DNA from: Myxococcota bacterium
GTDB taxonomy: Bacteria > Myxococcota_A > Bradymonadia > UBA7976 > UBA1532
Length of the DNA stretch: 64,000 nucleotides
Reading direction: 5' to 3'
Assembly (NCBI GenBank): GCA_036337435.1
Contig: JAYZEG010000008.1
Coordinates: 1 to 64,000, forward strand
Shown here: in pieces, positions 1 to 64,000 of the stretch
How positions within the stretch are numbered: position 1 is the first letter of the stretch
Layout: each line of letters begins with the position of its first letter
Translations under genes and position numbers: made by a program
The notes under the pieces: model-generated
Told to the model about the DNA's origin: nothing
What the model saw: only the letters and a program-made list of their open reading frames with translations
Databases searched by the model: none

Positions 1-35
1 TGCGCGCATCGAATACCTCGTTTCCAAAAACTGTA

Positions 36-86
36 TTTCACTTTCCCCTACCTACCGAACGGTAGTTTAGGGGCAAAACAGTGAAA
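36..86. other. Imperfect hairpin / inverted repeat in an intergenic region
   Basis: TTTCACT(36-42)/AGTGAAA(80-86), CCCCTA(45-50)/TAGGGG(68-73), CTACC(52-56)/GGTAG(61-65), loop GAAC. Confidence 0.45.
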
Positions 87-309
87 GATCGAGGGATTTT
101 TTAGATTTTTTAAAAAAGGGCGTCACAATTAGAGTGAAAGCACAATGATATTAAACCCTTGAACCCCTAATCAGCCACTTCAAAAATCACGAAAAGTGCA
201 TCGAAAAGGCCCCTTTCGTGTTATAGTGGAGGCCGATTTTATCGAACATGGTTTGTCAAAACGAGGCAGAAAAACGTTGGCTGTAAAATTGATTAAAGCC
301 CCATTCTCA

Positions 310-933
310 ATGGCCACTCTATGGTGTCGATTGCTGCCCTTTTTCATACTGCTGAACGGCTGTAACGCTGGGGATTCACCCGGCGTCAATCAAGCCCCCG
401 ACGGCCTCTTCGTACTGGTGAACCCATGGGACGGTGATGGCCAAACAAACTCTGAAACACCGCTGGTGAATGGCGGTGACTGGGTCCTGGTGCCCACTGA
501 GGTTGACCCATTTATGTCGGACACGGTTCGCGATGATGTCTGCGATGAGACAGCATACGGTCCAGAGTATGACGGCGTGGAAGTCAGAACCGGGTCTTGT
601 GGCTACATCACATTATCTCAGCCGATCAAACATCAGATTTCCCAGGGAAGCCTAATTCACATCATCGCTTGGCATTCAAGTCTATTTTCGCCCGTGGCAA
701 CGGCCGCAAAAGGAGTGATGACTATTCGATTCGGAGACAGCTTGCTGTGGAGTGTTAACAGTCCAATCCCCTCCACCGCACGGAGCTTTGATTTGATTTT
801 CGAGAGCCCTCGACGCGTTGACCGAGGTTCACCGGTCTATCTCAATATCAGTAACCACGGCAGCAATGCATGGAATGTCCTCGCACTTCGTATTCTAGAC
901 GAAAGCATGAACAGGCTCAGGGTGCCGAATTGA
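310..933 (+). CDS. Hypothetical lipoprotein
   Basis: ORF 196..933. ATG at 310 gives a signal peptide with lipobox (LLNG-C) followed by a beta-rich acidic domain. The 3' end overlaps the convergent glucosidase. Confidence 0.7.
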   Translation: MATLWCRLLPFFILLNGCNAGDSPGVNQAPDGLFVLVNPWDGDGQTNSETPLVNGGDWVLVPTEVDPFMSDTVRDDVCDETAYGPEYDGVEVRTGSCGYITLSQPIKHQISQGSLIHIIAWHSSLFSPVATAAKGVMTIRFGDSLLWSVNSPIPSTARSFDLIFESPRRVDRGSPVYLNISNHGSNAWNVLALRILDESMNRLRVPN

Positions 934-2569
934 AATCTGGAGAGCCCGACTTCAGATAGGCCCAAGCCAAAGGGGGCAATTCCAGACGTTCGTTGCTGCC
1001 GATAGATGCGCCTTGCTGACCCAAAACAATCGACCAAATAGGCCCCGGGTCCAATTGTACCGTGTGTCGAGTACGCGACAAATTAAATACGCACGTCACC
1101 ACGTCCTCTCCACTGACACGGTCAAACATGAGAATGCCGTCCTCCATCTCATAAAAGCGGACCTCTCCAGCCGCAAAACCTAACTCCGTTTTGCGAATAC
1201 GTATCAGGTCTTTGACCAAAGTGAGCACACTCGACTCGGCTGTCTCTTGCTCTGAGACCGATAAAGCGGGGTGGTCCTCCGAAATGGGAAGCCACGGCAC
1301 CCCATCCCGCGTTGTGAAACCCGCATTGGGGCCGGTGTTCCAGGGCATCGGAGTCCGGCATCCATCCCGACCTTTAAAAGTTGGCCAAAAGGTGATGCCA
1401 TAGGGATCGACAAGCTTGTCGAAAGGCACGTCTGCTTCAGTTAAACCGAGTTCATCACCTTGATAGAGACAGGGCGTGCCAGGGAGGGATAAGAGCAAGG
1501 CCATTGCCAGTTTACTCACCAAAGGGGCTTCCGACTCGTCTCGGCTGAAGCGCGTGGCCGCCCGAACAACATCATGGTTTGAAAACGACAGACAGCGCCA
1601 AAGGGGTGTCCCAGACTGAATACCGATGACACGGCGGAAATGATCCGGTGAGAAACCGTCCGATAACAAGTCAAAGGTATAACACAGTTGAAGACGACCT
1701 GGCGCCGAGTAGGCCTCCATCAGTTGGTCTGCCCAGGCCCGCTCAGCACCCACTTCTCCCAGAGCCATGCTGCCTGGATACTCCGCTAACAAGTTGCCCA
1801 AGCGATCCAAAAAATTCAGAACCTCCGGCTGATTTTTATCGTACAAATGCTCTTGAAAACCATATGGATTTGACTCTGAAACGACCTGAGTTCTGCCCCG
1901 TCCGGAGGGGGGGTTATCTTTCAACGCCACGTTGTGAAAGTAGAAATTCACCGTATCCAAACGGAATCCATCAACCCCAAGCTCAAGCCACCAGCGGGCG
2001 ACATCCAACGCTTCTTGCTGCACGACGGGATTATGAAAATTAAGATCGGGCTGAGAGCTCAGGAAGTTGTGTAGGTAATATTGACGCCGTCGCGGTTCCC
2101 AGGTCCACGCGGGTCCGCCGAAGATGGACAGCCAGTTATTCGGCGGTCCACCGTCGGGCCTAGCATCAGCCCAAACGAAACAGTCGCTGTACCGACTGTC
2201 GGTGCTGAGGCGCGCGTCTCGGAACCATTCGTGTGTCTCGGACGCGTGACTCAACACCAAATCGATCATGACCCGAATGCCGCGTCTGTGGGCCGCGTCT
2301 AACAGCCTCTTGAAATCATTGAGATCGCCAAAAATAGGGTCGACGGCGCGATGGTCTTCTACATCGTAACCAAAGTCACGCATGGGTGACTTGAAGAAGG
2401 GGCTGATCCAGATCGCGTCCACACCAAGGTCGCTCAAATACCCGAGCCGCTGTTCAATCCCCTTAAGATCACCGATGCCATCACCGTTACTGTCTTGAAA
2501 TGAGCGTGGGTAAACCTGATACAAAACGGCTTTTCGCCACCAATCGGGTGCGCCTTGATTGAGTGCCAT
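917..2569 (-). CDS. Alpha-glucosidase, GH13 family
   Basis: YQVYPRSFQDSNGDGIGDL, DLVLSH, GFRLDTVN (nucleophile Asp), GEV (acid/base), SNHD, RDGCRTPMPW. Confidence 0.95.
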   Translation of the reverse strand: MALNQGAPDWWRKAVLYQVYPRSFQDSNGDGIGDLKGIEQRLGYLSDLGVDAIWISPFFKSPMRDFGYDVEDHRAVDPIFGDLNDFKRLLDAAHRRGIRVMIDLVLSHASETHEWFRDARLSTDSRYSDCFVWADARPDGGPPNNWLSIFGGPAWTWEPRRRQYYLHNFLSSQPDLNFHNPVVQQEALDVARWWLELGVDGFRLDTVNFYFHNVALKDNPPSGRGRTQVVSESNPYGFQEHLYDKNQPEVLNFLDRLGNLLAEYPGSMALGEVGAERAWADQLMEAYSAPGRLQLCYTFDLLSDGFSPDHFRRVIGIQSGTPLWRCLSFSNHDVVRAATRFSRDESEAPLVSKLAMALLLSLPGTPCLYQGDELGLTEADVPFDKLVDPYGITFWPTFKGRDGCRTPMPWNTGPNAGFTTRDGVPWLPISEDHPALSVSEQETAESSVLTLVKDLIRIRKTELGFAAGEVRFYEMEDGILMFDRVSGEDVVTCVFNLSRTRHTVQLDPGPIWSIVLGQQGASIGSNERLELPPLAWAYLKSGSPDFNSAP

Positions 2570-2856
2570 CGGTGTTTCTCTCCATCGAACAGAACCATGA
2601 CAAATAAACAGGCAGGGTTAATTGAATATGCATGCCATGTCAACTTGTAAAAGAGCCTGAATTTGAGCTGGTTGCACTCAGGCGTTGATGGACAATCAAT
2701 GGGCTGTCGAGTCCCTCATTTTCAAACTGATTTCAATTCAAATTCCGCCGCGAAGAGGTTCTCACTACGAGAAGCAAGTGAGTCGTGCTAATCTCCCGCA
2801 CAGAGGGAGTGAACTTTGAGGGGGAATAAGGCCGCCTGGCGCGGTTTCGACGGCTT

Positions 2857-4455
2857 ATGATCGCAACAACACAAACACATCAACTCAATCTGAGCACAAT
2901 CGATCTCTCGATCATTGTCATCTACTTCTTCATCGTCCTGGGTATCGGACTCTGGATAGGGCGTAACACCAAAGGCGGTGAAGACCTGTTTCTCGCTGGC
3001 CGAAGCCTTGGCTGGGTCGCCATCGGTTTCTCACTTTTCGCCTCGAATATCTCGAGTACAACCTTGATCGGTTTGGTGGGGAGTGCGTACGAGACCGGGC
3101 TGGCCGTGTCCAACTACGAGTGGATGGCGACAGTCGTGCTTGTCTTCTTCGTCTTCTTCTTTGTTCCCATTTTTTTAAAGAGTGGAATTTCAACAATTCC
3201 CGAATGGCTCGAACGTCGCTATAGTCGCGGCAGCCGTCTCTACTTTTCCGGCACGACAATTATCGCCAATGTACTTGTTGACACAGCCGGAAGTCTGTAT
3301 GCGGGTGCGGTTGTCCTTCAGGCTTTTTTCCCTGGCCTTGAGCTCTGGTACACATGCTTAGGTTTAGCCATTGTCGCCGGTGTTTATACGGCCGCGGGCG
3401 GACTCGCCGCGGTGGTTTATACCGATGTGATTCAGGCTGTCGTTCTGCTACTAGGCTCATGCTTGATCACGTATTTTGTGTTTGCCCATCCCAGCATTGA
3501 CTTTTCTTGGACCGCTTTGACGAGCCAGCTAGACGAGGGTCTTTTTTCGGTATTAAATCCAACACATCATCCGATATCCGACCCGAACCTACCCTGGCTG
3601 GGTACACTCGTAGGCGTCCCCATTCTTGGTTTTTATTTCTGGGTCACGAATCAGTACATCGTCCAGCGGGTTCTGGGTGCTAAGTCTGTCGATCATGCCC
3701 GCTGGGGTGCGTTACTCGGGGGTCTACTGAAACTGCCCGTCTTGTTCATCATGGTACTCCCCGGCCTCGCGGCCAAACTCATCTTTCCGGATGTTCCGGT
3801 GGGAGACGCCGTTTTTCCAACACTGGTCACTCAGTTGCTACCAGTGGGAGTCATTGGATTAGTCATGGCCGGCCTGATCGCGGCCATTATGAGCAGCATT
3901 GATTCAACCTTAAACAGTGCGTCTGCGTTGGTCACCTTGGACTTCGTAAAGCCTCGAAATCCAGGCATGTCTGAAGCAGAGGTCGCCAAGGTTGGGCGAA
4001 TCACGATGGCCATCATCATGGTTTTTGCGGCGTTCTGGGCACCCCAAATCGCTCATTTTGGTGGTCTGTTCAAATACCTTCAAGAAATGCTGGCTTTTAT
4101 GGTTCCACCGGTCACCGTCCTGTTTCTCTTCGGTGCTTTCAAAAAGGGCGGAACAGGAAAGAGTGCACTGGCAACGCTCATCGGAGGCCATACTGTGTCG
4201 GTGCTCTTGTTTCTAGGCATGCAAACGGATGCATTACCCAAGATTCATTTTACATTGGTTGCGGGGATAGTTTTTGCTGTCTCTGCTGTTATCTATGCGA
4301 TTACTCAGGGCTGGGGTACTGGTCGGTCCGATAGTGAAATCGCAGACCTCATGGTCCAGGATTCATCCCCCCCGCAGCCGGGGTTGAAGAACTACAAACT
4401 GCAATCTGCCGTTCTCCTCGTGTTGACCGCCGCTCTCGTCATCGGTTTCTACTAA
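2857..4455 (+). CDS. Sodium:solute symporter (SSS, SGLT/SMIT-like sugar transporter)
   Basis: Many TM helices; FLAGRSL, SLFASNISS, GGLAAVVYTD, NQYIVQRVLGAK, AAIMSSIDSTLNS motifs. Confidence 0.95.
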   Translation: MIATTQTHQLNLSTIDLSIIVIYFFIVLGIGLWIGRNTKGGEDLFLAGRSLGWVAIGFSLFASNISSTTLIGLVGSAYETGLAVSNYEWMATVVLVFFVFFFVPIFLKSGISTIPEWLERRYSRGSRLYFSGTTIIANVLVDTAGSLYAGAVVLQAFFPGLELWYTCLGLAIVAGVYTAAGGLAAVVYTDVIQAVVLLLGSCLITYFVFAHPSIDFSWTALTSQLDEGLFSVLNPTHHPISDPNLPWLGTLVGVPILGFYFWVTNQYIVQRVLGAKSVDHARWGALLGGLLKLPVLFIMVLPGLAAKLIFPDVPVGDAVFPTLVTQLLPVGVIGLVMAGLIAAIMSSIDSTLNSASALVTLDFVKPRNPGMSEAEVAKVGRITMAIIMVFAAFWAPQIAHFGGLFKYLQEMLAFMVPPVTVLFLFGAFKKGGTGKSALATLIGGHTVSVLLFLGMQTDALPKIHFTLVAGIVFAVSAVIYAITQGWGTGRSDSEIADLMVQDSSPPQPGLKNYKLQSAVLLVLTAALVIGFY

Positions 4456-4549
4456 ACATGTGACTCCGGTACCCCCAGCTGCCTGTCTTGAAATAAGACA
4501 TTCAGCGTCCTAAGGTAAAACTTGCGCACCGACCGGGCCCCCGACTATT

Positions 4550-5431
4550 GTGAACCTTATGACGACGCCTAAAAGACTCCTTAAAACCTGGATTGAGCGT
4601 CAAGTCGACTGCACATGGCTTGATGAACAAATAATATCTCTAAGACAGTCATCGTCGGTCCGACAAACCTTGTTTCGAGCGGTCGGCCTGGTTCCACGCA
4701 AACTGGGTAAGGCGGACCTCAAACTGACTGACACAGATTTCACAAACGCAGCGACCAGCTCGGCGGGCTGGGACCCAACCGGATATAGTATCGACATGGC
4801 GGCAAGATTGGTCTTGCTGCTCGAAGCGTCACAACACCGTGAGCTCTTCGAGACAACGTTCGACATGCTTTGGCGAACTGCGGATGTCGGTGAACAGGTT
4901 GCCTTCTACCGGGGGCTGCCTCTCTATCCAAACGCCAGCCATTACCTGTGGCGTGCCACAGATGGATGCCGCACAAATATTAAAGCCGTCTTCGAGGCCA
5001 TTGCCCATCGCAACCCCTATCCAGCAAAGCATTTTGACGAGGTTGCTTTTAACCAATTGTGTCTGAAAGCACTTTTCGTCGGATCTAATCTCTACCTGGT
5101 TCAAGGGCTAGACTCGCGTCTAAATGCCGCCCTCTCAAGAATGATGACGGACTATGCGTTCGAACGCTGGGCCGCGAGTCGAGCCATTTACCCAGAGCTC
5201 TGGCGGTCCGTTGCCTCTCACCCGGATGAGCGTTGCATCAGCGCGCTCAATCGAGCACTTGCGTCAGAGGATCGAATCACGGCGACAGCTGCCGCGCTTG
5301 CTTGTTCAACAAGTCAAGACACGGCCGCTCAACACTGTCTCGCCGCCAGTCCAAGTCGTGTGCAGGCACTGCTGGATGACAAACCAAATTGGGAGGATCT
5401 TGCGCATCAATTCCTTGCGTCGCAAAGCTAG
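4550..5431 (+). CDS. eboA: EboA domain protein
   Basis: NPYPAKHFDEVAFNQLCLKALF...GLDSRLN...DYAFERWAASR signature; adjacent to a TatD/EboB gene. Start GTG 4550 or ATG 4559. Confidence 0.85.
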   Translation: MNLMTTPKRLLKTWIERQVDCTWLDEQIISLRQSSSVRQTLFRAVGLVPRKLGKADLKLTDTDFTNAATSSAGWDPTGYSIDMAARLVLLLEASQHRELFETTFDMLWRTADVGEQVAFYRGLPLYPNASHYLWRATDGCRTNIKAVFEAIAHRNPYPAKHFDEVAFNQLCLKALFVGSNLYLVQGLDSRLNAALSRMMTDYAFERWAASRAIYPELWRSVASHPDERCISALNRALASEDRITATAAALACSTSQDTAAQHCLAASPSRVQALLDDKPNWEDLAHQFLASQS

Positions 5432-5533
5432 AGTGACCCTTTGAGGCAGTGCAACTCAAGTCGCTTTTTACGCGAAATCCTTCAACTTATATGCAATTGT
5501 TAGAAAAATAAAGCCACGGAGAGCTCGCATCTA

Positions 5534-6469
5534 ATGTTCATCGATCCACATATTCACATGCAGGCACGAACGACCGATGATTATGAAAACATGGCCGCTG
5601 CCGGTATTGTCGCGGTCATCGAACCAGCCTTTTGGCTTGGCCAGCCTCGAACAAGCGTCGAGACGTATATCGACTATCTATCATCGCTGGTCGGTTGGGA
5701 GCGTTTCCGTGCAAGTCAGTTTGGAATTCGCCACTACTGCACTATTGGACTCAATAGCAAAGAAGCCAACAATGAACCGCTTGCTGAAGCTGTGATGGAG
5801 ATCCTGCCTAGATTTGCAGTTAAAGAAGGCGTGGTTGCGATCGGCGAGATAGGCTATGACGAACAAACTGAACTAGAAGATAAGTATTTTCGTGCACAAC
5901 TTGAACTGGCGCGTGAGCTTGACATGCTCGTCATGATCCACACACCCCATCGGGACAAGACGCGTGGGACGAGTCGATCCATGGATGTTTGCATTGAACA
6001 CGGTCTCGATCCGGCGAAAGTCATCGTCGATCATAACAATGAAGAGACCATCCGTGAGACTCTGGACCGGGGGTTCTGGGCTGCTTTCACTCTATATCCG
6101 AAAACAAAGATGGGCTCAGAACGGATGGTTGATGTGGTTCGTAACTTCGGGTCGCAGCGCATCTTCATCGACTCCAGTGCCGATTGGGGCGTCAGCGATC
6201 CGCTGGCCGTTCCCAAGACAGCACGCTTGATGCTAGCACGAGGGATTGCACCTGAGACCGTGCACGAAGTGTGTTACTCGAATGCGCTGGCATGCTACCA
6301 ACAGAGCGGACAAATATCTGAATCTGATTGGCTCGAGCCGGCAGCCATCGACCAACGTCTTCTCTTCGAGGGCAACTCGGTGCTCAGAGGCCAGGTTCCG
6401 CAGGTTGGTGGCGAGGGTCGTGATGATGTTGTCGCAAGCCAGTCCATCGACAGCCTTCTCATCGACTGA
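5534..6469 (+). CDS. eboB: TatD-family metallohydrolase, EboB type
   Basis: DPHIH, EPAFWLGQPRT, GWERFRASQFGI, GEIGYD, IHTPHRDK, DHNNEET, DSSADWG. Confidence 0.9.
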   Translation: MFIDPHIHMQARTTDDYENMAAAGIVAVIEPAFWLGQPRTSVETYIDYLSSLVGWERFRASQFGIRHYCTIGLNSKEANNEPLAEAVMEILPRFAVKEGVVAIGEIGYDEQTELEDKYFRAQLELARELDMLVMIHTPHRDKTRGTSRSMDVCIEHGLDPAKVIVDHNNEETIRETLDRGFWAAFTLYPKTKMGSERMVDVVRNFGSQRIFIDSSADWGVSDPLAVPKTARLMLARGIAPETVHEVCYSNALACYQQSGQISESDWLEPAAIDQRLLFEGNSVLRGQVPQVGGEGRDDVVASQSIDSLLID

Positions 6470-6498
6470 TCAACGACAAGCGGGCTCTTGCCCCCTCC

Positions 6499-8241
6499 CT
6501 AGCGTTCAGGTCGCTCTGCAGCCAACAGTAGGGCCACCAAGCACATCTCATCGAGGGTTTCATCGCCGAGCACGACATCGGTCGGCGCACTCATTCCGAG
6601 TCGTGCTAAGGCCGACTGAATAAGCGGATTCGACATCGAATTGTTATACGTACAATCGATGCTCATAACCGAACCTGGCGTGACCACGGGAAGCTGTTCA
6701 AACGGAGCATCATACTGATAGAAACGCTGCCATTCAAAACTGTATTTCGGTGCGTTAATGAGGCATTCCTGTGGGGGTTGTTCGCCTTCGTATTCCGGGA
6801 CCACGTCGGTTTCACATGCCTGAATTTTAGCAAAAAAGTCTTGCTGGCTTTCCGGACCGACAGTCGCCGTTTGAAAGCATCCCCAACAGCTGACGGACAT
6901 CGCGTCATACTGGGTCTGGCACCGGTTTTGTGAACACTCGAGCGCATCGTCCGCCTCGAGGCAGCCCTCTGCGACAGCGCACCCAAAAAGACCTGTCACC
7001 ATGCCTGGTTCACACGCAGTTGTCCCCGCCGCTGGCCGCTCCAGGCGGACTTCCATTTCAACCCCAGCATAATGCATGTGAGGCGCAATCCCCAGCAATC
7101 GCATGTCACCCAGACCCTCGTTTGCACTACGCCGACCGGGCAATCGACCATCGTATGTCCAGCGCATGCTCTCTTTGTGTCGCGCCTGACCTGCCGGAAC
7201 AAAAAAATTAGGTGTGGGACCTTCATTATCGCCCCCAACCAGACCGAACGCAGGGTGCAACATGAAGTCAAAATTGCCAATGAGTTGAAGAAAGACTTCA
7301 TACCTCGGCGGGGTCGCTGCGTATTGAAAACGTAATTTGGTTTGGTCTAAAAGCGTCTCAGCCCCGCCTTGGGGGGAATAATGCATTTGCATAACGAACA
7401 AGGTGCCCGGCGTCACGCGCATCGCCATATCCTCTGGAAATTTCCGTGCAGAAATGCCCGGTGCCCAAGCTGCGGCAACGCCGCCGGGCACACCGGCACT
7501 CCCGAAGCAGGAATAAGTCCCATCCTCATTCATCAACTCTAAGCTTGCCTGCGTCGGATCGGTAAACAGAACAACATGATGAACGAGAGATTTGTTATCG
7601 GGCACAAATTCAATACCACTCAACCAAGTCTCTTCTGTAAGCCCTGGATCGATCACAATACACACGAACGAATCCCCATCGTCCTGCACACTGATGGGGG
7701 CCATCGCCTGACCCTCAAAATCCCACTGTTCCAATCGGTCAGGCTCCCGAACATCAGGGTCTGGAAACGCGCCAGCATCACCTTCTGGTTGTCCATTGTC
7801 TGCCCAAGTCCCAAGGGTCCTAATCTCGGCATCGGTCAAACGAAGGTCACCTTGTAAAGGGAACCGGGGTGCGCAGTCATCGCTTTCAAAAGCACCCCAT
7901 GGGGGCATGGTCCGTGCAGCTGCCGCACTGTAGATGGCGGCAGCCCATGTTTTGGCCCCCGCGTACGTGCTAACATCAAAGCCCCCTGGCCCGCCCTGTC
8001 GATGGCAACCCACACAATTGTCGGCTAGAATTTGTTTAATATGCCCGTGATACGTTGGATTATCCACCGGCGTGACATCGCCATTTCCTTGGTCACCGTT
8101 GAGCGTGGCCGAGTCGACCGTGACACCCGCGTCAGAATTGGTCGGCGCAAGCGAATTTGATGACCCGCTACACGCGACCGACAGTAGGGCCGTTAAAAAA
8201 ATAGGTGTTCGAAGATACACGTCTATGCCTCTGTGTTTCAT
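6499..8241 (-). CDS. Lipoprotein with c-type cytochrome and copper type II (PHM/DBH-like) monooxygenase domains
   Basis: Lipobox SVA-C; heme motif CVGCH plus MPPW; Cu-ligand motifs VHH, QMHY, PHMH and DEMC. Confidence 0.85.
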   Translation of the reverse strand: MKHRGIDVYLRTPIFLTALLSVACSGSSNSLAPTNSDAGVTVDSATLNGDQGNGDVTPVDNPTYHGHIKQILADNCVGCHRQGGPGGFDVSTYAGAKTWAAAIYSAAAARTMPPWGAFESDDCAPRFPLQGDLRLTDAEIRTLGTWADNGQPEGDAGAFPDPDVREPDRLEQWDFEGQAMAPISVQDDGDSFVCIVIDPGLTEETWLSGIEFVPDNKSLVHHVVLFTDPTQASLELMNEDGTYSCFGSAGVPGGVAAAWAPGISARKFPEDMAMRVTPGTLFVMQMHYSPQGGAETLLDQTKLRFQYAATPPRYEVFLQLIGNFDFMLHPAFGLVGGDNEGPTPNFFVPAGQARHKESMRWTYDGRLPGRRSANEGLGDMRLLGIAPHMHYAGVEMEVRLERPAAGTTACEPGMVTGLFGCAVAEGCLEADDALECSQNRCQTQYDAMSVSCWGCFQTATVGPESQQDFFAKIQACETDVVPEYEGEQPPQECLINAPKYSFEWQRFYQYDAPFEQLPVVTPGSVMSIDCTYNNSMSNPLIQSALARLGMSAPTDVVLGDETLDEMCLVALLLAAERPER

Positions 8242-8399
8242 CCCGGTAACGGCGACTATAATCGAAACATCCGGTTTTTGTATAGCCGTTGCCGACGACC
8301 AGTCTGCGCGCCGAATAATTTAGACAAGACATTCCCAATTTAAGTGCTCATAATCACGATAGAGGGAGCCACGTAATTAAATGATCGAGACCAAACGGT

Positions 8400-9182
8400 A
8401 TGGGTGAGCCAGCGAACGACGGGTCCTATGATGCATACATGGAACGCATCGAACGAGTGTGCGACCCAAACCAGCGTCGTGTTGATGCGACACGTGCAGA
8501 ACCGTCCCCAAAATACATAGCCGGTCAAGCGCAGACATTCCCTGGGATTACACTGCTGACACCGCCTGACTTGGCATGCTCATCGCGAACCCATTGCTAT
8601 GGACATTTAGCGAACTGCCAGACTCGAATTTGTCGGCGATTCCCGCAGCATCTGATTCCCACAAATTCGGCGTCCTTTCACATCACCGGGGCCGATCTTT
8701 TTGCTGGGCCGAAGTATAGCGACATAAAATCCAGCAGACCTCAACTGGACCACTCTATCGCAGGCATTTTGAATGGCCTGAAATGGGAGGCGGGCGCAAG
8801 CGCGATGGGAGAGCAAACCTGGCATTTCCATGGTCTTGCTGTGTTTAAACATGCATTGGTCGCGCTATTCACACCAGCCAACCGTAAACTATACGAGGAC
8901 TTATGCTCACTGAGGCGACTCATCTACGGCTCTCCCGAGCTCACAACCCTTGGTTTGCGGCGCCCTTTACCCCTTATGGTACACCTCACCCTTGCTTACT
9001 TTAGGTCACCGATAAATGGAGCCGACCTGGAGCCATTCTGTGCTCAACTCGACGATGAGTCGAACCTTTTAATGGCTGCGTCCATCGAGCATCCGATCCC
9101 CACTCTAGCCCTTACACGATTTGAAAAGATGGGAGAATTCTTCCAATCCGATGCGCACGCTCAGTTTCAGCTTGTGCCCTAG
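8400..9182 (+). CDS. 2H-phosphoesterase superfamily protein (DUF1868-like)
   Basis: Two HxT motifs (FHIT, VHLTLAY); N-terminal FPGIT motif. Confidence 0.7.
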   Translation: MGEPANDGSYDAYMERIERVCDPNQRRVDATRAEPSPKYIAGQAQTFPGITLLTPPDLACSSRTHCYGHLANCQTRICRRFPQHLIPTNSASFHITGADLFAGPKYSDIKSSRPQLDHSIAGILNGLKWEAGASAMGEQTWHFHGLAVFKHALVALFTPANRKLYEDLCSLRRLIYGSPELTTLGLRRPLPLMVHLTLAYFRSPINGADLEPFCAQLDDESNLLMAASIEHPIPTLALTRFEKMGEFFQSDAHAQFQLVP

Positions 9183-9328
9183 GCCGCCCTCAGGCGAAAC
9201 AGGGCTCGGAGCGGCTGGGCTCTTGCCCTTTCATTCCGTAGATTTTGGTGCGAAACTGAAACCCGATCAAGGCGGCCTGACTCTGCATTTCGGCCACTCG
9301 ACGCCGCTATTGTTTAAGGAGGAGACAC

Positions 9329-9835
9329 ATGGCTCAGGTTTTATTTGGCGGGCAATTCGTTCAAACATCAGGTGACTTACCCCCATTGGGTCGCCCGGCA
9401 CCTGACGCTGTTCTTGTCAATGGGGCCTTACAATCATCTCGACTCCACGACTATGATGGCGTAAGGGTGCTCAACATCTTCCCAAGTGTTGCCACACCCG
9501 TCTGCCAAGCATCAGTACGACGCTTCCACGAAAGCATATCAGGGCTAGATGGTGTCGTCGTTCTCAACATCTCAAAGGACCTGCCATTTGCGCAAAGTGC
9601 GTTCTGCGCAGCTCAAGGCCTTGACAATGTCGAGATGATGTCAACTTTTCGCGGCACGTTTGGCCGCGATTTTGGCGTTGAATTCCTCGAATCCCCCTTC
9701 GAAGGGCTGTTGAGTCGGTCTTTCTTGGTATTAGACGGCGAGGGCACCGTCATCTACGCACAGCAAGCGAAAAGCACGGACGAAGAACCGGATTATGAAC
9801 CTGTAATCGAGGCGGTTCGAAATGCTCTAAAATGA
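9329..9835 (+). CDS. tpx: Thiol peroxidase (atypical 2-Cys peroxiredoxin)
   Basis: LNIFPSVATPVC, ISKDLPFAQ..FC, EPDYE; strong SD AAGGAGG. Confidence 0.93.
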   Translation: MAQVLFGGQFVQTSGDLPPLGRPAPDAVLVNGALQSSRLHDYDGVRVLNIFPSVATPVCQASVRRFHESISGLDGVVVLNISKDLPFAQSAFCAAQGLDNVEMMSTFRGTFGRDFGVEFLESPFEGLLSRSFLVLDGEGTVIYAQQAKSTDEEPDYEPVIEAVRNALK

Positions 9836-9914
9836 CCTGAGCAAGGCAAAACAGTTGCCGGCCAGGGTCACGGCGGCTGCACAGCGCCCAGCACAACGTG
9901 GTCGCAACGGGAGC

Positions 9915-12900
9915 CTACTCAGCACGCTCGGGCATTGCCATGCCGGCGCGCCCATCAGCCAACTCGACCAGCTCAGTATCACAGCCTGCGCCGTCGACCA
10001 CTTTAAGAGTCCCCCGACCTTCTTCTCGGTCTATCGCGTATGCAATGACAGGATTTGAGGGTGCTCCTCCGAAACCACTGTCGAGATAAATAATTGGGTC
10101 CACGCTGACAACCAACTCGGAAGAGCGTCGCCGAAGCTGTGCGATACGACGCCAGCGCTTGAATTCTGTGTATTTTACTTTTTGCACCCCGTCGACGGAA
10201 TCGTCGTAATACAGCATATGAACAACATCACCGATGACAACGAGACTTGATGTGCGTATCTCTGAAGCCTCGAAACGACCCACGGATCGCCATTCTAAAG
10301 GCCCGACGTTCATGTCGTCATCAAGACTATAGCTCGCGTGAAATAAGCGAGGGTTTGCGTCCACGTCACCCAACACGCCGTTGAAGACAGCCGATACGGC
10401 AAGTTTGGTGGTATCCCCCCTCGTAAGGCCGAGGCTAAGCTGGGTCGCTTCAACCGGCTGGAACGCCAGGCCGCCGATTTCGGTCTCCGTATCGGTCCCA
10501 AACAACTCACATTGCATGTCCCCATTAAATGGAAACAACGTCAACCGCGACGCTCGCTCTGCAATATTTTGATTGGCCCCCGGATTGTTCGCCAATTGTT
10601 CTCTAAAATCAAAACCAGTGCCGATGACACCTTCGGCCATTTCATTGTCTGACGCGATCAGTGCCAGCCCAACACTCACAGGATAACGCTCCACATCTTC
10701 TGGCGCGATGTCTAAACGGGCGTATTTAGACCCTTGTAGCGGATCCCCGTCCGCTGCCAGCTCGCACTGCTGGCCCTGCCTTGGCCTAAGCGAAAGGTCT
10801 ACGTTGCCGAGTCCGGCCTCCGCTCTTTCCCGCAGCTGTTGTAATGGCAACTCGACAACGCGAAGGTCCGCCCGGACATCGGGGTCAACTGAGTAGGTGC
10901 CCACTAAAATCAACTTGCCGCCGGCGACCCGATGGGTTTTGACTGTAAAGCCCTCAAAATAAGTAGCTGCCGGCATGTAATCGGCGGTTTGGTTAAGGTC
11001 CATTGCCTCCGGCATGGTCACCCAGACTAGATCGAGCTGTGCCAATTGACCATCGGTGCCTTCACTTTGGGCGAGTAGAACATAGGCATTGTCGGCTACG
11101 TGGTAGAAACCCAGTAAACCATGAACGCCCACTTGCCCGTACCGGGTCAATGGGACACGGTTTACACGACCATCGGTGTAGGCGAACTCAATATCACCAC
11201 TTAAATTAGCACTGGCAAGCAACGGTTCCCCAGTCTGGCTGCCCTGAACGATCACACGACTGATCTGGCCATTAAAAAGGTCTCGTTCATCCCTCCATTG
11301 CACTTCATCCGCCTTGCCGTCACAGGTGTTATCCAATCCATCGCAATGTTCAGCTAAAGGCTCGCAGCCTCCGCATAAATTTTGGGTCTCTTCGGGACAA
11401 GGGTCTGGAACCGTCGGACTGACTCCGGGTACATCGTTGAACTGAATCCCATTATCTTCGATAAGTTCCGCCTGGCTATCGAAAAAGATACACCCATCAG
11501 CACCAGCCGACGCGATAAGCCCACGTTCGCGTAGACCACCAACGCGATTGCCAAAACCCGCGACATTGACCATGCAATTGCCCTGTATGGCGAGGTCTAC
11601 CGCATCCCGACTGGCGACAGTGTTGCCAACCAAAAGGACTTCTCCAACGCCCTGGTAGAATTGTTTGCGGCGCGTAGCACCACCGATTACAGCGGCAGCG
11701 GAATTAAGCCGGCCGCCGCCCGCTCGTCCGCCGGTCACTCTGTTTAAGGCAAGAGCACCGAATTGCCCAAACCCAACGTAGCCCCAGGCACCATCCAATC
11801 GACTGTCCACCACGTCGACGGCTGAGTCGACAATCACGAGACCTGCTCGGTCTGCGCCCTCAACAGCTGCATTTAAGATGGGCATTGTACGGTCCACGTA
11901 GGGCGCTTCATTACTTATCAAGCCGACCGAACTCACCTTAATCCCGATATCAACCCCACCCTGCACTCGAACATCTTTCAACTGTGACAGCGACACAAAG
12001 CTTGTGCCCGGCGATTGAATTGACGCCGAAGAAGACTGTTTCACAAGGACGCCAACCCTTGCATCCTCCAGCAAATCGCGAAAATTTGGATTTGCATTTT
12101 CCCCATGCCCATCGATGACAGGTTCAACCGAAAGAGCACCGGCCAAACTCGAACCTGCCGCAGCATGAGGTCGATTTTGCTGTTGTTCAGCCCCTGTCGA
12201 TGCAGCCTCATTGTCTGCAAGGGCCCCCCCGTCAACATCAATTCCATCGATAACGACGGGATGACCACTCAATTCAACGCCGCTGCCCGTAAAGCCTGAA
12301 AACGTGCTCGCTGAGAGGCTTTGCTGAGCCCAGCTATGCAATGACTCCTCTGGCAGAGCATCAGGGGACGAGGTCACCAAACCGTCGGGTAGCGGCCTAA
12401 AACTCGGCAACTCTGCATTGATTCGACTGGGCAACCATTCTCCCATTGGATAGCCCCCACTAAGTGTCTGCCATTCCCCCATTGGATACCACTCGCCCAT
12501 TGGGTACCACTCGCCCATCGGGTACCACTCGCCCATCGGGTAGACCTGAGGGTTCTCAGGGTCGTGTCGCATGCGGAAGACATTTGGTCTCTCGGACCAG
12601 GCTTCTGTCGGCGTAGGCCAATCCCATCCCGCCCCGATCCGCAATGAATCCCAATCGGCTTCCGGAAACACCAGGTCATCGTCAGTGTGCCCAAGACGGT
12701 TAAATTCAATGCCTACACGACAGCCCTGAGTACGAATACCGCTTAAGTGTCCACGCGAACTCAGACTTTTGACACAGGCACCACCTGCCTGATTCACGCT
12801 TAAGTTCGAGACTTTCCCAAAACTCTGACGCAACATGGCACCCGTCGCTTGCCTCGCATCGTCGTGGCCACTCACATCGTCAACACGAACGCGGTGGAGG

Positions 12901-13841
12901 CCATAAGCACTGTGGTTCAATTCAAACCCTGCGCCGATTAAATTGGAAAACTCAACGTCCTCCAAGACGACAAAGTTTGCGTAGGGACAAACAGGCGAAA
13001 TAAGACACTCGTCATCATCGTCTTCGTGGAAAGTCGCCACCAAACCGGCCCCTCCGTGGTCAGCAACAGTGCTTTTAAAAAAAGCGATACCGGAGCCACT
13101 CACCGATACCAATGGGTTGGGATTCTCTTCATGCCCGACGACCTCAGTGCGTATGAAACCCGCCGTGTTTACCCCGTGAAGGGACAGTGCTGGGTGGGTA
13201 CCCAAGCTTTTTAAACTCACACTGTACGCATGCAATTGACTCAGCCCATTGGCCTCGACGCCAATATGATTGCTACGAATCGTCAACCACCCCAACCACA
13301 CCTGCGCAGACGCAACTCCGTTGGCAAAGAGAGCCGGTTCGTCTCCGCCATTGATTTGGGTCAGATCGGTGCCTGCACCGTAAACAGCGAGGTCGTTTCG
13401 GACGACGATTGGACCCGCATACTGACCTGGGGCAACAAAAATTACGGCCGACCGGTCAGCGATGAAACTCATGGCCGCCGGTAAGTCACGAAACGGCGCA
13501 TCCAGGCTACCCACTCCACCTACATCGGCCGTCTCATCGACATACACCACGACTTGTTCTCTAAGATTCGCCCCCGCGTGCGCTGGAGTGCGAAAGCGAC
13601 GGACGACGTCATTTCGGTCAGGCCCGAGCAAGCTACTGGGGTTCGCACCTGTAGCGACCCGTTCATCGCCCATGTCTGCTCCGCCTTGGTCTGATACGAA
13701 AAGGTCACTCACCCCCCCATCCGAGGCATTCACAACAAGACTGCCGTCATCCATGTCGGAAACGACTGGGGATTGTCCGGAGTCATCGGCTCCGCAGCCG
13801 ATACTCATGAGCAGAGCAAATAAAGAGCAAAACAATCGCAT
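9915..13841 (-). CDS. Large secreted lipoprotein: DUF1565-like start, right-handed beta-helix, YPMGEW repeats, MopE-like metal-binding motif, beta-rich C-terminus
   Basis: Lipobox SIG-C; VYVD...GSLDAPF...IFVAPGQY; Gly/Val/Asn beta-helix pattern; EHCDGLDNTCDGKADE at about 11304-11351. Confidence 0.8.
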   Translation of the reverse strand: MRLFCSLFALLMSIGCGADDSGQSPVVSDMDDGSLVVNASDGGVSDLFVSDQGGADMGDERVATGANPSSLLGPDRNDVVRRFRTPAHAGANLREQVVVYVDETADVGGVGSLDAPFRDLPAAMSFIADRSAVIFVAPGQYAGPIVVRNDLAVYGAGTDLTQINGGDEPALFANGVASAQVWLGWLTIRSNHIGVEANGLSQLHAYSVSLKSLGTHPALSLHGVNTAGFIRTEVVGHEENPNPLVSVSGSGIAFFKSTVADHGGAGLVATFHEDDDDECLISPVCPYANFVVLEDVEFSNLIGAGFELNHSAYGLHRVRVDDVSGHDDARQATGAMLRQSFGKVSNLSVNQAGGACVKSLSSRGHLSGIRTQGCRVGIEFNRLGHTDDDLVFPEADWDSLRIGAGWDWPTPTEAWSERPNVFRMRHDPENPQVYPMGEWYPMGEWYPMGEWYPMGEWQTLSGGYPMGEWLPSRINAELPSFRPLPDGLVTSSPDALPEESLHSWAQQSLSASTFSGFTGSGVELSGHPVVIDGIDVDGGALADNEAASTGAEQQQNRPHAAAGSSLAGALSVEPVIDGHGENANPNFRDLLEDARVGVLVKQSSSASIQSPGTSFVSLSQLKDVRVQGGVDIGIKVSSVGLISNEAPYVDRTMPILNAAVEGADRAGLVIVDSAVDVVDSRLDGAWGYVGFGQFGALALNRVTGGRAGGGRLNSAAAVIGGATRRKQFYQGVGEVLLVGNTVASRDAVDLAIQGNCMVNVAGFGNRVGGLRERGLIASAGADGCIFFDSQAELIEDNGIQFNDVPGVSPTVPDPCPEETQNLCGGCEPLAEHCDGLDNTCDGKADEVQWRDERDLFNGQISRVIVQGSQTGEPLLASANLSGDIEFAYTDGRVNRVPLTRYGQVGVHGLLGFYHVADNAYVLLAQSEGTDGQLAQLDLVWVTMPEAMDLNQTADYMPAATYFEGFTVKTHRVAGGKLILVGTYSVDPDVRADLRVVELPLQQLRERAEAGLGNVDLSLRPRQGQQCELAADGDPLQGSKYARLDIAPEDVERYPVSVGLALIASDNEMAEGVIGTGFDFREQLANNPGANQNIAERASRLTLFPFNGDMQCELFGTDTETEIGGLAFQPVEATQLSLGLTRGDTTKLAVSAVFNGVLGDVDANPRLFHASYSLDDDMNVGPLEWRSVGRFEASEIRTSSLVVIGDVVHMLYYDDSVDGVQKVKYTEFKRWRRIAQLRRRSSELVVSVDPIIYLDSGFGGAPSNPVIAYAIDREEGRGTLKVVDGAGCDTELVELADGRAGMAMPERAE
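12435..12542 (-). repeat. In-frame 18-bp tandem repeat encoding YPMGEW (4 tandem copies + 1 after a QTLSGG spacer)
   Basis: Copies at 12525-12542, 12507-12524, 12489-12506, 12471-12488 and 12435-12452; all differences between copies are synonymous. Confidence 0.95.
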
Positions 13842-14210
13842 AAGGGGTGCCTCAAAAGCGGTTATGTTCAGTGCTGACGTAGATTGAACGCTTCCGTTCG
13901 AACGTCACCCACAAACTATACAGTGAGATGCGTGATGATAACCACATAAAGCACGCGATATTTAGCCATGGGTGGCGTCGGGGGGCGGCTTACGCGGTGC
14001 AGAGTACCGACCGATCCTTTGACTGAATAGAGAGAGCTCTAAGCGCGAATGCCAATAGGGATTGACGAAGGGTCGGATACTCAATCAACCCGTACAACCC
14101 CATTCGAAATAGAACCCAGTCCGATACATGAATATATTTTTGATGGCCGGGCCGGTGCATTATCCCGCAACACCATGGTTGGTGTTCCAGGACTCTCGGC
14201 CAAGGGAAGG

Positions 14211-14241
14211 AAAACCCTCTGACGGGCACCGCCCGCCAGAG
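14211..14241 (-). terminator. Putative intrinsic terminator of the small Cys-rich peptide gene
   Basis: Minus strand CTCTGGCGGGC-GGT-GCCCGTCAGAG (11-bp stem, one G-U) then GGTTTT; preceded by a second hairpin TGTGTCAG/CTGACACA (14246-14269). Confidence 0.65.
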
Positions 14242-14275
14242 AGAGTGTGTCAGTTCGGGGGCTGACACAAATAGC

Positions 14276-14479
14276 TTATTTCTTTTTGTGCTCTTTCTTG
14301 TGGTCGGCAGCGCATTTTGTCATGCACTCTTTGTCTTTAGATGCCTTGCACTTCGCTGCGCAATCTTTCTTCAAGACCTTTTCAGCGCCGGTCCCGCAAC
14401 CGCCGCAGTGTGCATAAACTGATGTACTCATCGCCATTGCAAATGCAACGGTCGCCAAAACCGAAATTAACTTCTTCAT
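14276..14479 (-). CDS. Small secreted Cys/His/Lys-rich peptide (predicted mature N-terminus HCGGCG)
   Basis: SD GAGGAG; Sec signal peptide ending VYA; 6 Cys; own downstream terminator. Confidence 0.85.
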   Translation of the reverse strand: MKKLISVLATVAFAMAMSTSVYAHCGGCGTGAEKVLKKDCAAKCKASKDKECMTKCAADHKKEHKKK

Positions 14480-14630
14480 AATGTCTCCTCTACTTGCACC
14501 CTTATGAGTCTAGGGCGGTCTATGTTGTTACACAAAAACGTACGCGGAGCATACGCTATCGATGATCGTTCGCCAAGTGTTCGGGAAGCGCGTCGATAAG
14601 CAGGCACTCAGTTAATCGCGATTCACTGTG

Positions 14631-15536
14631 TCACGTTAAATCCCTAAAACTGGATTGGGCCTTTGATTCTCCTGAATAGCCCCCTGTCCGCCAAGCGACC
14701 AGGTCTCCGCCGATGACGACAGACGTCAGACCAACAAGAGCACCCAGGGCGGCCATCGCAAAGATTTTTATGTCCGACGAGTCATCATTCCCGCCCATGT
14801 AACCGCCGACCGTCAGAGCTAACGACGAAAGCCCCCATAACACGCCGTGAAAAGCGCCGACACGTACCGCCAATTTCAACACCCAATGTCGTTTTAACCC
14901 GATGCCATCTCGTCTGCGGCTTAGCCAAAAAAACAAAACAGCCCCCGCGAGCGCGCCAAAGCTCGAACTCACCGGCCCGACGTAACCCAACAGGCCGATT
15001 TGTAGACCCCCAACGACCAATAGACTGAAAGCAATAAACAGCGCCAGGACCAGCACTTCCCGAAATGATGGTGCACTCCCACCAGTCAACTGCCGAAAGC
15101 TACGGTCGACGACTTTGGCCAGGCGTGGTTCCCCATACATGCTCCCGATGATTTCTCTCGCTCGAGGCGATGAGGGGGGTGGCCATGCTTCATTTAACTT
15201 CATCAAACGCCTCGATTGAAGGTCACACAGATAATCTGTCACGCCATCGGTCAACACGATTTGGAGTGAATATTGTTGTGCACCCGCTTCCGGTGACATT
15301 CTGACAATGTCTCCGTGATAGATCCGTTTCTGATGCAGCTGCCGCCGCAATTGTACAACTTCACGGTCGTAAGCAATTGGATCCCCCGACCAGCCATACC
15401 CGTCTTTAGAAAAAAGAACAGTATCGCCGTATTCGCGCGAGTACCCGACCATCTTTCCGTCGTGATGTAGACGAGTCCATGGCTGCATCGCATGCACGTC
15501 GTACGGGTGTTGTCCCGGCGGAGAACTATTGGTCAT
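14631..15536 (-). CDS. YopX-like domain fused to a multi-TM membrane domain
   Basis: RIYHGDIV and EIIGSMYGEP resemble YopX IYEGDIV / EVIGNIYENP; about 4 hydrophobic helices in the C-terminal half. Confidence 0.65.
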   Translation of the reverse strand: MTNSSPPGQHPYDVHAMQPWTRLHHDGKMVGYSREYGDTVLFSKDGYGWSGDPIAYDREVVQLRRQLHQKRIYHGDIVRMSPEAGAQQYSLQIVLTDGVTDYLCDLQSRRLMKLNEAWPPPSSPRAREIIGSMYGEPRLAKVVDRSFRQLTGGSAPSFREVLVLALFIAFSLLVVGGLQIGLLGYVGPVSSSFGALAGAVLFFWLSRRRDGIGLKRHWVLKLAVRVGAFHGVLWGLSSLALTVGGYMGGNDDSSDIKIFAMAALGALVGLTSVVIGGDLVAWRTGGYSGESKAQSSFRDLT

Positions 15537-16230
15537 AAGAAGGAAGTCCTGAGAAGCACTCGATACATAGATACTCAGACTAGGTTAGCCGTTACCACCC
15601 GCCATAGGTTTAACAGAAAAGGCAGCTTGTGCCTCCGATCCGCGAGGCTAGCGATCTCACATTGCCGTCCCTGCCCAAATCAATCCATTGTGGCCAATTT
15701 CGTAAGGACGGGAGAACGGGGATAGGATCACCAATCGAGAGACAAATCCACTTGAGTAAGCTTGCAAGAGATTTTAGGCCAAGCAAGACGTGTAGACCTA
15801 AGGACATCCCGGACCATCCAAAAAAGGGATGAATAAAAGGCAAACACGCAATCAGAATTTGTACAGAGCCCACCAAAACGCTTCGTATTTCGATTCCCAC
15901 TATGTCTGCTGGCATGGCCACAGCGGTGCCAAGTGCAGGCGTTATATGAACCCTCGGGGCCATTGACATGACCTCGAAAGTCTTGATCCGCCCTGATGCC
16001 CCAAGTGGTCGACCTGAGTTGGAGCTCGGGCGTCATTGTCGTCAGTGCTGGAGTACACGGTTGAGCGCCGGTCAACGCTGACCAGCCTGGGCTAGATCTA
16101 AGCTATGAAAAGTGAGCGCGAGATACGGCTCAAGGAGGCCATCACGATTCCTGTTGAATTTAGAGCTCCCTTCACGCACTACCATAAAACTGGGGATTTA
16201 TCTCGCAGACATCGAGAGGTTGATTAAGTT

Positions 16231-17097
16231 ATGCGTAATGCGTCCATTCTTCTGGTCCTGTCAGTTTGTGTGCTCAACGTCTGCTATGCGGATCGGAACT
16301 GGCCTCACGGTGAGGTGACCCGAGCGGAGGCACTTGTCTTCAACTTGGACTCCAGTCAGACTATGCGCAAACACATATATGATGGGCGGCACCTAGCGCC
16401 AACAGCCATCCCGAAGTTTTATCCTCTCGACGACAATCAACTCAAAGCCATAATGCGCTGGGTCGAGGCAGACGACGGTTTGCTTGAGAGGGGCTTATCC
16501 AAGTGTTTTGTCCCTCGCCATGGCTTTCTCTTTTACAATAAAAAAAACCAGGTGATCGCCTCACTCTCCGTTTGTTTCGAGTGCGAGGCGTTTCGTCGGT
16601 ACCCCGATATTAAAAAGGTCGTCGCCCCCCTTCGCCCCACGCCGTCCACGATAAAGGCGGCGATGGGTCGCTTACACGATCTGAAGGTGCTCACAGAGCA
16701 GATGGGCCTGCCTCACTTCAAGGCACCCTATAGAGCCAGCCGAGACCCCAACCATCAAGACATTACCAGTCAGCTCAGTGCGAAGATCATTGCAAGCAGA
16801 CAAGAGCTACAAGCCTGCTTAGGTTCAAACGATACTCTAGTGCCCCATGATGCGACTGTGGTTTGGTCCGCTGGTGCGACGACGGTCACACTCAGCCCGG
16901 CATCGGAGGCTGGCCGACGGTTAGACAAACTCGAGCGTCGTTGTCTCGTCAACCAACTCCAGGTTTTGGCAGGAGCTGTCTATCAACACCCGTTTTTACC
17001 GACCACCACCAGAATCACACTGACAGACGTATTCCCTTCGAAGTCGCATCGACCAGGTCTACCAGCAAACTCTCCGTCTAGTCCAGGCGGCCCGTAA
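16231..17097 (+). CDS. Secreted hypothetical protein with CFxPRH...CFEC motif
   Basis: SD GAGG; signal peptide ending CYA; KCFVPRHG and SVCFECE. Confidence 0.7.
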   Translation: MRNASILLVLSVCVLNVCYADRNWPHGEVTRAEALVFNLDSSQTMRKHIYDGRHLAPTAIPKFYPLDDNQLKAIMRWVEADDGLLERGLSKCFVPRHGFLFYNKKNQVIASLSVCFECEAFRRYPDIKKVVAPLRPTPSTIKAAMGRLHDLKVLTEQMGLPHFKAPYRASRDPNHQDITSQLSAKIIASRQELQACLGSNDTLVPHDATVVWSAGATTVTLSPASEAGRRLDKLERRCLVNQLQVLAGAVYQHPFLPTTTRITLTDVFPSKSHRPGLPANSPSSPGGP

Positions 17098-17111
17098 GCA
17101 AGCGCCTACTA

Positions 17112-18092
17112 TTAATCGGCAACCGGCCAATGGAACCAGAGGGTAAAACATTGTTCAGAGACGTCCACACCAAACAGCTTCTCATCGAGTGCTCGTTGAG
17201 TGGACCAGGCATAAGCGCGCGAAGCAAAGTCAGCAACGACCTGAAGACCGATACCCGACCCCGTGGTGGAATAATTCGTCGTGAACAGGGGCGAATAATC
17301 ACCTGAGAATTTATTGTTCAAAACGGCACATTGCTCTGGACTGATGGGATTTGAGACCACGACTCGTAGATGTTGAGGATCCCGTTGACTATCCGTGTGC
17401 ATCGACAACGAGACGCGCTGACCATCACCGTCCAGCTCTCTCATGGCGTTGTTCATGCAGTTGTATAGGACTCGGTCCAGCGCCGAAAACTCGATGCAGC
17501 TTTCGGCGATGGCACCGTCGTATTCACAAAAAACGGCAACATCGCTTTCAAGCCGGCGCCATTTGTCTACGAGCAGCCGTACGGAGTGACTTTTTAACGC
17601 GACATCGGCTTTGTATTTGTCGCGATCGATGTCCGGGAAGCTATTGCGCATAATTTTGCAAACATCACGGGCGAGGAGAAAAACACGTGTTGGGTCAACA
17701 TCGTCTAGACGTCCGAGGGAGACCAAACTTAGGTCGAGCGCGAGTGAAGTCATGGGACCACCGCGCATGTCGTGAACGACTTTGCGCAAGGTTGAATTAG
17801 AGCCGAACTCGGCATAGGTATCCGGTCCGATGGCCGCCACATCACGCCTCAGTTGATTCCACGAGGTTTCCTGTAACCAACCCACCAGGGACTTAAAACT
17901 CGTATCTCGGTCTGTCACCGCCCAATCTTGCAAGCCCACCAATCGCAACACGGCCTCGTATAAATTAACGACGGCATCGCGGTCGTTTGAGGCAAGACGC
18001 TCGATGGACCACTGTAAACCGTCGCCACCATAACGCTGCTTTGGAAGATGGTTCGGCCAACGGGCCAAGCTCGCGCTCGTCGAGACATTCAT
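17112..18092 (-). CDS. Soluble atypical histidine kinase (H-box + HATPase_c), no recognisable sensor or TM domain
   Basis: H-box VVHDMRGG, N-box LYNCMNNAMR, G2-like FTTNYSTTGSGIGL; G1 box degenerate (VSNP). Start moved to ATG 18092 to avoid overlap with the upstream cryptochrome. Confidence 0.75.
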   Translation of the reverse strand: MNVSTSASLARWPNHLPKQRYGGDGLQWSIERLASNDRDAVVNLYEAVLRLVGLQDWAVTDRDTSFKSLVGWLQETSWNQLRRDVAAIGPDTYAEFGSNSTLRKVVHDMRGGPMTSLALDLSLVSLGRLDDVDPTRVFLLARDVCKIMRNSFPDIDRDKYKADVALKSHSVRLLVDKWRRLESDVAVFCEYDGAIAESCIEFSALDRVLYNCMNNAMRELDGDGQRVSLSMHTDSQRDPQHLRVVVSNPISPEQCAVLNNKFSGDYSPLFTTNYSTTGSGIGLQVVADFASRAYAWSTQRALDEKLFGVDVSEQCFTLWFHWPVAD

Positions 18093-18150
18093 GGGTATCC
18101 AACTCCAATCGAATTTAAGGGCCTGAAGGGGTCTGCCGGTGCGATGCGTC

Positions 18151-19551
18151 CTAGACGCGTTTCTTCCACGTTTTACGCGAGATCGGCCTCGGATATGCTT
18201 CGTCGAGGCGTACACCGAACGCACCCGTTTCGAGGCTACAATCCCTGCCATTCATTTCATGAATGGTTGGCGTAGGAAGCTTGGCGATTTCAGGCACCCA
18301 CTGACGTATGTATCGAGCCTGTTTATCGTAACGCATGGACTGCCGGCGAATGCTAAAGCGATGACTCAGGGGGCTCGGACTGACGCCCGCAGACCGCTGC
18401 CAATTGCCCATGTTGGAACACGGCTCGTGATCAACCAGTTGAGTTTCGAAATATTTAGCCCCGACCCGCCAGTCCTGTTCCAGGTCGCGAGAGAAAAAGC
18501 ACGCAACGTTTTGACGCCCGCGGAAGGTCATATACCCGGTCGCAGCAAGCTCTCGCATGTGAGCGTCGATGAAAGGCCACCCGGTCATCCCCTTGCACCA
18601 GCGCTCGAAAATATCTGGGTCAGAATCCCATTGAAGGTCCGTCGAATTGATTCCGCTGAGGTCGTACACAGCTTGCCCTTTTGCGAGAGCGACGAGGTGA
18701 AAGAATTCCCTTTGATACAACTCTTGTGTCAGCTCCCGCGTCGACCGGTTATAAACACGGGCCTTCTCATAGTTTTTCAGTTCATGAAAAACCTGTCGCG
18801 GTGATAGGGCACCGTGCGCCAAGTATGCCGACAACCTGGACGTGGCATTTTGGGCCAGAAGCTGGTCGCGCTTGCGTGCGTAGTCTCTGGCGTGGTCTCC
18901 CTCACGGAAAAACGTGGATAGGCGCTTCAGGCCTTGCGACGACCCTCCTTGGAGCCCGTTGAGAAGACTTCGGCTCTCCGTGGACTGAGCCTGTCCAAAG
19001 TCGCCCAGAGTGGGCAATGGCTCATAGGCCGCATCAATGCCCACCAACGTGGGCCGCGCAACGGGTTTTGGGGGTACGCCTTGAGCCGCTATTAGCTCTT
19101 GAAATTCACCGAACTGCCAAGGCGGGTCGCGCAGCTCGTCGGGCAGGGTTTCTGGGTCGAATAGGGTATCGCCCCAATGTTGACTGGTGGCAATCCCGTC
19201 CTGATGAAGCTGCGACACAACATCCTCCACCAAAGCACGGTGGGGGGCGGTATAACGACTGTGCAAAAACACTTCATCCGCCTTCGACTCCGAGGCAAAT
19301 TTTGGCAGAGCGACCTCGGGCCTGCCGTGCAGTACGAACAAATCGGACCCGGCTTCCACATACTGGTCGCGTAAGTCTTGCAATGTTTCGAGGCGAAAAG
19401 CTCGGGTCTTGGGGTTTAGCTCGGCCCATTCGGCGTGGTTGAAGCACACCACGGGCAATACATTGCCGTCGTAGTGCGCAGCTGCGGCAACAAGGGCGGG
19501 GTTATCGGCCAGTCGTAAGTCGTTCTGATGCCAGAGGATTGCCAAGCTCAT
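18151..19551 (-). CDS. Divergent cryptochrome/photolyase (DASH-like)
   Basis: WHQNDLRLADNPAL, TSRLSAYLAHGALSPR, GMTGWPFIDAHMREL, RGRQNVA, DWRVGA, GNW; start ATG 19551 (ORF extends to 19578). Confidence 0.9.
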   Translation of the reverse strand: MSLAILWHQNDLRLADNPALVAAAAHYDGNVLPVVCFNHAEWAELNPKTRAFRLETLQDLRDQYVEAGSDLFVLHGRPEVALPKFASESKADEVFLHSRYTAPHRALVEDVVSQLHQDGIATSQHWGDTLFDPETLPDELRDPPWQFGEFQELIAAQGVPPKPVARPTLVGIDAAYEPLPTLGDFGQAQSTESRSLLNGLQGGSSQGLKRLSTFFREGDHARDYARKRDQLLAQNATSRLSAYLAHGALSPRQVFHELKNYEKARVYNRSTRELTQELYQREFFHLVALAKGQAVYDLSGINSTDLQWDSDPDIFERWCKGMTGWPFIDAHMRELAATGYMTFRGRQNVACFFSRDLEQDWRVGAKYFETQLVDHEPCSNMGNWQRSAGVSPSPLSHRFSIRRQSMRYDKQARYIRQWVPEIAKLPTPTIHEMNGRDCSLETGAFGVRLDEAYPRPISRKTWKKRV

Positions 19552-19663
19552 GCTTGGTAGAGTATTGAACCCAGCCAAACGTTACTCTAAATACCGCAGC
19601 TTTTATCTAAAGTTTCCAGACACACGGTGAAGGGTGACAAGTGCAGCCGAGCAAACGTCGATT

Positions 19664-21382
19664 TCAGACGATTCCGAAGGGATAATTACCACGCTCGTAA
19701 GTTGTTTGCGCAATGTGTTTGAGCAACTCATCTTCATCCCGTTCCATTCGATTCAGCTTCGACCTCATGCGTTCTTCAATCATGCATCGAAACCCGCGCG
19801 CCAATTCGATTTCACGCGCAGCTTTATCCTCGCCCTTCTGCTCGATGAATGCCGTCGTGCGAGAGATGACCGCCGCCAATCCATAGAGATCAATTGCAAC
19901 CTCGGCCAAACGCTTTTGAGCGAATTGCATAAGGTGGATTCGCCGCCCGTGTTTTCGTAAAACCCGTTCAGCACACTTTGCAAGTTCCGCCGTACACTCT
20001 TCGAAGAGCACGATTTCCCTGCGTAGGGCTTCATGCCCTCCGATCAACCTATCCGGCGATAACGTTTGCTTGGCTTTTCGAACGACAAACCCTGTCAGAA
20101 CCCCAAACCCTTTAATGGGTTCGCGCATGGCTTGTAAAGCTTCCTTGAGGTGATTCCCCGGGCCCTGTAGACCCGACAGCGCGATAAACGCCCTCAGAAT
20201 TTCATTAGTGCCTTCAAAAATCAGATTGATGCGGGCGTCTCGTAGAATTTTCTCGTAGGGATACTCGCACATGTAGCCCAAACCACCTGCTATCTGCAGA
20301 GCCTCATTGCATGTCACCCATAGAGATTCTGACCCGTACACTTTGCAAATGGCACTCTCCAGCGAATAATCGGGAACGCCGGCGTCAATGAGCCCTGTCG
20401 TCAAATAGGTCATACTCTCGAGGGCATAAGTCTCGCACATCATTCGCGCGATCTTATCTTTCACCATCCCGAATTCGCCTATTTTCTTCTTGAAGGCGAC
20501 TCGTTCATTACAACGTTCTGTTGCTAAGGCGATCAATTTCTTATTGTTACCGATACACCCTGCCGCAAGCCCGAAACGTCCGTTGTTTAGGACTTGCATG
20601 GCGACTTTAAAGCCGGCCCCTGGCTCGCCCAGCACATTTTCCACCGGCACTCGAGTATCGTCGAAAAACAAATCTGTTGTCGAGGAGCCCCGTATACCCA
20701 GCTTGTCCTCGTCTGGACCATTCTTAACACCATGCTGCCGCTCGACTATTAAGGCGATAATCTTGGGTTTACCACTGCCATCCGGATCCGTGGTCCGAGC
20801 AAACACCGTAAATACGTCAGCGAATCGACCGTTGGTAATCCAAATTTTAGACCCGTTCAGGATATACTCCGTGCCATCTTCGGATAATTCAGCCTTCGTC
20901 TTGATACTTCCCGCATCACTGCCTGCGCTGGGTTCTGTGAGCGCGAAGGCCGCAACGGTTTCACCGGTCGCTAAAGAAGGCAGGTATTTCCGTTTCTGTT
21001 CCGCATTCCCAGCCAAGAGAATGCCCTTTAACCCGATGGATTGATGCGCACCGATCGTGACTGCGAGACTTGGATCGATTGAGCCCAACTCCTCCATCAC
21101 GCGCGCATACGCCGTGTTCGATAGCCCAAAGCCACCATATGCTTCCGGAATAATCAGGCCAAATAAGCCAAGCTCTTTCATCTTGTCTAAGATTTCATCC
21201 GACAGTTTATGATCGGCGTCGATCTGAGCCGGGTCGATATAGGCCTCCGCAAACCGGCGGATACTTTCCAGGATCATCGCGACCGTCTCACTCTCCTCGT
21301 CGTCCATTTTTGGATACGGGAATATCAGTTCACTCTCGATGACGCCGTGAAATGCGGCCTTCATAAAGCTATCTTCTCTCAA
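19664..21382 (-). CDS. Acyl-CoA dehydrogenase (VLCAD/ACAD9-like)
   Basis: AHQSIG, FALTEPSAGSDA, NGSKIWITNG, KLGIRGSST, RDARINLIFEGTNEI; likely TTG start at 21382 after SD AAGGAG (ORF extends to 21415). Confidence 0.95.
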   Translation of the reverse strand: MREDSFMKAAFHGVIESELIFPYPKMDDEESETVAMILESIRRFAEAYIDPAQIDADHKLSDEILDKMKELGLFGLIIPEAYGGFGLSNTAYARVMEELGSIDPSLAVTIGAHQSIGLKGILLAGNAEQKRKYLPSLATGETVAAFALTEPSAGSDAGSIKTKAELSEDGTEYILNGSKIWITNGRFADVFTVFARTTDPDGSGKPKIIALIVERQHGVKNGPDEDKLGIRGSSTTDLFFDDTRVPVENVLGEPGAGFKVAMQVLNNGRFGLAAGCIGNNKKLIALATERCNERVAFKKKIGEFGMVKDKIARMMCETYALESMTYLTTGLIDAGVPDYSLESAICKVYGSESLWVTCNEALQIAGGLGYMCEYPYEKILRDARINLIFEGTNEILRAFIALSGLQGPGNHLKEALQAMREPIKGFGVLTGFVVRKAKQTLSPDRLIGGHEALRREIVLFEECTAELAKCAERVLRKHGRRIHLMQFAQKRLAEVAIDLYGLAAVISRTTAFIEQKGEDKAAREIELARGFRCMIEERMRSKLNRMERDEDELLKHIAQTTYERGNYPFGIV

Positions 21383-21653
21383 CGTTGACTCCTTAAGTTG
21401 CCTACTCAGGAGCATAGGGACAGTTGCTCTTAAACGCCAACAAACTTGAATGTGGAGATGCGGGCATGAATGCTTTTTGGACCCAACATCTGTCGGAGGG
21501 CCCGACTTGCAGACAACTGTTGGTTTTATCGACGTGAAGGGTCTCAGCGTGAATTAAGCTCCCCAAAGCCTGCAGCGTTTAACGAATCAAATCGGCTCCA
21601 CTTTCGACTGAATCGGCACGAAGCGCGGTCGGACGAGCATAAGCTGAAAAGGG

Positions 21654-22124
21654 TCACTTGCCGTTTCGCTGACCCTGCCTGTGCCTACGCCTATCGCCCC
21701 GTCGCACCCGTTGACGTTCCATGAGCGAAGTCAACTCTTGGCGTTGTTCCTCGGTGAGCATATCCCTGATGGTCAACATTGTGCCAACGCGCTTTTTACG
21801 GATATCCGTGCTTATCTGACCGATTTGCTCGATGAGCGTCATGACTTTAGCCCGCTGCGGCTCGCTGACGGACATCAGCTTTTCAAGTTCAAGTCGGTGT
21901 TCGTCGCGTTTGGCTTTGAGCCCGATCATAGACTTTCGAGTCTCGAAAAGAATGGCTCTAATCTTCCTCTCGGCGGCCTTATCAACACCCAGTTTTTTAA
22001 TCATCTTGCCCAAACGCATGGGATTGAGGTTACCTTGTTTTTGTCGGCGATCGGCATGCGCTTGAGCGCAAACTCCCAAAAGCAAAACAGCTATCAGAAT
22101 TAGGTGTGACCTTGCGTTTATCAT
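21654..22124 (-). CDS. Spy/CpxP/ZraP-family periplasmic protein
   Basis: SD AAGGAG before ATG 22124; signal peptide ending AHA; basic helical body with C-terminal LTEEQR (LTxxQ) motif. Confidence 0.85.
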   Translation of the reverse strand: MINARSHLILIAVLLLGVCAQAHADRRQKQGNLNPMRLGKMIKKLGVDKAAERKIRAILFETRKSMIGLKAKRDEHRLELEKLMSVSEPQRAKVMTLIEQIGQISTDIRKKRVGTMLTIRDMLTEEQRQELTSLMERQRVRRGDRRRHRQGQRNGK

Positions 22125-22134
22125 TGTATGCTCC

Positions 22135-22581
22135 TTAAATATCCATTGAATAAATGAGATCTGAAATCGCCGCCAATTCTGGCGTCCACAGCTCATCTAG
22201 CTTGTCTTCCGCATCACTCGAGACATCGAACGCGACCAAGTCCACTTCAAAATCATCGTGTCCCGAGACATCGTTCCAAGCCTCGTAAATGTTTAGAAAT
22301 TCGTCTTCAGCCATGGCGGCCGTTGGGGTCTCCACGTCCATTGTCACTGACCCAGCAAAACCGTGAGTCGGTCTCGACGCATCCGTAATCAGACCCGTTC
22401 CAATCAGAGAGCCACCTACGGCCGCAACGAGAACAAGACCCAACACCACTTGTTGTCGGCGCCGTCTCCGCTCAACCAGTCTATCAACACCAGCTCTGAA
22501 ACTGGCCTCAGACAAACCGGTCTCATCAGGCTGGTAAGCCTTTTTAAGCCGTTCAAAAAATTCGTTCTCTTCATTACTCAT
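22135..22581 (-). CDS. Single-pass membrane protein, anti-sigma-factor-like
   Basis: Short cytoplasmic N-terminus (FFERLKKAY), RRRRR positive-inside patch, one TM helix, acidic periplasmic tail; 10 bp upstream of the Spy/CpxP gene. Confidence 0.6.
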   Translation of the reverse strand: MSNEENEFFERLKKAYQPDETGLSEASFRAGVDRLVERRRRRQQVVLGLVLVAAVGGSLIGTGLITDASRPTHGFAGSVTMDVETPTAAMAEDEFLNIYEAWNDVSGHDDFEVDLVAFDVSSDAEDKLDELWTPELAAISDLIYSMDI

Positions 22582-22649
22582 CTTTCTTTCCTGGGCTCCC
22601 GCAATTCTCCAAAACCGCGGTCATTAGGGCCATGCGTTGTTTATTTGCT

Positions 22650-22677
22650 GACGCACATCAGGTGCGAACGGTTTACA
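22650..22677 (-). promoter_or_regulatory. ECF sigma-type promoter TGTAAACC-N16-CGTC driving the anti-sigma/Spy pair
   Basis: Minus strand TGTAAACCGTT-CGCACCTGATGT-GCGTC, about 70 nt upstream of ATG 22581; same motif and spacing at 62347-62374. Confidence 0.75.
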
Positions 22678-22852
22678 CGTCAGGGAAATTTTTTTTGAAA
22701 AAAGGGGCCGCTCTTGAGCCAGTCATCCTTGCCGCCAAAGTCATCGGGCTCATTCGCTCGACGATATAAAGCATCAAATTGACCCGAAGGGCTTGTGACA
22801 AGACGCCGTTAGCGATAGCGTCGGCCCTCGTATAGCAATGAGGACAGTTGCC

Positions 22853-24355
22853 ATGTGTGCAATCGTGGGCATCTCTGGGTGCGAACCTGTCAACCAGCGT
22901 ATTTATGACGCCTTGACGGTCCTGCAACATCGAGGTCAAGATGCGGCCGGCATAGCAACAACGGCTGGCGAGAGAATTCACCTGCATAAAGACAAAGGTT
23001 TAGTTCGCGACGTTTTTCGGACGCGTCATATGCGTGCGCTCTCTGGCACCACGGGCATCGGCCATGTTCGCTATCCGACCGCGGGCAGCAGTTCCGCCGA
23101 TGAATCTCAACCGCTCTACGTCAATTCGCCTCACGGTATCACCCTGGCCCACAATGGCAATCTGACGAACGCCGAAACCCTGCGGCGTGAACTGTTTGAA
23201 AAGAACAAACGTCACATCAACACGAACTCTGACTCGGAAATTCTCCTCAATGTTTTTGCTCACGAGTTGGCCATACAGGGGTTCGACAAATTGTTGCCAG
23301 GCCATATTTTTAACGCCATCCGAGGCGTGCACAAACGCTGTCGCGGTGCCTATGCTGTCACCTTGATGATCCCGGGGTTTGGCCTCGTCGCCTTTCGTGA
23401 CCCATATGGAATTCGCCCCCTGGTTCTTGGTCGACGAGACGTAGACGACGGCACCGAATATATGGTCGCCTCCGAATCTGTCGCCTTGGACGCTCTGAAT
23501 TTCCAACTGATTGGCGATATTCAGCCGGGGGAAGCGGTTGTCTTCAAAGATGGCGGCTCGCCCGCCATACGCCAGCAGTGCAGCATGACGCCGAGTCGCC
23601 GGCCGTGTTTATTTGAGTTTGTCTACCTGGCGAGGCCCGATTCCATCATCGATGGTATTTCAGTGTATAAGAGCCGACTCAGAATGGGTGATTTTCTGGC
23701 GAAAAAAATCTTAACTGAACGGCCCAACCACGACATCGACGTCGTCATCGCTGTGCCTGATACGAGCCGGACTGCGGCTATTCAGGTAAGCTATCATCTC
23801 GGTGCGAAACTCCGGGAAGGTTTTATCAAAAACCGCTACATCGGCCGGACGTTTATCATGCCCGGCCAAGCCGTCCGAAAGAAATCCGTACGCCAGAAAC
23901 TGAATCCGATCGGTTTAGAATTTAGAGATAAAGTCGTTCTCCTCGTCGATGACTCCATCGTCCGCGGAACGACCTGTAGCGAGATCATTCGAATGGCTCG
24001 TGAAGCTGGTGCTCGAAAAGTCTACTTTGCATCAGCCGCTCCACCGGTGCGGTATCCCAATGTCTACGGTATTGATATGCCCGCAGCCCCTGAGCTCATC
24101 GCTCACAATAAAACCATTGGAGAAATTGAAGAGGAAATCGGTGCTGACTGGCTCATCTATCAGGATTTAGAAGACCTCCGCTCCGCTGTGGCGGGCGGGC
24201 CGTCCAATGTACGACAGTTCGAAGACTGCGTGTTCTCGGGCTCGTACCTAGAAGATAGCATTAATGCCGCCTACCTGGACACGCTCGAAGCATCCCGTGC
24301 TGATGCAGTCCGTACTCAAGCCGATGCCGCTGTGTCCGAAATGGAAGAAGCGTAA
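22853..24355 (+). CDS. purF: Amidophosphoribosyltransferase
   Basis: MCAIVG (catalytic N-terminal Cys), [41 protein letters not shown]. Confidence 0.98.
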
Positions 24356-24480
24356 GTCCCACTTGGACTGGCTGAATCGCCCAAACTCTACCGCCGACGC
24401 TTCATTATCATCTCACTGAAACCGCTCGCAGCTCTGATGACTCTTTCTCGAGCTATTCAGCTGCCGTAGGGAAATACACT

Positions 24481-25845
24481 TTGAAGCGCGAAAAACTCAA
24501 CACGAACCATGTGGTCGTTTGGCATCGCACAGACCTGCGATTAGACGACAATTGGACACTGACAAAAGCAATCGAACTCGGCATCCCCCTCTGCGCCGTA
24601 TACATCATAGACCCGTTCTGGCTCGAGTCAGGTCTACAGGGGATTGAACGCTGCGGCTCCAAACGTTTTGGGGCACTCTTGGAATCACTCGCAGATTTGG
24701 CGGAACAATACCGTGCTGTCGGGCACGACTTAGTTGTCCGTGTGGGCGATACCGTGACTGAATTGGCTCGGATTGCAGCCGAGACCAACGCGAGTCACAT
24801 TTTTTTCACACGCGGCAAAACCACCTATGAGCGGCAGTTCGAAGACCGATTACAAGCTGCACTCGGTGATGAGCTGGAACTGGTTGGGCAATGGAATGAT
24901 GTTTTACTCAACCCGGATGTCGTCGCCGCTAATCCCATGGTCAGTTTAAAAACGTTCTCGAGATTCCGAAGGTCGGTCGAGGTCAATCTGAGCCTGCCGA
25001 GCCCTAGACCCGCGCCCAAAAAGTTAAATGCGAACCCTCTCGCGAAAACACAGGTACCACATCCAAATCAGTTTGGGCTCGAGGAATACTCCATTCACAG
25101 TGACTCACCCATCGCCGACCTCGACTTCGGTTCAACTGGGGCATTCAAACAGCTCGAACGATACCTATGGGACTCCGATTCCATTGCTCACTACAAGCAA
25201 ACCCGAAATGGAATGCTCCAATGGTCTGAGTCGAGTCGGCTATCAGTCTACCTAGCCTTTGGATGCATCTCGCCCATTCGACTTTTCCACGAGATCGACC
25301 GTTATGAACTAAATCGAACAAAGAACGAAAGCACCTACTGGCTCAAGTTTGAACTCCTGTGGCGGGAGTATTTTCATCATCTTGCATACAGCGTCGGAGC
25401 AAAATTGTTTCAACTCGGTGGAACCCAAGGTGTAAGCCGACGATGGCGAGGCGCTTGCGCCGACTTCGACGCCTGGTGCAAGGGTGAGACTGGGATACCA
25501 TTAATCGATGCCAATATGGTTGAGCTTAACGAGACCGGCTACATGTCAAACCGGGGCCGGCAAATCGTCGCGAGTTATCTCGCGAAGGAGTTGGGCATCG
25601 ATTGGCGGCTGGGTGCGGCTTGGTTCGAATGCCAACTCATAGACTATGACCCCTGCGTCAACTGGGGCAATTGGCAATATCAGGCTGGCGTCGGTGTCGA
25701 TGCAAAAGACCGCCGTTTCAATGTCCAACTGCAGGCAAAACGTTACGACGCACGGACGACCTACGTGCGACGATGGCTAGGCGAACGCTACACCAACGTA
25801 ACCAATGAGCAGCTGATCGCACTCAACGCCGCGCCACGGCCCTAG
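24481..25845 (+). CDS. cry: DASH-family cryptochrome/photolyase (canonical)
   Basis: WHRTDLRLDDN, YKQTRNGM, YWLKFELLWREYF, GYMSNRGRQIVASYL, LIDYDPCVNWGNWQYQAGVG. Confidence 0.93.
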   Translation: MKREKLNTNHVVVWHRTDLRLDDNWTLTKAIELGIPLCAVYIIDPFWLESGLQGIERCGSKRFGALLESLADLAEQYRAVGHDLVVRVGDTVTELARIAAETNASHIFFTRGKTTYERQFEDRLQAALGDELELVGQWNDVLLNPDVVAANPMVSLKTFSRFRRSVEVNLSLPSPRPAPKKLNANPLAKTQVPHPNQFGLEEYSIHSDSPIADLDFGSTGAFKQLERYLWDSDSIAHYKQTRNGMLQWSESSRLSVYLAFGCISPIRLFHEIDRYELNRTKNESTYWLKFELLWREYFHHLAYSVGAKLFQLGGTQGVSRRWRGACADFDAWCKGETGIPLIDANMVELNETGYMSNRGRQIVASYLAKELGIDWRLGAAWFECQLIDYDPCVNWGNWQYQAGVGVDAKDRRFNVQLQAKRYDARTTYVRRWLGERYTNVTNEQLIALNAAPRP

Positions 25846-26384
25846 AGTGTTGTGGAGCCGGCAGGACGAGGACTGGGCTTTGGGACGCCCTCGATGTCGG
25901 CGTCTTCCAAGAAGAGTGGGAAATTATAGGCACCACCTATTTGGGCGTTCTGCCGGAGTGTGCCTTTAATTGAAATATCGATACCTGGGTGTGCGATTTG
26001 GCGCGTCTCGGCGACTAACACGCGTCCTCCCGCCTTGTCACAGAGATGGTACCAATTGGTGCCCATGATGTCCGGATAGACATTCATGATCCTTGCCTTG
26101 ACTGAAACGGTGTCGCCATCGCTCTTCGCCAGAAGCTTATCAATATTCATCGCCCCTTGCTCACGAACCGGCTTTGTGAAATTCGAGCAGTGAAACGTGG
26201 GATGGTGTCCGGATGCAATCCCATTCATAGGTGCAACCTCCATTGTCCGTTGGATTCCATTGGGCGCCGAAGGAACCAACGAAAGCTCCCGAAGCGACCA
26301 TCCGATCATGATCCCGGCTACAAGAATGACCATCGGGAGCAGCAAGCGGAGAGCGGGGCGAAGCAAGGCGTATAGACTCGTCAT
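25842..26384 (-). CDS. Membrane-anchored OB-fold protein (NrfJ-like)
   Basis: SD GGAGG before ATG 26384; N-terminal TM helix; IMGTNWYHL.D and GGAYNFPLFLEDA. Confidence 0.6.
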   Translation of the reverse strand: MTSLYALLRPALRLLLPMVILVAGIMIGWSLRELSLVPSAPNGIQRTMEVAPMNGIASGHHPTFHCSNFTKPVREQGAMNIDKLLAKSDGDTVSVKARIMNVYPDIMGTNWYHLCDKAGGRVLVAETRQIAHPGIDISIKGTLRQNAQIGGAYNFPLFLEDADIEGVPKPSPRPAGSTTL

Positions 26385-26529
26385 AATGAGACCTCCACCA
26401 CGGGGATGCAAAGACCGACCCAACAGTCACCGCCCAAAATCGGAATTGATGAAAAACGACCGATAGGCTGTGGATTTTGGGACCAAAGAGACCCATCAGA
26501 GAGCCGGTGTCGATGCGCGGAAAAGCTGG

Positions 26530-27519
26530 CTAGCCATCGTATTCGTAATGATAAGAAATGCCCGTTTTGAATTCGCTGGTCTCCTCACCACGATACGCCT
26601 TCAAAAACAGACCAAAGCCCATGAGTTGTACGGGCCGATAACGAACGGTCGTATGATACAAATGTCCGAATGTAAAAAAGTCATTGGACAGGGCACCGAG
26701 CAGTCCGAATTTTTCATCGACATTCGAATACTCCAAGAACAGGACCAAGCCTTTCCAACTCAATTGTGCATTGAGGTCATACGCCGGCGTATTTTCTGAT
26801 AGATTGTACAAATACTCAGCTGCAAACTCCACGGGCATTGAGGCAACAATACGGACCATAGCTCGGGTCTCGAGGCGAACGTGTAGCTGTTCAGATAGAC
26901 GAACAAAACCAAGCTCTCCACGTACCGAATCACCGTAGGGTTGGGTCCATTCAAATTCTGCGTAATTGGCTTGGTCCCACCACTGAAATCCGTTCGGGTC
27001 TTGCAAGTGGTCCAATGCCCCACCGACGAGCTCGATGCGACCTTCAGCCCAGGTTCTCAAAACAAACCGTGCTCCTCGGATCCAACCATCTCGATCCAAA
27101 CTGGTCGCCGACACTTTCCCTTTGACTGGAGGGATTACGCCCGCTTGAAGCCAAAACAATGGCGCCGTCCACTGAAGATAGATTTGACGCATATTAATGG
27201 GTTGTTCGAGGGCATCATCTTCAATGCGGTCGTATATGCGGTTCCACTGAGACGTATATTTCTCCCCTGTCCCCAGGAGCCCCCGAAAGTTTAGGGTTCG
27301 CCCGCCATCTAAATTGAGCAGCCCGATGTCATAACGAATGGCAAGTTGATACTGGTAGCGGCTTCTGAGGGCGTCTCCGGAGTCCGTCTCGAGCCGATGG
27401 TCATAACGAACAGGAGCACTCAGCTTGATAGACTCTAACCTGGGCTGGGCAAAACAGAGAGTGCAACTTAAGCTCGCAAACACCGAAGCCACCAATATGC
27501 GTTCAAACCATCCTGTCAC
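26530..27519 (-). CDS. Hypothetical exported protein, probable outer-membrane beta-barrel
   Basis: Signal peptide ending CFA; alternating aromatic/hydrophobic beta-strands; C-terminal GISYHYEYDG. Confidence 0.65.
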   Translation of the reverse strand: MTGWFERILVASVFASLSCTLCFAQPRLESIKLSAPVRYDHRLETDSGDALRSRYQYQLAIRYDIGLLNLDGGRTLNFRGLLGTGEKYTSQWNRIYDRIEDDALEQPINMRQIYLQWTAPLFWLQAGVIPPVKGKVSATSLDRDGWIRGARFVLRTWAEGRIELVGGALDHLQDPNGFQWWDQANYAEFEWTQPYGDSVRGELGFVRLSEQLHVRLETRAMVRIVASMPVEFAAEYLYNLSENTPAYDLNAQLSWKGLVLFLEYSNVDEKFGLLGALSNDFFTFGHLYHTTVRYRPVQLMGFGLFLKAYRGEETSEFKTGISYHYEYDG

Positions 27520-27550
27520 GTTCGACGCCTCGCTCAGTTATCAAAACACC

Positions 27551-28873
27551 CTATGGCTGATTTACACCTTGCCCAACGGACAGTATCGCACGTTCGAATG
27601 CTGCTCGATAGCTTCGCCCTTGCTTTCTCTCAAAAAGCCTACGGCGGAGGCCTGCGATGGCCGTCCATGGCTTATGCAAAGCATCGTAATCGGATATCTC
27701 GGCCCCCTCGTATGGCTCACGATGCTTCAGCCATTTGCCCCCGGCACGTCGGTAAAGATGAAGCAAATATCGACTGCCATGTCGAAGCTGAGCATCATTA
27801 TCTTCGGTACACCCATACTGCCGGAGGAGATCCACGAATTCGGCAAACAGATCCAGTTCCCCCAATTGCATGGCGTCGTAGTAGTTCTCCCGAATATAGC
27901 GATATAACCAAGGCCCATCGTCAACAAAGAGTTTGTGTCGTCCATAGCCCGTTGGGATGTAGCCAATATGGGTCATCAAATAAGCGCCATCGTAGACGTC
28001 GTCCTGATTCATGCCCCCTGCGGCATCGCGCGCCAACGGAACCTGATAGGTCGCTAAATAACGCCAGACTTCGCCCACAAACTTTTGGGACCCGACCGGC
28101 AGTGTAATAGCGGGTTTCGCCAAAGCATCACTCAGGGTCACGGACCACATAACCCAACCATAAACCTGGTCATTGGCTGCATCCACCGTTCGGAGGACCA
28201 TCTGAGGGTCAAAGCCGAGCAGTCCACTGAGTCCGCCACAATCGGCGATCGCCCGATTGGTTCGCGAGAGCAGTTGAGCTCTCACGGCACCTTTCCTGTT
28301 CTCCGGGCCCAAGCGTTTATCGAGTTCCAACGCATAAATGGCCAAGGTCAGGTAATCAGCGGCATAGATGCAAGTGGCTGGATGAGTTTTTTGGCCCAGA
28401 TAAGGCCGTGCAATGACCATAAAGTTTTCGTCGGCAATCTTTAAAGCCTGCCCCGCTAAAGGATCATCAGGCCGACTGGCATAAGCCGTATTCAGAAATG
28501 CTTCAACGGAGTTATCCCACAGCTTTCGTACACGAGATTCATCATCCCCAACCAACTCAGCCATTTCCTTGAGGCCCGAATTGATGGCCAAGTCACTCTC
28601 CGCCAACTCCGCTCGAGTCCAAGGCAAATCGGACGGCTTAAAGCGAATGTCCTTCGGTGGCCGCCAAGACGGTTCCATTTGCTTGAAGTCACCTCGACAA
28701 ACCCCAAGCGTATCGGAGCGCACCTTGATCGAGCTGCACCCTGTAATGATGCACGGGAGTATGAAGACCACAGTGGCCAGGCGCCTCACAGAGTCTGAAG
28801 CATGGCTCAAACGAGACACAAAGACGGCCCCATACCGTGCTAAAAAATGGAATAACCCTGCGACTGGCACCAT
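27551..28873 (-). CDS. Hypothetical lipoprotein, helical domain (DUF6895-like motifs)
   Basis: Lipobox ITG-C; AYLMTHIGY..TGYG and DLFAEF motifs; start uncertain. Confidence 0.6.
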   Translation of the reverse strand: MVPVAGLFHFLARYGAVFVSRLSHASDSVRRLATVVFILPCIITGCSSIKVRSDTLGVCRGDFKQMEPSWRPPKDIRFKPSDLPWTRAELAESDLAINSGLKEMAELVGDDESRVRKLWDNSVEAFLNTAYASRPDDPLAGQALKIADENFMVIARPYLGQKTHPATCIYAADYLTLAIYALELDKRLGPENRKGAVRAQLLSRTNRAIADCGGLSGLLGFDPQMVLRTVDAANDQVYGWVMWSVTLSDALAKPAITLPVGSQKFVGEVWRYLATYQVPLARDAAGGMNQDDVYDGAYLMTHIGYIPTGYGRHKLFVDDGPWLYRYIRENYYDAMQLGELDLFAEFVDLLRQYGCTEDNDAQLRHGSRYLLHLYRRAGGKWLKHREPYEGAEISDYDALHKPWTAIAGLRRRLFERKQGRSYRAAFERAILSVGQGVNQP

Positions 28874-28897
28874 CTCATTTCACCATCGGATGTACGC

Positions 28898-30004
28898 CTA
28901 ATATCGAAACGGCCAAGCCATAAAATAACGTTTAATTCGAAGCCAAATGCCCAAAATCCCGAGCGGCTCAAAAACAAGGAAAACACACAGAACCGGGAAG
29001 AAAATGAGGGCACCTTGTTGTTCGCCGCTGAAGGTTGCGGGGAAAGGAAACAATTCAGCTAGCTTTTCAGCCAGTGGAAATAAGACACTCAAAGAAATGG
29101 CTCCAAGGACAGCCCCAAAGGTCGTCCCAATTCCACCAAGAACGACCATCGCTAGATACAAAACGCTCATGGTCAGGCTAAATGGAGCACCCGTCGAATC
29201 AAGAGATATGGTCGGATGAGCGTAGGCGTACATCGCACCTGCAACGCCCGCCAAAAAGGAGGATATCCCGAAGGCGATGAACTTGACGCGAGCTGGATTG
29301 ACGCCGATCACTGCCGCGGTCATATCTCGGTCCCTCACAGCCATCATGGCCCGACCAAGACGACTGTGTTGAATCGCCCAACTGAGCCAAACAACAAGGC
29401 TGGTGAGGACAAGAAAAAGCCCATAGAGCTTTTGCTTGAATGAAACGCTCATGCCAAACAATTCGCTGTCCCCGAAAAAAGAGCCTAAGCCGCTCCTTGC
29501 ATCGCCTTCGGCAACAAACCACAGGTGCATTGAGGCGACAAAACTATCCTGCTGATAAAGTGGTTCAATGCCCTGTTTAATCAGGTGCTGGACCAAGAAT
29601 AAAAGGCCAACAGTCACAATGGCCAAATAGAGCCCCTCCAACCTCAGAGCGAAGGGACCCACGGTGAGGCCTATACAGGTCGCCAAGACTCCAGCCGTCG
29701 GAATATTCAGCCAGAAAGGCAGGCCATAGATGCTGCCTAGAATTGCAGCCCCATAGGCCCCGACCCCAATAAACGCCGCATGACCCAGACTCACCTGGCC
29801 TGCAAATCCAGTTAGCACCATCATAGCGACAGAACCAACGATGGCCACCATCGTATCAAGAGAGATAGACAGCCAATAATCACTCGCCACGAGTGGAAAT
29901 AGGGCCAACAGACTGTAGATCAGGATGGCCCCCGCTTGTTGCCAACGGTCCGGAAACAGAGCCAGATCCTGGTGATAATCAACAACCAGTTTACGGGTTG
30001 GCAT
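28898..30004 (-). CDS. HAAT ABC transporter permease (LivM-like)
   Basis: GFAGQVSLGHAAF, LRLEGLYLAIVT, GRAMMAVRD, VVLGGIG. Confidence 0.93.
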   Translation of the reverse strand: MPTRKLVVDYHQDLALFPDRWQQAGAILIYSLLALFPLVASDYWLSISLDTMVAIVGSVAMMVLTGFAGQVSLGHAAFIGVGAYGAAILGSIYGLPFWLNIPTAGVLATCIGLTVGPFALRLEGLYLAIVTVGLLFLVQHLIKQGIEPLYQQDSFVASMHLWFVAEGDARSGLGSFFGDSELFGMSVSFKQKLYGLFLVLTSLVVWLSWAIQHSRLGRAMMAVRDRDMTAAVIGVNPARVKFIAFGISSFLAGVAGAMYAYAHPTISLDSTGAPFSLTMSVLYLAMVVLGGIGTTFGAVLGAISLSVLFPLAEKLAELFPFPATFSGEQQGALIFFPVLCVFLVFEPLGILGIWLRIKRYFMAWPFRY

Positions 30005-30013
30005 GGCACATTC

Positions 30014-30967
30014 TCACAATCGTTCTACTTTCCGAGTTCCAAACAGGCCATAAGGTCGAACCATCAGGACGACAACCATCACCAAGTAAGGTAAGACCTC
30101 ATGAAAGTTATTGCCGAAAGAGCCCAACGACTCATTCAGATATGCGCTTGTCAGCACTTCCAGGACACCAAGAGCAAGCCCAGCCACAACCGCGCCCACT
30201 GGTGATTCGAGTCCACCAACGATGACAGCTGGAAACGCCTTGAAGGCTATCAACCCCAGATTCGGATCAACGCCGATTTCACTGCTTGAGCCGACAAAGA
30301 CGCCTCCCAAGCCTGCGATCGCCCCTGCGATGAACCAAGTGGCTCGAAAAACACGTCCAACAGGTATGCCCATCGCGACACAGGCCTCCTGGTCAACCGC
30401 AGTGGCACGCATAGCGACTCCGATACGACTGAACTTGAGAAGGCAGTAGAAACCACTGATGGCGACAGCAGCCGCGATGATTGGTGCCAGGTCATCAAAC
30501 TTCAAGACAGCCCCACCGAGTTCAAGACCGGACATGGGCGCCCAGGGCGTCGGCACCGGGATAGGTTGTGTGCCCCACAAAAGGCTCATTACCGTCCTGA
30601 GAAAAACACCAATGAAGAGCGTGATAATGATGGTTACAAAAATGGGACGACCCACCAGCGGGCGCAGTGCGAGTCTCTCAACCAGAGCTGCCAGAACGCC
30701 CGTTGACACGACCGTTAGAGTCAGAGCGACGGCCCAGGGCAAGCCGAAACCAGATAAGACTGCCCCACCGAGCTGGTTTGAAAGATCACCTTCTATGGGT
30801 GGCGAATGAAGGAGGGCCATCAACAACGCACCAAACGCGAGAAACTCTCCATGAGCGAAATTAAAGACCTTCGACGCTCTGTAGATGACCACAAACCCCA
30901 AGGCCACCAGGGCATAGATGGACCCAAGAGCCACACCGCTAACAATGTATTGTACAAAATCCTGCAT
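30014..30967 (-). CDS. HAAT ABC transporter permease (LivH-like)
   Basis: GSIYALVALGF, FNFAHGEF, GVAMRATA, AFPAVIVGG, RPYGLFG; start ATG 30967. Confidence 0.93.
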   Translation of the reverse strand: MQDFVQYIVSGVALGSIYALVALGFVVIYRASKVFNFAHGEFLAFGALLMALLHSPPIEGDLSNQLGGAVLSGFGLPWAVALTLTVVSTGVLAALVERLALRPLVGRPIFVTIIITLFIGVFLRTVMSLLWGTQPIPVPTPWAPMSGLELGGAVLKFDDLAPIIAAAVAISGFYCLLKFSRIGVAMRATAVDQEACVAMGIPVGRVFRATWFIAGAIAGLGGVFVGSSSEIGVDPNLGLIAFKAFPAVIVGGLESPVGAVVAGLALGVLEVLTSAYLNESLGSFGNNFHEVLPYLVMVVVLMVRPYGLFGTRKVERL

Positions 30968-30968
30968 A

Positions 30969-32777
30969 CTAGGGTCCGTACATATCCGTGATGAGTGCTT
31001 CAAACTTTTCGCAGACCGCAGCCCGCTTCACTTTCTGAGTTGCTGTCATCTCTCCATCGTCTTGATGTAACTCCTTGGGCAAAAGGCGAAATGCCCGCAC
31101 TTGCTCCACCCTCACCAGCGCGTCATTGGCACTCTGTATTTCCGACTTAATCAATTCTGTGATCTCGTCTTTGCTGGTGAGGTCTTCGAAGGACGTGAAT
31201 GGGATCTCGCGTCGAATTGCCCAATCCCCTGCTGCATCTTGGTCAATTTGGACCAAGGCCGAGATAAATTTACGTTTATCTCCGATTGCAATGGCTTCCT
31301 TGATGTACGGACTCATTTTGAGTGCGTTTTCAATTTTCTCTGGCGACAAATTCTTGCCACCAGCCGTAATGATGATCTCTTTCTTCCGGCCCGTGATGAA
31401 CACGTAACCCTCTTCATCCATGCGCCCGATATCACCGGTTTTAAGCCACCCATCAGAATCAATGGTCGTCGCAGTCGCATCAGCGTTTTTCAAATACCCC
31501 GGAAAGATATGTGTCCCCCTCGCAAGGATTTCCCCGTCATCGGCAAATTTTAACTCCGTATTGGGAATTACCCTGCCGACTGAGCCCAATTTATAAAATC
31601 CGGGTAAATTAATGGTGAGTAAGCCACCGGACTCGGTTTGTCCGTAGCCCTCATAGATGCGCACACCGATTCCGTGAAACCAAGTCAATAAGTCCTTGGA
31701 AATCGGTGCCGCGCCTGAATACGCGAGTTGGCAGCGTCTCAGGCCCATGCGTTCCTGCAGCGGTCTGAATACCAAAAGGTCACCGCACCACCAAAGAACT
31801 CTATCAATGTTAGACACACAGCTGTTGCGACGATTCTCTTCAACCCGCATGCCCACGTTGACCGCCCAAGCATACAAGGTCCGCTTTAGCCACGAGGCAT
31901 CCTTCATCTTGAGCTGTATACTGGCATGCATTTTTTCCCAAATTCTCGGCACACCGAGAAAAACCGTCGGCGAGACATCGACCAGGTCTTGCCGAACGGT
32001 ATCGATGGACTCGCCAAAGTGGACGACTGCTCCTGTTGTCAGCGGCAGAAAATAGGTAAAGATCTTCTCTGCAACGTGGCACAGGGGCAAATAAGACAGA
32101 AGCGAATCTGAATCGCCCATGCCCATCTGCTCAATGAGCTCGTCAGTGATGGCGAGTGCGTTGCGTCCGGTCAACAAAGCCCCTTTAGGCGGCCCTGTTG
32201 TACCGGAGGTGTAGACCACCATCGCGGCCTCATCAGGCGAGTTTGCTAAGACTGCCCCCCGGAACCAGTCAACGCGGTCTCTGGCGTCTGAGCACTCACC
32301 AAGGAAGTCGAGCCAGGTCATCAAACGCGGATCTTCGATATACCTCAGACCGCGAGGATCGAACACGATGATATGGTCTACCTCTAGCTCGGCCCCATCT
32401 GCAGCCAGCACCTTGTCGACCTGTTCTTGGTCCTCGCAGAACACGATTCGACTCTGGCTGTGGGAAAGCACATAAGCCACGTCCTGAGTTGTATTGGTCT
32501 GATAAATCCCGACGGAGCGAGCACCCAATCCCTGCGCTGCCAAGTCGGCAAATAACCATTCAGTTCGATTCTCGCTCAGAATGGCCACATGGTCTCCCCT
32601 GGACACATTCAATCTTGATAGCGACAAAGCGGCACGGCTGACCATCTCCAAATAGTCCTGCCAGCTATATTCTCGCCAAACACCAAGTTCCTTTTCTCGG
32701 AGCGCAACCGCTGTCCGCTTTTCATCAGCGAGCGAGAGTAATCGACCCGGCAGGGTCAGCCTGAGAGCCTCAGTCAC
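30969..32777 (-). CDS. Long-chain fatty acid--CoA ligase (AMP-binding)
   Basis: YTSGTTGPPKG, SYLPLCHVAE, EGYGQTE, TGDIG, ITGRKKEIIITAGGKN. Confidence 0.95.
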   Translation of the reverse strand: MTEALRLTLPGRLLSLADEKRTAVALREKELGVWREYSWQDYLEMVSRAALSLSRLNVSRGDHVAILSENRTEWLFADLAAQGLGARSVGIYQTNTTQDVAYVLSHSQSRIVFCEDQEQVDKVLAADGAELEVDHIIVFDPRGLRYIEDPRLMTWLDFLGECSDARDRVDWFRGAVLANSPDEAAMVVYTSGTTGPPKGALLTGRNALAITDELIEQMGMGDSDSLLSYLPLCHVAEKIFTYFLPLTTGAVVHFGESIDTVRQDLVDVSPTVFLGVPRIWEKMHASIQLKMKDASWLKRTLYAWAVNVGMRVEENRRNSCVSNIDRVLWWCGDLLVFRPLQERMGLRRCQLAYSGAAPISKDLLTWFHGIGVRIYEGYGQTESGGLLTINLPGFYKLGSVGRVIPNTELKFADDGEILARGTHIFPGYLKNADATATTIDSDGWLKTGDIGRMDEEGYVFITGRKKEIIITAGGKNLSPEKIENALKMSPYIKEAIAIGDKRKFISALVQIDQDAAGDWAIRREIPFTSFEDLTSKDEITELIKSEIQSANDALVRVEQVRAFRLLPKELHQDDGEMTATQKVKRAAVCEKFEALITDMYGP

Positions 32778-33565
32778 GGTGACTCCCCCCCCACATCCAG
32801 TGTCTGTCCCATGTAGGCTTGTTTGACGGCATCGCTGCGTTTGATTTCCGCCGGTGTCCCTCTGTCCAATGTCTGACCAAAATCAAGAACAGTGACCTGG
32901 TCAGCGAGGTCAAAGATAAAACGAAGATCATGCTCAATCAGGACCTGAGTGACTCCGAGCACGTCTTTGATATCCATGATGAAGCGAGCCATATCCTCTG
33001 TTTCTTCTTGGTTTAAACCAGCAGCGGGTTCATCCAGCAAGAGAAGTGTCGGTGCCATCGCGAGAGCTCGCCCTAACTCGACACGCTTAAGTATTCCGTA
33101 GGGCAAGATGCTGATAGGCATCATTCGATAGGGCTCAAGGGCTAAAAACTCGATTATCTCTTCGACCGACCGTCGATGCGCAACCTCGTGTCGGCGCATG
33201 GTGGGCGTCCTAAAGAGGTCATGGAAGAAATTCGTCGTATACAAATGAGTGCGACCAAGCATCAAATTATCGAGCACGGTCATATGCTCGAACAGAAGCA
33301 AATTCTGAAACATTCGCGCAATACCGAGACGCGCAATTTCATCGGGTCGGCGCCCAACCAAAGACTGCCCCGCAAAACGAATTGTGCCCTTTTGCGGTCG
33401 GTATGAACCAGACACGCAATTAAAAAGCGATGTTTTGCCGGCACCATTCGGACCTATAATCGCGTGGATACTCCCTTGATTGACGTCAAGACTCACACCG
33501 TTTAGAGCGCGGACTCCAGCGAAACTCAGTTCGACACCCTCAAATTGAAGGATTGCGCTTGTCAT
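32774..33565 (-). CDS. HAAT ABC transporter ATP-binding protein (LivG-like)
   Basis: GPNGAGKT, LPYGILKRVELGRAL, LLLDEP, IEHD; start ATG 33565 overlaps the upstream stop. Confidence 0.95.
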   Translation of the reverse strand: MTSAILQFEGVELSFAGVRALNGVSLDVNQGSIHAIIGPNGAGKTSLFNCVSGSYRPQKGTIRFAGQSLVGRRPDEIARLGIARMFQNLLLFEHMTVLDNLMLGRTHLYTTNFFHDLFRTPTMRRHEVAHRRSVEEIIEFLALEPYRMMPISILPYGILKRVELGRALAMAPTLLLLDEPAAGLNQEETEDMARFIMDIKDVLGVTQVLIEHDLRFIFDLADQVTVLDFGQTLDRGTPAEIKRSDAVKQAYMGQTLDVGGESP

Positions 33566-34350
33566 GAAAGCCACCGTTTTCGGCGCCGATAACGCTTCAC
33601 GTCTCGATAATTCGCTGTTGAATCGGAACCGACCCCCAGATAGAACTCTTGGACATCGGAGTCGTTTTTGAGTTCTGCAGCTGTGCCGTCGAGCACAACG
33701 CGCCCATGTTCCAGAAGGTAGCCCCGGTCGGCTAACTCCAATGCGACATGCGCGTTCTGCTCGACGACCAGAATCGAGACACCCTCTTCATCTCTAATGG
33801 TTCGAATAAGGCCTGCCACCTCAGCAACGATTTTTGGAGCCAATCCCAGAGACGGCTCGTCGAGCAGAAGCAACTTAGGCCGTGACATCAGAGCGCGCGC
33901 GATCGCTAACATTTGCTGTTCGCCGCCCGACAAGTAACCGGCCGGTTGATGCCGGCGTTCGGCGAGGATAGGAAATTTTGTGTAGTACCGTTCTAAGTCT
34001 TTTCTAATAAACTCACGTGTACTGGAGTACGCTCCCGCAACCAAGTTGTCTTCGACCGAGAGCTCTGCCAAGATCCGCCGGCCCTCCATCACCTGCGCAA
34101 CGCCTCCACCGACAATCCTTTCAGCACTTTGGGCCGCGATCGATGCCCCCTGCAAGCGGACTTGCCCCTTTGTGATGCGACCTTCATGGAGCGGCAATAA
34201 CCCGGTCACCGCTCTGAGCGTCGTTGTTTTACCCGCGCCATTGGGGCCGAGTAAAGCAACGATCTCGCCGTCACCCACGGAAAGACTGACGCCGTGTAAC
34301 ACCCGTACGACCGAGTGATACACAACCTCAAGATTTAAAATGTCCAGCAC
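33562..34350 (-). CDS. HAAT ABC transporter ATP-binding protein (LivF-like)
   Basis: GPNGAGKTT, LSGGEQQML, LLLDEPSLGLAP, VEQNA. Confidence 0.95.
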   Translation of the reverse strand: MLDILNLEVVYHSVVRVLHGVSLSVGDGEIVALLGPNGAGKTTTLRAVTGLLPLHEGRITKGQVRLQGASIAAQSAERIVGGGVAQVMEGRRILAELSVEDNLVAGAYSSTREFIRKDLERYYTKFPILAERRHQPAGYLSGGEQQMLAIARALMSRPKLLLLDEPSLGLAPKIVAEVAGLIRTIRDEEGVSILVVEQNAHVALELADRGYLLEHGRVVLDGTAAELKNDSDVQEFYLGVGSDSTANYRDVKRYRRRKRWLS

Positions 34351-34355
34351 AGATG

Positions 34356-35666
34356 CTAATTTTTAGGTGCTGCGTAATCAGCGACAACAGACCATGTTTT
34401 CTTCTCAAAGTCCGGTTTAAGAACACGGGTTTTCTTACTGACCACGTATGGAAAGCTGGTCATATCGATAGCTGGAACCATGCCTCCAGCTGTAAAGTCT
34501 TTCGTACTCTGCAATGCCTTCAGATAGCCAGCCCGAGTCAAGTCACCCGCAGCAATCGCCCGCTTTGCCACCTCGATTGAAAAGAGTGCTTGGATGTATG
34601 ACATCAACAAGTAAAAATCCGGTCTTGCATCTTTCCCGTGCGCCTTGAATGCCGCCAGAAACTTGTCCATACCGGGCACTTTTTCCCCCCAAAAGGGTAA
34701 GCCATTAGCCCAATAGTAGTTTGTAAAGACAGCCGCGGGCAGCTTCGGATGCGCAAAAAATGCATCCAACCAGCTTGGTGTGGCACCGACCCAAGTCGGC
34801 ATGAACTTCATGGCAGCTGCGGTGCCGAGGAGTTTGGCGGAATTGGTCGGCAAAATCGCCATATAGATGTGAGTCGCCCCTGCGTTCTTTAATGCAGTCA
34901 CTTCAGCGGCCATACTCGCTTGGCCAGGCTTAACTGCGCGTTCTGCCACTATGGCCACCCCATGCGCTTTTGCCGCATCAACCCAACCCTTATAGCCATC
35001 TTTTCCATAGTCATCCTGTTGATAGACTATCGCTGCTTTCACCTTGTCCGTTCCACCCGCTGAGTCGATCACCCAATCCATCGCACGCGATGCCTCCACA
35101 ACGTAGGAGGGTCCAGTTGGTGGCGTGTGTTTATTGCTCGCCATCAGAGATGACAATGAGGCAGGATAGGCCACCAAGTTGTCCTTACCCAGGAACGGTC
35201 TGAGTGGCAGTGTCGTCGGCGTCCCAAAACTTAGGCCAAGAAAGAGGACATCGTCCTTGATGGCATCGAACCCCTGTTGAGCCTTTGACGGGTTGTACCC
35301 ATGGTCTTTCCTTACCAATTCAATTTTCCAGCCCTCAGGCAAGAGGCCAGACTGACCAGCATTAATCTGGTCCGCAAGGATCTGCTTGCCTGAACCGAAG
35401 GGCTTACCGATAACTGCAACCGGTCCACTTTCAGCGTTCAAAACGCCAATGCGGATAGTCTTACTCGCGAGATCGACACCCTTATCCGTCTTGATGACGG
35501 GCGCACTTGCGCTTGCCTTTGTTTTCGTTGCTTTGGGCGTCACCGTACTCTGTGAGCTGGCGTTGGTCGCTTTGGCTGTCTTTTTGTCTACGTTGTTCTC
35601 GCTGCATGCACCCATGGCAAGCAACAGAAAGAAAACACTGATGGTCTCAAATTTACTCAACTTCAC
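34356..35666 (-). CDS. HAAT ABC transporter substrate-binding lipoprotein
   Basis: Lipobox MGA-C; IRIGVL...SGP, DHGYNP, YQQDDYGKDG; first gene of the operon. Confidence 0.9.
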   Translation of the reverse strand: MKLSKFETISVFFLLLAMGACSENNVDKKTAKATNASSQSTVTPKATKTKASASAPVIKTDKGVDLASKTIRIGVLNAESGPVAVIGKPFGSGKQILADQINAGQSGLLPEGWKIELVRKDHGYNPSKAQQGFDAIKDDVLFLGLSFGTPTTLPLRPFLGKDNLVAYPASLSSLMASNKHTPPTGPSYVVEASRAMDWVIDSAGGTDKVKAAIVYQQDDYGKDGYKGWVDAAKAHGVAIVAERAVKPGQASMAAEVTALKNAGATHIYMAILPTNSAKLLGTAAAMKFMPTWVGATPSWLDAFFAHPKLPAAVFTNYYWANGLPFWGEKVPGMDKFLAAFKAHGKDARPDFYLLMSYIQALFSIEVAKRAIAAGDLTRAGYLKALQSTKDFTAGGMVPAIDMTSFPYVVSKKTRVLKPDFEKKTWSVVADYAAPKN

Positions 35667-35828
35667 CCGGTCCCCCTAAAAAGCTCTGTCTCCGACGAGA
35701 CGTAAAAATCGCAGCGTTATCAATGCGTGAAATGAAGACGTCGTCAAGTGGGATCCGCATGGCTCGTCCCTTTCGGACGGGAATTGAATACTGACCGACC
35801 CCGAGCCATTGCGAAGGACCGCTCAAAC

Positions 35829-37958
35829 TCAGTGCAAAGCCTTCGCGCTCAGGGAGATCCGACGCCTTTTCACATCAACCGTGAGCACCCTGACAGAGAG
35901 CATCTGGCCTGCTTCGACAACATCATGAGGCGACTTGACAAAATGGTCGGCTAATTCGGAGATATGCACCAGACCGTCCTGATGGACCCCGATATCAACG
36001 AAGGCCCCAAAGTCGGTCACATTGGTCACCACCCCCTGCAGCACCATGCCATTTTCAAGGTCATCGATTTCGTTGATATCCTCTTTAAACGTTGGCCGCT
36101 CAAATTCGTTGCGTGGGTCACGGCTGGGCTTTTGCAATTCGCTGAGGATGTCTAAAACCGTCGACCGCTGTACATCATCGCAAATGTAACGAGACACATC
36201 GACGAGAGCAGACAGGTCGGCTTTCCCCATCAACGTATCCGCATTCGTGTCAAGATCCCGAGCAATTCGCCTCACCAGTCCATATCGCTCCGGATGCACA
36301 GCCGACGCATCCAATGGTTCACGTCCCTGATAGACCCTCAAAAAACCGGCGGCCTGTTCAAAGGTCTTGGCACCGAGGCCGGGCACGGAAAGGATCTCTT
36401 GCCGGCTGCTAAAACGGCCGTTTTGATGCCTATATTCAACCAACGCTCGTGCCAATTTTGGCCCAACGCCGGCCACATGCGCCAGCAATGCCTGTGACGC
36501 CGTATTCAAGTCAACACCAACCCGGTTGACACAGCTTTCGACCACATATCCCAGGCGTCTCTTTAATTTGCCTTGGTCTACATCGTGTTGATACTGACCA
36601 ACCCCGATGGACTGGCAAGGAATCTTAACCAATTCTGCAAGCGGGTCTTGTAATCGCCGCGCGATGCTGACGGCACCACGAACGGTTAAATCGACGTCGG
36701 GCAGTTCTTCTCCGGCGAGTTCTGATGCGCTGTACACGCTTGCACCAGACTCGCTGACCGAGACGACGATAACCTCCTCGGGAATCGATTTGACTACGGC
36801 TCTCACAATTTTTTCGGTCTCCCGGCCACCTGTCCCGTTTCCCACGGCGATGGCTTTGGGACGGCACTGTTCAATAAACGACCTGAGGCCGTCTACATCT
36901 GCGTCCTTTCGTCCCACGAGGTAGAGTGTTCTGTACCGGACAAGTTCGCCGCGTGCGGAAACATGAGCGCATTTACACCCAGTTCGGATGCCTGGGTCGA
37001 TCCCCATCACGGACGATGAACCGAAAGGGGGTGCTAAGAGAAGAGCCTCGACATTCTTCTGAAAAACATCGATTGCCCCGTCATCGGCTCGATTTTTAAG
37101 CTGATTGCGAACGTATCGTTCCGCCGCCGGAGCCAGCACCTTTTTAAATGCATCGTCGATGGCGAGGCCCATTTGCTCACCGTAGGGCGAATCCGGATAG
37201 TAGCGCTGTCGACGCCTGAACTGGGCAAGACTCCTGTCCATGTCAGGCCGGATGGTCATACTCAGAACTCCGCTATCTTCCCCACGGCAAATGGCCAGGT
37301 ATCGATGGGATGGGATGGTTCGGACGCGTTCCTGGAAATCGACATAACTCCGATATTGGTCAGCCTGTTCGACGCCGCGTTTCTTCTTTGCCTGGACCAA
37401 GCCGTGCTGCATAAACATGGACCGTACGAGACTCCGATTACCGGGCGATTTAGCGAGTTCATCAACGACGATGTCTCGAGCACCAGCGAGCACTTTGGCA
37501 GAGTCATTGAACGGCGTGTTTGGCTTCACGTAACGCTGCGCATCGGTCAGCACATCCGCATGCCTCGGCTGGCTCAACACACGTGCCGCAAGGGCCCCTA
37601 ATCCATGGTTGCGCGCCACATCCGCCCGACTGTTTTTTCGTTTCTTGAAAGGTGCATAAAGGTCTTCTAACTCACCTTTGGTCTCACACGCCTCAAACTG
37701 TCTACTCAATGACTCTGTAAGTTGCCCCGATTCACCCAGTTTTTTAAGAATTATCTGCCTGCGCTGCTCAAGCTCTGCCAAGTAGACCTTGCGTTCCAAA
37801 ATATGCCTCAATTGAACTTCATTGAGCCCACCCGTTCGTTCCTTCCTGTAGCGCGCAATAAAAGGCAGTGTCGCGCCGTCGTCAAACAGGCGCAAGGCCG
37901 CCTCTACTTGTCTTGACGCCACACCCAGTTCGTTCGCGATCAAATGTGCAATTCCCAT
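35829..37958 (-). CDS. tex: Tex/YhgF RNA-binding transcriptional accessory protein
   Basis: PFIARYRKERTG, GIDPGIRTGCK, GASVYSAS, RRLQDPLAELVKI, C-terminal S1 domain (FGAFVDIGVHQDGLVHISEL); start about 37958 (ORF extends to 38045). Confidence 0.96.
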   Translation of the reverse strand: MGIAHLIANELGVASRQVEAALRLFDDGATLPFIARYRKERTGGLNEVQLRHILERKVYLAELEQRRQIILKKLGESGQLTESLSRQFEACETKGELEDLYAPFKKRKNSRADVARNHGLGALAARVLSQPRHADVLTDAQRYVKPNTPFNDSAKVLAGARDIVVDELAKSPGNRSLVRSMFMQHGLVQAKKKRGVEQADQYRSYVDFQERVRTIPSHRYLAICRGEDSGVLSMTIRPDMDRSLAQFRRRQRYYPDSPYGEQMGLAIDDAFKKVLAPAAERYVRNQLKNRADDGAIDVFQKNVEALLLAPPFGSSSVMGIDPGIRTGCKCAHVSARGELVRYRTLYLVGRKDADVDGLRSFIEQCRPKAIAVGNGTGGRETEKIVRAVVKSIPEEVIVVSVSESGASVYSASELAGEELPDVDLTVRGAVSIARRLQDPLAELVKIPCQSIGVGQYQHDVDQGKLKRRLGYVVESCVNRVGVDLNTASQALLAHVAGVGPKLARALVEYRHQNGRFSSRQEILSVPGLGAKTFEQAAGFLRVYQGREPLDASAVHPERYGLVRRIARDLDTNADTLMGKADLSALVDVSRYICDDVQRSTVLDILSELQKPSRDPRNEFERPTFKEDINEIDDLENGMVLQGVVTNVTDFGAFVDIGVHQDGLVHISELADHFVKSPHDVVEAGQMLSVRVLTVDVKRRRISLSAKALH

Positions 37959-38207
37959 TTCAATATCCTGCAGCACAGTGTCTATGCCTTTGTGAATAAT
38001 GGGTATTGGGGATGATGGGAAGAAAACAAAGACAGAGTTTTGCAAGAGCCCAACCGTAGAACCAGTGTGGACTTAACGCCGTTTGATTGTCGGCCGATGT
38101 ATGCCAGAGCAAACGACCTATGCAGCTGAACCGGCTCGATATCCCTCATTTGGGAAGCAAGTCCGGTTCTATGATGTCCCGGCAGGTGGGCTGTTTCCGA
38201 CGGGCAC

Positions 38208-38783
38208 CTACCCGCCCGATGTCGTCAGGGCTCCTTCGATTTCACGTACCAGGTCAAGATCGGTTGGTTTTGTCAGGGAGGAAAAACGATTCACCAGCTG
38301 ACCACGTCGGTTTATTAAGAATTTCTCGAAATTCCAACGAACGCCCGCGTGCCGCCCAACACTGGTCCCCATCAAGCGACGGAACAGTGGGTCAGCCTGT
38401 CCTTTGACCTTCTGTTTCTTGAGCAACGGAAACGTCACGCCATATTCCCGCTTGGCAAACGCCGCGATTTCGGCCTCCGTGCCTGGTTCTTGCTGTCCGA
38501 ACTGATTGCACGGCACACCAATCACCAGCAAGCCCCGCGCTTTGTAACGCTCGTAGAGCCGCTGCAGCGCACCGTATTGGGAGGTGAAGCCGCATTGGGA
38601 TGCCACGTTGACGATCAACACCACTTTGTTCTCGTAGAGCCGAGGGGGCAGAACCACTCCGTCGATGGAATGGAGAGTCAGCCCTTCAAACACTGACGTT
38701 TCCTTCAATGCAGCCTCCTTGGCCGCCTGGCTGACGGTGCACCCGCTCAGCATCAAACATGCGATAAGATAAAAGCGAAACAT
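38208..38783 (-). CDS. Glutathione peroxidase-family lipoprotein (Cys type)
   Basis: NVASQCGFT, PCNQFGQQEPG, WNFEKFLI; lipobox LSG-C; start ATG 38783 (ORF extends to 38807). Confidence 0.93.
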   Translation of the reverse strand: MFRFYLIACLMLSGCTVSQAAKEAALKETSVFEGLTLHSIDGVVLPPRLYENKVVLIVNVASQCGFTSQYGALQRLYERYKARGLLVIGVPCNQFGQQEPGTEAEIAAFAKREYGVTFPLLKKQKVKGQADPLFRRLMGTSVGRHAGVRWNFEKFLINRRGQLVNRFSSLTKPTDLDLVREIEGALTTSGG

Positions 38784-39001
38784 GATTACAGACCTCGTAC
38801 TATGCAAGGCTTAAGAGTTTACTTTGTCCAGCAATGTTACACGAACCAGGACAATCGTCAGTGAAGCCGTCGCCCTGAGACAGCCGCTGAATCTCAAGGG
38901 TTTCATTTTCAGGGTTGTCATCGTGCATCAGACCCGAGCAAACTGTCGTGACATCGGATCGGTACTGACAGGCCTCCACCGGTCTCGCAGAAGGGACAAT
39001 C

Positions 39002-40123
39002 ATGGCACGAGCATTTAACCACTATGGATGGAAGGTCTCTCCATACACGGCGAAAACCCGCGCCTACTTGACGTATCAGTCTTTTCGTTTCAACGACATA
39101 GAGCCCACAGCACTGGCCCTGTACGGCCAAATCAAACCCCAAATCGGGCGAATCATTATGCCCACGGTCAAACTCAATGATGGGCAGTGGATTCAAGACT
39201 CTAGCAATATCATCGACCACTTTGAGGAAAACGGCTGTCGTTTATCGGGACGCCCGAGCGGACCTGTGCAAGCCTTCGCCAGTTCACTGTTGGAGGTTTT
39301 TGCCGATGAGTGGCTGCCGATGGCAGCATTACACTATCGATGGAATATCGAACAAAACCACGAATATGCGCTCAATGAATTCAGCCGGTCTGGATTTCCC
39401 TGGCTTCCGCGTCTGGTAGGCCGGCGTTTAATTCGACCCATGGCCGATAAAATGCGGAGTTATTTACCCGTTTTGGGTGTATCGCAAGTCACAATCCCTG
39501 GCGTTGAAGAAACCACCCTTGCTACGTTGACCTGCCTGAACACGCAATTGTCCCAGACCCCGTATGTCTTCGGATGGCGTGCTTGCATTGGAGATTTCGC
39601 GCTCTTCGGTCCCCTTTGGGCTCATCTATATCGAGATCCCGGGAGCCGACATTTGTTTGACTCTTTTCCAGCTGTGCGCGAGTGGATCGATCGGCTAAAG
39701 ACGGGCTATCAAGCCGATGGCCAATTTGTCGAGAATGACCAAATACCAGCCGCTTTGGCACCTTTATTTGCCTTAATCATGGATGACCAGTGGGCCTGGA
39801 TCAACACACTCGTGACACAGATTGACAGGTACTGCTCCGATACCCCGGATGCCCGACGAGTTCCACGGGCACTCGGTGTCGCCCCCTTTACGATTCGAGG
39901 GTTGCCGGGCGAACGAAAACTGATTACTGGGGTTCAATGGAAAGCCCAACGAGTGCGCCGATGCTACGATGCGGCACCCGACCACTGCGAGGCATGGCTG
40001 CGGACGTTACCCGCCCACGACGGCAAAAGACAGCGGGTCATTCCCACCATCAAAAACCGACTCACTTATCACGAGCACGCGATGGTCCTCGAAGCACCGC
40101 TGACGACCCCCTCAATGGATTGA
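39002..40123 (+). CDS. Glutathione S-transferase family protein
   Basis: SPYTAKTRAYL, MPTV, QDSSNIIDHFE, FADEWL, GDFALFGPLWAHLYRDP. Confidence 0.85.
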   Translation: MARAFNHYGWKVSPYTAKTRAYLTYQSFRFNDIEPTALALYGQIKPQIGRIIMPTVKLNDGQWIQDSSNIIDHFEENGCRLSGRPSGPVQAFASSLLEVFADEWLPMAALHYRWNIEQNHEYALNEFSRSGFPWLPRLVGRRLIRPMADKMRSYLPVLGVSQVTIPGVEETTLATLTCLNTQLSQTPYVFGWRACIGDFALFGPLWAHLYRDPGSRHLFDSFPAVREWIDRLKTGYQADGQFVENDQIPAALAPLFALIMDDQWAWINTLVTQIDRYCSDTPDARRVPRALGVAPFTIRGLPGERKLITGVQWKAQRVRRCYDAAPDHCEAWLRTLPAHDGKRQRVIPTIKNRLTYHEHAMVLEAPLTTPSMD

Positions 40124-40145
40124 GTTAGTCTGCAACGTATCCAGT

Positions 40146-40883
40146 CTAATAACGATAGATCATCCTGACTAGGTCGGGCTTGTCGCCGTTGGCATCAGCG
40201 ATATGTGTAGGGCCGACATATTCCAGTAACCGGCCCGATTTTTTATCGTAGACCAGCTTCATTTGAACGCCAGCAAAGAACCTCAGAATAGCACTGTTAA
40301 GGTCGACTTTGATAAACAGCCTATCCCCCTCTTCTGCCTGCCCCTCCAAGCGAAAGGTGAAATAGTCAAACCGACCGGGGATCAAAAGCCGGATTTTCTT
40401 TTTTGTGCCGACTTTGAAGGCACCACTCTTGATGATGCCGCGTAAATACCAGTGAAACCCCTGACCTGCGACTGTAATGGGCGCCGTTGGGGGTCGATAG
40501 ATCTTTTCTTCTAAGGTGTCTTTCTGTGTGTCGCGACGATACATTAACGGGCGGCCATCGACCAACCGGACTCCATGCTGTTCCCCGGTCCGCCGGTCAA
40601 CATAATCATAGGAATAACGGTCAGTCACCGTTTGAAAATTCATTTCCAAGCGGCCCCACAGAACCTTATCTGGGCTATAATAACGTGTAACCGCTGCGAC
40701 AGGATTACCTTGACTCAATCGGTCGACGTGTTCCTCGATGTAGAAGATGTGCCCGGTCTTAGGGTGCGTCGCAATCGCGGTATATTCAAGCGTCCTTGAC
40801 GCGTTCAACTCAGCCGACGCTGATTGTAGACCAAGGACCAACTGAAGGGCGACAATGCACCCAACGTTTGCGAACCACTTCAT
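40146..40883 (-). CDS. Secreted hypothetical protein
   Basis: Signal peptide ending ASA; SD GGGGAG; beta-rich; VAGQGFH and LLEYVGP motifs. Confidence 0.75.
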   Translation of the reverse strand: MKWFANVGCIVALQLVLGLQSASAELNASRTLEYTAIATHPKTGHIFYIEEHVDRLSQGNPVAAVTRYYSPDKVLWGRLEMNFQTVTDRYSYDYVDRRTGEQHGVRLVDGRPLMYRRDTQKDTLEEKIYRPPTAPITVAGQGFHWYLRGIIKSGAFKVGTKKKIRLLIPGRFDYFTFRLEGQAEEGDRLFIKVDLNSAILRFFAGVQMKLVYDKKSGRLLEYVGPTHIADANGDKPDLVRMIYRY

Positions 40884-41077
40884 ATCTCCCCCTACGCCCC
40901 ACCAACGTGTCTGCAGGATACCGAGATCAAATGGAAATTACCAACTGGGAATATACGACACTCATGGGCCCGATGACTGGTGCCACAGGTGTCCCTTGGC
41001 AAGTTTAAGGATCTGCGTGCCACCGTTACACCGCCAACTGCATCAGTCATGCAACCCCCCATGCAGGAGCGAGTGTC

Positions 41078-41884
41078 ATGCCCGAAGGTCATACGATTCA
41101 TCGACTCGCGAGAGACCACAGTAAACCGTTTGAAGGACAAACCGTCGTCAGCACATCGCCTCAGGGCCGCTTCACCGAAGGAGCAGAGCGCCTCAACGGT
41201 CAGCGTGTAGACCGGGTTTTCGCCCATGGGAAACACCTTTTTTACCAATTCAGCAGCAGCCAACATGGCCCGCTTTACTGCCACGTGCACTTAGGCCTAT
41301 TCGGCCGTTTCAAAAAAATAAAAGCTCCGTTCGGTGACCCGAAACCGACGGTTCGTTGGCGTCTCACTACACGAACAGCGGGTTTCGACCTGACCGGGCC
41401 AAACTACTGCGAACTTCTGGATGAGCTCGCGGTGAGGCGGCTTCGGAATCGTTTGGGGCCAGACCCATTAGCATCGACTGACCAGGGAGAGGCGTTTGCG
41501 GCCAATATGGCGAAGACGCGTAGGGCCATTGGCGCAGTTCTACTCGACCAGGCGATGGTGTCTGGGGTTGGCAATATCTATCGGTGTGAGTTGCTATGGG
41601 CGCACGGCTTATCGCCCACCCAGCGAGCCTGTGACGTTGACTCAAAAGAGATCACGGCTCTTTGGACGACCATGCGGCGGTGGCTCAAAATTGGTGTCGA
41701 AACCAACAAAATTATCACAACGCTAGACGACGATGAGAGACCAGCAAAAGCATTGACACGGTCCGAACAGGTACGCATTTACAAAAAAGAGGTCTGCCCG
41801 AAATGCGAAAATCCAATCTCGATTAAGTCGATTGCACAACGAAAATTGTATTTTTGTCCCCAGTGTCAACGTGAATCAGACTAA
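41078..41884 (+). CDS. nei: Fpg/Nei DNA glycosylase (Nei-like)
   Basis: [23 protein letters not shown]2[19 protein letters not shown], Zn finger CPKC/CPQCQ. Confidence 0.95.
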
Positions 41885-42251
41885 ACATTGCCCAAGCTGC
41901 GGTCGGTCCTTCGAGTGGCGTAAAAAATGGGCGTCCAACTGGACTGAGGTTCGGTATTGCTCTGCCCTCTGTCGCCGTCAGCGACTTGAGCGTAGGGATA
42001 ACCACTTACACGAAATCATCCTGCGATTGCTTCACGCACAGCAGCCAAAAGACGGGTTAAAAGCATCTCAAATTGCCGACCATGCCTTCGGATCTCGAAA
42101 AGCGGCCGATTGTGAACGGGTGCTTCGTGCTGCGCGGCGACTGGCCCTCGACGCAAAAGTCATTTTCTTCGAGAACGCGAAGCGAGTCGATGCCACGCAT
42201 GCACGGCTCTCAGCCCAAATCAAGCTGAGTAGAGGGTCTGTTGATGTCTAG
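41871..42251 (+). CDS. DUF2256 + DUF3253 domain protein
   Basis: [16 protein letters not shown]...[10 protein letters not shown] followed by a wHTH-like RAARRLA segment; GTG 41871 overlaps the nei stop. Confidence 0.85.
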
Positions 42252-42666
42252 ACGCAGAAACCAGCTGATGCTGTTCTGTGCCGCCCACGATAAGACATTC
42301 GAGCTGGGCAGCCAACGCGACGCGGGCTGGCAAGGGAAGTGCATTCACTGCCAGCGTAAAGTGTTATTACGTCGAGACGGCAAGCCTCATTCTGGATCGA
42401 CATTAGAACATATCTGGCCTCGGTCGAAGGGAGGCAGCGACCACCCTGACAATCTGGCCATCGCGTGTAGCCGTTGCAATTCACAAAAGGGCCGAAAAAT
42501 CGACATCCTGGATAACGATGATCCTCGTTTGATCAAGGTCGTCAACTCATTGAAGAAGAGAAAATCGGACCGCCTAAGACACGATATAAACCATCTTCCC
42601 GCCGATCTCCTGTGGGTCATCACAAACCTGCTGCCAACCGCGCCAGACCCATTCAACGAGGCCTGA
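42244..42666 (+). CDS. HNH endonuclease
   Basis: CIHC...[12 protein letters not shown]...[14 protein letters not shown]; start overlaps the upstream stop. Confidence 0.9.
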
Positions 42667-43567
42667 GCGGACGCCCGCGATTCAGCCGTGGCCCTCGCCG
42701 CGGTGCCCGAATATCAGACCCGAAGATGATGCGCTGCACATACCAACGCTGGCCTCTCCAAGGGGCCAGAAGGTCAAACATACGAGCATCATCTGCCCTT
42801 TCTTCGTTGGCAAGAACCCAGGCAACCGTATGGGGCAATTGATAATCGCCGGTAATGACGACATCGGGGGTGTTCGTGGAGAAACCAAGGCAATGTTCAA
42901 TGGTCCAGTTTCCGATGCCAGGGATGGTTCGAAGGCGTCGTGACAACGACGTTTCATCGTCACCCACCCACCCATCAAGTCGGTTACCGAGCCGCGCTAA
43001 CTCGCGGACCACTGCCGCTCTTTTGAGAGACAGGCCACACGCTTGTAAGTGACCTAAAGGATGCCTCTGGATATCCTCAAAGCTCGGGGGGCAGTACAAA
43101 CCGTTCGGGGCCACTTGGGAACCGAACTTTAAAACCCATTGGCGCCATATTTTGGCAGCATCCCGCCATTCGATGAGCTGTTGGAAAACCGTCCGAATCA
43201 AGTCGTACCCAAGGGAGACACTCACGCCTAAATGAAGGCCGGGCAGCTTTCTCGATAAGCGTTCAAGGGTGGGATGGCCAGTGACCCGTAATGGAGCGCG
43301 GTGTAGACCAAATAATGCCTCAATCGTCTGCCTATCAAATAGCGTTCCAGCGCTGATCACATCGACCGACAAGCGCGTCTTGTCTCGTGTGGCGTCGATG
43401 ACGGTTATGGCCCCATCAAAGTGGGTTACTTTCACAAAACGATCATTGGACAAGGTTTGCGTAGGATCCCACTGACCAAAGCGCCCGAAGCGCATGGTGC
43501 CGAACAAGTCATAATGCTCGGGAAGCTCGAAATTATAGCTGGCTTGATTTTTCATAACTGTTTGCAT
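42653..43567 (-). CDS. AlkA-like HhH-GPD DNA-3-methyladenine glycosylase family protein
   Basis: LRTIPGIGNWT (HhH), PDVVITGDYQLP, DDARMFDLLAPWRGQR. Confidence 0.85.
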   Translation of the reverse strand: MQTVMKNQASYNFELPEHYDLFGTMRFGRFGQWDPTQTLSNDRFVKVTHFDGAITVIDATRDKTRLSVDVISAGTLFDRQTIEALFGLHRAPLRVTGHPTLERLSRKLPGLHLGVSVSLGYDLIRTVFQQLIEWRDAAKIWRQWVLKFGSQVAPNGLYCPPSFEDIQRHPLGHLQACGLSLKRAAVVRELARLGNRLDGWVGDDETSLSRRLRTIPGIGNWTIEHCLGFSTNTPDVVITGDYQLPHTVAWVLANEERADDARMFDLLAPWRGQRWYVQRIIFGSDIRAPRRGPRLNRGRPLRPR

Positions 43568-43710
43568 AGCCCAGGATAATGATACGCTTCAATCAGAGAC
43601 GTTACGGCCCAAATGACAACGCAATCAATCACGACACCGGGCCTAGGAGAAATCTTCAAATATGGGCGGCTTTTGAATCTGGTCGCCCGTCATGTGTATC
43701 TGGACAAGAG

Positions 43711-46700
43711 ATGCAGGATTATCAATTTCATTCCATCACCAAAACATGGTTCGCCGAATGTTTTAATTCGCCGACACCAGCGCAAGACGGTGCGTGGAAG
43801 GCAATCGCCAATGGCAACTCAACGCTTCTGATGGCCCCAACGGGCTCCGGTAAAACCCTTGCCGCATTTCTGTACGCCTTGGACCGGATGATGTTCTCCT
43901 CGGCCGATGGGGTCGATCGAGGGCGCATCCTGTATATCTCACCGATCAAAGCCCTGGCGGTCGACGTCGAGCGCAACCTTCGGTCACCACTCACCGGATT
44001 GGCCACGGTTGCCAGCCGAAAGGGACAATCGGTCAACCCGATTCAGGTGGGGGTGCGAACAGGCGACACTTCGCAAAGAGACCGTCTCGCCATGGTCAAA
44101 AACCCGCCAGACATCCTGATCACGACGCCCGAATCGCTGTATTTGATGCTTACCTCGAAGGCTGCCTCAATTCTTGAGGCCGTCGATACCATCATCATCG
44201 ATGAGATTCATGCCATCGCCGGCAGTAAACGGGGCACCCATCTATTTTTGAGTCTCGAAAGGCTTGAGGCTCTCACGGAGGGTGAACATACGATTCAGCG
44301 AATCGGGTTATCTGCAACGCAGAGGCCACTCGATGAGGTTGCCCAACTTCTGGGAGGCTTTCAGAGGGTCGATGGCCAACTCCGTCCTCGGCCCGTCGAG
44401 ATCGTCGATGTGAAAGAACGCAAGTCACTCCAGCTGTCGATCGAGGTGCCGACCGCGGATATGGTGACTCTTGACGATATCGACTTTGAATCCGAGACCT
44501 TTGAATCCCCCGACGTCGGAGTCACATCGGCTGGCCAGGCCAAATCTATCTGGCCGATTCTATACCCTAAGATCATTGACAAAATTCGAGCCCATCGAAC
44601 CACTCTGATTTTCGTTAATTCCCGGCGAACGGCAGAACGTTTGGCCAATGCCATTAACGACGTAGCGAAAGAAGACCTTGCCCGTGCACATCACGGGTCC
44701 TTAGCGCATGCCGTCCGAATGGATATCGAAGACCAACTTAAACGCGGCCTACTGCCGGCGATCGTGGCGACGGCATCCCTTGAATTAGGCATTGATATGG
44801 GAGCTGTTGATCTGGTGATTCAGGTTGAATCTCCACCGTCGATCGCGTCGGGATTGCAGCGAATCGGACGAGCCCAGCACCATGTAGGCGGTGTACCTAT
44901 CGGGGTCACATATCCCAAATTCCGTGCTGACCTAATCCCATGCGCGACGGCCCACAGTGCAATGCTTCGAGGGGCAATCGAGGCAACTCGGTATCTTCGC
45001 AATCCGCTGGATGTTTTGGCTCAACAAATCGTCGCCATCATCAGCATGCATGACCATTCGGTCGATACTCTGTTCGAACTCATCCAAGGTGCAGCGCCCT
45101 ACGCAGAGCTTTCGAAAGGGCTTTTCGAATCGGTCTTAGACATGCTCAGCGGCCGGTACCCATCAGACGATTTTAGTGACCTCCGGCCTCGGATTACTTG
45201 GGATAGGCTGACCGGTCAATTAACGGCCAGAAAAGGTGCAAAACGACTGGCCATTCTGAACGGCGGCACCATTCCAGAACGCGGTTTGTACGGCGTTTTC
45301 CTCCTTGGCGATGAAGCCGGACGGAGTCGCCGTGTTGGTGAGCTCGACGAAGAAATGGTTTTCGAATCGCGGGTCGGCGAGGTCTTCTTGCTCGGTGCCA
45401 GTTCTTGGCGCATTGAAGAAATCACGCATGAGAAAGTGCTGGTCACGCCGGCCCCTGGAGAACCCGGAAAAATGCCGTTTTGGCATGGCGATAGACCTGG
45501 TCGTCCATACGAATTTGGGCTAGAAGTCGGCGGTTTCCTTCGGATGCTTGATGAGCTCAACTCTACAGAGACTGACTCGCAACCACTGCAGACTGAGTAT
45601 ACCCTCGATTCCAATGCTCGACTCAATTTGCTGAATTATGTAGGTGAGCAGCGGGAGCACTCGGCTGTTCCCACAGACAAAAGACTGGTTCTGGAACGTT
45701 TTGTCGATGAGCTCGGCGATTGGCGAGTCTGTCTGCTGAGCCCGTTCGGTGGACGAGTTCATGCACCATGGGCAATGGCTGTGCGAACGAAGTTGATGGA
45801 CGAGTACCAACTCGAACTGGACGCCGTTTGGTCAGACGATGGCATTGTCTTTCGCTTGCCATTTGGTGAGGACCCGCCTGACGCGCAGCTTTTCTTTCCC
45901 AGCCCCGAGGACGTCGAACCGCTCTTGATCAGACGATTGGCTGAATCCGCGCTATTTGCGGCGCGTTTTCGAGAAAATGCAGGTCGCGCGTTGCTGCTAC
46001 CGAAGAAAAAACCGGGGGGACGAACGCCCCTATGGGCAATCCGACGCCGTGCTGCGTCGCTCCTGTCTGTGGCCGCTCGATTCAATGACTTCCCCATCAT
46101 TCTGGAAACGTATCGGGAGTGTTTGCGAGACCAGTTCGAGATCGAATCCCTGCAAGACGTTCTACGAAAAATTGAGAACCGGCACATTAAAGTTGTCGAC
46201 ATTCAAAGCGACACGCCATCGCCTTTTTCGACATCGTTGATGTTCGAGTACGTCGCGAATTTTATGTACGAAGGCGACGCACCACTGGCCGAGCGTAGAG
46301 CACATGCCTTAACCATAGACCAAAGTCGATTACGCGAATTATTGGGCACCTCCGCACTGAGAGAGTTATTGGCCATTGAGGCCATCGAAGAGCTGAACGC
46401 GGTTCTCCAGCGTCTCGATACCAAACTCAAGGCAGAGGATGATCTCCATGACCTCCTTCTCTCCCTCGGGCCACAATTTCGTGAGGAGATCGAGGCAAGG
46501 ACGGCTGACACTGCCAATGCCAGCGAATTGATTGCCACATTGATACGCCATCGACGGATTATTGACGTCGTCATCGGTGGACATAGACGGCTGGCTGCTG
46601 CCGAAGACAGTGCGCGTCTTCGAGATGCCCTTGGAACGGTCATTCCACCAGGTTTACCGTCTTCCTTTCTTGAGCCGGTGGCAGACCCAATGGGAGACTT

Positions 46701-48195
46701 GGTTTCTCGATACGCTCGACGTCGTGGCCCCTTTACTGCAAGACAACTCGCCAGTCACTATGGCTTAGGGTTGTCTGTAGCGCAGACCGCCCTGCAACCG
46801 TTGATTGCCCGAGGACGTATCATCGAAGGCGAGTTTCTCCCCGGGTCTCAGGGCACAGAGTATTGTGATGCCGACGTGCTCAAGCGTTTAAAGCGTCTGT
46901 CATTGGCCCGGCTCAGAGCCGATATAAAATCTGTTGAACACTCGGTTTTCTCGCGTTTTACACTCGCATGGCACGGACTGGACCAAAAGCAAAGAGGGCC
47001 GGACGCACTGCTCGACGTCGTCGATCAGCTACAGGGGGCTCCCCTGCCCGCGTCCGTGCTCGAGAGCGATATTCTGTCGGTTCGATTACATGATTACCAG
47101 CCGTCCGACTTGGACCAATTATTAGCCCACGGAGAGGTGGTTTGGGTTGGCCTCCGGTCTACGGGTGTCCGAGATGGTCGTATTGCCTTGTTTACCATGG
47201 CTCATCTCGATCTTTTAGCCCCTGTCCCCACGCCATTGGATGGGGAGATCTATGATGAGGTCAGACGAGTTCTGAACGAACGCGGGGCTCTCTTTTTTAA
47301 ACAACTGAGTGGTTTGGTCGGCGGATTTCCGGAACGCCTACTAGAAGCCGTCTGGGACTTGGTTTGGAACGGAGAGGTCAGCAACGATTCATTGGTGCCA
47401 TTGAGACGCATGGTCCGCCCCCCCCAAGAGCTGAAAAAACAACGCCGACGCGCCTATCGACTCCGACCAAGTCGTCATCACAGCTTGCCGGGCTCCGAGG
47501 GTCGCTGGTGGCTGGTCGATGAGCGGCGGTCGAACGCGCCAAATCAAACGGATCGGCGTATGGCCTTGGCCCAACAACTACTCGAACGCCACGGCATTAT
47601 CACCCGTGAAGCCGCAGCGTCAGAACAACTGGACGGCGGTTTTTCGAGTGTTTATCCGGTGTTTAAGGCACTTGAGGAGAGCGGTCGGATTCGACGGGGC
47701 TACTTTGTCGAAGGTTTGGGTCTAACTCAGTTTGCGGTGCCCGGTGCCGATGACCAACTGCGACAAGGTCGGACGAGCGATACTGAGAGCTCCGTTTTAT
47801 TACTGGCAACCACCGACCCAGCTAACCCCTTTGGCGCCGCATTACCCTGGCCCGATGATTTTAGTGGGCGCCCGGAGCGGTCCCCTGGGTCCAGGGTTGC
47901 GATCATGGGCGGACGACCAATCGCTTTCATCAGTCGCTCTGGGCGGAGTCTACACACGCGGTTTTCCCAGGACATCATCGAACGCCGTGTGGAGGTCCAG
48001 GGTCTGTGTCAAGCACTCCGTGACTTCGCGCAAATCAACCGCATAAAGGTCATCTATATAGAGCAAATCAATGGCGAGCTCGCGAGAGACTCGAGTTTAA
48101 CATCAGAGTTTATTGAACATGGGTTCCGCCCCACGGGCGATGCGATTCGACTCACCACAAGTAGACAAGCAGGTCCGACTGATGCCCGAGGGTGA
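43711..48195 (+). CDS. lhr: Lhr ATP-dependent helicase (full length with C-terminal domain)
   Basis: APTGSGKT, DEIH, GLSATQRP, HHGSL, SLELGIDMG, QRIGRA, GELDEEMVFESR, C-terminal RRGYFVEGLG..QFA and DPANPFG; likely start ATG 43711 (ORF extends to 43579). Confidence 0.96.
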   Translation: MQDYQFHSITKTWFAECFNSPTPAQDGAWKAIANGNSTLLMAPTGSGKTLAAFLYALDRMMFSSADGVDRGRILYISPIKALAVDVERNLRSPLTGLATVASRKGQSVNPIQVGVRTGDTSQRDRLAMVKNPPDILITTPESLYLMLTSKAASILEAVDTIIIDEIHAIAGSKRGTHLFLSLERLEALTEGEHTIQRIGLSATQRPLDEVAQLLGGFQRVDGQLRPRPVEIVDVKERKSLQLSIEVPTADMVTLDDIDFESETFESPDVGVTSAGQAKSIWPILYPKIIDKIRAHRTTLIFVNSRRTAERLANAINDVAKEDLARAHHGSLAHAVRMDIEDQLKRGLLPAIVATASLELGIDMGAVDLVIQVESPPSIASGLQRIGRAQHHVGGVPIGVTYPKFRADLIPCATAHSAMLRGAIEATRYLRNPLDVLAQQIVAIISMHDHSVDTLFELIQGAAPYAELSKGLFESVLDMLSGRYPSDDFSDLRPRITWDRLTGQLTARKGAKRLAILNGGTIPERGLYGVFLLGDEAGRSRRVGELDEEMVFESRVGEVFLLGASSWRIEEITHEKVLVTPAPGEPGKMPFWHGDRPGRPYEFGLEVGGFLRMLDELNSTETDSQPLQTEYTLDSNARLNLLNYVGEQREHSAVPTDKRLVLERFVDELGDWRVCLLSPFGGRVHAPWAMAVRTKLMDEYQLELDAVWSDDGIVFRLPFGEDPPDAQLFFPSPEDVEPLLIRRLAESALFAARFRENAGRALLLPKKKPGGRTPLWAIRRRAASLLSVAARFNDFPIILETYRECLRDQFEIESLQDVLRKIENRHIKVVDIQSDTPSPFSTSLMFEYVANFMYEGDAPLAERRAHALTIDQSRLRELLGTSALRELLAIEAIEELNAVLQRLDTKLKAEDDLHDLLLSLGPQFREEIEARTADTANASELIATLIRHRRIIDVVIGGHRRLAAAEDSARLRDALGTVIPPGLPSSFLEPVADPMGDLVSRYARRRGPFTARQLASHYGLGLSVAQTALQPLIARGRIIEGEFLPGSQGTEYCDADVLKRLKRLSLARLRADIKSVEHSVFSRFTLAWHGLDQKQRGPDALLDVVDQLQGAPLPASVLESDILSVRLHDYQPSDLDQLLAHGEVVWVGLRSTGVRDGRIALFTMAHLDLLAPVPTPLDGEIYDEVRRVLNERGALFFKQLSGLVGGFPERLLEAVWDLVWNGEVSNDSLVPLRRMVRPPQELKKQRRRAYRLRPSRHHSLPGSEGRWWLVDERRSNAPNQTDRRMALAQQLLERHGIITREAAASEQLDGGFSSVYPVFKALEESGRIRRGYFVEGLGLTQFAVPGADDQLRQGRTSDTESSVLLLATTDPANPFGAALPWPDDFSGRPERSPGSRVAIMGGRPIAFISRSGRSLHTRFSQDIIERRVEVQGLCQALRDFAQINRIKVIYIEQINGELARDSSLTSEFIEHGFRPTGDAIRLTTSRQAGPTDARG

Positions 48196-48958
48196 CTCCA
48201 TTCATCGACTGGCCAATCGCTTCAATACCCAATGCGAGGGCAGCAAAATCTGCAAGGTCACAGCTCGCCAAGTGCATCGCTCTGACCGACTCTTAGGCGC
48301 GGGCGTGTTGACAACCGAAGCCTTGGGAAAACACCTTTTAATCCATCTTGATAACGACCATATCATTCATACACACCTGGGCCGTGAGGGCCGCTGGATC
48401 TTTAAGCGAACCCAGGAACTGAGGCGCGCCTCAAACGGCCTGAGACTGCGATTGGTGTTCAAAAACATCACAGCAGATTGCTTAGATCCACGGACCATTG
48501 AGGTCTTGACTCATGATGAGTTGAGACGCCATCAACTCCTCGGAGGACTGGGTCCAGATATTTTGTCCCAGTCCACAGATTGGGCACAGATTTATGAGCG
48601 AATCAAACGAAAGCAGCCGATGAGTGTGGCTGATATGCTCTTAGACCAAAGCATCTGTTCAGGAATCGGCAATGTTTATAAATCCGAGGTTCTTTTCTTA
48701 GAGCAACGGCATCCATTGACAGCCCCATCGGCCCTCCAAGCCACGGAGATCAAAGCTCTCTACCAACGCGCGCGGCGTCTCATGCGGCGGAACCTCGGAG
48801 CGAACCCCAGACGGACCCGTTGGGCCGATGGACCCAAACTGTGGGTATATAATCGCAACAAAGCCCCCTGCCTGGTGTGCGGTACGCTCATCGGCCGGTT
48901 CAGACAGGGCCAACCACCGCGGTCCACTTATCTCTGCCGGACCTGCCAAAGCCATTGA
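48182..48958 (+). CDS. nei: Fpg/Nei DNA glycosylase (Nei2-like, lhr-linked)
   Basis: MPEGDSIHRLA, GKHLL, LLDQSICSGIGNVYKSE, Zn finger CLVC/CRTCQ; overlaps the lhr stop. Confidence 0.95.
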   Translation: MPEGDSIHRLANRFNTQCEGSKICKVTARQVHRSDRLLGAGVLTTEALGKHLLIHLDNDHIIHTHLGREGRWIFKRTQELRRASNGLRLRLVFKNITADCLDPRTIEVLTHDELRRHQLLGGLGPDILSQSTDWAQIYERIKRKQPMSVADMLLDQSICSGIGNVYKSEVLFLEQRHPLTAPSALQATEIKALYQRARRLMRRNLGANPRRTRWADGPKLWVYNRNKAPCLVCGTLIGRFRQGQPPRSTYLCRTCQSH

Positions 48959-48975
48959 AGGCCTCGCCATCACGC

Positions 48976-51900
48976 TTACGGCAGACCCTGCGCGGCTCTA
49001 AAGCATTCTTCGAAGGCATCGAAATTACACTCTCCAGCGGCCAGTCGCTCAGTAATACAGGCTCTGAGTGCCGCATTCACCTCCGGCTCTTGGACGTCGG
49101 ACTCTTCGCATCCATTGATGCATTGTTCGAGTCCTCCAATGGCTCCACCGATACCGCAGTCAACCAATTGCGGACAAATCTCTCGACACGTCAAAACGCC
49201 AGCAACGAAACCAGGTTCAAAACACTGCAAACCTTGTTCTGCGCAAGCCGCCTGTTCCATCGCGTCATCCCCGAGCAGTGCCGTCAAGCAATTGCTCACT
49301 TGCAAAGTGTAAGTCGGTCGGGCATTTGGCTGTCGCCGATTTGCGTTGCATTGCGTCCGGCATGCATCGAGGTCGACAAATCCATCGCCGCCACAGTTCA
49401 AGTACTGGTTACACGGCGCATCGCAGCCATTCCCAAGCACAGCCTGCTCACACTCGCTGAGAGCCGTGCACGATATGGCATCACGGCAGGCCAGGAGCTG
49501 ACCTTGAGCCCCGTCGACCGAAACGCGAAGGGCCGAAATGCATCGGTCAATGCAGGACCGCGTATTTAGGTCCAACTCCAGTCCACAATTTGCCTCCGCA
49601 TCACAAAGTCGACGACAAACACCACTTGAATCAGCCTCGGGCACTCGTTGGATTCCATCACCACATCGGTCTAAGACCCGAAATAAATCAGCAGGACATG
49701 GATTTAAATTCGAGGCCACACAATCGAGAAAACCCGGCTGGTCGCGTCCAACGTCAAGTAACAGGTCGCATGGAAGCCGCCCGTCGGGTTCGCACACGGC
49801 CAACTGCTGGCAAAAGTCGGCTTCATTGATCGGACCGGGAGCCTCAGGCAGACCGGTTTCCAGACACGCCTGCACATCGCCACATGCAGCCCCGTCAGCC
49901 ACAACACACTCATACTGCTCGATGGCGCGAATTTTACTCAGCTGGTCGACAGAGCAAATCGCACCGCAGCCATTGGCCAGTTCGCAAGATTCAAGAGCTG
50001 TACACCAAGGCTCACAGGGGGGGGCAACCACGTCATTAAGACAGTCACGGGCTCCGCCACAATCCTCTAAATCAGCTTGAGCTAAACAATCTACGCTGGC
50101 TTCAAATCGAAGGCGTTCATCACCTGTGTAGCCTTCACCACAGGCGATTAAACAGGCCCCCAACTCTGCCCCATCTTCGGGTGCGCAGTTGCCCTTGGCA
50201 TAGCAATAACGAAAGCACTCAGAACCAGGATTGGCATCTCTGGAGCAGGCAAGAACACCCTCTGTCCCAGAACAGCTCGGAGCAGCTGCCTGACAAGCGA
50301 AATACGCCGCCCTACTTCGTGCATCCTCGAAATGCTCATCATCACACGATGCAACGCAATTTGGATCGCCAACTCCGCATGTCTCCAAACGCTCGCACGC
50401 GTACTGGCAGGGTAAGGGCGTGTTTGGTATGCAATCCGCCATGATGCCGCACTCATTAGCTGCCTCGATTACACACAGTCGACTTGCTCGATATCGGGCA
50501 CGGTAAAAACCCGCGTCGCAGGCTGCCAAACAGTCGTCAGACGCAAGGTCACAGCCGGCCAATCCGTCGCAGTAATCCTCACAAGCACCCTCCGGGCTAT
50601 TAACTCTCAAACACCCGCCGAGTGCATCGCAGCTCAGGGAAAGACGACATGTAAGAAGACCTTGGAGACGCTGCTGAGCTTCGTCGGACCCGCCGGCCAA
50701 CGTCTCGATGCAATCGGCCGTACAACTCCTGATGGTCTGTTCCTCTTGAAGCTGTCCACATTGCCCCAAACCAAAACAATATCGACGGCATTCTATCGCA
50801 GCCGACGCACCCTCTGCTGGTTCAAGATTACCAGGCTCATCAAAGCCGGGTGCGCACACTTGAAATGCCTCAAACGCCTGGGCTGGGCAACGGGACAATT
50901 GTTCAGCGACACATGGCCTTAATTGAGGTGGCATGCCGTTGATATTGTCTTCGCATTCACCAAATTCGGGGCCATATCCACAGCCGCGCCAAATCTGACA
51001 AATCCGTTCCTCAGTGATTTCGCCAATCACGGGTTGCAAGTCGCCGATGCACTGCTCAAGGCCATTGCAGTCCAGCGCATCCTCGAAACAATCCAATTGC
51101 TCGAAGGTGCGAATCTGCGCCAGCGGATCCACGGGGCAGCTTGCTGCACATTGGGCCGGTGCTCGGTCACACTGGTCCAGCTCACCACACCAGTTTTCAC
51201 AATCTGCGTTGAGATCAGCTGGCACACAGTCGGCCAATTCTTGGCACATGGCGTTCTGCGGCAATGAACTAAGACATGATCTGGATGCAGCCAGACGTAT
51301 GGCATCGGCACCAACCCATCCGTCACCACATGCGAGCAGACAATCAGTCAGTGCCCCAGGTCCACTATCTCCGCATTGGTTAAGTGCGAGGCAATGTCGT
51401 GCACAGTCACGACCGGGTGATGAATCTAGTCGACATCCGGCCCAAGAATGACCACCACCGGAACAAACGGCTGCAGACACCGAACAAGCAATCACCTCCA
51501 AGGTCGAAGAAAAATCCGCATAGAGACCGTCATCACAATCGGCTACGCATTGACCCAGATCGGGTTCACAGGCACTCCCTCGCTCACAGACTCGCTCACA
51601 ATCAAGCTCCACAGGTCGCGCACATTCAGCAATGGCATCACACCCCTCTGCATCACGGACACAGGCGCGATAGGCGATAGCTCGGTCCCGATTAAATCGC
51701 GCATCGCACTGCTCAATACAATCGACGGCTACAGGTCCACATGCCTCAAGTCTCATGCAGTGATCAGCGCAGGCCGATTCGGGTGAATTTTCGAAGAGGC
51801 ATTGGTTTAGCTCTTCACAGCTCGACGCCAAGCCGCAGGGAAAGAGATTGGCCAAACGTGCCGCATCATCCGCTGACCCATTTACTCGCACCGAATTACA

Positions 51901-53019
51901 GTCTCTTACGCAATCTAGGCGGCCTTCGCCTTCGGGTAGAACACCGCAAATGTCACGCGCCTCACACAACTCATTACATCCGGGTCCACGCTGCTGCATC
52001 GGGCCCTCTAAACACTGAAAAAGAACGTCCTCACCGTCGCCACACCCATTGTTACGAATTTCGGTGTAGATGCAGTTCGCAATTGGGTCTTCGTCAATCG
52101 GGCCATCGCCGACAAACTCGTCGAGGGCAAACTCACAGGGGATGACCTGCGCCAAACATTGATTCCAGGCGACACAGAAGTCCCGTTCGTTAAACCGGGC
52201 TGTTTGCACCTGTGTCGGATTCACACATTGATCAATTCGACGACAATCGTCATTTGATATCGAGATACACAGATTGGTCTGATTCCCACGATGAGCACGA
52301 AGCGGGTCGTCTGCCGTGAGCTGGTCGATGCAGTCATAAAAGCAACCGTCTGCGCGCAATACATTGCACTCGACGCCTCGCTCGCAGCGTGTTTCACAGC
52401 CCGGAAAAACGGTGTCTCCAAGACAGCTCTTAAAGCCAGCCGTATTGCAGGCACCTCCAAAGAGCAACTCGCCGCATCCATTGAAGTCTGCGCTCTCCTC
52501 CAAACCGCCACAAATAGACAGGCAGTCGAAGCCTTGAATGCCGCCACACTCATCAACAGCCCCACATGTTTGCGCGCAACTTAGCGGAGTGGGGGCTGGG
52601 AGCCGACAAATCTGAAGTAGGTTGCAGTTTTCTGTGGCCACACATTCAAACCAGTTATCCAAAGAACGCGACTGCGCACTTCGCTCGCACGCAGCGAGGC
52701 AGGTTCCTTCATCCACATATAAATCAGTCCGTCCACACGCGCTGTAACGAAGGCAAGCATCGGCGCACGTCTCGACTGAAATGGGCCCCGCTGAATCAGA
52801 ACGGACATCCGCATCACGGGCACCTAGATCTCTAAATCGTCCGGCATCAAACACCGCATCGGATTCAACATGCCCGTCATCTAGTGCCCCATCGGTCGCG
52901 GACTGGTCCGGTCCCATCTCAATCGAGCCGCTTGGGTCCGAGTTTCGCCCCCCATCCGAAGTGCCGTGATCGCATGCAGAAAAAACCATCGAAAAAATCA
53001 ATAATGCGCTAAGTCGCAT
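48976..53019 (-). CDS. Giant Cys-rich repeat lipoprotein (about 19 disulfide modules)
   Basis: SD GAGGAGG; lipobox FSA-C; recurring C-x3-C-x6-C modules; internal duplication with a 396-aa period. Confidence 0.88.
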   Translation of the reverse strand: MRLSALLIFSMVFSACDHGTSDGGRNSDPSGSIEMGPDQSATDGALDDGHVESDAVFDAGRFRDLGARDADVRSDSAGPISVETCADACLRYSACGRTDLYVDEGTCLAACERSAQSRSLDNWFECVATENCNLLQICRLPAPTPLSCAQTCGAVDECGGIQGFDCLSICGGLEESADFNGCGELLFGGACNTAGFKSCLGDTVFPGCETRCERGVECNVLRADGCFYDCIDQLTADDPLRAHRGNQTNLCISISNDDCRRIDQCVNPTQVQTARFNERDFCVAWNQCLAQVIPCEFALDEFVGDGPIDEDPIANCIYTEIRNNGCGDGEDVLFQCLEGPMQQRGPGCNELCEARDICGVLPEGEGRLDCVRDCNSVRVNGSADDAARLANLFPCGLASSCEELNQCLFENSPESACADHCMRLEACGPVAVDCIEQCDARFNRDRAIAYRACVRDAEGCDAIAECARPVELDCERVCERGSACEPDLGQCVADCDDGLYADFSSTLEVIACSVSAAVCSGGGHSWAGCRLDSSPGRDCARHCLALNQCGDSGPGALTDCLLACGDGWVGADAIRLAASRSCLSSLPQNAMCQELADCVPADLNADCENWCGELDQCDRAPAQCAASCPVDPLAQIRTFEQLDCFEDALDCNGLEQCIGDLQPVIGEITEERICQIWRGCGYGPEFGECEDNINGMPPQLRPCVAEQLSRCPAQAFEAFQVCAPGFDEPGNLEPAEGASAAIECRRYCFGLGQCGQLQEEQTIRSCTADCIETLAGGSDEAQQRLQGLLTCRLSLSCDALGGCLRVNSPEGACEDYCDGLAGCDLASDDCLAACDAGFYRARYRASRLCVIEAANECGIMADCIPNTPLPCQYACERLETCGVGDPNCVASCDDEHFEDARSRAAYFACQAAAPSCSGTEGVLACSRDANPGSECFRYCYAKGNCAPEDGAELGACLIACGEGYTGDERLRFEASVDCLAQADLEDCGGARDCLNDVVAPPCEPWCTALESCELANGCGAICSVDQLSKIRAIEQYECVVADGAACGDVQACLETGLPEAPGPINEADFCQQLAVCEPDGRLPCDLLLDVGRDQPGFLDCVASNLNPCPADLFRVLDRCGDGIQRVPEADSSGVCRRLCDAEANCGLELDLNTRSCIDRCISALRVSVDGAQGQLLACRDAISCTALSECEQAVLGNGCDAPCNQYLNCGGDGFVDLDACRTQCNANRRQPNARPTYTLQVSNCLTALLGDDAMEQAACAEQGLQCFEPGFVAGVLTCREICPQLVDCGIGGAIGGLEQCINGCEESDVQEPEVNAALRACITERLAAGECNFDAFEECFRAAQGLP

Positions 53020-53194
53020 GGATTATCGCCTCCTCATTTTGCCCGCCTATATCACGAAGTCAGAGACAGATGCGAAAGTAATCTAAACACTGTAGACGAC
53101 CCGATGGCCGCCAATCGCCCCATGCAGGTCTCGGTGGTCCAAACACGGTGAACTGCGCTATGCTGGCCACCGAGCACACTTTCGGAGAGCGGAT

Positions 53195-54952
53195 TTGGAG
53201 CTTAATTTGCTACTTTATTTGCAGCGCCTTGGAGATAGAGCAGGCCCGCAATTAACTCACACTACGGTCCAGCATCAATTCGCTGGTGAGGCTCATTCAC
53301 TTGCCTTGCTATCCAATCGTGTTTTGCGACTTATCGCGGCCGTCTTGCTATTTTTTTCCTGTGCATGGTCGATTGCAGAAGGCGAGACTCGGGGTCGAGT
53401 GCCCCCCGCAGCCCCCGAGTTGAATACGATGCCGCCAAAGGCACAAAAGCTCAAGCTGACTTGGTATTTCGAACTTACGCCGCGCTATTTCGTGGGTCGG
53501 AATGACATTAATCAGGGCTTTGTCGACCCACAAACAAACACACTGGATAGACGTCATTTCCTCTCACCGAGTATCGACACGGAATATGGGTCTGTTTATA
53601 TCGCGACGGAACAAACTCTCGCCTACGCCTTGGGGCACCAAACCGGACAGATCAACCTGATGCTCGATACAGGAGAAATTTATCGTCATACAGCCAGTGA
53701 GCTCAATCCGAATACCGAACAAGTGACATCACGGTCCGAATGGCAGACCAATGGCCAATCGCTTGCGGACGAATTCCATTCCACCTACTTCGTGCGCAAA
53801 TTGGCGGTAACACATTCGCTGGACAAAGACCGCCATGTGAGTTTTACAGTCGGAAAAGGGAACCCGATCGTGGGCAATGGACTCGTCTACAATGACTATA
53901 GTCCGCTTGCATCAGTCGCTTTCGATAGTCAGAAAAAATGGGCCCACGGGGTTCGACTCGAGGGCATGATCGTTTCTGTAACCAACGATATACAACCCAC
54001 TGCGACCACCATTAGCCAAGTGCAACTCACATTCAGGACGCCATCCGCCGGCATCTGGCATTTGATGGGTGCCTATTTCAATGACCAAAATCAAAACCTG
54101 GCCAATGTATTCAAACAGTGGCTGACAACAGCAGCTGCGGTGACGGCTCGCTCTCGTTCAGCACTCTATGCAGGGCGTCCTGGCCTTTTCGATCGGACTG
54201 TTGAATTGCGGTCAGCAGGACACGTGAATTGGGTTGGTGGCGGTTATGACCAATCCTGGCCTTCCGGTCACCGACTCTGGTTGAACATCTACCTCAGCAG
54301 GGGGAGTGGAAATGTCACATTGGATGCGACACGCTTCAATCGAATCCTAAGGAGAACATCACGCCGCTTGAATCAGCAACAGGAACTCGACCAGCGTTTC
54401 TTTTCCTTAGACCTCGCCGGGTGGGCATTCCAAGGTGGTGCGGACATTTATCTTGTTCGCGATTGGTATCTATCGCCGTTCTGTGTCGGCATCTCTGGAG
54501 ATGATGGCTTGGACGTCTTCTTGGAGTCCAGTGCAGATTCGAGGGCCAGAAAAACATTTCGGGGATTTCTTGGCGTCGTTCCCTATCTCGACCAAACCAA
54601 CATTTTCTTCAACGGTGGCCTTGGCCATCATTTTTCCAGTCGAACAATGTCTTTGTCCGGGCTTGCTGGCCGGGGTGTACTCGCAGCTGGCTTTTCCGCA
54701 TCGGGGTCACTCTGGAGGGATCTGAGCTATCAAGGTGGACCCGCGTTCCTTCGAGCGATGCACAAGGGGCCTCTAGCCAGCGGAAAGAATTACGGATTGG
54801 AAATAAACCAATCTCTTACCTATTCACTCCGGCCTGAGCTCACTCTGAGTCTACAGTATGACCTTTTACGAACCGGAGATTTTTTCATTGAAAATGCCTG
54901 GAATAGTCAGACCACCGTCCAAATGTCATACGCGCCGACAAATGGCCACTAA
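53195..54952 (+). CDS. Probable outer-membrane beta-barrel protein
   Basis: Alternating beta-strand pattern (e.g. YGLEINQSLTY); signal peptide if started at TTG 53324; start uncertain. Confidence 0.65.
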   Translation: MELNLLLYLQRLGDRAGPQLTHTTVQHQFAGEAHSLALLSNRVLRLIAAVLLFFSCAWSIAEGETRGRVPPAAPELNTMPPKAQKLKLTWYFELTPRYFVGRNDINQGFVDPQTNTLDRRHFLSPSIDTEYGSVYIATEQTLAYALGHQTGQINLMLDTGEIYRHTASELNPNTEQVTSRSEWQTNGQSLADEFHSTYFVRKLAVTHSLDKDRHVSFTVGKGNPIVGNGLVYNDYSPLASVAFDSQKKWAHGVRLEGMIVSVTNDIQPTATTISQVQLTFRTPSAGIWHLMGAYFNDQNQNLANVFKQWLTTAAAVTARSRSALYAGRPGLFDRTVELRSAGHVNWVGGGYDQSWPSGHRLWLNIYLSRGSGNVTLDATRFNRILRRTSRRLNQQQELDQRFFSLDLAGWAFQGGADIYLVRDWYLSPFCVGISGDDGLDVFLESSADSRARKTFRGFLGVVPYLDQTNIFFNGGLGHHFSSRTMSLSGLAGRGVLAAGFSASGSLWRDLSYQGGPAFLRAMHKGPLASGKNYGLEINQSLTYSLRPELTLSLQYDLLRTGDFFIENAWNSQTTVQMSYAPTNGH

Positions 54953-55044
54953 CCTGAGCCGCTCGGCCCACATACGAGACTATCTCTTTCATCGCCCTCG
55001 TCATTCAGTGGGCTTTGAGGCACAATCTGACGGGGAGGTGCAAT

Positions 55045-56187
55045 GTGAGTGGTTCCTTAAACATGTGGCTTCGCATTGGGGTCTATTCAATCAGCCTGGC
55101 CGCAGGTCTCATACAGACCTCGCAGGTTGCCCTTGCGTTTCCCGCGAATGAGACCCCAAAAAACAACCAAACCCATGAACAAACAAAAGAGCTGGATCTC
55201 GAACTGGATGCGTCTCCAAAAACCGGTTTTATTCGGGGATTCAATATTGAAACCACAACCACACAATGGATCTACAAGCCCATCAGCGTCAAAGAGTCGG
55301 ATGAAAACTCCGACTGGAGCCGTGTCTCTACAGAAGAAGAGTACCAAATCGACCCGCTCCACTTTTATGGAGCAACCGCAACCCTAAAGACCCGATTGCT
55401 AGACGTGAATATGAGATACCAATCGAATCGGGGTTTCGGTGTCGATGCTGGTGACTCAAGCTATCTCGACCTGTTATTGGTTCTCACGGGCATCCCACAT
55501 CTACAGCGTGTCTCAATTTTTTATCAGTCGCTCGACTTTAAAAATGGAAAAGCCATTCTCAAAGATCGGAATACTGCTTTTCCCAGGGATGTTGCGGCCT
55601 TCCGAGTGATGCTTGACAGCGTTGAAGGCCGCTACCAGCTGAAGCAGCTCATGCTTTTCGGGCGATATATGAGCTATTCCTTGCCCAGAAACGTCTATCT
55701 CGCCCAACGCCTAGGTGAGGGTGAAAATGCCCAATACATTTACTACCCCATCTCCGAGCGTTTAATGCGCATAGACAATCAGTTCCTCATGTTCGGGGCA
55801 GGAATTGACAATAAGAAGCGTAAAGAAGTGGACGCACTCTTAATTGAGCAGCCAGACCGGCGGTCTTTTATCTTCGGAGGGCTAATGGGCATCGGCGGTG
55901 GTTCGTACGACATCAGTGACTTACGCACTGAAGATGACATTGATGACGGTTATATCATGTCGCTGACCCTCCAGCTGACACTCGGTTATCAACTACGTTT
56001 ATGGGATACACTTGTCGTCGGCATCAAAAACGAACTCTCGATTCTCTTTCTCAAGCCCATCGGTCTGCCTGAGAAGTTGGACCGGGCTGCGGAGCTTGAA
56101 GGAATAGATACGGAAGGCTTATCCCTCGACTTCGGCGTGATTGAATTCTTAAATGGGTTTACCGGTTTTGCTCGATTGGAATTCTAA
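55045..56187 (+). CDS. Hypothetical exported protein, probable outer-membrane beta-barrel
   Basis: SD GGGGAGG before GTG 55045; signal peptide ending ALA; C-terminal ARLEF. Confidence 0.7.
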   Translation: MSGSLNMWLRIGVYSISLAAGLIQTSQVALAFPANETPKNNQTHEQTKELDLELDASPKTGFIRGFNIETTTTQWIYKPISVKESDENSDWSRVSTEEEYQIDPLHFYGATATLKTRLLDVNMRYQSNRGFGVDAGDSSYLDLLLVLTGIPHLQRVSIFYQSLDFKNGKAILKDRNTAFPRDVAAFRVMLDSVEGRYQLKQLMLFGRYMSYSLPRNVYLAQRLGEGENAQYIYYPISERLMRIDNQFLMFGAGIDNKKRKEVDALLIEQPDRRSFIFGGLMGIGGGSYDISDLRTEDDIDDGYIMSLTLQLTLGYQLRLWDTLVVGIKNELSILFLKPIGLPEKLDRAAELEGIDTEGLSLDFGVIEFLNGFTGFARLEF

Positions 56188-56300
56188 GTCGAGTGGCCAC
56201 GTTAAAGCTGCCTGGCGGAACAAAAGTTCAGAGGTTTCGTGCGTTGAGCGCGCCAACACCGTCGACAAAACTTATGTAAACACTTCTATAAAAAGACCTG

Positions 56301-57308
56301 TTATGACCAGACCAGTTCATAGGCCAGGGAGTGCTCGATTTGCGCCGAAAATTTACGAATTGACTTGGCTGCCATCTTCTCACTGAGCTTAACTGGGATT
56401 AAAGAAATCAATCTGGATGCCATCCCCTGCGACTCGCCAATGGGCTTTGCGCCTCCTGGTTCTTGATAGCCAATCTGAGCCTGCTGCCGACCCGCTTTCA
56501 TCAAGAGACCAAATAGATCACGGAAGACAATGAAAGACGTATCATTCAGATGAGTGGACCAATTTGCGACAGGAAGAAAATCAATCAGATGGATCATCTG
56601 ATAATTCAGCTGAATCCAAAAATCCTGAGCTGACATGACTAAGGGCTGATTGTCGATTACACGATGAAAATGAACCGACTGAAGCTCATGCAGACGTTGT
56701 AAGTTGGCCCAAAGGTCCGAACGAATCCCACCATCGTACAACAGCCTGAGTACAGTGGGGAACGCTTCGATATGACGCCACTCAAATTCGTTAACCAACT
56801 CTCGTAAGCGAGGCATTTTCTCGGCGGTCATCGCAAATGTGTTTGTACCGGTTCCCAAGATCGAATGAAGAAGCATAACCAGCGGTGAATGATCAGGAAA
56901 ATAGTGATGTGTGTACTCGTAGCAGAAGTACAAATGGTCCAGAAACGACCCATCGGCATGTTCCACATCGAAGTCACATTCATCCACCATAAAGCGAATC
57001 AATTCCGGCTCGATTTGAGGCAGGTCCACGCCGCGAGAAGACCGTTGATACGCCGATTCAATCGCCTGTCGGTCCTCTGCTCTCCAATGCACCTGTTTCG
57101 CAATTCTAGTTTGCATAACGTAGCGGGGCAACCGGCCCTCGAGAGTGTTAAAAATGGTTCGATTCAGGTCGAAATCTTTTATCGGCACCACAGCGACGGA
57201 GCCGGCATGATCGCGAACTTCGCCGGAGGCAATGGCCGCCTTGCGCTGATACGTATGGATAGGCACCTGGGCTGCTGACTGTTTCACATCATCCCCCAAA
57301 TATTTCAC
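56301..57308 (-). CDS. Hypothetical protein with His-rich DUF6817/HD-like motifs
   Basis: EHADGSFLDHL and LLHSILGTGT. Confidence 0.65.
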   Translation of the reverse strand: MKYLGDDVKQSAAQVPIHTYQRKAAIASGEVRDHAGSVAVVPIKDFDLNRTIFNTLEGRLPRYVMQTRIAKQVHWRAEDRQAIESAYQRSSRGVDLPQIEPELIRFMVDECDFDVEHADGSFLDHLYFCYEYTHHYFPDHSPLVMLLHSILGTGTNTFAMTAEKMPRLRELVNEFEWRHIEAFPTVLRLLYDGGIRSDLWANLQRLHELQSVHFHRVIDNQPLVMSAQDFWIQLNYQMIHLIDFLPVANWSTHLNDTSFIVFRDLFGLLMKAGRQQAQIGYQEPGGAKPIGESQGMASRLISLIPVKLSEKMAAKSIRKFSAQIEHSLAYELVWS

Positions 57309-57606
57309 TCTGGCTGTCGTGTCTTCACAGCTCTTTGCTTAGTATAATCAGTCATTTCATAAAGCTTCAACCCGCATACGGTCTTCCACCATCTCACTCG
57401 CACGGTGAGGCTGTCCAATCAACTGCGGGCGTATGCTGAACAGTGGTCAGTCTCGGCCACAGCTCACAGAGACCCAATGTCTGGGTCGAATCTGAACAAA
57501 GTCACTCAATGAGTGACCGTGGTAATTCGCTAAAAACGCTTGCTCACTTCAATACAATATCCGTATTCTGGTACCCCGGGGGAGTCAAATATACAAAGGT
57601 GGTGTC

Positions 57607-60600
57607 ATGGCTGGTCAGCTCGGCCCATTCATGCTTGAAAAGCCTGTTGGTCAGGGCACGACCGCGTCTGTCTGGCGTGGACATCACCAAGAGACAGGCA
57701 CACCAGTCGCCATAAAAGTCATTCCAATGGCTGCAGAAACTAAGGACAGCGACATTTATCGGTACCGTGCCGAGGTGAGGTCCATCGCCCGCATCGTCCA
57801 CCGCGGTGTCGTACGAATCTACGATGAAGGCGTCGTCACAGGTATCGATACTGTCGGCGAAGCCGACGAAAGTCTAGTCGGCTCCCCCTACATCGTCATG
57901 GAATGGGCAGAAGATGGCACTTTGGCTCAGCATCCACCGCTGAGTCATTGGGGCGATCTAAAACGGATACTATTATCGGTATTAGATGCCCTGGCTGCAG
58001 CCCATGCACGAGGTGTCATACACCGAGACATCAAGCCACAAAATATTTTGCTTTCAGCCGGCCGTGCAATACTCACCGATTTCGGGATTGCCTTTGAGCG
58101 ACATTCACCGATCTCAGATCCGCACCTCAGTCAGGTCATGGGTTCGCCGAACTATATGGCTCCAGAACAGGTTCTTTGCCGCTGGCGCGAATTCGGCCCT
58201 TGGACTGACTTGTATTCTGTCGGATGCGTGGCCTGGTTCCTCACGACTGGACATGCCCCCTTCAAAAGGCAACGAAGTCGAGACGTTTTAGTCGCCCACG
58301 TAAAGGACGACCCCCCTATATTTACGCCCTTCTTCGAGTTGCCCCAAGGCTTCGAAGCCTGGACGCGGCGTTTATTGGCAAAACGACCCACCAATCGCTT
58401 TCGATTTGCAGCGGACGCAGCTGCCGCTTTAGAACGTCTCGAGGATGCCCCGAGTACGACGAAACACCACACGAGTTCGCTTACTGTGGAGCCTGGTAAA
58501 CGGCGAGATGAACGGCTTAGTCGAATGGAGCTGGGGCCATCAATAACAGCACTGTCGTCATTCTCGTCTCCTGCTCCCACATTGACGCCAAAGCTTGCGG
58601 CAGATTGGCGTCGCCCTGAGAACATTGCCTCAGCAAATGACCCTCTCATTGGGATCGGTTTAAGCGTTTTTACGCGAACGGAGGGGGCTTTCGTGGGGCG
58701 AGAAAATGAACGTGACCTGCTGTGGAATAACTTCCACGCTGTAGCAAGAGCAAAGGCCAGCCGTGCCTGCTTTATTTCGGGATCAGCCGGATCTGGGAAA
58801 TCAGCTCTGTCGAGGTGGTTTGTAAGCCGCCTTCATGAGTCTGGTGCCGCTGAAATTTTGCTCTGCCGCCACCAAAATGGGCAAGACAGCCTCGACTCAC
58901 TACGGAAGATGGTCGAGAATTATTTTACGGCCTGGGATTTGGACGAATCAGAGAGACTCCGTCATCTGCGTCAACGATTGAGGCGTTGGGAGTCTACAGA
59001 ACTCGCTGCGGAATTGAACGCCTTTATCGACGCCGGTCAACGGGTCGGGATTGCGAAGCAGACGATCGCACTCGTGTCAGAGAAGGAGCGTTACATGACG
59101 CTTTGCAGGCTGGTACATGCCCTCTCGCGTGAGCGGCCAGTCGTCATTCTAATCGAAGACGCGCAGTGGGGTGAATTCGCCTTAGAATGGGCGAAATATG
59201 CACTCTCGGACCATGCAGACCTGAATGTTCTTTGGCTCTTTACGTGGCGTTCGAATGCTGACCGTGACCATCTCGAGGCGCAAACCAGCAAGTTTGCCAT
59301 TCAGAGCCTAGACGTGTGTGATGACATCGACCTCAAACCACTGGGCGCCAATGAGGCACGCGCGTTGATCCAGGCACGGCTTCAGCTAGACGACACATCT
59401 CTTGATGCCCTTGTGGAACGAGCAGACGGAAACCCCCTCTTCGCGGAACTCTTGGTGGAGCACTGGATACGTGAAGGCCGTCTCGATTGGACGGGTGCTG
59501 GATTTAGGGTAAGTGACCTAACGTCTAGCCGATTGCCTGACAGTGTGCACGAGCTCTGGCAGAAACGACTGAGCTGGACAGGTTTGTTAGATAATTCAAA
59601 TCAACAATGGGCCTTAGAACTCGCGGCCGTTCTCGGTCAGCAATTTTGGCGCAATACCTGGATTTCTGCCTGTCAACTTGCCCAAGTGCCAAGAGCCAAA
59701 AGTGTTTTAGCAACGCTAGAACAAAACGGCCTTTTGAGACGCGAAGAGGATGGGCAATTCTGCTTCGTTCATGCACTCCTCAACGAAAGCATTCTGCGGC
59801 TTGCCCAAGACGGGCAACGACTCCGGCGTTGGCATGCCGCATGCGCGCAAGCCTTAATGGTCGAAACACCAACCATTTGGTATCAAGTCGCACGACATCA
59901 AGCGGGTGCTGAGCGATATGAAGATGCTGTCGCATCGCTGCGTCATGACATCGAGCATAGGCATATGATTGGAGACCTAAAGGGGCGCAGCGAACGTCTG
60001 GTTCAAATGATCAAATACCTCAGATTGGCCCGTGTGCCACGAACCGATTTGCGATGGGCTTACGTTCGGATCAATTGGGGGTCTAACCACGGCTCACTCG
60101 GGGTACAGACATCAGCACTCAGGCATGCGAGGAACGCGCGGCGATACCTCGATCAAGAGTGCGAGGCACACCGCGCATTGTATGCCGAAGCGGCTCTAGG
60201 TGAAGGCCTGGCGGTCAAGTTTGTCTATAACCATAGAACGGCACTCGACTATGTGGTCCATGCTCGTGACGCCGCCGTTCGCTCCGAGGACCGTGCTCTC
60301 GAATTCGAGTCGAGACGACTGCATTCGTCCCTATTACGAGAACTCGGCGAATTAGCACTGTCGGCTGAGGAGTTCATTCATATTCAAGCGTTAATGAAGG
60401 GCGACTGGCTACAGAGGCTGCCGACACATAAGCGCCAATACGTTGAAATTAACTTCCACCTTGAAAGCACGAAGCAGGCTTGGTTGTCGGGAGAGCATGA
60501 GCAAGCACTTCACTATGCACGAGAAGCAGAGACTCTAGCACTCAGGTCGGGTGCTCGTTCGCGCTCTGGTCTTGCGCTGAATTTCGCGGGGCGTGTTCTG

Positions 60601-61101
60601 CTGGACTTACAGCGCTACGACGAGGCATACGACTATTACATGCGAAGTCATGATCTACTCGCTCGAGTGGGACACACTGATCGGTTTACAAGCCTTGGAT
60701 ACGCTGCGGTCTGTCTCGCTCAATTAGGTGACTATGATGGCGCGCTCGAAAATTATCACAGTTTCACAACAGGCTTGCGCAACTCTGGTCGCTTACTCTC
60801 AGCACGCCTTGGACAGCCATTTATGTTAGGGGCCTTGGCTCGGGTGGGAGAATGGACCCAGTGGGATGAAATCCTCATCGACTTTACCGACCTGGTTAAA
60901 CGAAACGGGTACAGCATCATCTTCGCACGCGTTGTCGAATTGTCCGTCCCTCATTTGCTTGACCTGCGCCAATGGGGCCGAACTAAAAAATTACTGGATG
61001 TGCTCATCCGTGTTTACGAAGCGCAGGGTGGAGAAGACGATCTCGAAAGATTGCGAACCCGTTACCCAGACGCGCTGGAGCGGGCCCTGCCACCAACATA
61101 A
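57607..61101 (+). CDS. Hanks-type Ser/Thr kinase - STAND-type ATPase - TPR protein
   Basis: GQGTTASV, VAIK, HRDIKPQN, DFG, YMAPEQ; FVGRENE, Walker A GSAGSGKS, Walker B ILIEDAQW, GNPLF; helical repeats at the C-terminus. Confidence 0.93.
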   Translation: MAGQLGPFMLEKPVGQGTTASVWRGHHQETGTPVAIKVIPMAAETKDSDIYRYRAEVRSIARIVHRGVVRIYDEGVVTGIDTVGEADESLVGSPYIVMEWAEDGTLAQHPPLSHWGDLKRILLSVLDALAAAHARGVIHRDIKPQNILLSAGRAILTDFGIAFERHSPISDPHLSQVMGSPNYMAPEQVLCRWREFGPWTDLYSVGCVAWFLTTGHAPFKRQRSRDVLVAHVKDDPPIFTPFFELPQGFEAWTRRLLAKRPTNRFRFAADAAAALERLEDAPSTTKHHTSSLTVEPGKRRDERLSRMELGPSITALSSFSSPAPTLTPKLAADWRRPENIASANDPLIGIGLSVFTRTEGAFVGRENERDLLWNNFHAVARAKASRACFISGSAGSGKSALSRWFVSRLHESGAAEILLCRHQNGQDSLDSLRKMVENYFTAWDLDESERLRHLRQRLRRWESTELAAELNAFIDAGQRVGIAKQTIALVSEKERYMTLCRLVHALSRERPVVILIEDAQWGEFALEWAKYALSDHADLNVLWLFTWRSNADRDHLEAQTSKFAIQSLDVCDDIDLKPLGANEARALIQARLQLDDTSLDALVERADGNPLFAELLVEHWIREGRLDWTGAGFRVSDLTSSRLPDSVHELWQKRLSWTGLLDNSNQQWALELAAVLGQQFWRNTWISACQLAQVPRAKSVLATLEQNGLLRREEDGQFCFVHALLNESILRLAQDGQRLRRWHAACAQALMVETPTIWYQVARHQAGAERYEDAVASLRHDIEHRHMIGDLKGRSERLVQMIKYLRLARVPRTDLRWAYVRINWGSNHGSLGVQTSALRHARNARRYLDQECEAHRALYAEAALGEGLAVKFVYNHRTALDYVVHARDAAVRSEDRALEFESRRLHSSLLRELGELALSAEEFIHIQALMKGDWLQRLPTHKRQYVEINFHLESTKQAWLSGEHEQALHYAREAETLALRSGARSRSGLALNFAGRVLLDLQRYDEAYDYYMRSHDLLARVGHTDRFTSLGYAAVCLAQLGDYDGALENYHSFTTGLRNSGRLLSARLGQPFMLGALARVGEWTQWDEILIDFTDLVKRNGYSIIFARVVELSVPHLLDLRQWGRTKKLLDVLIRVYEAQGGEDDLERLRTRYPDALERALPPT

Positions 61102-61218
61102 CTTCATCGAGTTCCCCTCACTTCACATCGACACATAGGCAACGCGACCCCCACAACCGTCCGCCCCAGACGAATCGTTCAATATCGTAGCCTGTGTAGC
61201 GAACCAGAAAAACATCTA

Positions 61219-61262
61219 TTAATAACTTTTGATTATCAATCTAATCAAAATTAATAACTTTT
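61219..61262. promoter_or_regulatory. AT-rich operator-like element (inverted + direct repeats)
   Basis: TTTTGATTA-N6-TAATCAAAA (61227-61250); direct repeat TTAATAACTTTT at 61219-61230 and 61251-61262. Confidence 0.5.
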
Positions 61263-61318
61263 TTAAAAATCGATAAATCAATAGGCTGACTGCGGTTCTT
61301 GAACACAGGAGTACAAGA

Positions 61319-62269
61319 GTGATTTTATTTGCCAGCCTAAGACTCAACCAGTCCTTGATTCTCATCAGCAGCGTCTTGTTCGCAATGACAAGCCTGTCGG
61401 ACGCAAGAGCGTTCTGTAAGGGAGGTATTTCCGTCATCGATGGAGAGCGTCACGGAGATACAGTTGAACTTGAAACCATTCTGACGCGGCCGGATAGACA
61501 ACGAAAACTGAGAACGTGGACAGTGGATATCAAAATCGCCAAACGATGCTTCAGACGAAGTAGGTCATCGAAACCGGTGCTCAAAATTAAGTCGGCCTCC
61601 AATACGAGTCAGCTCATTCCGCAATACGGTCACCATAAAGGCTCGCTCTCCGATGGGGTCACAACCTACCAATTGAGGGTAGATCGAGAGGTCGCAGCCT
61701 CAGGTGAAACGGAAACCGTGTTGGTTTTGGTTGAAGGTGAAAAGGAGCTTGATCGCATCCGTATCGTTCGGATTCATCTGATGAATTGGTCCAGCGGATT
61801 CAGACTGGGCGTCCAATATGAAGGCTACTCACCAAACGGAGCCGGCTCTGATCAAAGCCTTTGGCATGGCCCGTCGGTCCAGTTTTTTCTAGGGTCATGG
61901 ATCGATCAAAGAAATCGGCGCCGACCGAGCCACGGTCAAGTGTACTGGAAGACAAGTCTCCTAAGCCGCGCGGAGGGTGGTGAACTGAGTTTGATCTATG
62001 GGTTTGGAACACAGGTTTCGTTCGAACCGGACGCCTTGCGGCGCTGGATGATCCCTACATTCGGCATCGACATTGGTGGGATATACGGTCTTAATCAAGA
62101 AACGCGTTCTCACAGCTTTCAGCTGACACCTCAGCTCGGGATCCTGATTTACTCTTCACCTCGATTCACAATCTCAAGTCGAATGGGGTACATACTGCCT
62201 ATGGTGAGCGCCCTTGAACGCCATAGAGGATTTATCGGCAGCCTGGGAGCGAGTGTAGACATATGGTGA
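61319..62269 (+). CDS. Hypothetical exported protein with C-terminal beta-barrel-like region
   Basis: SD AGGAG before GTG; signal peptide ending ARA; C-terminal amphipathic strands ending in W. Confidence 0.7.
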   Translation: MILFASLRLNQSLILISSVLFAMTSLSDARAFCKGGISVIDGERHGDTVELETILTRPDRQRKLRTWTVDIKIAKRCFRRSRSSKPVLKIKSASNTSQLIPQYGHHKGSLSDGVTTYQLRVDREVAASGETETVLVLVEGEKELDRIRIVRIHLMNWSSGFRLGVQYEGYSPNGAGSDQSLWHGPSVQFFLGSWIDQRNRRRPSHGQVYWKTSLLSRAEGGELSLIYGFGTQVSFEPDALRRWMIPTFGIDIGGIYGLNQETRSHSFQLTPQLGILIYSSPRFTISSRMGYILPMVSALERHRGFIGSLGASVDIW

Positions 62270-62346
62270 GACAAGGCGAACTTGTGAGTCGAACCAAATG
62301 AGTTGCCACAAACCGTAGGGGCCGTGCACATACCAGATGAAAGGCA

Positions 62347-62374
62347 TGTAAACCGTTTAAGGGTGGCTCGCGTC
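62347..62374 (+). promoter_or_regulatory. ECF sigma-type (likely autoregulatory) promoter TGTAAACC-N16-CGTC
   Basis: TGTAAACCGTT-TAAGGGTGGCTC-GCGTC about 30 nt before the sigma start; same motif at 22650-22677(-). Confidence 0.78.
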
Positions 62375-62403
62375 TATGTTGATGTTGGTAAAGAGGAGCA
62401 GGT

Positions 62404-62943
62404 TTGTCGAACGAGGCTGAAATGGCGGTATGCGCGCGGACTAAGGCTGAGCTGTTCAGTGATTTTGTTAGTCGGTATCGACTGTCGGCGATTCGTTTGG
62501 CGTGGCGATTGCTCGGTCGACACAAAGCGGCTGCTGAAGATGTTGCTCAACACGCTTTTGCGAAGGCGTGGCATCGTATCGATCAGTACCGCGGAGAAGC
62601 GCAAATTAAAACTTGGTTTAATCGCATCTTGATCAACCAAGTTCGAAGCTATCTCCGATGGGCTTCAGTCCGAGAGCGAGCACGTTTTTTTATGGGTCCG
62701 GCTAAAATCATCCACCCGTTGGAAAATGACCACGCTCTGGCACAACGCATTGAAATTGCACTCCAGCAGCTCACCCAGAGCCAGCGTGAGGTTTTCACCC
62801 TTGTTTATTTGGAAGGCCTGTCTGTTCCTGAAGCGGCTGATGTTCTCAGAAAAGCCCCCGGGACTCTCAAGTCTCATCTTTTTCGAGCGATTAGAAAACT
62901 GAGGCAGGAACTGGCTGACCTAGAGCAAGACCTGTTCTGGTAG
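62404..62943 (+). CDS. ECF-type RNA polymerase sigma factor
   Basis: SD AGAGGAG + TTG; region 2 AAEDVAQHAF...KTWFNRILIN; region 4 QREVFTLVYLEGLSVPEAADVL...GTLKSHLFRA. Confidence 0.93.
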   Translation: MSNEAEMAVCARTKAELFSDFVSRYRLSAIRLAWRLLGRHKAAAEDVAQHAFAKAWHRIDQYRGEAQIKTWFNRILINQVRSYLRWASVRERARFFMGPAKIIHPLENDHALAQRIEIALQQLTQSQREVFTLVYLEGLSVPEAADVLRKAPGTLKSHLFRAIRKLRQELADLEQDLFW

Positions 62944-63007
62944 TGGTGTCGCGGCCTTGAGCACACCGCTCAACGTATAGTTTGGACCGAGCGGTCTCAG
63001 AGCCTAC

Positions 63008-63895
63008 TTAGTTGCAATTATTTGAACAATTCCGCCGAGCGCGCCTCCGACGTTGGGCACAGCTAACCTCAGAGCCGCCATTGGATAAGCAAACAGCCTC
63101 GATCCTTTCGCTCCGTTCGACGCACGCCTCCGCACATGCTTCAGGATCGTCAACATCCACGCCACTCCGGTTTCTACATTCGTCTCGGACACAGGTTCGT
63201 AAAGCCCCTCGACCGCGCTGTATGCAATCCTCCGCCGTTCCCCCACTCGCCCTGCAGTCCTCGACCAGCCTATCGGCCTGACCCCGGCAATCGTCACGAC
63301 AGTCATCATCCGCACCACCCACGTTGCCGTCGCCCATGCGTCCACAGTCACGTCTGACGCAGCTCCTTACGTTGATTCGATGCTGCCGTTCGCAGTCGGC
63401 GTCGGACCCGCCTGCGTTTGTACACTCGGAAGCCAATGCCTCTGCCTGCTCCCGACACGAAGTTCGGCATTCAGCCTCGGTACCCTCCATATTGCCGCCC
63501 CTCATCATGCCGCCACATACGTCCTGTACGCAGGAACGCATGGCCACTCGACGCTGTTGTTCGCATTCACTGTCTGATCCGCCAGACGCATGACAATCCG
63601 AACCAAATCGGGCAGCACGCTCTCCACATTCAGCCCGGCAATCCACGTCTATGGTTCCATCATTGACCTGATTTAAGCCGCCATCTTGGATTGGTTCGGG
63701 TGCACTGTCATGGCCCAAAACCATACCTCCCGAGTCAGCTCCGGGCATCCCGCGGTTCAAACTGCCATCAATGGCACTCGATGATTCGTTAGAGAGGCCC
63801 CCGTCCCATTCCAAACTCTGCTCATCCATTGAGCAACCGAAAAACCAGAAGGTCATTAATCCGAGGATAAGCCTCATATTAGCTCTATTTTTCAT
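63008..63895 (-). CDS. Lipoprotein with four 6-Cys repeats
   Basis: Lipobox FFG-C; four copies of C-x3-C-x10-C-x9-C-x10-C-x3/4-C. Confidence 0.88.
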   Translation of the reverse strand: MKNRANMRLILGLMTFWFFGCSMDEQSLEWDGGLSNESSSAIDGSLNRGMPGADSGGMVLGHDSAPEPIQDGGLNQVNDGTIDVDCRAECGERAARFGSDCHASGGSDSECEQQRRVAMRSCVQDVCGGMMRGGNMEGTEAECRTSCREQAEALASECTNAGGSDADCERQHRINVRSCVRRDCGRMGDGNVGGADDDCRDDCRGQADRLVEDCRASGGTAEDCIQRGRGALRTCVRDECRNRSGVDVDDPEACAEACVERSERIEAVCLSNGGSEVSCAQRRRRARRNCSNNCN

Positions 63896-64000
63896 ACTGC
63901 CTTCCTTCTTTTGCCTTACACAGACTCACTGCGTAGCGTGTGGACTCATGCCGCACAGGGGTTTACAGCCAACCCAGAAAATCTCATTGAATACCTGAAC

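What the first reader, a model, noticed from the sequence alone, without database searches (positions are those of the whole stretch)
17112..19551. Degenerate cryptochrome next to a sensor-less histidine kinase: candidate blue-light signalling module
Seen: compared with the canonical DASH paralogue at 24481, this cryptochrome keeps the FAD-region motifs and three Trp positions (LQWD, QDWR, GNW) but changes YWLKFELLWRE to RELTQELYQRE, MSNRGR to MTFRGR, DYD to DHE and GNWQY to GNWQR. It is followed after 58 bp, on the same strand, by a cytoplasmic His kinase with no recognisable input domain and an atypical G1 box. No response regulator was found in the window. Known: in E. coli photolyase W306/W359/W382 form the photoreduction triad, while W277, N341 and W384 line the lesion/FAD-adenine pocket. 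Inference: a repair-deficient photoreceptor that may signal through the kinase, an arrangement I do not recognise as described.
Basis: partly seen in the sequence, partly recalled or inferred. Interest (0 to 1): 0.75.

Follow-up and report, generated by a model that had tools for sequence, protein, structure and literature searches.

The report
Repair-dead cryptochrome beside photolyase-linked kinase
A strongly conserved cryptochrome that has lost the residues for gripping UV-damaged DNA but kept those for binding and photoreducing flavin, and so is likely a blue-light sensor, sits directly upstream of an undescribed sensor-less histidine kinase whose relatives lie next to photolyase genes in three other lineages, which suggests a probable but untested light-stress signalling link.

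Summary
Observation confirmed. The gene at 19551-18151 is a DASH-family cryptochrome (TIGR02765 above cut-off). Its lesion pocket (W→Q280, N→F343, Y→R386) and folate-antenna glutamate are replaced; the flavin site and Trp chain are kept. It is not decaying: against a relative with saturated silent sites it is 83% identical, versus 64% for the canonical paralogue. It defines a small separate clade. The kinase (18092-17112, 58 bp downstream) belongs to a widespread, unnamed ~330-residue family with invariant His, N-box and G2 box. Among 38 other loci of this family, 4 (three independent events) lie within about 1 kb of a photolyase-family gene of another class (FeS-BCP or class II); these kinases do not form one clade. 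That supports a link to light or UV stress. Against a dedicated pair: 34 of 38 loci show no such neighbour, one single-contig genome has the kinase but no photolyase match, and in one clade member the cryptochrome runs straight into a different gene. Best reading: a repair-deficient photoreceptor and an orphan kinase in one light-stress pathway (0.45); direct control of the kinase by the cryptochrome about 0.22.

The parts
18151..19551 (-). Divergent DASH-family cryptochrome, 466 aa (P0001). Flavin site and Trp chain kept; lesion pocket and folate-antenna residue replaced; clade-specific conserved C-terminal segment (residues about 424-445).
   Evidence: TIGR02765 348 bits vs cut-off 317; model pLDDT 92.4, TM 0.90-0.92 to 6kii/1np7; site table; selection
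17112..18092 (-). Orphan cytoplasmic histidine kinase-like protein, 326 aa (P0002). About 100-residue N-terminal helical region, His107 in HDxRGG, DHp-like helices, GHKL ATP-binding domain with N-box, Asn at G1, F and G2 boxes.
   Evidence: PF02518; alignments; model pLDDT 94.3; fold matches are mostly histidine kinases
18093..18150 (-). 58-bp spacer with a GGAG ribosome-binding-like motif that is also present in the relative L059; no terminator-like site
19558..19589 (.). 7-bp inverted repeat with an 18-bp spacer ending 7 bases before the cryptochrome ATG; both arms identical in L059; single exact copy in the genome; probable promoter or operator (inferred)
14631..15536 (-). Gene of no known family, 301 aa. 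Its homologue follows the cryptochrome directly in P0127, so it is the other conserved neighbour of the cryptochrome.
16231..17097 (+). Fast-evolving gene of no known family, convergent on the kinase; closes the cryptochrome-kinase unit
   Evidence: 45.6% identity to its L059 orthologue
24481..25845 (+). Canonical CRY-DASH paralogue (comparison only); pocket intact; not the sister of the divergent copy

Best explanation
The cryptochrome is likely a repair-deficient, antenna-less blue-light receptor, probably co-transcribed with an orphan histidine kinase that likely serves the same light or photo-oxidative stress response. Mechanism, step by step. (1) Shown in sequence: the flavin-contact residues and the Trp electron-transfer chain are kept, while both aromatic walls and the Asn of the lesion pocket and the folate Glu are replaced. 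(2) Inferred: it binds FAD, is photoreduced by blue light, does not repair pyrimidine dimers, and uses the remodelled pocket and C-terminal segment as a partner-binding surface. (3) Shown in sequence and fold: the kinase keeps the phospho-His and the ATP-binding boxes. (4) Inferred: it autophosphorylates and passes the phosphate to a receiver encoded elsewhere. (5) Inferred: the two are tied by shared expression and pathway rather than by an obligatory one-to-one contact, because the same kinase family also works beside other photolyase classes and without any.
For: Flavin and Trp residues R346, D374, N380, W384, W361, W318, W308 and E277 are kept in 6 of 6 intact close rows where covered. Pocket changes Q280 and R386 are in 6 of 6 and F343 in 5 of 6. 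Loss of the N341 equivalent is one of the two criteria used to call NewCRY signalling-only (PMC7736829, section 18). Identity to L059 is 83.3% (90.2% in the FAD domain) against 64.3% (72.4%) for the canonical DASH, with pS 0.74-0.88 across seven genes. The genome has four other photolyase-family genes, so repair looks covered. The genes share a strand, with a 58-60 bp gap and no terminator-like site. Kinase-family genes lie beside photolyase-family genes in 4 of 38 other loci, three events: 4-nt overlap with FeS-BCP in G092 and G094, about 1 kb from FeS-BCP in G287, about 50-70 bp downstream of a class II photolyase in G567. These kinases do not form one clade (p-AU 1.8e-35). Uniform-chance P(3 or more of 38) is about 5e-4. 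PF04244 occurs in 8 of 10 kinase-bearing genomes versus 99 of 401 in the phylum sample.
Against: No flavin binding, photocycle, repair or kinase activity was measured. 34 of 38 other kinase loci show no photolyase neighbour, including 0 of 17 outside Myxococcota and deltaproteobacterial records. Nearest sister kinases of each linked one lack the neighbour. G084 (one contig, 96% complete) has the kinase but no PF04244 or PF03441 match. In P0127 the cryptochrome runs directly into the 14631-like gene. L059 shares the whole block, so it is not independent evidence. The chance model ignores clustering of accessory genes; the test was widened from DASH to the whole superfamily after a first negative; genomes are related. 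E277 and R344 of the pocket are kept, so some nucleic-acid binding is possible.
Confidence: 0.45

Rival explanations
1. Dedicated two-protein light sensor: the photoreduced cryptochrome binds the kinase and switches its autophosphorylation, acting as its missing input domain.
For: The kinase has no known input domain. The cryptochrome has a remodelled, strongly conserved surface. The pair is adjacent in G000 and L059, and homologues of both are recorded on contigs of the same length, 852,541 bases, in a third lineage. A bacterial cryptochrome that signals by protein contact is known (CryB-AppA, PMC3401432 abstract).
Against: The other linked partners belong to two quite different classes, which makes one shared interface unlikely (inference). 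The kinase family exists without any photolyase match in G084. P0127 has no kinase directly downstream. No listed kinase hit has the contig lengths of P0194 (10,884), P0127 (20,515) or P0200 (28,982) (120 of 158 hits were listed; an indirect proxy).
Confidence: 0.22
2. Chance neighbours: a mobile orphan kinase and the convergent gene were inserted between the cryptochrome and the 14631 gene; each protein works on its own.
For: Neighbours of the kinase family are mostly unrelated from locus to locus. Neither gene was found in the three other genomes of the genus, one of them 100% complete. P0127 shows the cryptochrome-14631 order without a kinase. A thioredoxin-like DUF255 gene also recurs beside the kinase, in L040 and L053/L055, so recurrences happen.
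Against: There are three further independent photolyase adjacencies, two of them same-strand and within 70 bp, and co-occurrence with PF04244. The pair is kept across saturated silent divergence.
Confidence: 0.2
3. The cryptochrome is not a photoreceptor but a flavoprotein repurposed to bind RNA, DNA, another lesion or a small ligand, with no tie to the kinase.
For: The FAD domain is more basic than in canonical DASH (K+R 41, D+E 30 in 266 aa, versus 30 and 26 in 239 aa). New Arg residues sit at 272 and 386, and E277 and R344 are kept. Pocket residues differ among clade members (P0127 N343/V344; P0200 W280/Q343/D344/V386). The PDB search lists a photolyase-like chain in 7pua, which I recall as an RNA-binding mitoribosome assembly factor (recalled).
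Against: The full Trp chain and N380 are kept in all intact clade rows, which fits continued photoreduction.
Confidence: 0.13

Closest known systems
CRY-DASH (TIGR02765; Synechocystis 1np7, Arthrospira 6kii, Arabidopsis cry3 2j4d/2vtb)
   Same: Above the family cut-off; best sequence and fold matches; flavin residues and Trp chain at the cry3 positions W356/W409/W432, R394, D422, N428 (counted on the alignment).
   Different: cry3 W328, N391 and Y434 are Q280, F343 and R386; the MTHF-binding E149 is H104; Y423 and Y429 are H375 and M381. It forms a separate clade on a long stem (support 99). DASH proteins repair CPD in ssDNA and carry MTHF (PMC7736829 discussion); this one is predicted to do neither.
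NewCRY subfamily (VcCry2 type; PMC7736829, sections 18 and 23 read)
   Same: Bacterial, lacks the N341 equivalent, proposed to be signalling-only, and occurs beside repair-competent photolyases.
   Different: This protein derives from DASH and keeps the E274 equivalent (E277). The genome has a separate NewCRY-like gene on C83, which has Arg at the E274 position and also Phe at the N341 position, so the Phe looks convergent.
CryB of Rhodobacter sphaeroides (FeS-BCP; PMC3401432, abstract read)
   Same: A bacterial cryptochrome that changes gene expression through light-dependent protein contact. FeS-BCP genes are the neighbours of this kinase family in G092, G094 and G287.
   Different: Different class. 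Its partner is AppA, not a histidine kinase.
Cryptochrome-phytochrome couples: dualchrome DUC1 (PMC8209157, passages) and Aspergillus CryA-FphA (PMC12887071, passages)
   Same: A cryptochrome fused to, or binding, a phytochrome. The DUC1 figure legend lists a histidine kinase domain among the domains drawn.
   Different: Eukaryotic. The partner is a bilin photoreceptor in its own right, and CryA is predicted (low confidence) to contact its PAS and GAF domains. Here the kinase has no chromophore domain.
Class I sensor histidine kinases (DHp + HATPase_c; WalK 3sl2, ThkA 3a0t, CusS 7zp0)
   Same: GHKL fold (Z 14.6, rmsd 2.5, 135 aligned), His in a helical region before it, N-box, F and G2 boxes. 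CusS also has Asn at the G1 position (alignment).
   Different: No HisKA match, no NCBIfam family at cut-off for P0002, HDxRGG H-box, invariant H169, C199 and E201, no known input domain, and no canonical receiver among the neighbours scanned.

Membership tests
CRY-DASH | Score above the TIGR02765 cut-off | tested here: met
   348.1 vs 317.05; P0124 351.4 and P0194 333.3
CRY-DASH | Two-domain photolyase fold closest to DASH structures | tested here: met
CRY-DASH | Flavin-contact residues and Trp photoreduction chain | tested here: met
   (sequence only)
CRY-DASH | Intact CPD pocket (Glu, Asn, two aromatic walls) | tested here: not met
   E277 kept; Q280, F343 and R386 replace W, N and Y
CRY-DASH | MTHF antenna glutamate (cry3 E149) | tested here: not met
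   H104 versus E in 199 of 205; role of E149 from PMC4831468 passage
CRY-DASH | FAD bound; light-driven CPD repair in ssDNA | not testable with these tools
   needs purified protein
NewCRY | Lacks both E274 and N341 equivalents | tested here: not met
   E277 kept, N341 position lost
NewCRY | Clusters apart from DASH | tested here: not met
   Groups with DASH-like rows, away from the NewCRY-like C83 protein (FastTree, long branches)
Sensor histidine kinase | Conserved phospho-acceptor His in a helical dimerisation region | tested here: met
   H107 in 117 of 117; helices 100-125 and 134-151; no HisKA profile match
Sensor histidine kinase | GHKL ATP-binding domain with N, F and G2 boxes | tested here: met
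   PF02518 in 46 of 46; N215, G280 and G282 invariant; fold
Sensor histidine kinase | Canonical G1 box (DxGxG) | tested here: not met
   N248 in 117 of 117 and no GxG; CusS shows Asn at the aligned position
Sensor histidine kinase | Cognate response regulator | tested here: inconclusive
   None on contig C8, 24 above cut-off elsewhere; a receiver-like 123-aa ORF with no Pfam match follows some relatives
Sensor histidine kinase | Autophosphorylation and phosphotransfer | not testable with these tools
   needs biochemistry
Cryptochrome-kinase signalling module | Adjacency conserved beyond general synteny | tested here: inconclusive
   Same pair only in the syntenic L059, absent in P0127; family-level photolyase adjacency in 4 of 38 loci

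The most novel reading that the evidence does not exclude
A bacterial cryptochrome that gave up DNA repair to become the stand-alone blue-light input of a histidine kinase: a cryptochrome-driven two-component system, built on an undescribed kinase family that has been recruited to photolyase-family genes of three classes at least four times in Myxococcota.
Probability: 0.22. Interest if true: 0.85.

Novelty: new variant of a known kind. Interest (0 to 1): 0.62.

Why it matters
How bacterial cryptochromes, and CRY-DASH in particular, pass on a signal is largely open; the worked-out bacterial case I found is CryB-AppA. This locus offers a naturally repair-deficient DASH under strong selection and a two-protein in vitro test (light, cryptochrome, kinase phosphorylation). 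If control is direct, it adds cryptochrome to LOV, bilin and rhodopsin inputs of histidine kinases (those inputs partly recalled) and offers a new optogenetic part. If not, it still gives the first functional lead, light or photo-oxidative stress, for a kinase family spread over several phyla that had no curated family at cut-off beyond HATPase_c here.

Tried and rejected
Complex prediction of P0001 with P0002 gave no answer (score 0.00, controls not run); it is not used for or against.

My first neighbourhood screens used DASH queries only and found no photolyase near 22 plus 4 kinase loci. That negative was wrong for FeS-BCP and class II genes, found later.

Long open frames upstream of kinase relatives in L042 and L049 were read as GC-rich artefacts, not sensor domains. 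Longer or fused kinase forms above 571 residues were not searched.

Recent duplication from the 24481 paralogue: not seen in the tree. Pseudogene decay: rejected.

An RNA hairpin for the upstream repeat is not supported in the window (z 0.08), although L059 folds (z -5.7). No regulon of that motif was found in the genome.

RNA runs: shares were 0.05-0.09. Short contigs at about 96-100% identity cover parts of the cryptochrome in two studies and of the kinase in one; none bridges the two genes, and DNA carry-over is not excluded.

Clade-specific patterns found only L059 in metagenome contigs and only G000 among 28 family and 113 class genomes; a P0200 query found only G000 among 401 phylum genomes at E 1e-60. 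No BLUF match in the genome; the rhodopsin search had no positive control. The Atlas gave only unnamed HATPase clusters and one HisKin-conflict cluster at 0.95, not followed beyond one paper listing.

PMC2634942 was not held, and no E. coli photolyase alignment was printed, so E. coli numbers other than E274 and N341 are recalled. L057 and L058 (weak hits) and three duplicate loci (L042=L083, L047=L100, L039=L082) were dropped before counting. Four look-ups of earlier findings gave nothing relevant.
Full report
Observation. The minus strand carries a 466-aa photolyase-family gene at 19551-18151 and, 58 bp further, a 326-aa gene at 18092-17112. The open frame of the second gene extends to 18251, but homologues start at the 18092 Met and a GGAG motif precedes it in both the window and L059. 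The first protein scores above the CRY-DASH cut-off (348 vs 317; the paralogue at 24481 scores 427) and folds like DASH structures (pLDDT 92.4; TM 0.92 and 0.90 to 6kii and 1np7). The window is G000:C8:1-64000, in a 4.38-Mb, 87%-complete genome. A titled record matching a same-phylum genome is labelled Myxococcota, so I infer that phylum.

The cryptochrome. Counting on the Arabidopsis cry3 chain, the Trp chain (W356/W409/W432 = W308/W361/W384), R394, D422, N428 and E325 are kept. W328, N391 and Y434 become Q280, F343 and R386; E149 becomes H104; Y423 and Y429 become H375 and M381. The spacings match those given for the CPD pocket of DsNewPHL (E81/W84, N151, W169, W192/W194; PMC7736829 section 23), which names two Trp as the wedge around the lesion and Glu and Asn as its hydrogen-bond partners. 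E149 is described as essential for MTHF binding (PMC4831468 passage). The roles of Y423 and Y429 and the E. coli numbers W277, W384, W306, W359 and W382 are recalled. Among 213 other DASH-like proteins these replacements occur in 0 or 1 rows each, except H375 (43 rows). Still, 7 of 212 unrelated rows change all three pocket sites, so pocket loss has happened elsewhere.

Not decay. A relative, L059, carries the same block. Silent sites are saturated (pS 0.74-0.88), yet the divergent cryptochrome is 83.3% identical (90.2% in residues 201-466), the kinase 86.8% (96.7% in residues 101-220) and the canonical DASH only 64.3%. Searches of 5.8 billion and 1.84 billion proteins returned a small clade: P0124, P0125, P0126/P0194, P0127, a frameshifted P0128 and the distant P0200. 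In one search only the 7,996 best candidates were scored; one search listed 150 of 9,738 hits. Six rows form one clade (support 99, stem 0.62) that is not sister to the 24481 paralogue (FastTree). Members share a C-terminal segment. Q280 and R386 are in 6 of 6 intact close rows and F343 in 5 of 6; P0200 has other pocket changes. [quoted passage not shown] The genome also has a canonical DASH, an FeS-BCP, a NewCRY-like gene and a class II photolyase, the last beside a MerR-B12 CarH-like regulator.

The kinase. It belongs to a family of about 330 residues: 158 hits, 120 listed, with source names from Chloroflexota, Myxococcota and others; Atlas clusters are unnamed. In 117 aligned members H107, D108, R142, D143, K146, R149, H169, C199, E201, R207, Y210, N211, N215, A216, N248, G280 and G282 are invariant. 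The model (pLDDT 94.3) has an N-terminal helical region, DHp-like helices and a GHKL domain whose best matches are histidine kinases. The odd G1 box is family-wide, and CusS shows Asn at the aligned position, so it need not mean inactivity (inference). No receiver is on contig C8; 24 above cut-off are elsewhere.

Is the adjacency meaningful? I collected 42 loci of the family. Removing three duplicates and L059 leaves 38, of which 23 have at least 2 kb on both sides, so counts are lower bounds. With DASH, class III-like, FeS-BCP and class II queries, 4 of 38 have a photolyase-family gene within about 1 kb. In G092 and G094 (one genus) the kinase stop overlaps an FeS-BCP start by 4 nt. In G287 an FeS-BCP converges one gene away. 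In G567 a class II photolyase-oxidoreductase fusion ends about 50-70 bp before the kinase on the same strand. All four are among 21 Myxococcota or deltaproteobacterial loci; 0 of 17 others have one. The linked kinases fall in four separate subclades, each with unlinked sisters, and an AU test on 23 rows rejects their monophyly. With the per-locus chance taken from this genome (0.004), P(3 or more of 38) is 5e-4. That model assumes uniform placement, and the query set was widened after a first negative, so I treat it as moderate evidence. PF04244 is in 8 of 10 kinase-bearing genomes against 99 of 401 (hypergeometric 3e-4, kin not independent).

Against a dedicated pair. 34 of 38 loci lack the neighbour. 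G084, a single-contig genome, has the kinase and no PF04244 or PF03441 match. In P0127 (71% identical in the FAD domain) the cryptochrome frame runs within about 35 residues into a homologue of the 14631 gene (E 3e-43), leaving no room for a kinase. I read this as a frameshift joining two neighbours, but could not see the DNA. Homologues of the cryptochrome, the kinase and the 14631 gene are all recorded on contigs of 852,541 bases, which suggests one contig but not adjacency. L059 shares the whole block from the canonical DASH gene to 14631 and is not independent. Neither gene was found in the three congeneric genomes.

Mechanism. Shown: the residue pattern, selection, gene order and family-level recurrence. 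Inferred: FAD binding, photoreduction through the Trp chain, no repair, no antenna, a partner-binding surface in place of the lesion pocket, co-transcription from a promoter at the conserved inverted repeat, kinase activity, and an unlinked receiver. Because the kinase family pairs with three unlike photolyase classes and also lives without them, a shared light or photo-oxidative stress pathway (0.45) is more economical than a fixed sensor-kinase contact (0.22). The invariant C199 and H169 and the recurring thioredoxin-like neighbour hint that the kinase may itself sense redox state; this is speculation. Chance adjacency (0.20) and a non-photoreceptor role (0.13) remain.

Comparison with print. 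The closest concept is NewCRY, a bacterial subfamily called signalling-only because it lacks E274 and N341 (PMC7736829; passages and sections 18 and 23 read); this protein is DASH-derived and keeps the Glu. CryB signals through AppA (PMC3401432, abstract). Cryptochrome-phytochrome couples exist in eukaryotes (PMC8209157, PMC12887071, PMC8591175; passages). PMC11362059 and PMC6125616 were read as passages. Searches for cryptochrome DASH plus histidine kinase (6 papers), bacterial cryptochrome plus histidine kinase terms (79 papers, 20 listed), NewCRY and dualchrome showed no listing that describes a bacterial cryptochrome paired with a stand-alone histidine kinase, or this kinase family. Most subscription papers are not in the library, most listings were seen only as title and abstract start, and no supplements were read; sequence-network supplements could contain this clade.

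Verdict. A real, new variant: a conserved DASH offshoot predicted to be repair-deficient, plus an uncharacterised kinase family with a repeated photolyase association. Interest 0.62; the direct cryptochrome-kinase reading has probability about 0.22 and would rate 0.85.

Noticed in passing
L069:6526-9155 (G092), L071:6806-9629 (G094): A kinase of this family overlaps the start of an FeS-BCP (PF04244) gene by 4 nt; a Ser/Thr kinase-AAA-TPR gene lies upstream.
   Followed up: yes
L101:3758-7960 (G567): Same-strand run: small Cys-containing ORF (DUF2256-like by recall), class II photolyase fused to a flavin oxidoreductase, the kinase, then a 123-aa receiver-like ORF that seems to lack the acceptor Asp and has no Pfam match; homologues of that ORF follow the kinase in L100 and L080.
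   Followed up: partly
L102:928-9970 (G000:C11): Class II photolyase directly downstream of a MerR plus B12-binding (CarH-like, below the NCBIfam cut-off) regulator, with an ECF sigma, a DUF523/DUF1722 gene and a flavin oxidoreductase nearby: a likely B12-based light regulon in the same genome.
   Followed up: partly
L103:2160-5386 (G000:C83): FeS-BCP overlapping a NewCRY-like gene that has Arg at the E274 position and Phe at the N341 position, the same Phe as in the divergent DASH.
   Followed up: partly
window:19558-19589: Conserved 7-bp inverted repeat; its downstream arm has a TANNNT hexamer 7 bases before the ATG and no ribosome-binding motif is evident, which suggests a leaderless transcript (such spacing is mildly enriched genome-wide).
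   Followed up: partly
window:14631-15536: Small family of no known function (14 hits) with a soluble N-terminal part and a hydrophobic C-terminal part; stays near the divergent cryptochrome in the window, L059 and P0127, so it is another candidate partner.
   Followed up: partly
L040, L053, L055: The kinase lies next to a DUF255 thioredoxin-domain gene in two arrangements; L053 and L055 are near-identical despite labels from different phyla, so one label may be a binning error.
   Followed up: no
L010 (G028), P0239, P0245, P0270: Another DASH-like group with altered pocket motifs exists in the same order, so pocket-modified DASH proteins may have arisen more than once in this class.
   Followed up: no
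window:41078-48958: Two Fpg/Nei glycosylase genes, an HhH-GPD glycosylase and an Lhr helicase form a DNA-repair cluster about 20 kb from the two cryptochromes.
   Followed up: no
window:9915-13841: 1308-aa secreted-looking protein with a short tandem peptide repeat (about five YPMGEW units) and a weak MopE-type metal-binding motif; no family match at cut-off.
   Followed up: no

Follow-up and report, generated by a model that had tools for sequence, protein, structure and literature searches.

Why does an ECF sigma gene with no anti-sigma gene behind it share its upstream motif with an anti-sigma-like gene 40 kb away? The question is raised by the 64,000-nt stretch of DNA analyzed here, which we refer to as the window. 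We propose that an ancestral operon encoding the sigma factor, an anti-sigma-like protein, and a Spy-fold protein has very probably been split into two parts 40 kb apart, with the same conserved motif, likely the sigma factor's own promoter, ahead of each. The three genes are homologous to those of intact triads in relatives, the triad is split in the window, the motif stands before both halves, and the triad of another genome, G107, is split as well. The features concerned are these:

62347-62374, + strand: P-sigma, a predicted ECF promoter with -35 box TGTAAACC and -10 box GCGTC; a TTG start lies 29 nt downstream
62404-62943, + strand: ECF sigma factor, 179 aa, TTG start, with sigma2 and sigma4 domains only
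63008-63895, - strand: convergent Cys-rich repeat protein, in the place taken by the anti-sigma gene in relatives
22853-24355, + strand: purF, divergent from the anti-sigma unit, in the place taken by the sigma gene in relatives
22650-22677, - strand: P-anti, the second predicted promoter copy, with 68 nt from its -10 box to the ATG of the anti-sigma-like gene
22135-22581, - strand: anti-sigma-like protein, 148 aa, with two helices in an N-terminus of ~44 aa, followed by one transmembrane helix and an acidic tail
21654-22124, - strand: Spy/CpxP/ZraP/CnrX-fold protein, 156 aa, with a hydrophobic N-terminal signal-like segment and a net charge of +20

The protein encoded at 62404 scores above the Pfam cut-offs for Sigma70_r2 (residues 22-85) and Sigma70_r4_2 (115-166 of 179) and reaches 82.5 bits with TIGR02937, for which the cut-off is 42.9. 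Its sigma2 and sigma4 domains, joined by a short linker, place it among the ECF (sigma70 group 4) factors; none of the 25 listed subfamily models reaches its cut-off, and the ortholog group is present in a single copy in the genome. An earlier note on this DNA had pointed out that no anti-sigma gene lies downstream of the sigma gene and no sigma gene upstream of the anti-sigma/Spy pair, and both statements hold: the next gene on the sigma side (63008-63895) is convergent, and purF is divergent from the pair. The product of the convergent gene is secreted lipoprotein-like, with repeated C-x3-C helical units and no Pfam or NCBIfam match.

The motif pair itself, TGTAAACCGTT-N12-GCGTC at 22650-22677(-) and 62347-62374(+), was found as that note had described it, with 16 identical positions and equal spacing, and its estimate of about 70 nt between promoter and anti-sigma-like gene agrees with the 68 nt that we measured from the -10 box. 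The whole 4,380,597-base genome holds exactly two exact matches; 0.002 would be expected from base composition, a rarity that is overstated because the pattern was written post hoc. An A8 tract (22689-22696) lies just upstream of P-anti. Two small details of the earlier description needed revision. The ECF promoter type stands, with the spacing corrected from AAC-N16-CGT to AAC-N17-CGT, and the TT after GTAAACCG is not conserved within the family. The proposed genome-wide scan for TGTAAACC-N16-CGTC returned three matches against 0.51 expected, with the third match falling inside a 770-aa coding sequence on contig C24, which leaves a wider regulon unsupported. Still looser forms of the motif were no commoner at the true spacing than at others (TGTAAAC-Nx-CGTC: 3 matches at x=17, 0-5 elsewhere), so the short motif core alone is uninformative.

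We ranked sites genome-wide with two matrices trained without the window's sites, one from 14 promoters, the sister species' among them, and one from 45. P-sigma and P-anti took ranks 1 and 4 with the 14-promoter matrix, and ranks 3 and 13 of 8.75 million positions with the broader one, where the 12 sites scoring above P-anti are mostly intragenic. A site as good as P-anti was found in the 200 upstream bases of none of 2,877 ORFs of at least 200 aa, a set that leaves out both target genes, which are shorter. The spacers of P-sigma and P-anti are unrelated and their similarity is confined to the boxes, which is the pattern expected from selection on a motif. A sigma-70 promoter scan detected no promoter at either site. 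Among 60 non-split sigma loci in relatives, 45 carry GTAAMCC-N15-G-N-G-T-C within 200 nt upstream of the sigma gene when one mismatch is allowed, with a pattern partly derived from the window's own motif; 2 of these 45 score low by matrix. Autoregulation is common among ECFs and the usual route to their motifs in the accessible text of PMC7776599. From the sequence comparisons, the shared motif is likely the sigma factor's own promoter, through which the sigma factor would activate its own gene as well as that of its distant predicted inhibitor.

The predicted regulon looks like just these two promoters, since the other high-scoring sites are mostly intragenic and matrix-dependent. For close to half of all ECFs, at most three targets are predicted, according to the same partly accessible source (PMC7776599). 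Four genes, named by sequence reading, were considered as further targets and set aside, their candidate upstream sites being unconfirmed: a TrkA-like gene (C13:16909), a haemolysin-III-like membrane protein (C41:1814), a secreted protease-like gene (C95:79520), and a secreted hydrolase-like gene (C11:74373).

If the two halves derive from one operon, relatives should hold the three genes together, and the earlier note had asked for this comparison. An orthologous sigma gene is present in 14 of the 27 other genomes of the family and in 48 of 401 genomes sampled across the phylum. We compared 63 orthologous sigma loci, 60 of them not split, with L081 and L085 dropped as duplicates. The three orthologs are contiguous in all 14 sigma-bearing genomes of the family, each with a Spy ortholog within ~1.1 kb downstream of the sigma gene on the same strand, and the full triad is present at 55 of the 60 non-split loci overall. 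A homolog of the 148-aa protein stands directly behind the sigma gene at 58 of the 60, the remaining two being one contig end and one match below threshold. The five loci short of a full triad comprise two early contig ends, one fused anti-sigma, one locus without a Spy match, and one with a Spy gene and no anti-sigma match. A start/stop overlap of four bases was counted by hand at 49 of the 60 loci.

We searched all 19,081 ORFs of the genome with a profile of 13 relatives' sigma-adjacent genes, built without the window's protein. The only significant match is 22135-22581 (E 1.4e-9; the next match has E 1.4). Because this match is unique and the triads are contiguous in relatives, the two halves in the window are orthologs of one operon. 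In the sigma tree, a clade formed by the window and its sister L043 lies inside the intact triads, its nearest branches being G003 and then G018/G042. The split label changes twice on the tree, both times nested among intact loci with starred support; a split lineage nested within intact triads makes the split the derived state. The proposal of the earlier note that one triad broke and both halves kept the cognate promoter is thus supported by the contiguous relatives, the conserved motif, and the tree nesting.

Several further observations were made during this comparison. A second Spy-like gene stands directly ahead of the sigma gene at 14 of the 60 intact loci (L079, L080, L082, L084, L086, L162-L165, L167, L169, L170, L177, and L183). 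At L204 (G287:C1:4191284-4193104), the anti-sigma N-terminus and membrane helix have become joined to a 606-aa protein. A Spy gene does not follow, and two Spy-like genes are found 4 Mb off. Two genomes of the window's own genus, G001 (100% complete) and G002 (81%), yielded no sigma or Spy ortholog with the queries used; G001 yielded no purF match at E 1e-100 either. Most of the closest taxon-labelled relatives are Myxococcota/Deltaproteobacteria, and the sequencing runs that contain the window stretch are labelled marine or seawater metagenomes.

The other split is found in G107, which belongs to a different family of the phylum; its triad is divided into two convergent units (L203, G107:C2:77728-81332). 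The anti-sigma gene, the Spy-like gene, and two more genes encoding a 325-aa protein with a YHYH motif and a 218-aa protein lie on one strand, facing the sigma gene, which is preceded on its own strand by a 236-aa lipoprotein-like gene; these 325-aa, 218-aa, and 236-aa genes may be further regulon members. Within 14 kb, the two best matrix sites (16.8 and 14.7; the next scores 7.2) stand before the sigma unit and the anti-sigma unit. A pattern covering both sites, and written from them, has 5 matches in 7.2 Mb compared with 2 for a control. The nearest tree relative of G107, G268, has an intact triad, which together with the two label changes on the tree indicates that this second split is independent. 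The motif is therefore present on both halves in 2 of 2 splits, a small sample of events.

How the window's anti-sigma unit came by its promoter is a separate question. The simplest explanation, to which we give somewhat better than an even chance, is that the promoter-bearing region was duplicated and that reciprocal gene loss followed, which would leave a promoter copy ahead of each half. We found no duplicate remnant elsewhere in the genome and no promoter-region DNA similarity outside the boxes. The anti-sigma leader was considered as a remnant of the sigma 3′ end and rejected in that role: its frame ending in an ATGA overlap bears a faint likeness to the sigma tail (p 0.11-0.13), and equally high scores are reached by 11% of 2,844 other leaders and by 13% of 5,000 shuffled sequences.

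The same regulation could have arisen by another course, a single inversion of the 40-kb segment at 22.6-62.95 kb, with P-anti either new or recruited from another regulon member. Flipping the segment from purF to the sigma gene sets the sigma 3′ end against the anti-sigma start on one strand, a single 78-kb contig carries both halves in a genome of 4.4 Mb, and an inversion would account for the missing remnant. Spare cognate promoters may also pre-exist, given that the G107 sigma gene lies behind another gene that is itself under the motif and that 14 of 60 intact loci have a second Spy-like gene ahead of the sigma gene. We nevertheless consider an inversion somewhat unlikely, as a fitting orientation has an even chance of arising at random, a de novo origin would have to account for as many as 16 matching positions, and the flanking gene order is common to no relative. 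Across 79 loci compared with the 82 ORFs of the contig, synteny amounted to a 32% identical acyl-CoA dehydrogenase paralog and one 37% match, and G003, the nearest intact relative, has no neighbors in common with the window.

Around the Spy gene, L031 and L033 (G016 and G023) have an acyl-CoA dehydrogenase gene after the Spy gene, as the window does, and the 32% identity marks it as the paralog; the acyl-CoA dehydrogenase ortholog in G003 is 85% identical. Photolyase/cryptochrome-like genes, named by sequence reading, at 18151-19578(-) and 24481-25845(+) flank the block of acyl-CoA dehydrogenase, Spy, anti-sigma, and purF genes.

With duplication and reciprocal loss as the preferred origin, we turn to what the split system may do. 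The 148-aa protein would hold the sigma factor at the membrane with its cytoplasmic end of ~44 residues, by analogy with class II CnrY on CnrH. The exported basic Spy-fold protein would act both as a chaperone output and as a brake on the acidic periplasmic tail of the anti-sigma; unfolded envelope proteins would titrate the Spy-fold protein away, upon which the anti-sigma would release the sigma factor or be cut. Free sigma would then transcribe both units, so that the positive and negative feedback loops are both kept. With the operon broken, anti-sigma output would no longer be tied to that of the sigma factor by translational coupling; the promoter copy ahead of the anti-sigma gene would restore the negative feedback and would for that reason be kept by selection. 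CpxP is a chaperone and a brake for CpxA.

The 156-aa protein matches Pfam Metal_resist (PF13801) above cut-off and LTXXQ below it. The Spy-family profile matches Spy at E 6e-5 and places Spy above CnrX. The structure model (pLDDT 86) has STV, Spy, ZraP, CpxP, and CnrX as its top Foldseek rows, all of them weak (E 0.03-0.1, every one above 0.001). An LTEEQ sequence at residues 123-127, whose L and Q are invariant, is consistent with the Spy fold, which is characterized by a signal-like N-terminus, a helical hairpin, and an LTxxQ motif. Within the window's family, the anti-sigma tail carries a charge of -11 to -28 and the Spy-fold partner +6 to +18. Tail and Spy charge are anti-correlated (rho -0.64, n=57 triads), a relation confounded by kinship and weak outside the window's family (rho -0.28, p 0.07, n=42); Spy homologs are net positive in 30 of the 57 triads.

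Given the charge pattern and the unconserved metal ligands, we favor, by analogy, the reading as an envelope protein-folding response, with chaperone and brake as the proposed functions of the Spy-fold protein. The other reading is transition-metal sensing as in CnrYXH or ZraP, with the Spy-fold protein as the metal receptor. Metal_resist is indeed the best Pfam family, CnrX and ZraP are among the fold neighbors, and such triads are tied to heavy-metal stress by context in the accessible text of PMC7826278. We judge metal sensing unlikely because, in the Spy-homolog alignment, the best His column reaches 40% and the best Met column 56%, neither being the conserved ligand set of the CnrX/ZraP subtype, while the conserved columns are structural (LG.D, P, and LTPxQR) and Spy outranks CnrX by profile.

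The 148-aa protein has a transmembrane helix at residues 45-63 (hydropathy peak 2.15) and a C-terminal tail with a net charge of -19, and its predicted structure (pTM 0.31) places helices at 3-15 and 25-63. No Pfam family scores above cut-off. Class I anti-sigmas (ASDI) have a four-helix domain of at least 50 aa, with a mean of ~101, before the membrane in the accessible text of PMC7406223; here ~44 aa and two helices precede the membrane helix. As modeled, this short two-helix cytoplasmic part followed by one transmembrane helix fits the Class II (CnrY-like) architecture, and a profile search against the sequences of solved structures, made for homology to CnrY, returned no anti-sigma at E up to 10. 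The N-terminal pattern F..RLK.AY.P and F30 are kept in the window's protein. A net-negative periplasmic tail is common to 59 of 59 short anti-sigma homologs, 50 of which end in PxDY at the C-terminus. The family's C-terminal LPxDY motif (P 92% and Y 90% conserved) is replaced in the window's protein (22135-22185) and is missing also in G107 and G268.

This loss, together with the long branch on which the fast-evolving lineage sits (0.57), makes some drift of anti-sigma function possible. Taken further, the sigma factor would co-transcribe the pair while the 148-aa protein, no longer or never its anti-sigma, would be a mere target or a decaying relic, a reading that could draw on the loss of LPxDY in both split lineages, the long branch, and the fact that the protein matches none of the known anti-sigma families or structures. 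We hold it to be very unlikely: the frame is open, the N-terminal pattern, transmembrane helix, and acidic tail are kept, a full-length copy 97% identical to the protein occurs in another contig, and G268, an intact triad, also lacks LPxDY.

We retain the anti-sigma reading and come to the physical reality of the split. The sister sigma gene in L043 encodes a protein with 71% identity and has the same order as in the window: kinase, 316-aa gene, motif, sigma, and convergent Cys-rich gene, the last encoding a protein with more repeats (362 aa). No anti-sigma or Spy match was found within the L043 locus. The window (62375-62389) and L043 (1807-1821) agree in all 15 bases that follow the -10 box, while the spacer differs; these bases may be a conserved start region or a 5′ RNA element. 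At L043 2372-2380, an ATGA overlap at the end of the orphan sigma gene opens a frame of 6 codons, possibly a relic of a lost anti-sigma start and possibly a chance feature. Since the orphan sigma gene and its motif also occur in the sister species, we regard a mis-assembly as unlikely. At the anti-sigma end, positions 22318-22702 are matched by a 385-base contig from a different sequencing run, which differs at 9 letters and joins the anti-sigma gene, leader, and motif; the five differences listed are all outside the motif, and the other four are undisplayed. The public contigs listed contain no bridge from the motif to purF, and the sigma-side junction rests on the L043 comparison. That the genome is in 95 contigs and 87% complete, with the purF junction unspanned among those public contigs, could point to mis-assembly as the cause of the split, or to chance as the source of the second motif. 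We think this hardly credible, because a mis-join creates no second motif, another run's contig joins motif and anti-sigma gene, the sigma flanks are equal in the sister species, and G107 repeats the pattern.

A broader conjecture, possible though on balance doubtful, can be drawn from the split. Whenever such an operon breaks, selection would always make both halves keep or gain the sigma promoter in place of translational coupling, and a shared motif would generally pair orphan ECF sigmas with distant, unannotated anti-sigmas; the Spy-fold protein would act as a periplasmic sensor that works without metal and binds the acidic tail by charge, a CpxP-like brake joined to an ECF switch. ECF classification assigns anti-sigmas by gene neighborhood and so leaves orphan sigmas without a regulator; here an orphan's candidate partner could be found from sequence alone through the sigma factor's own predicted promoter motif. 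The two splits serve as independent natural experiments on what must stay when a coupled sigma/anti-sigma operon breaks. The comparison also defines an uncharacterized ECF group, found in 48 of the 401 genomes sampled across the phylum and marked by a clear promoter consensus, as well as an anti-sigma family without a Pfam model, which makes the system a candidate orthogonal switch. The textbook mechanism is unchanged by the split-operon finding.

The earlier note had called the sigma/anti-sigma/Spy triad a familiar layout, and it is indeed published: in the accessible group descriptions, ECF111, ECF290, ECF281s2, and ECF03s10 have triads of sigma, single-helix anti-sigma, and heavy-metal-resistance/LTXXQ protein (PMC7826278, Casas-Pastor et al. 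2021). The window's relatives follow the same order, with a Pfam-less membrane protein at +1 and a Spy-fold protein at +2, a layout absent from the window and present at 55 of the 60 non-split loci. The predicted promoters of ECF111 (TTGAACCT/GTCTAAA) and ECF03 (TTAAACC/TC) are related. Unlike these groups, compared here by their descriptions only, the window has a split operon and the -35 sequence GTAAACC, and the taxa are partly different. CnrYXH of Cupriavidus metallidurans (ECF291) has a similar short two-helix membrane anti-sigma and a periplasmic Spy/CpxP-fold partner; its promoter is autoregulated, as the window's is by prediction only. In CnrYXH, however, the anti-sigma is at -2 and CnrX is a Ni/Co sensor, whereas the metal ligands of the window's family are unconserved and no efflux operon lies beside the window's genes (PMC7826278, as far as its accessible text describes the system).

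An anti-sigma gene apart from its sigma gene on the chromosome is likewise known, from RpoE2-RsiA1/RsiA2 of Sinorhizobium meliloti (PMC6180224, PMC8103513). As the accessible parts of the two papers describe it, one anti-sigma stays in the sigma operon there and the distant one is a second, soluble paralog, although the papers name opposite RsiA paralogs as the distant one; in the window, by comparison, the only anti-sigma has moved away, together with the Spy gene. Orphan sigmas also occur within a triad group, in ECF281 s1, s5, s7, and s10, for which the authors suppose an anti-sigma elsewhere (PMC7826278, accessible text). That partner is supposed and unlocated, whereas the window offers a located candidate partner with the motif. 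In the literature searched, which covered sources outside subscription journals, we found no triad described as split with a promoter common to both halves. The triad layout and unlinked anti-sigmas are already described; the split with a shared motif is the new part.
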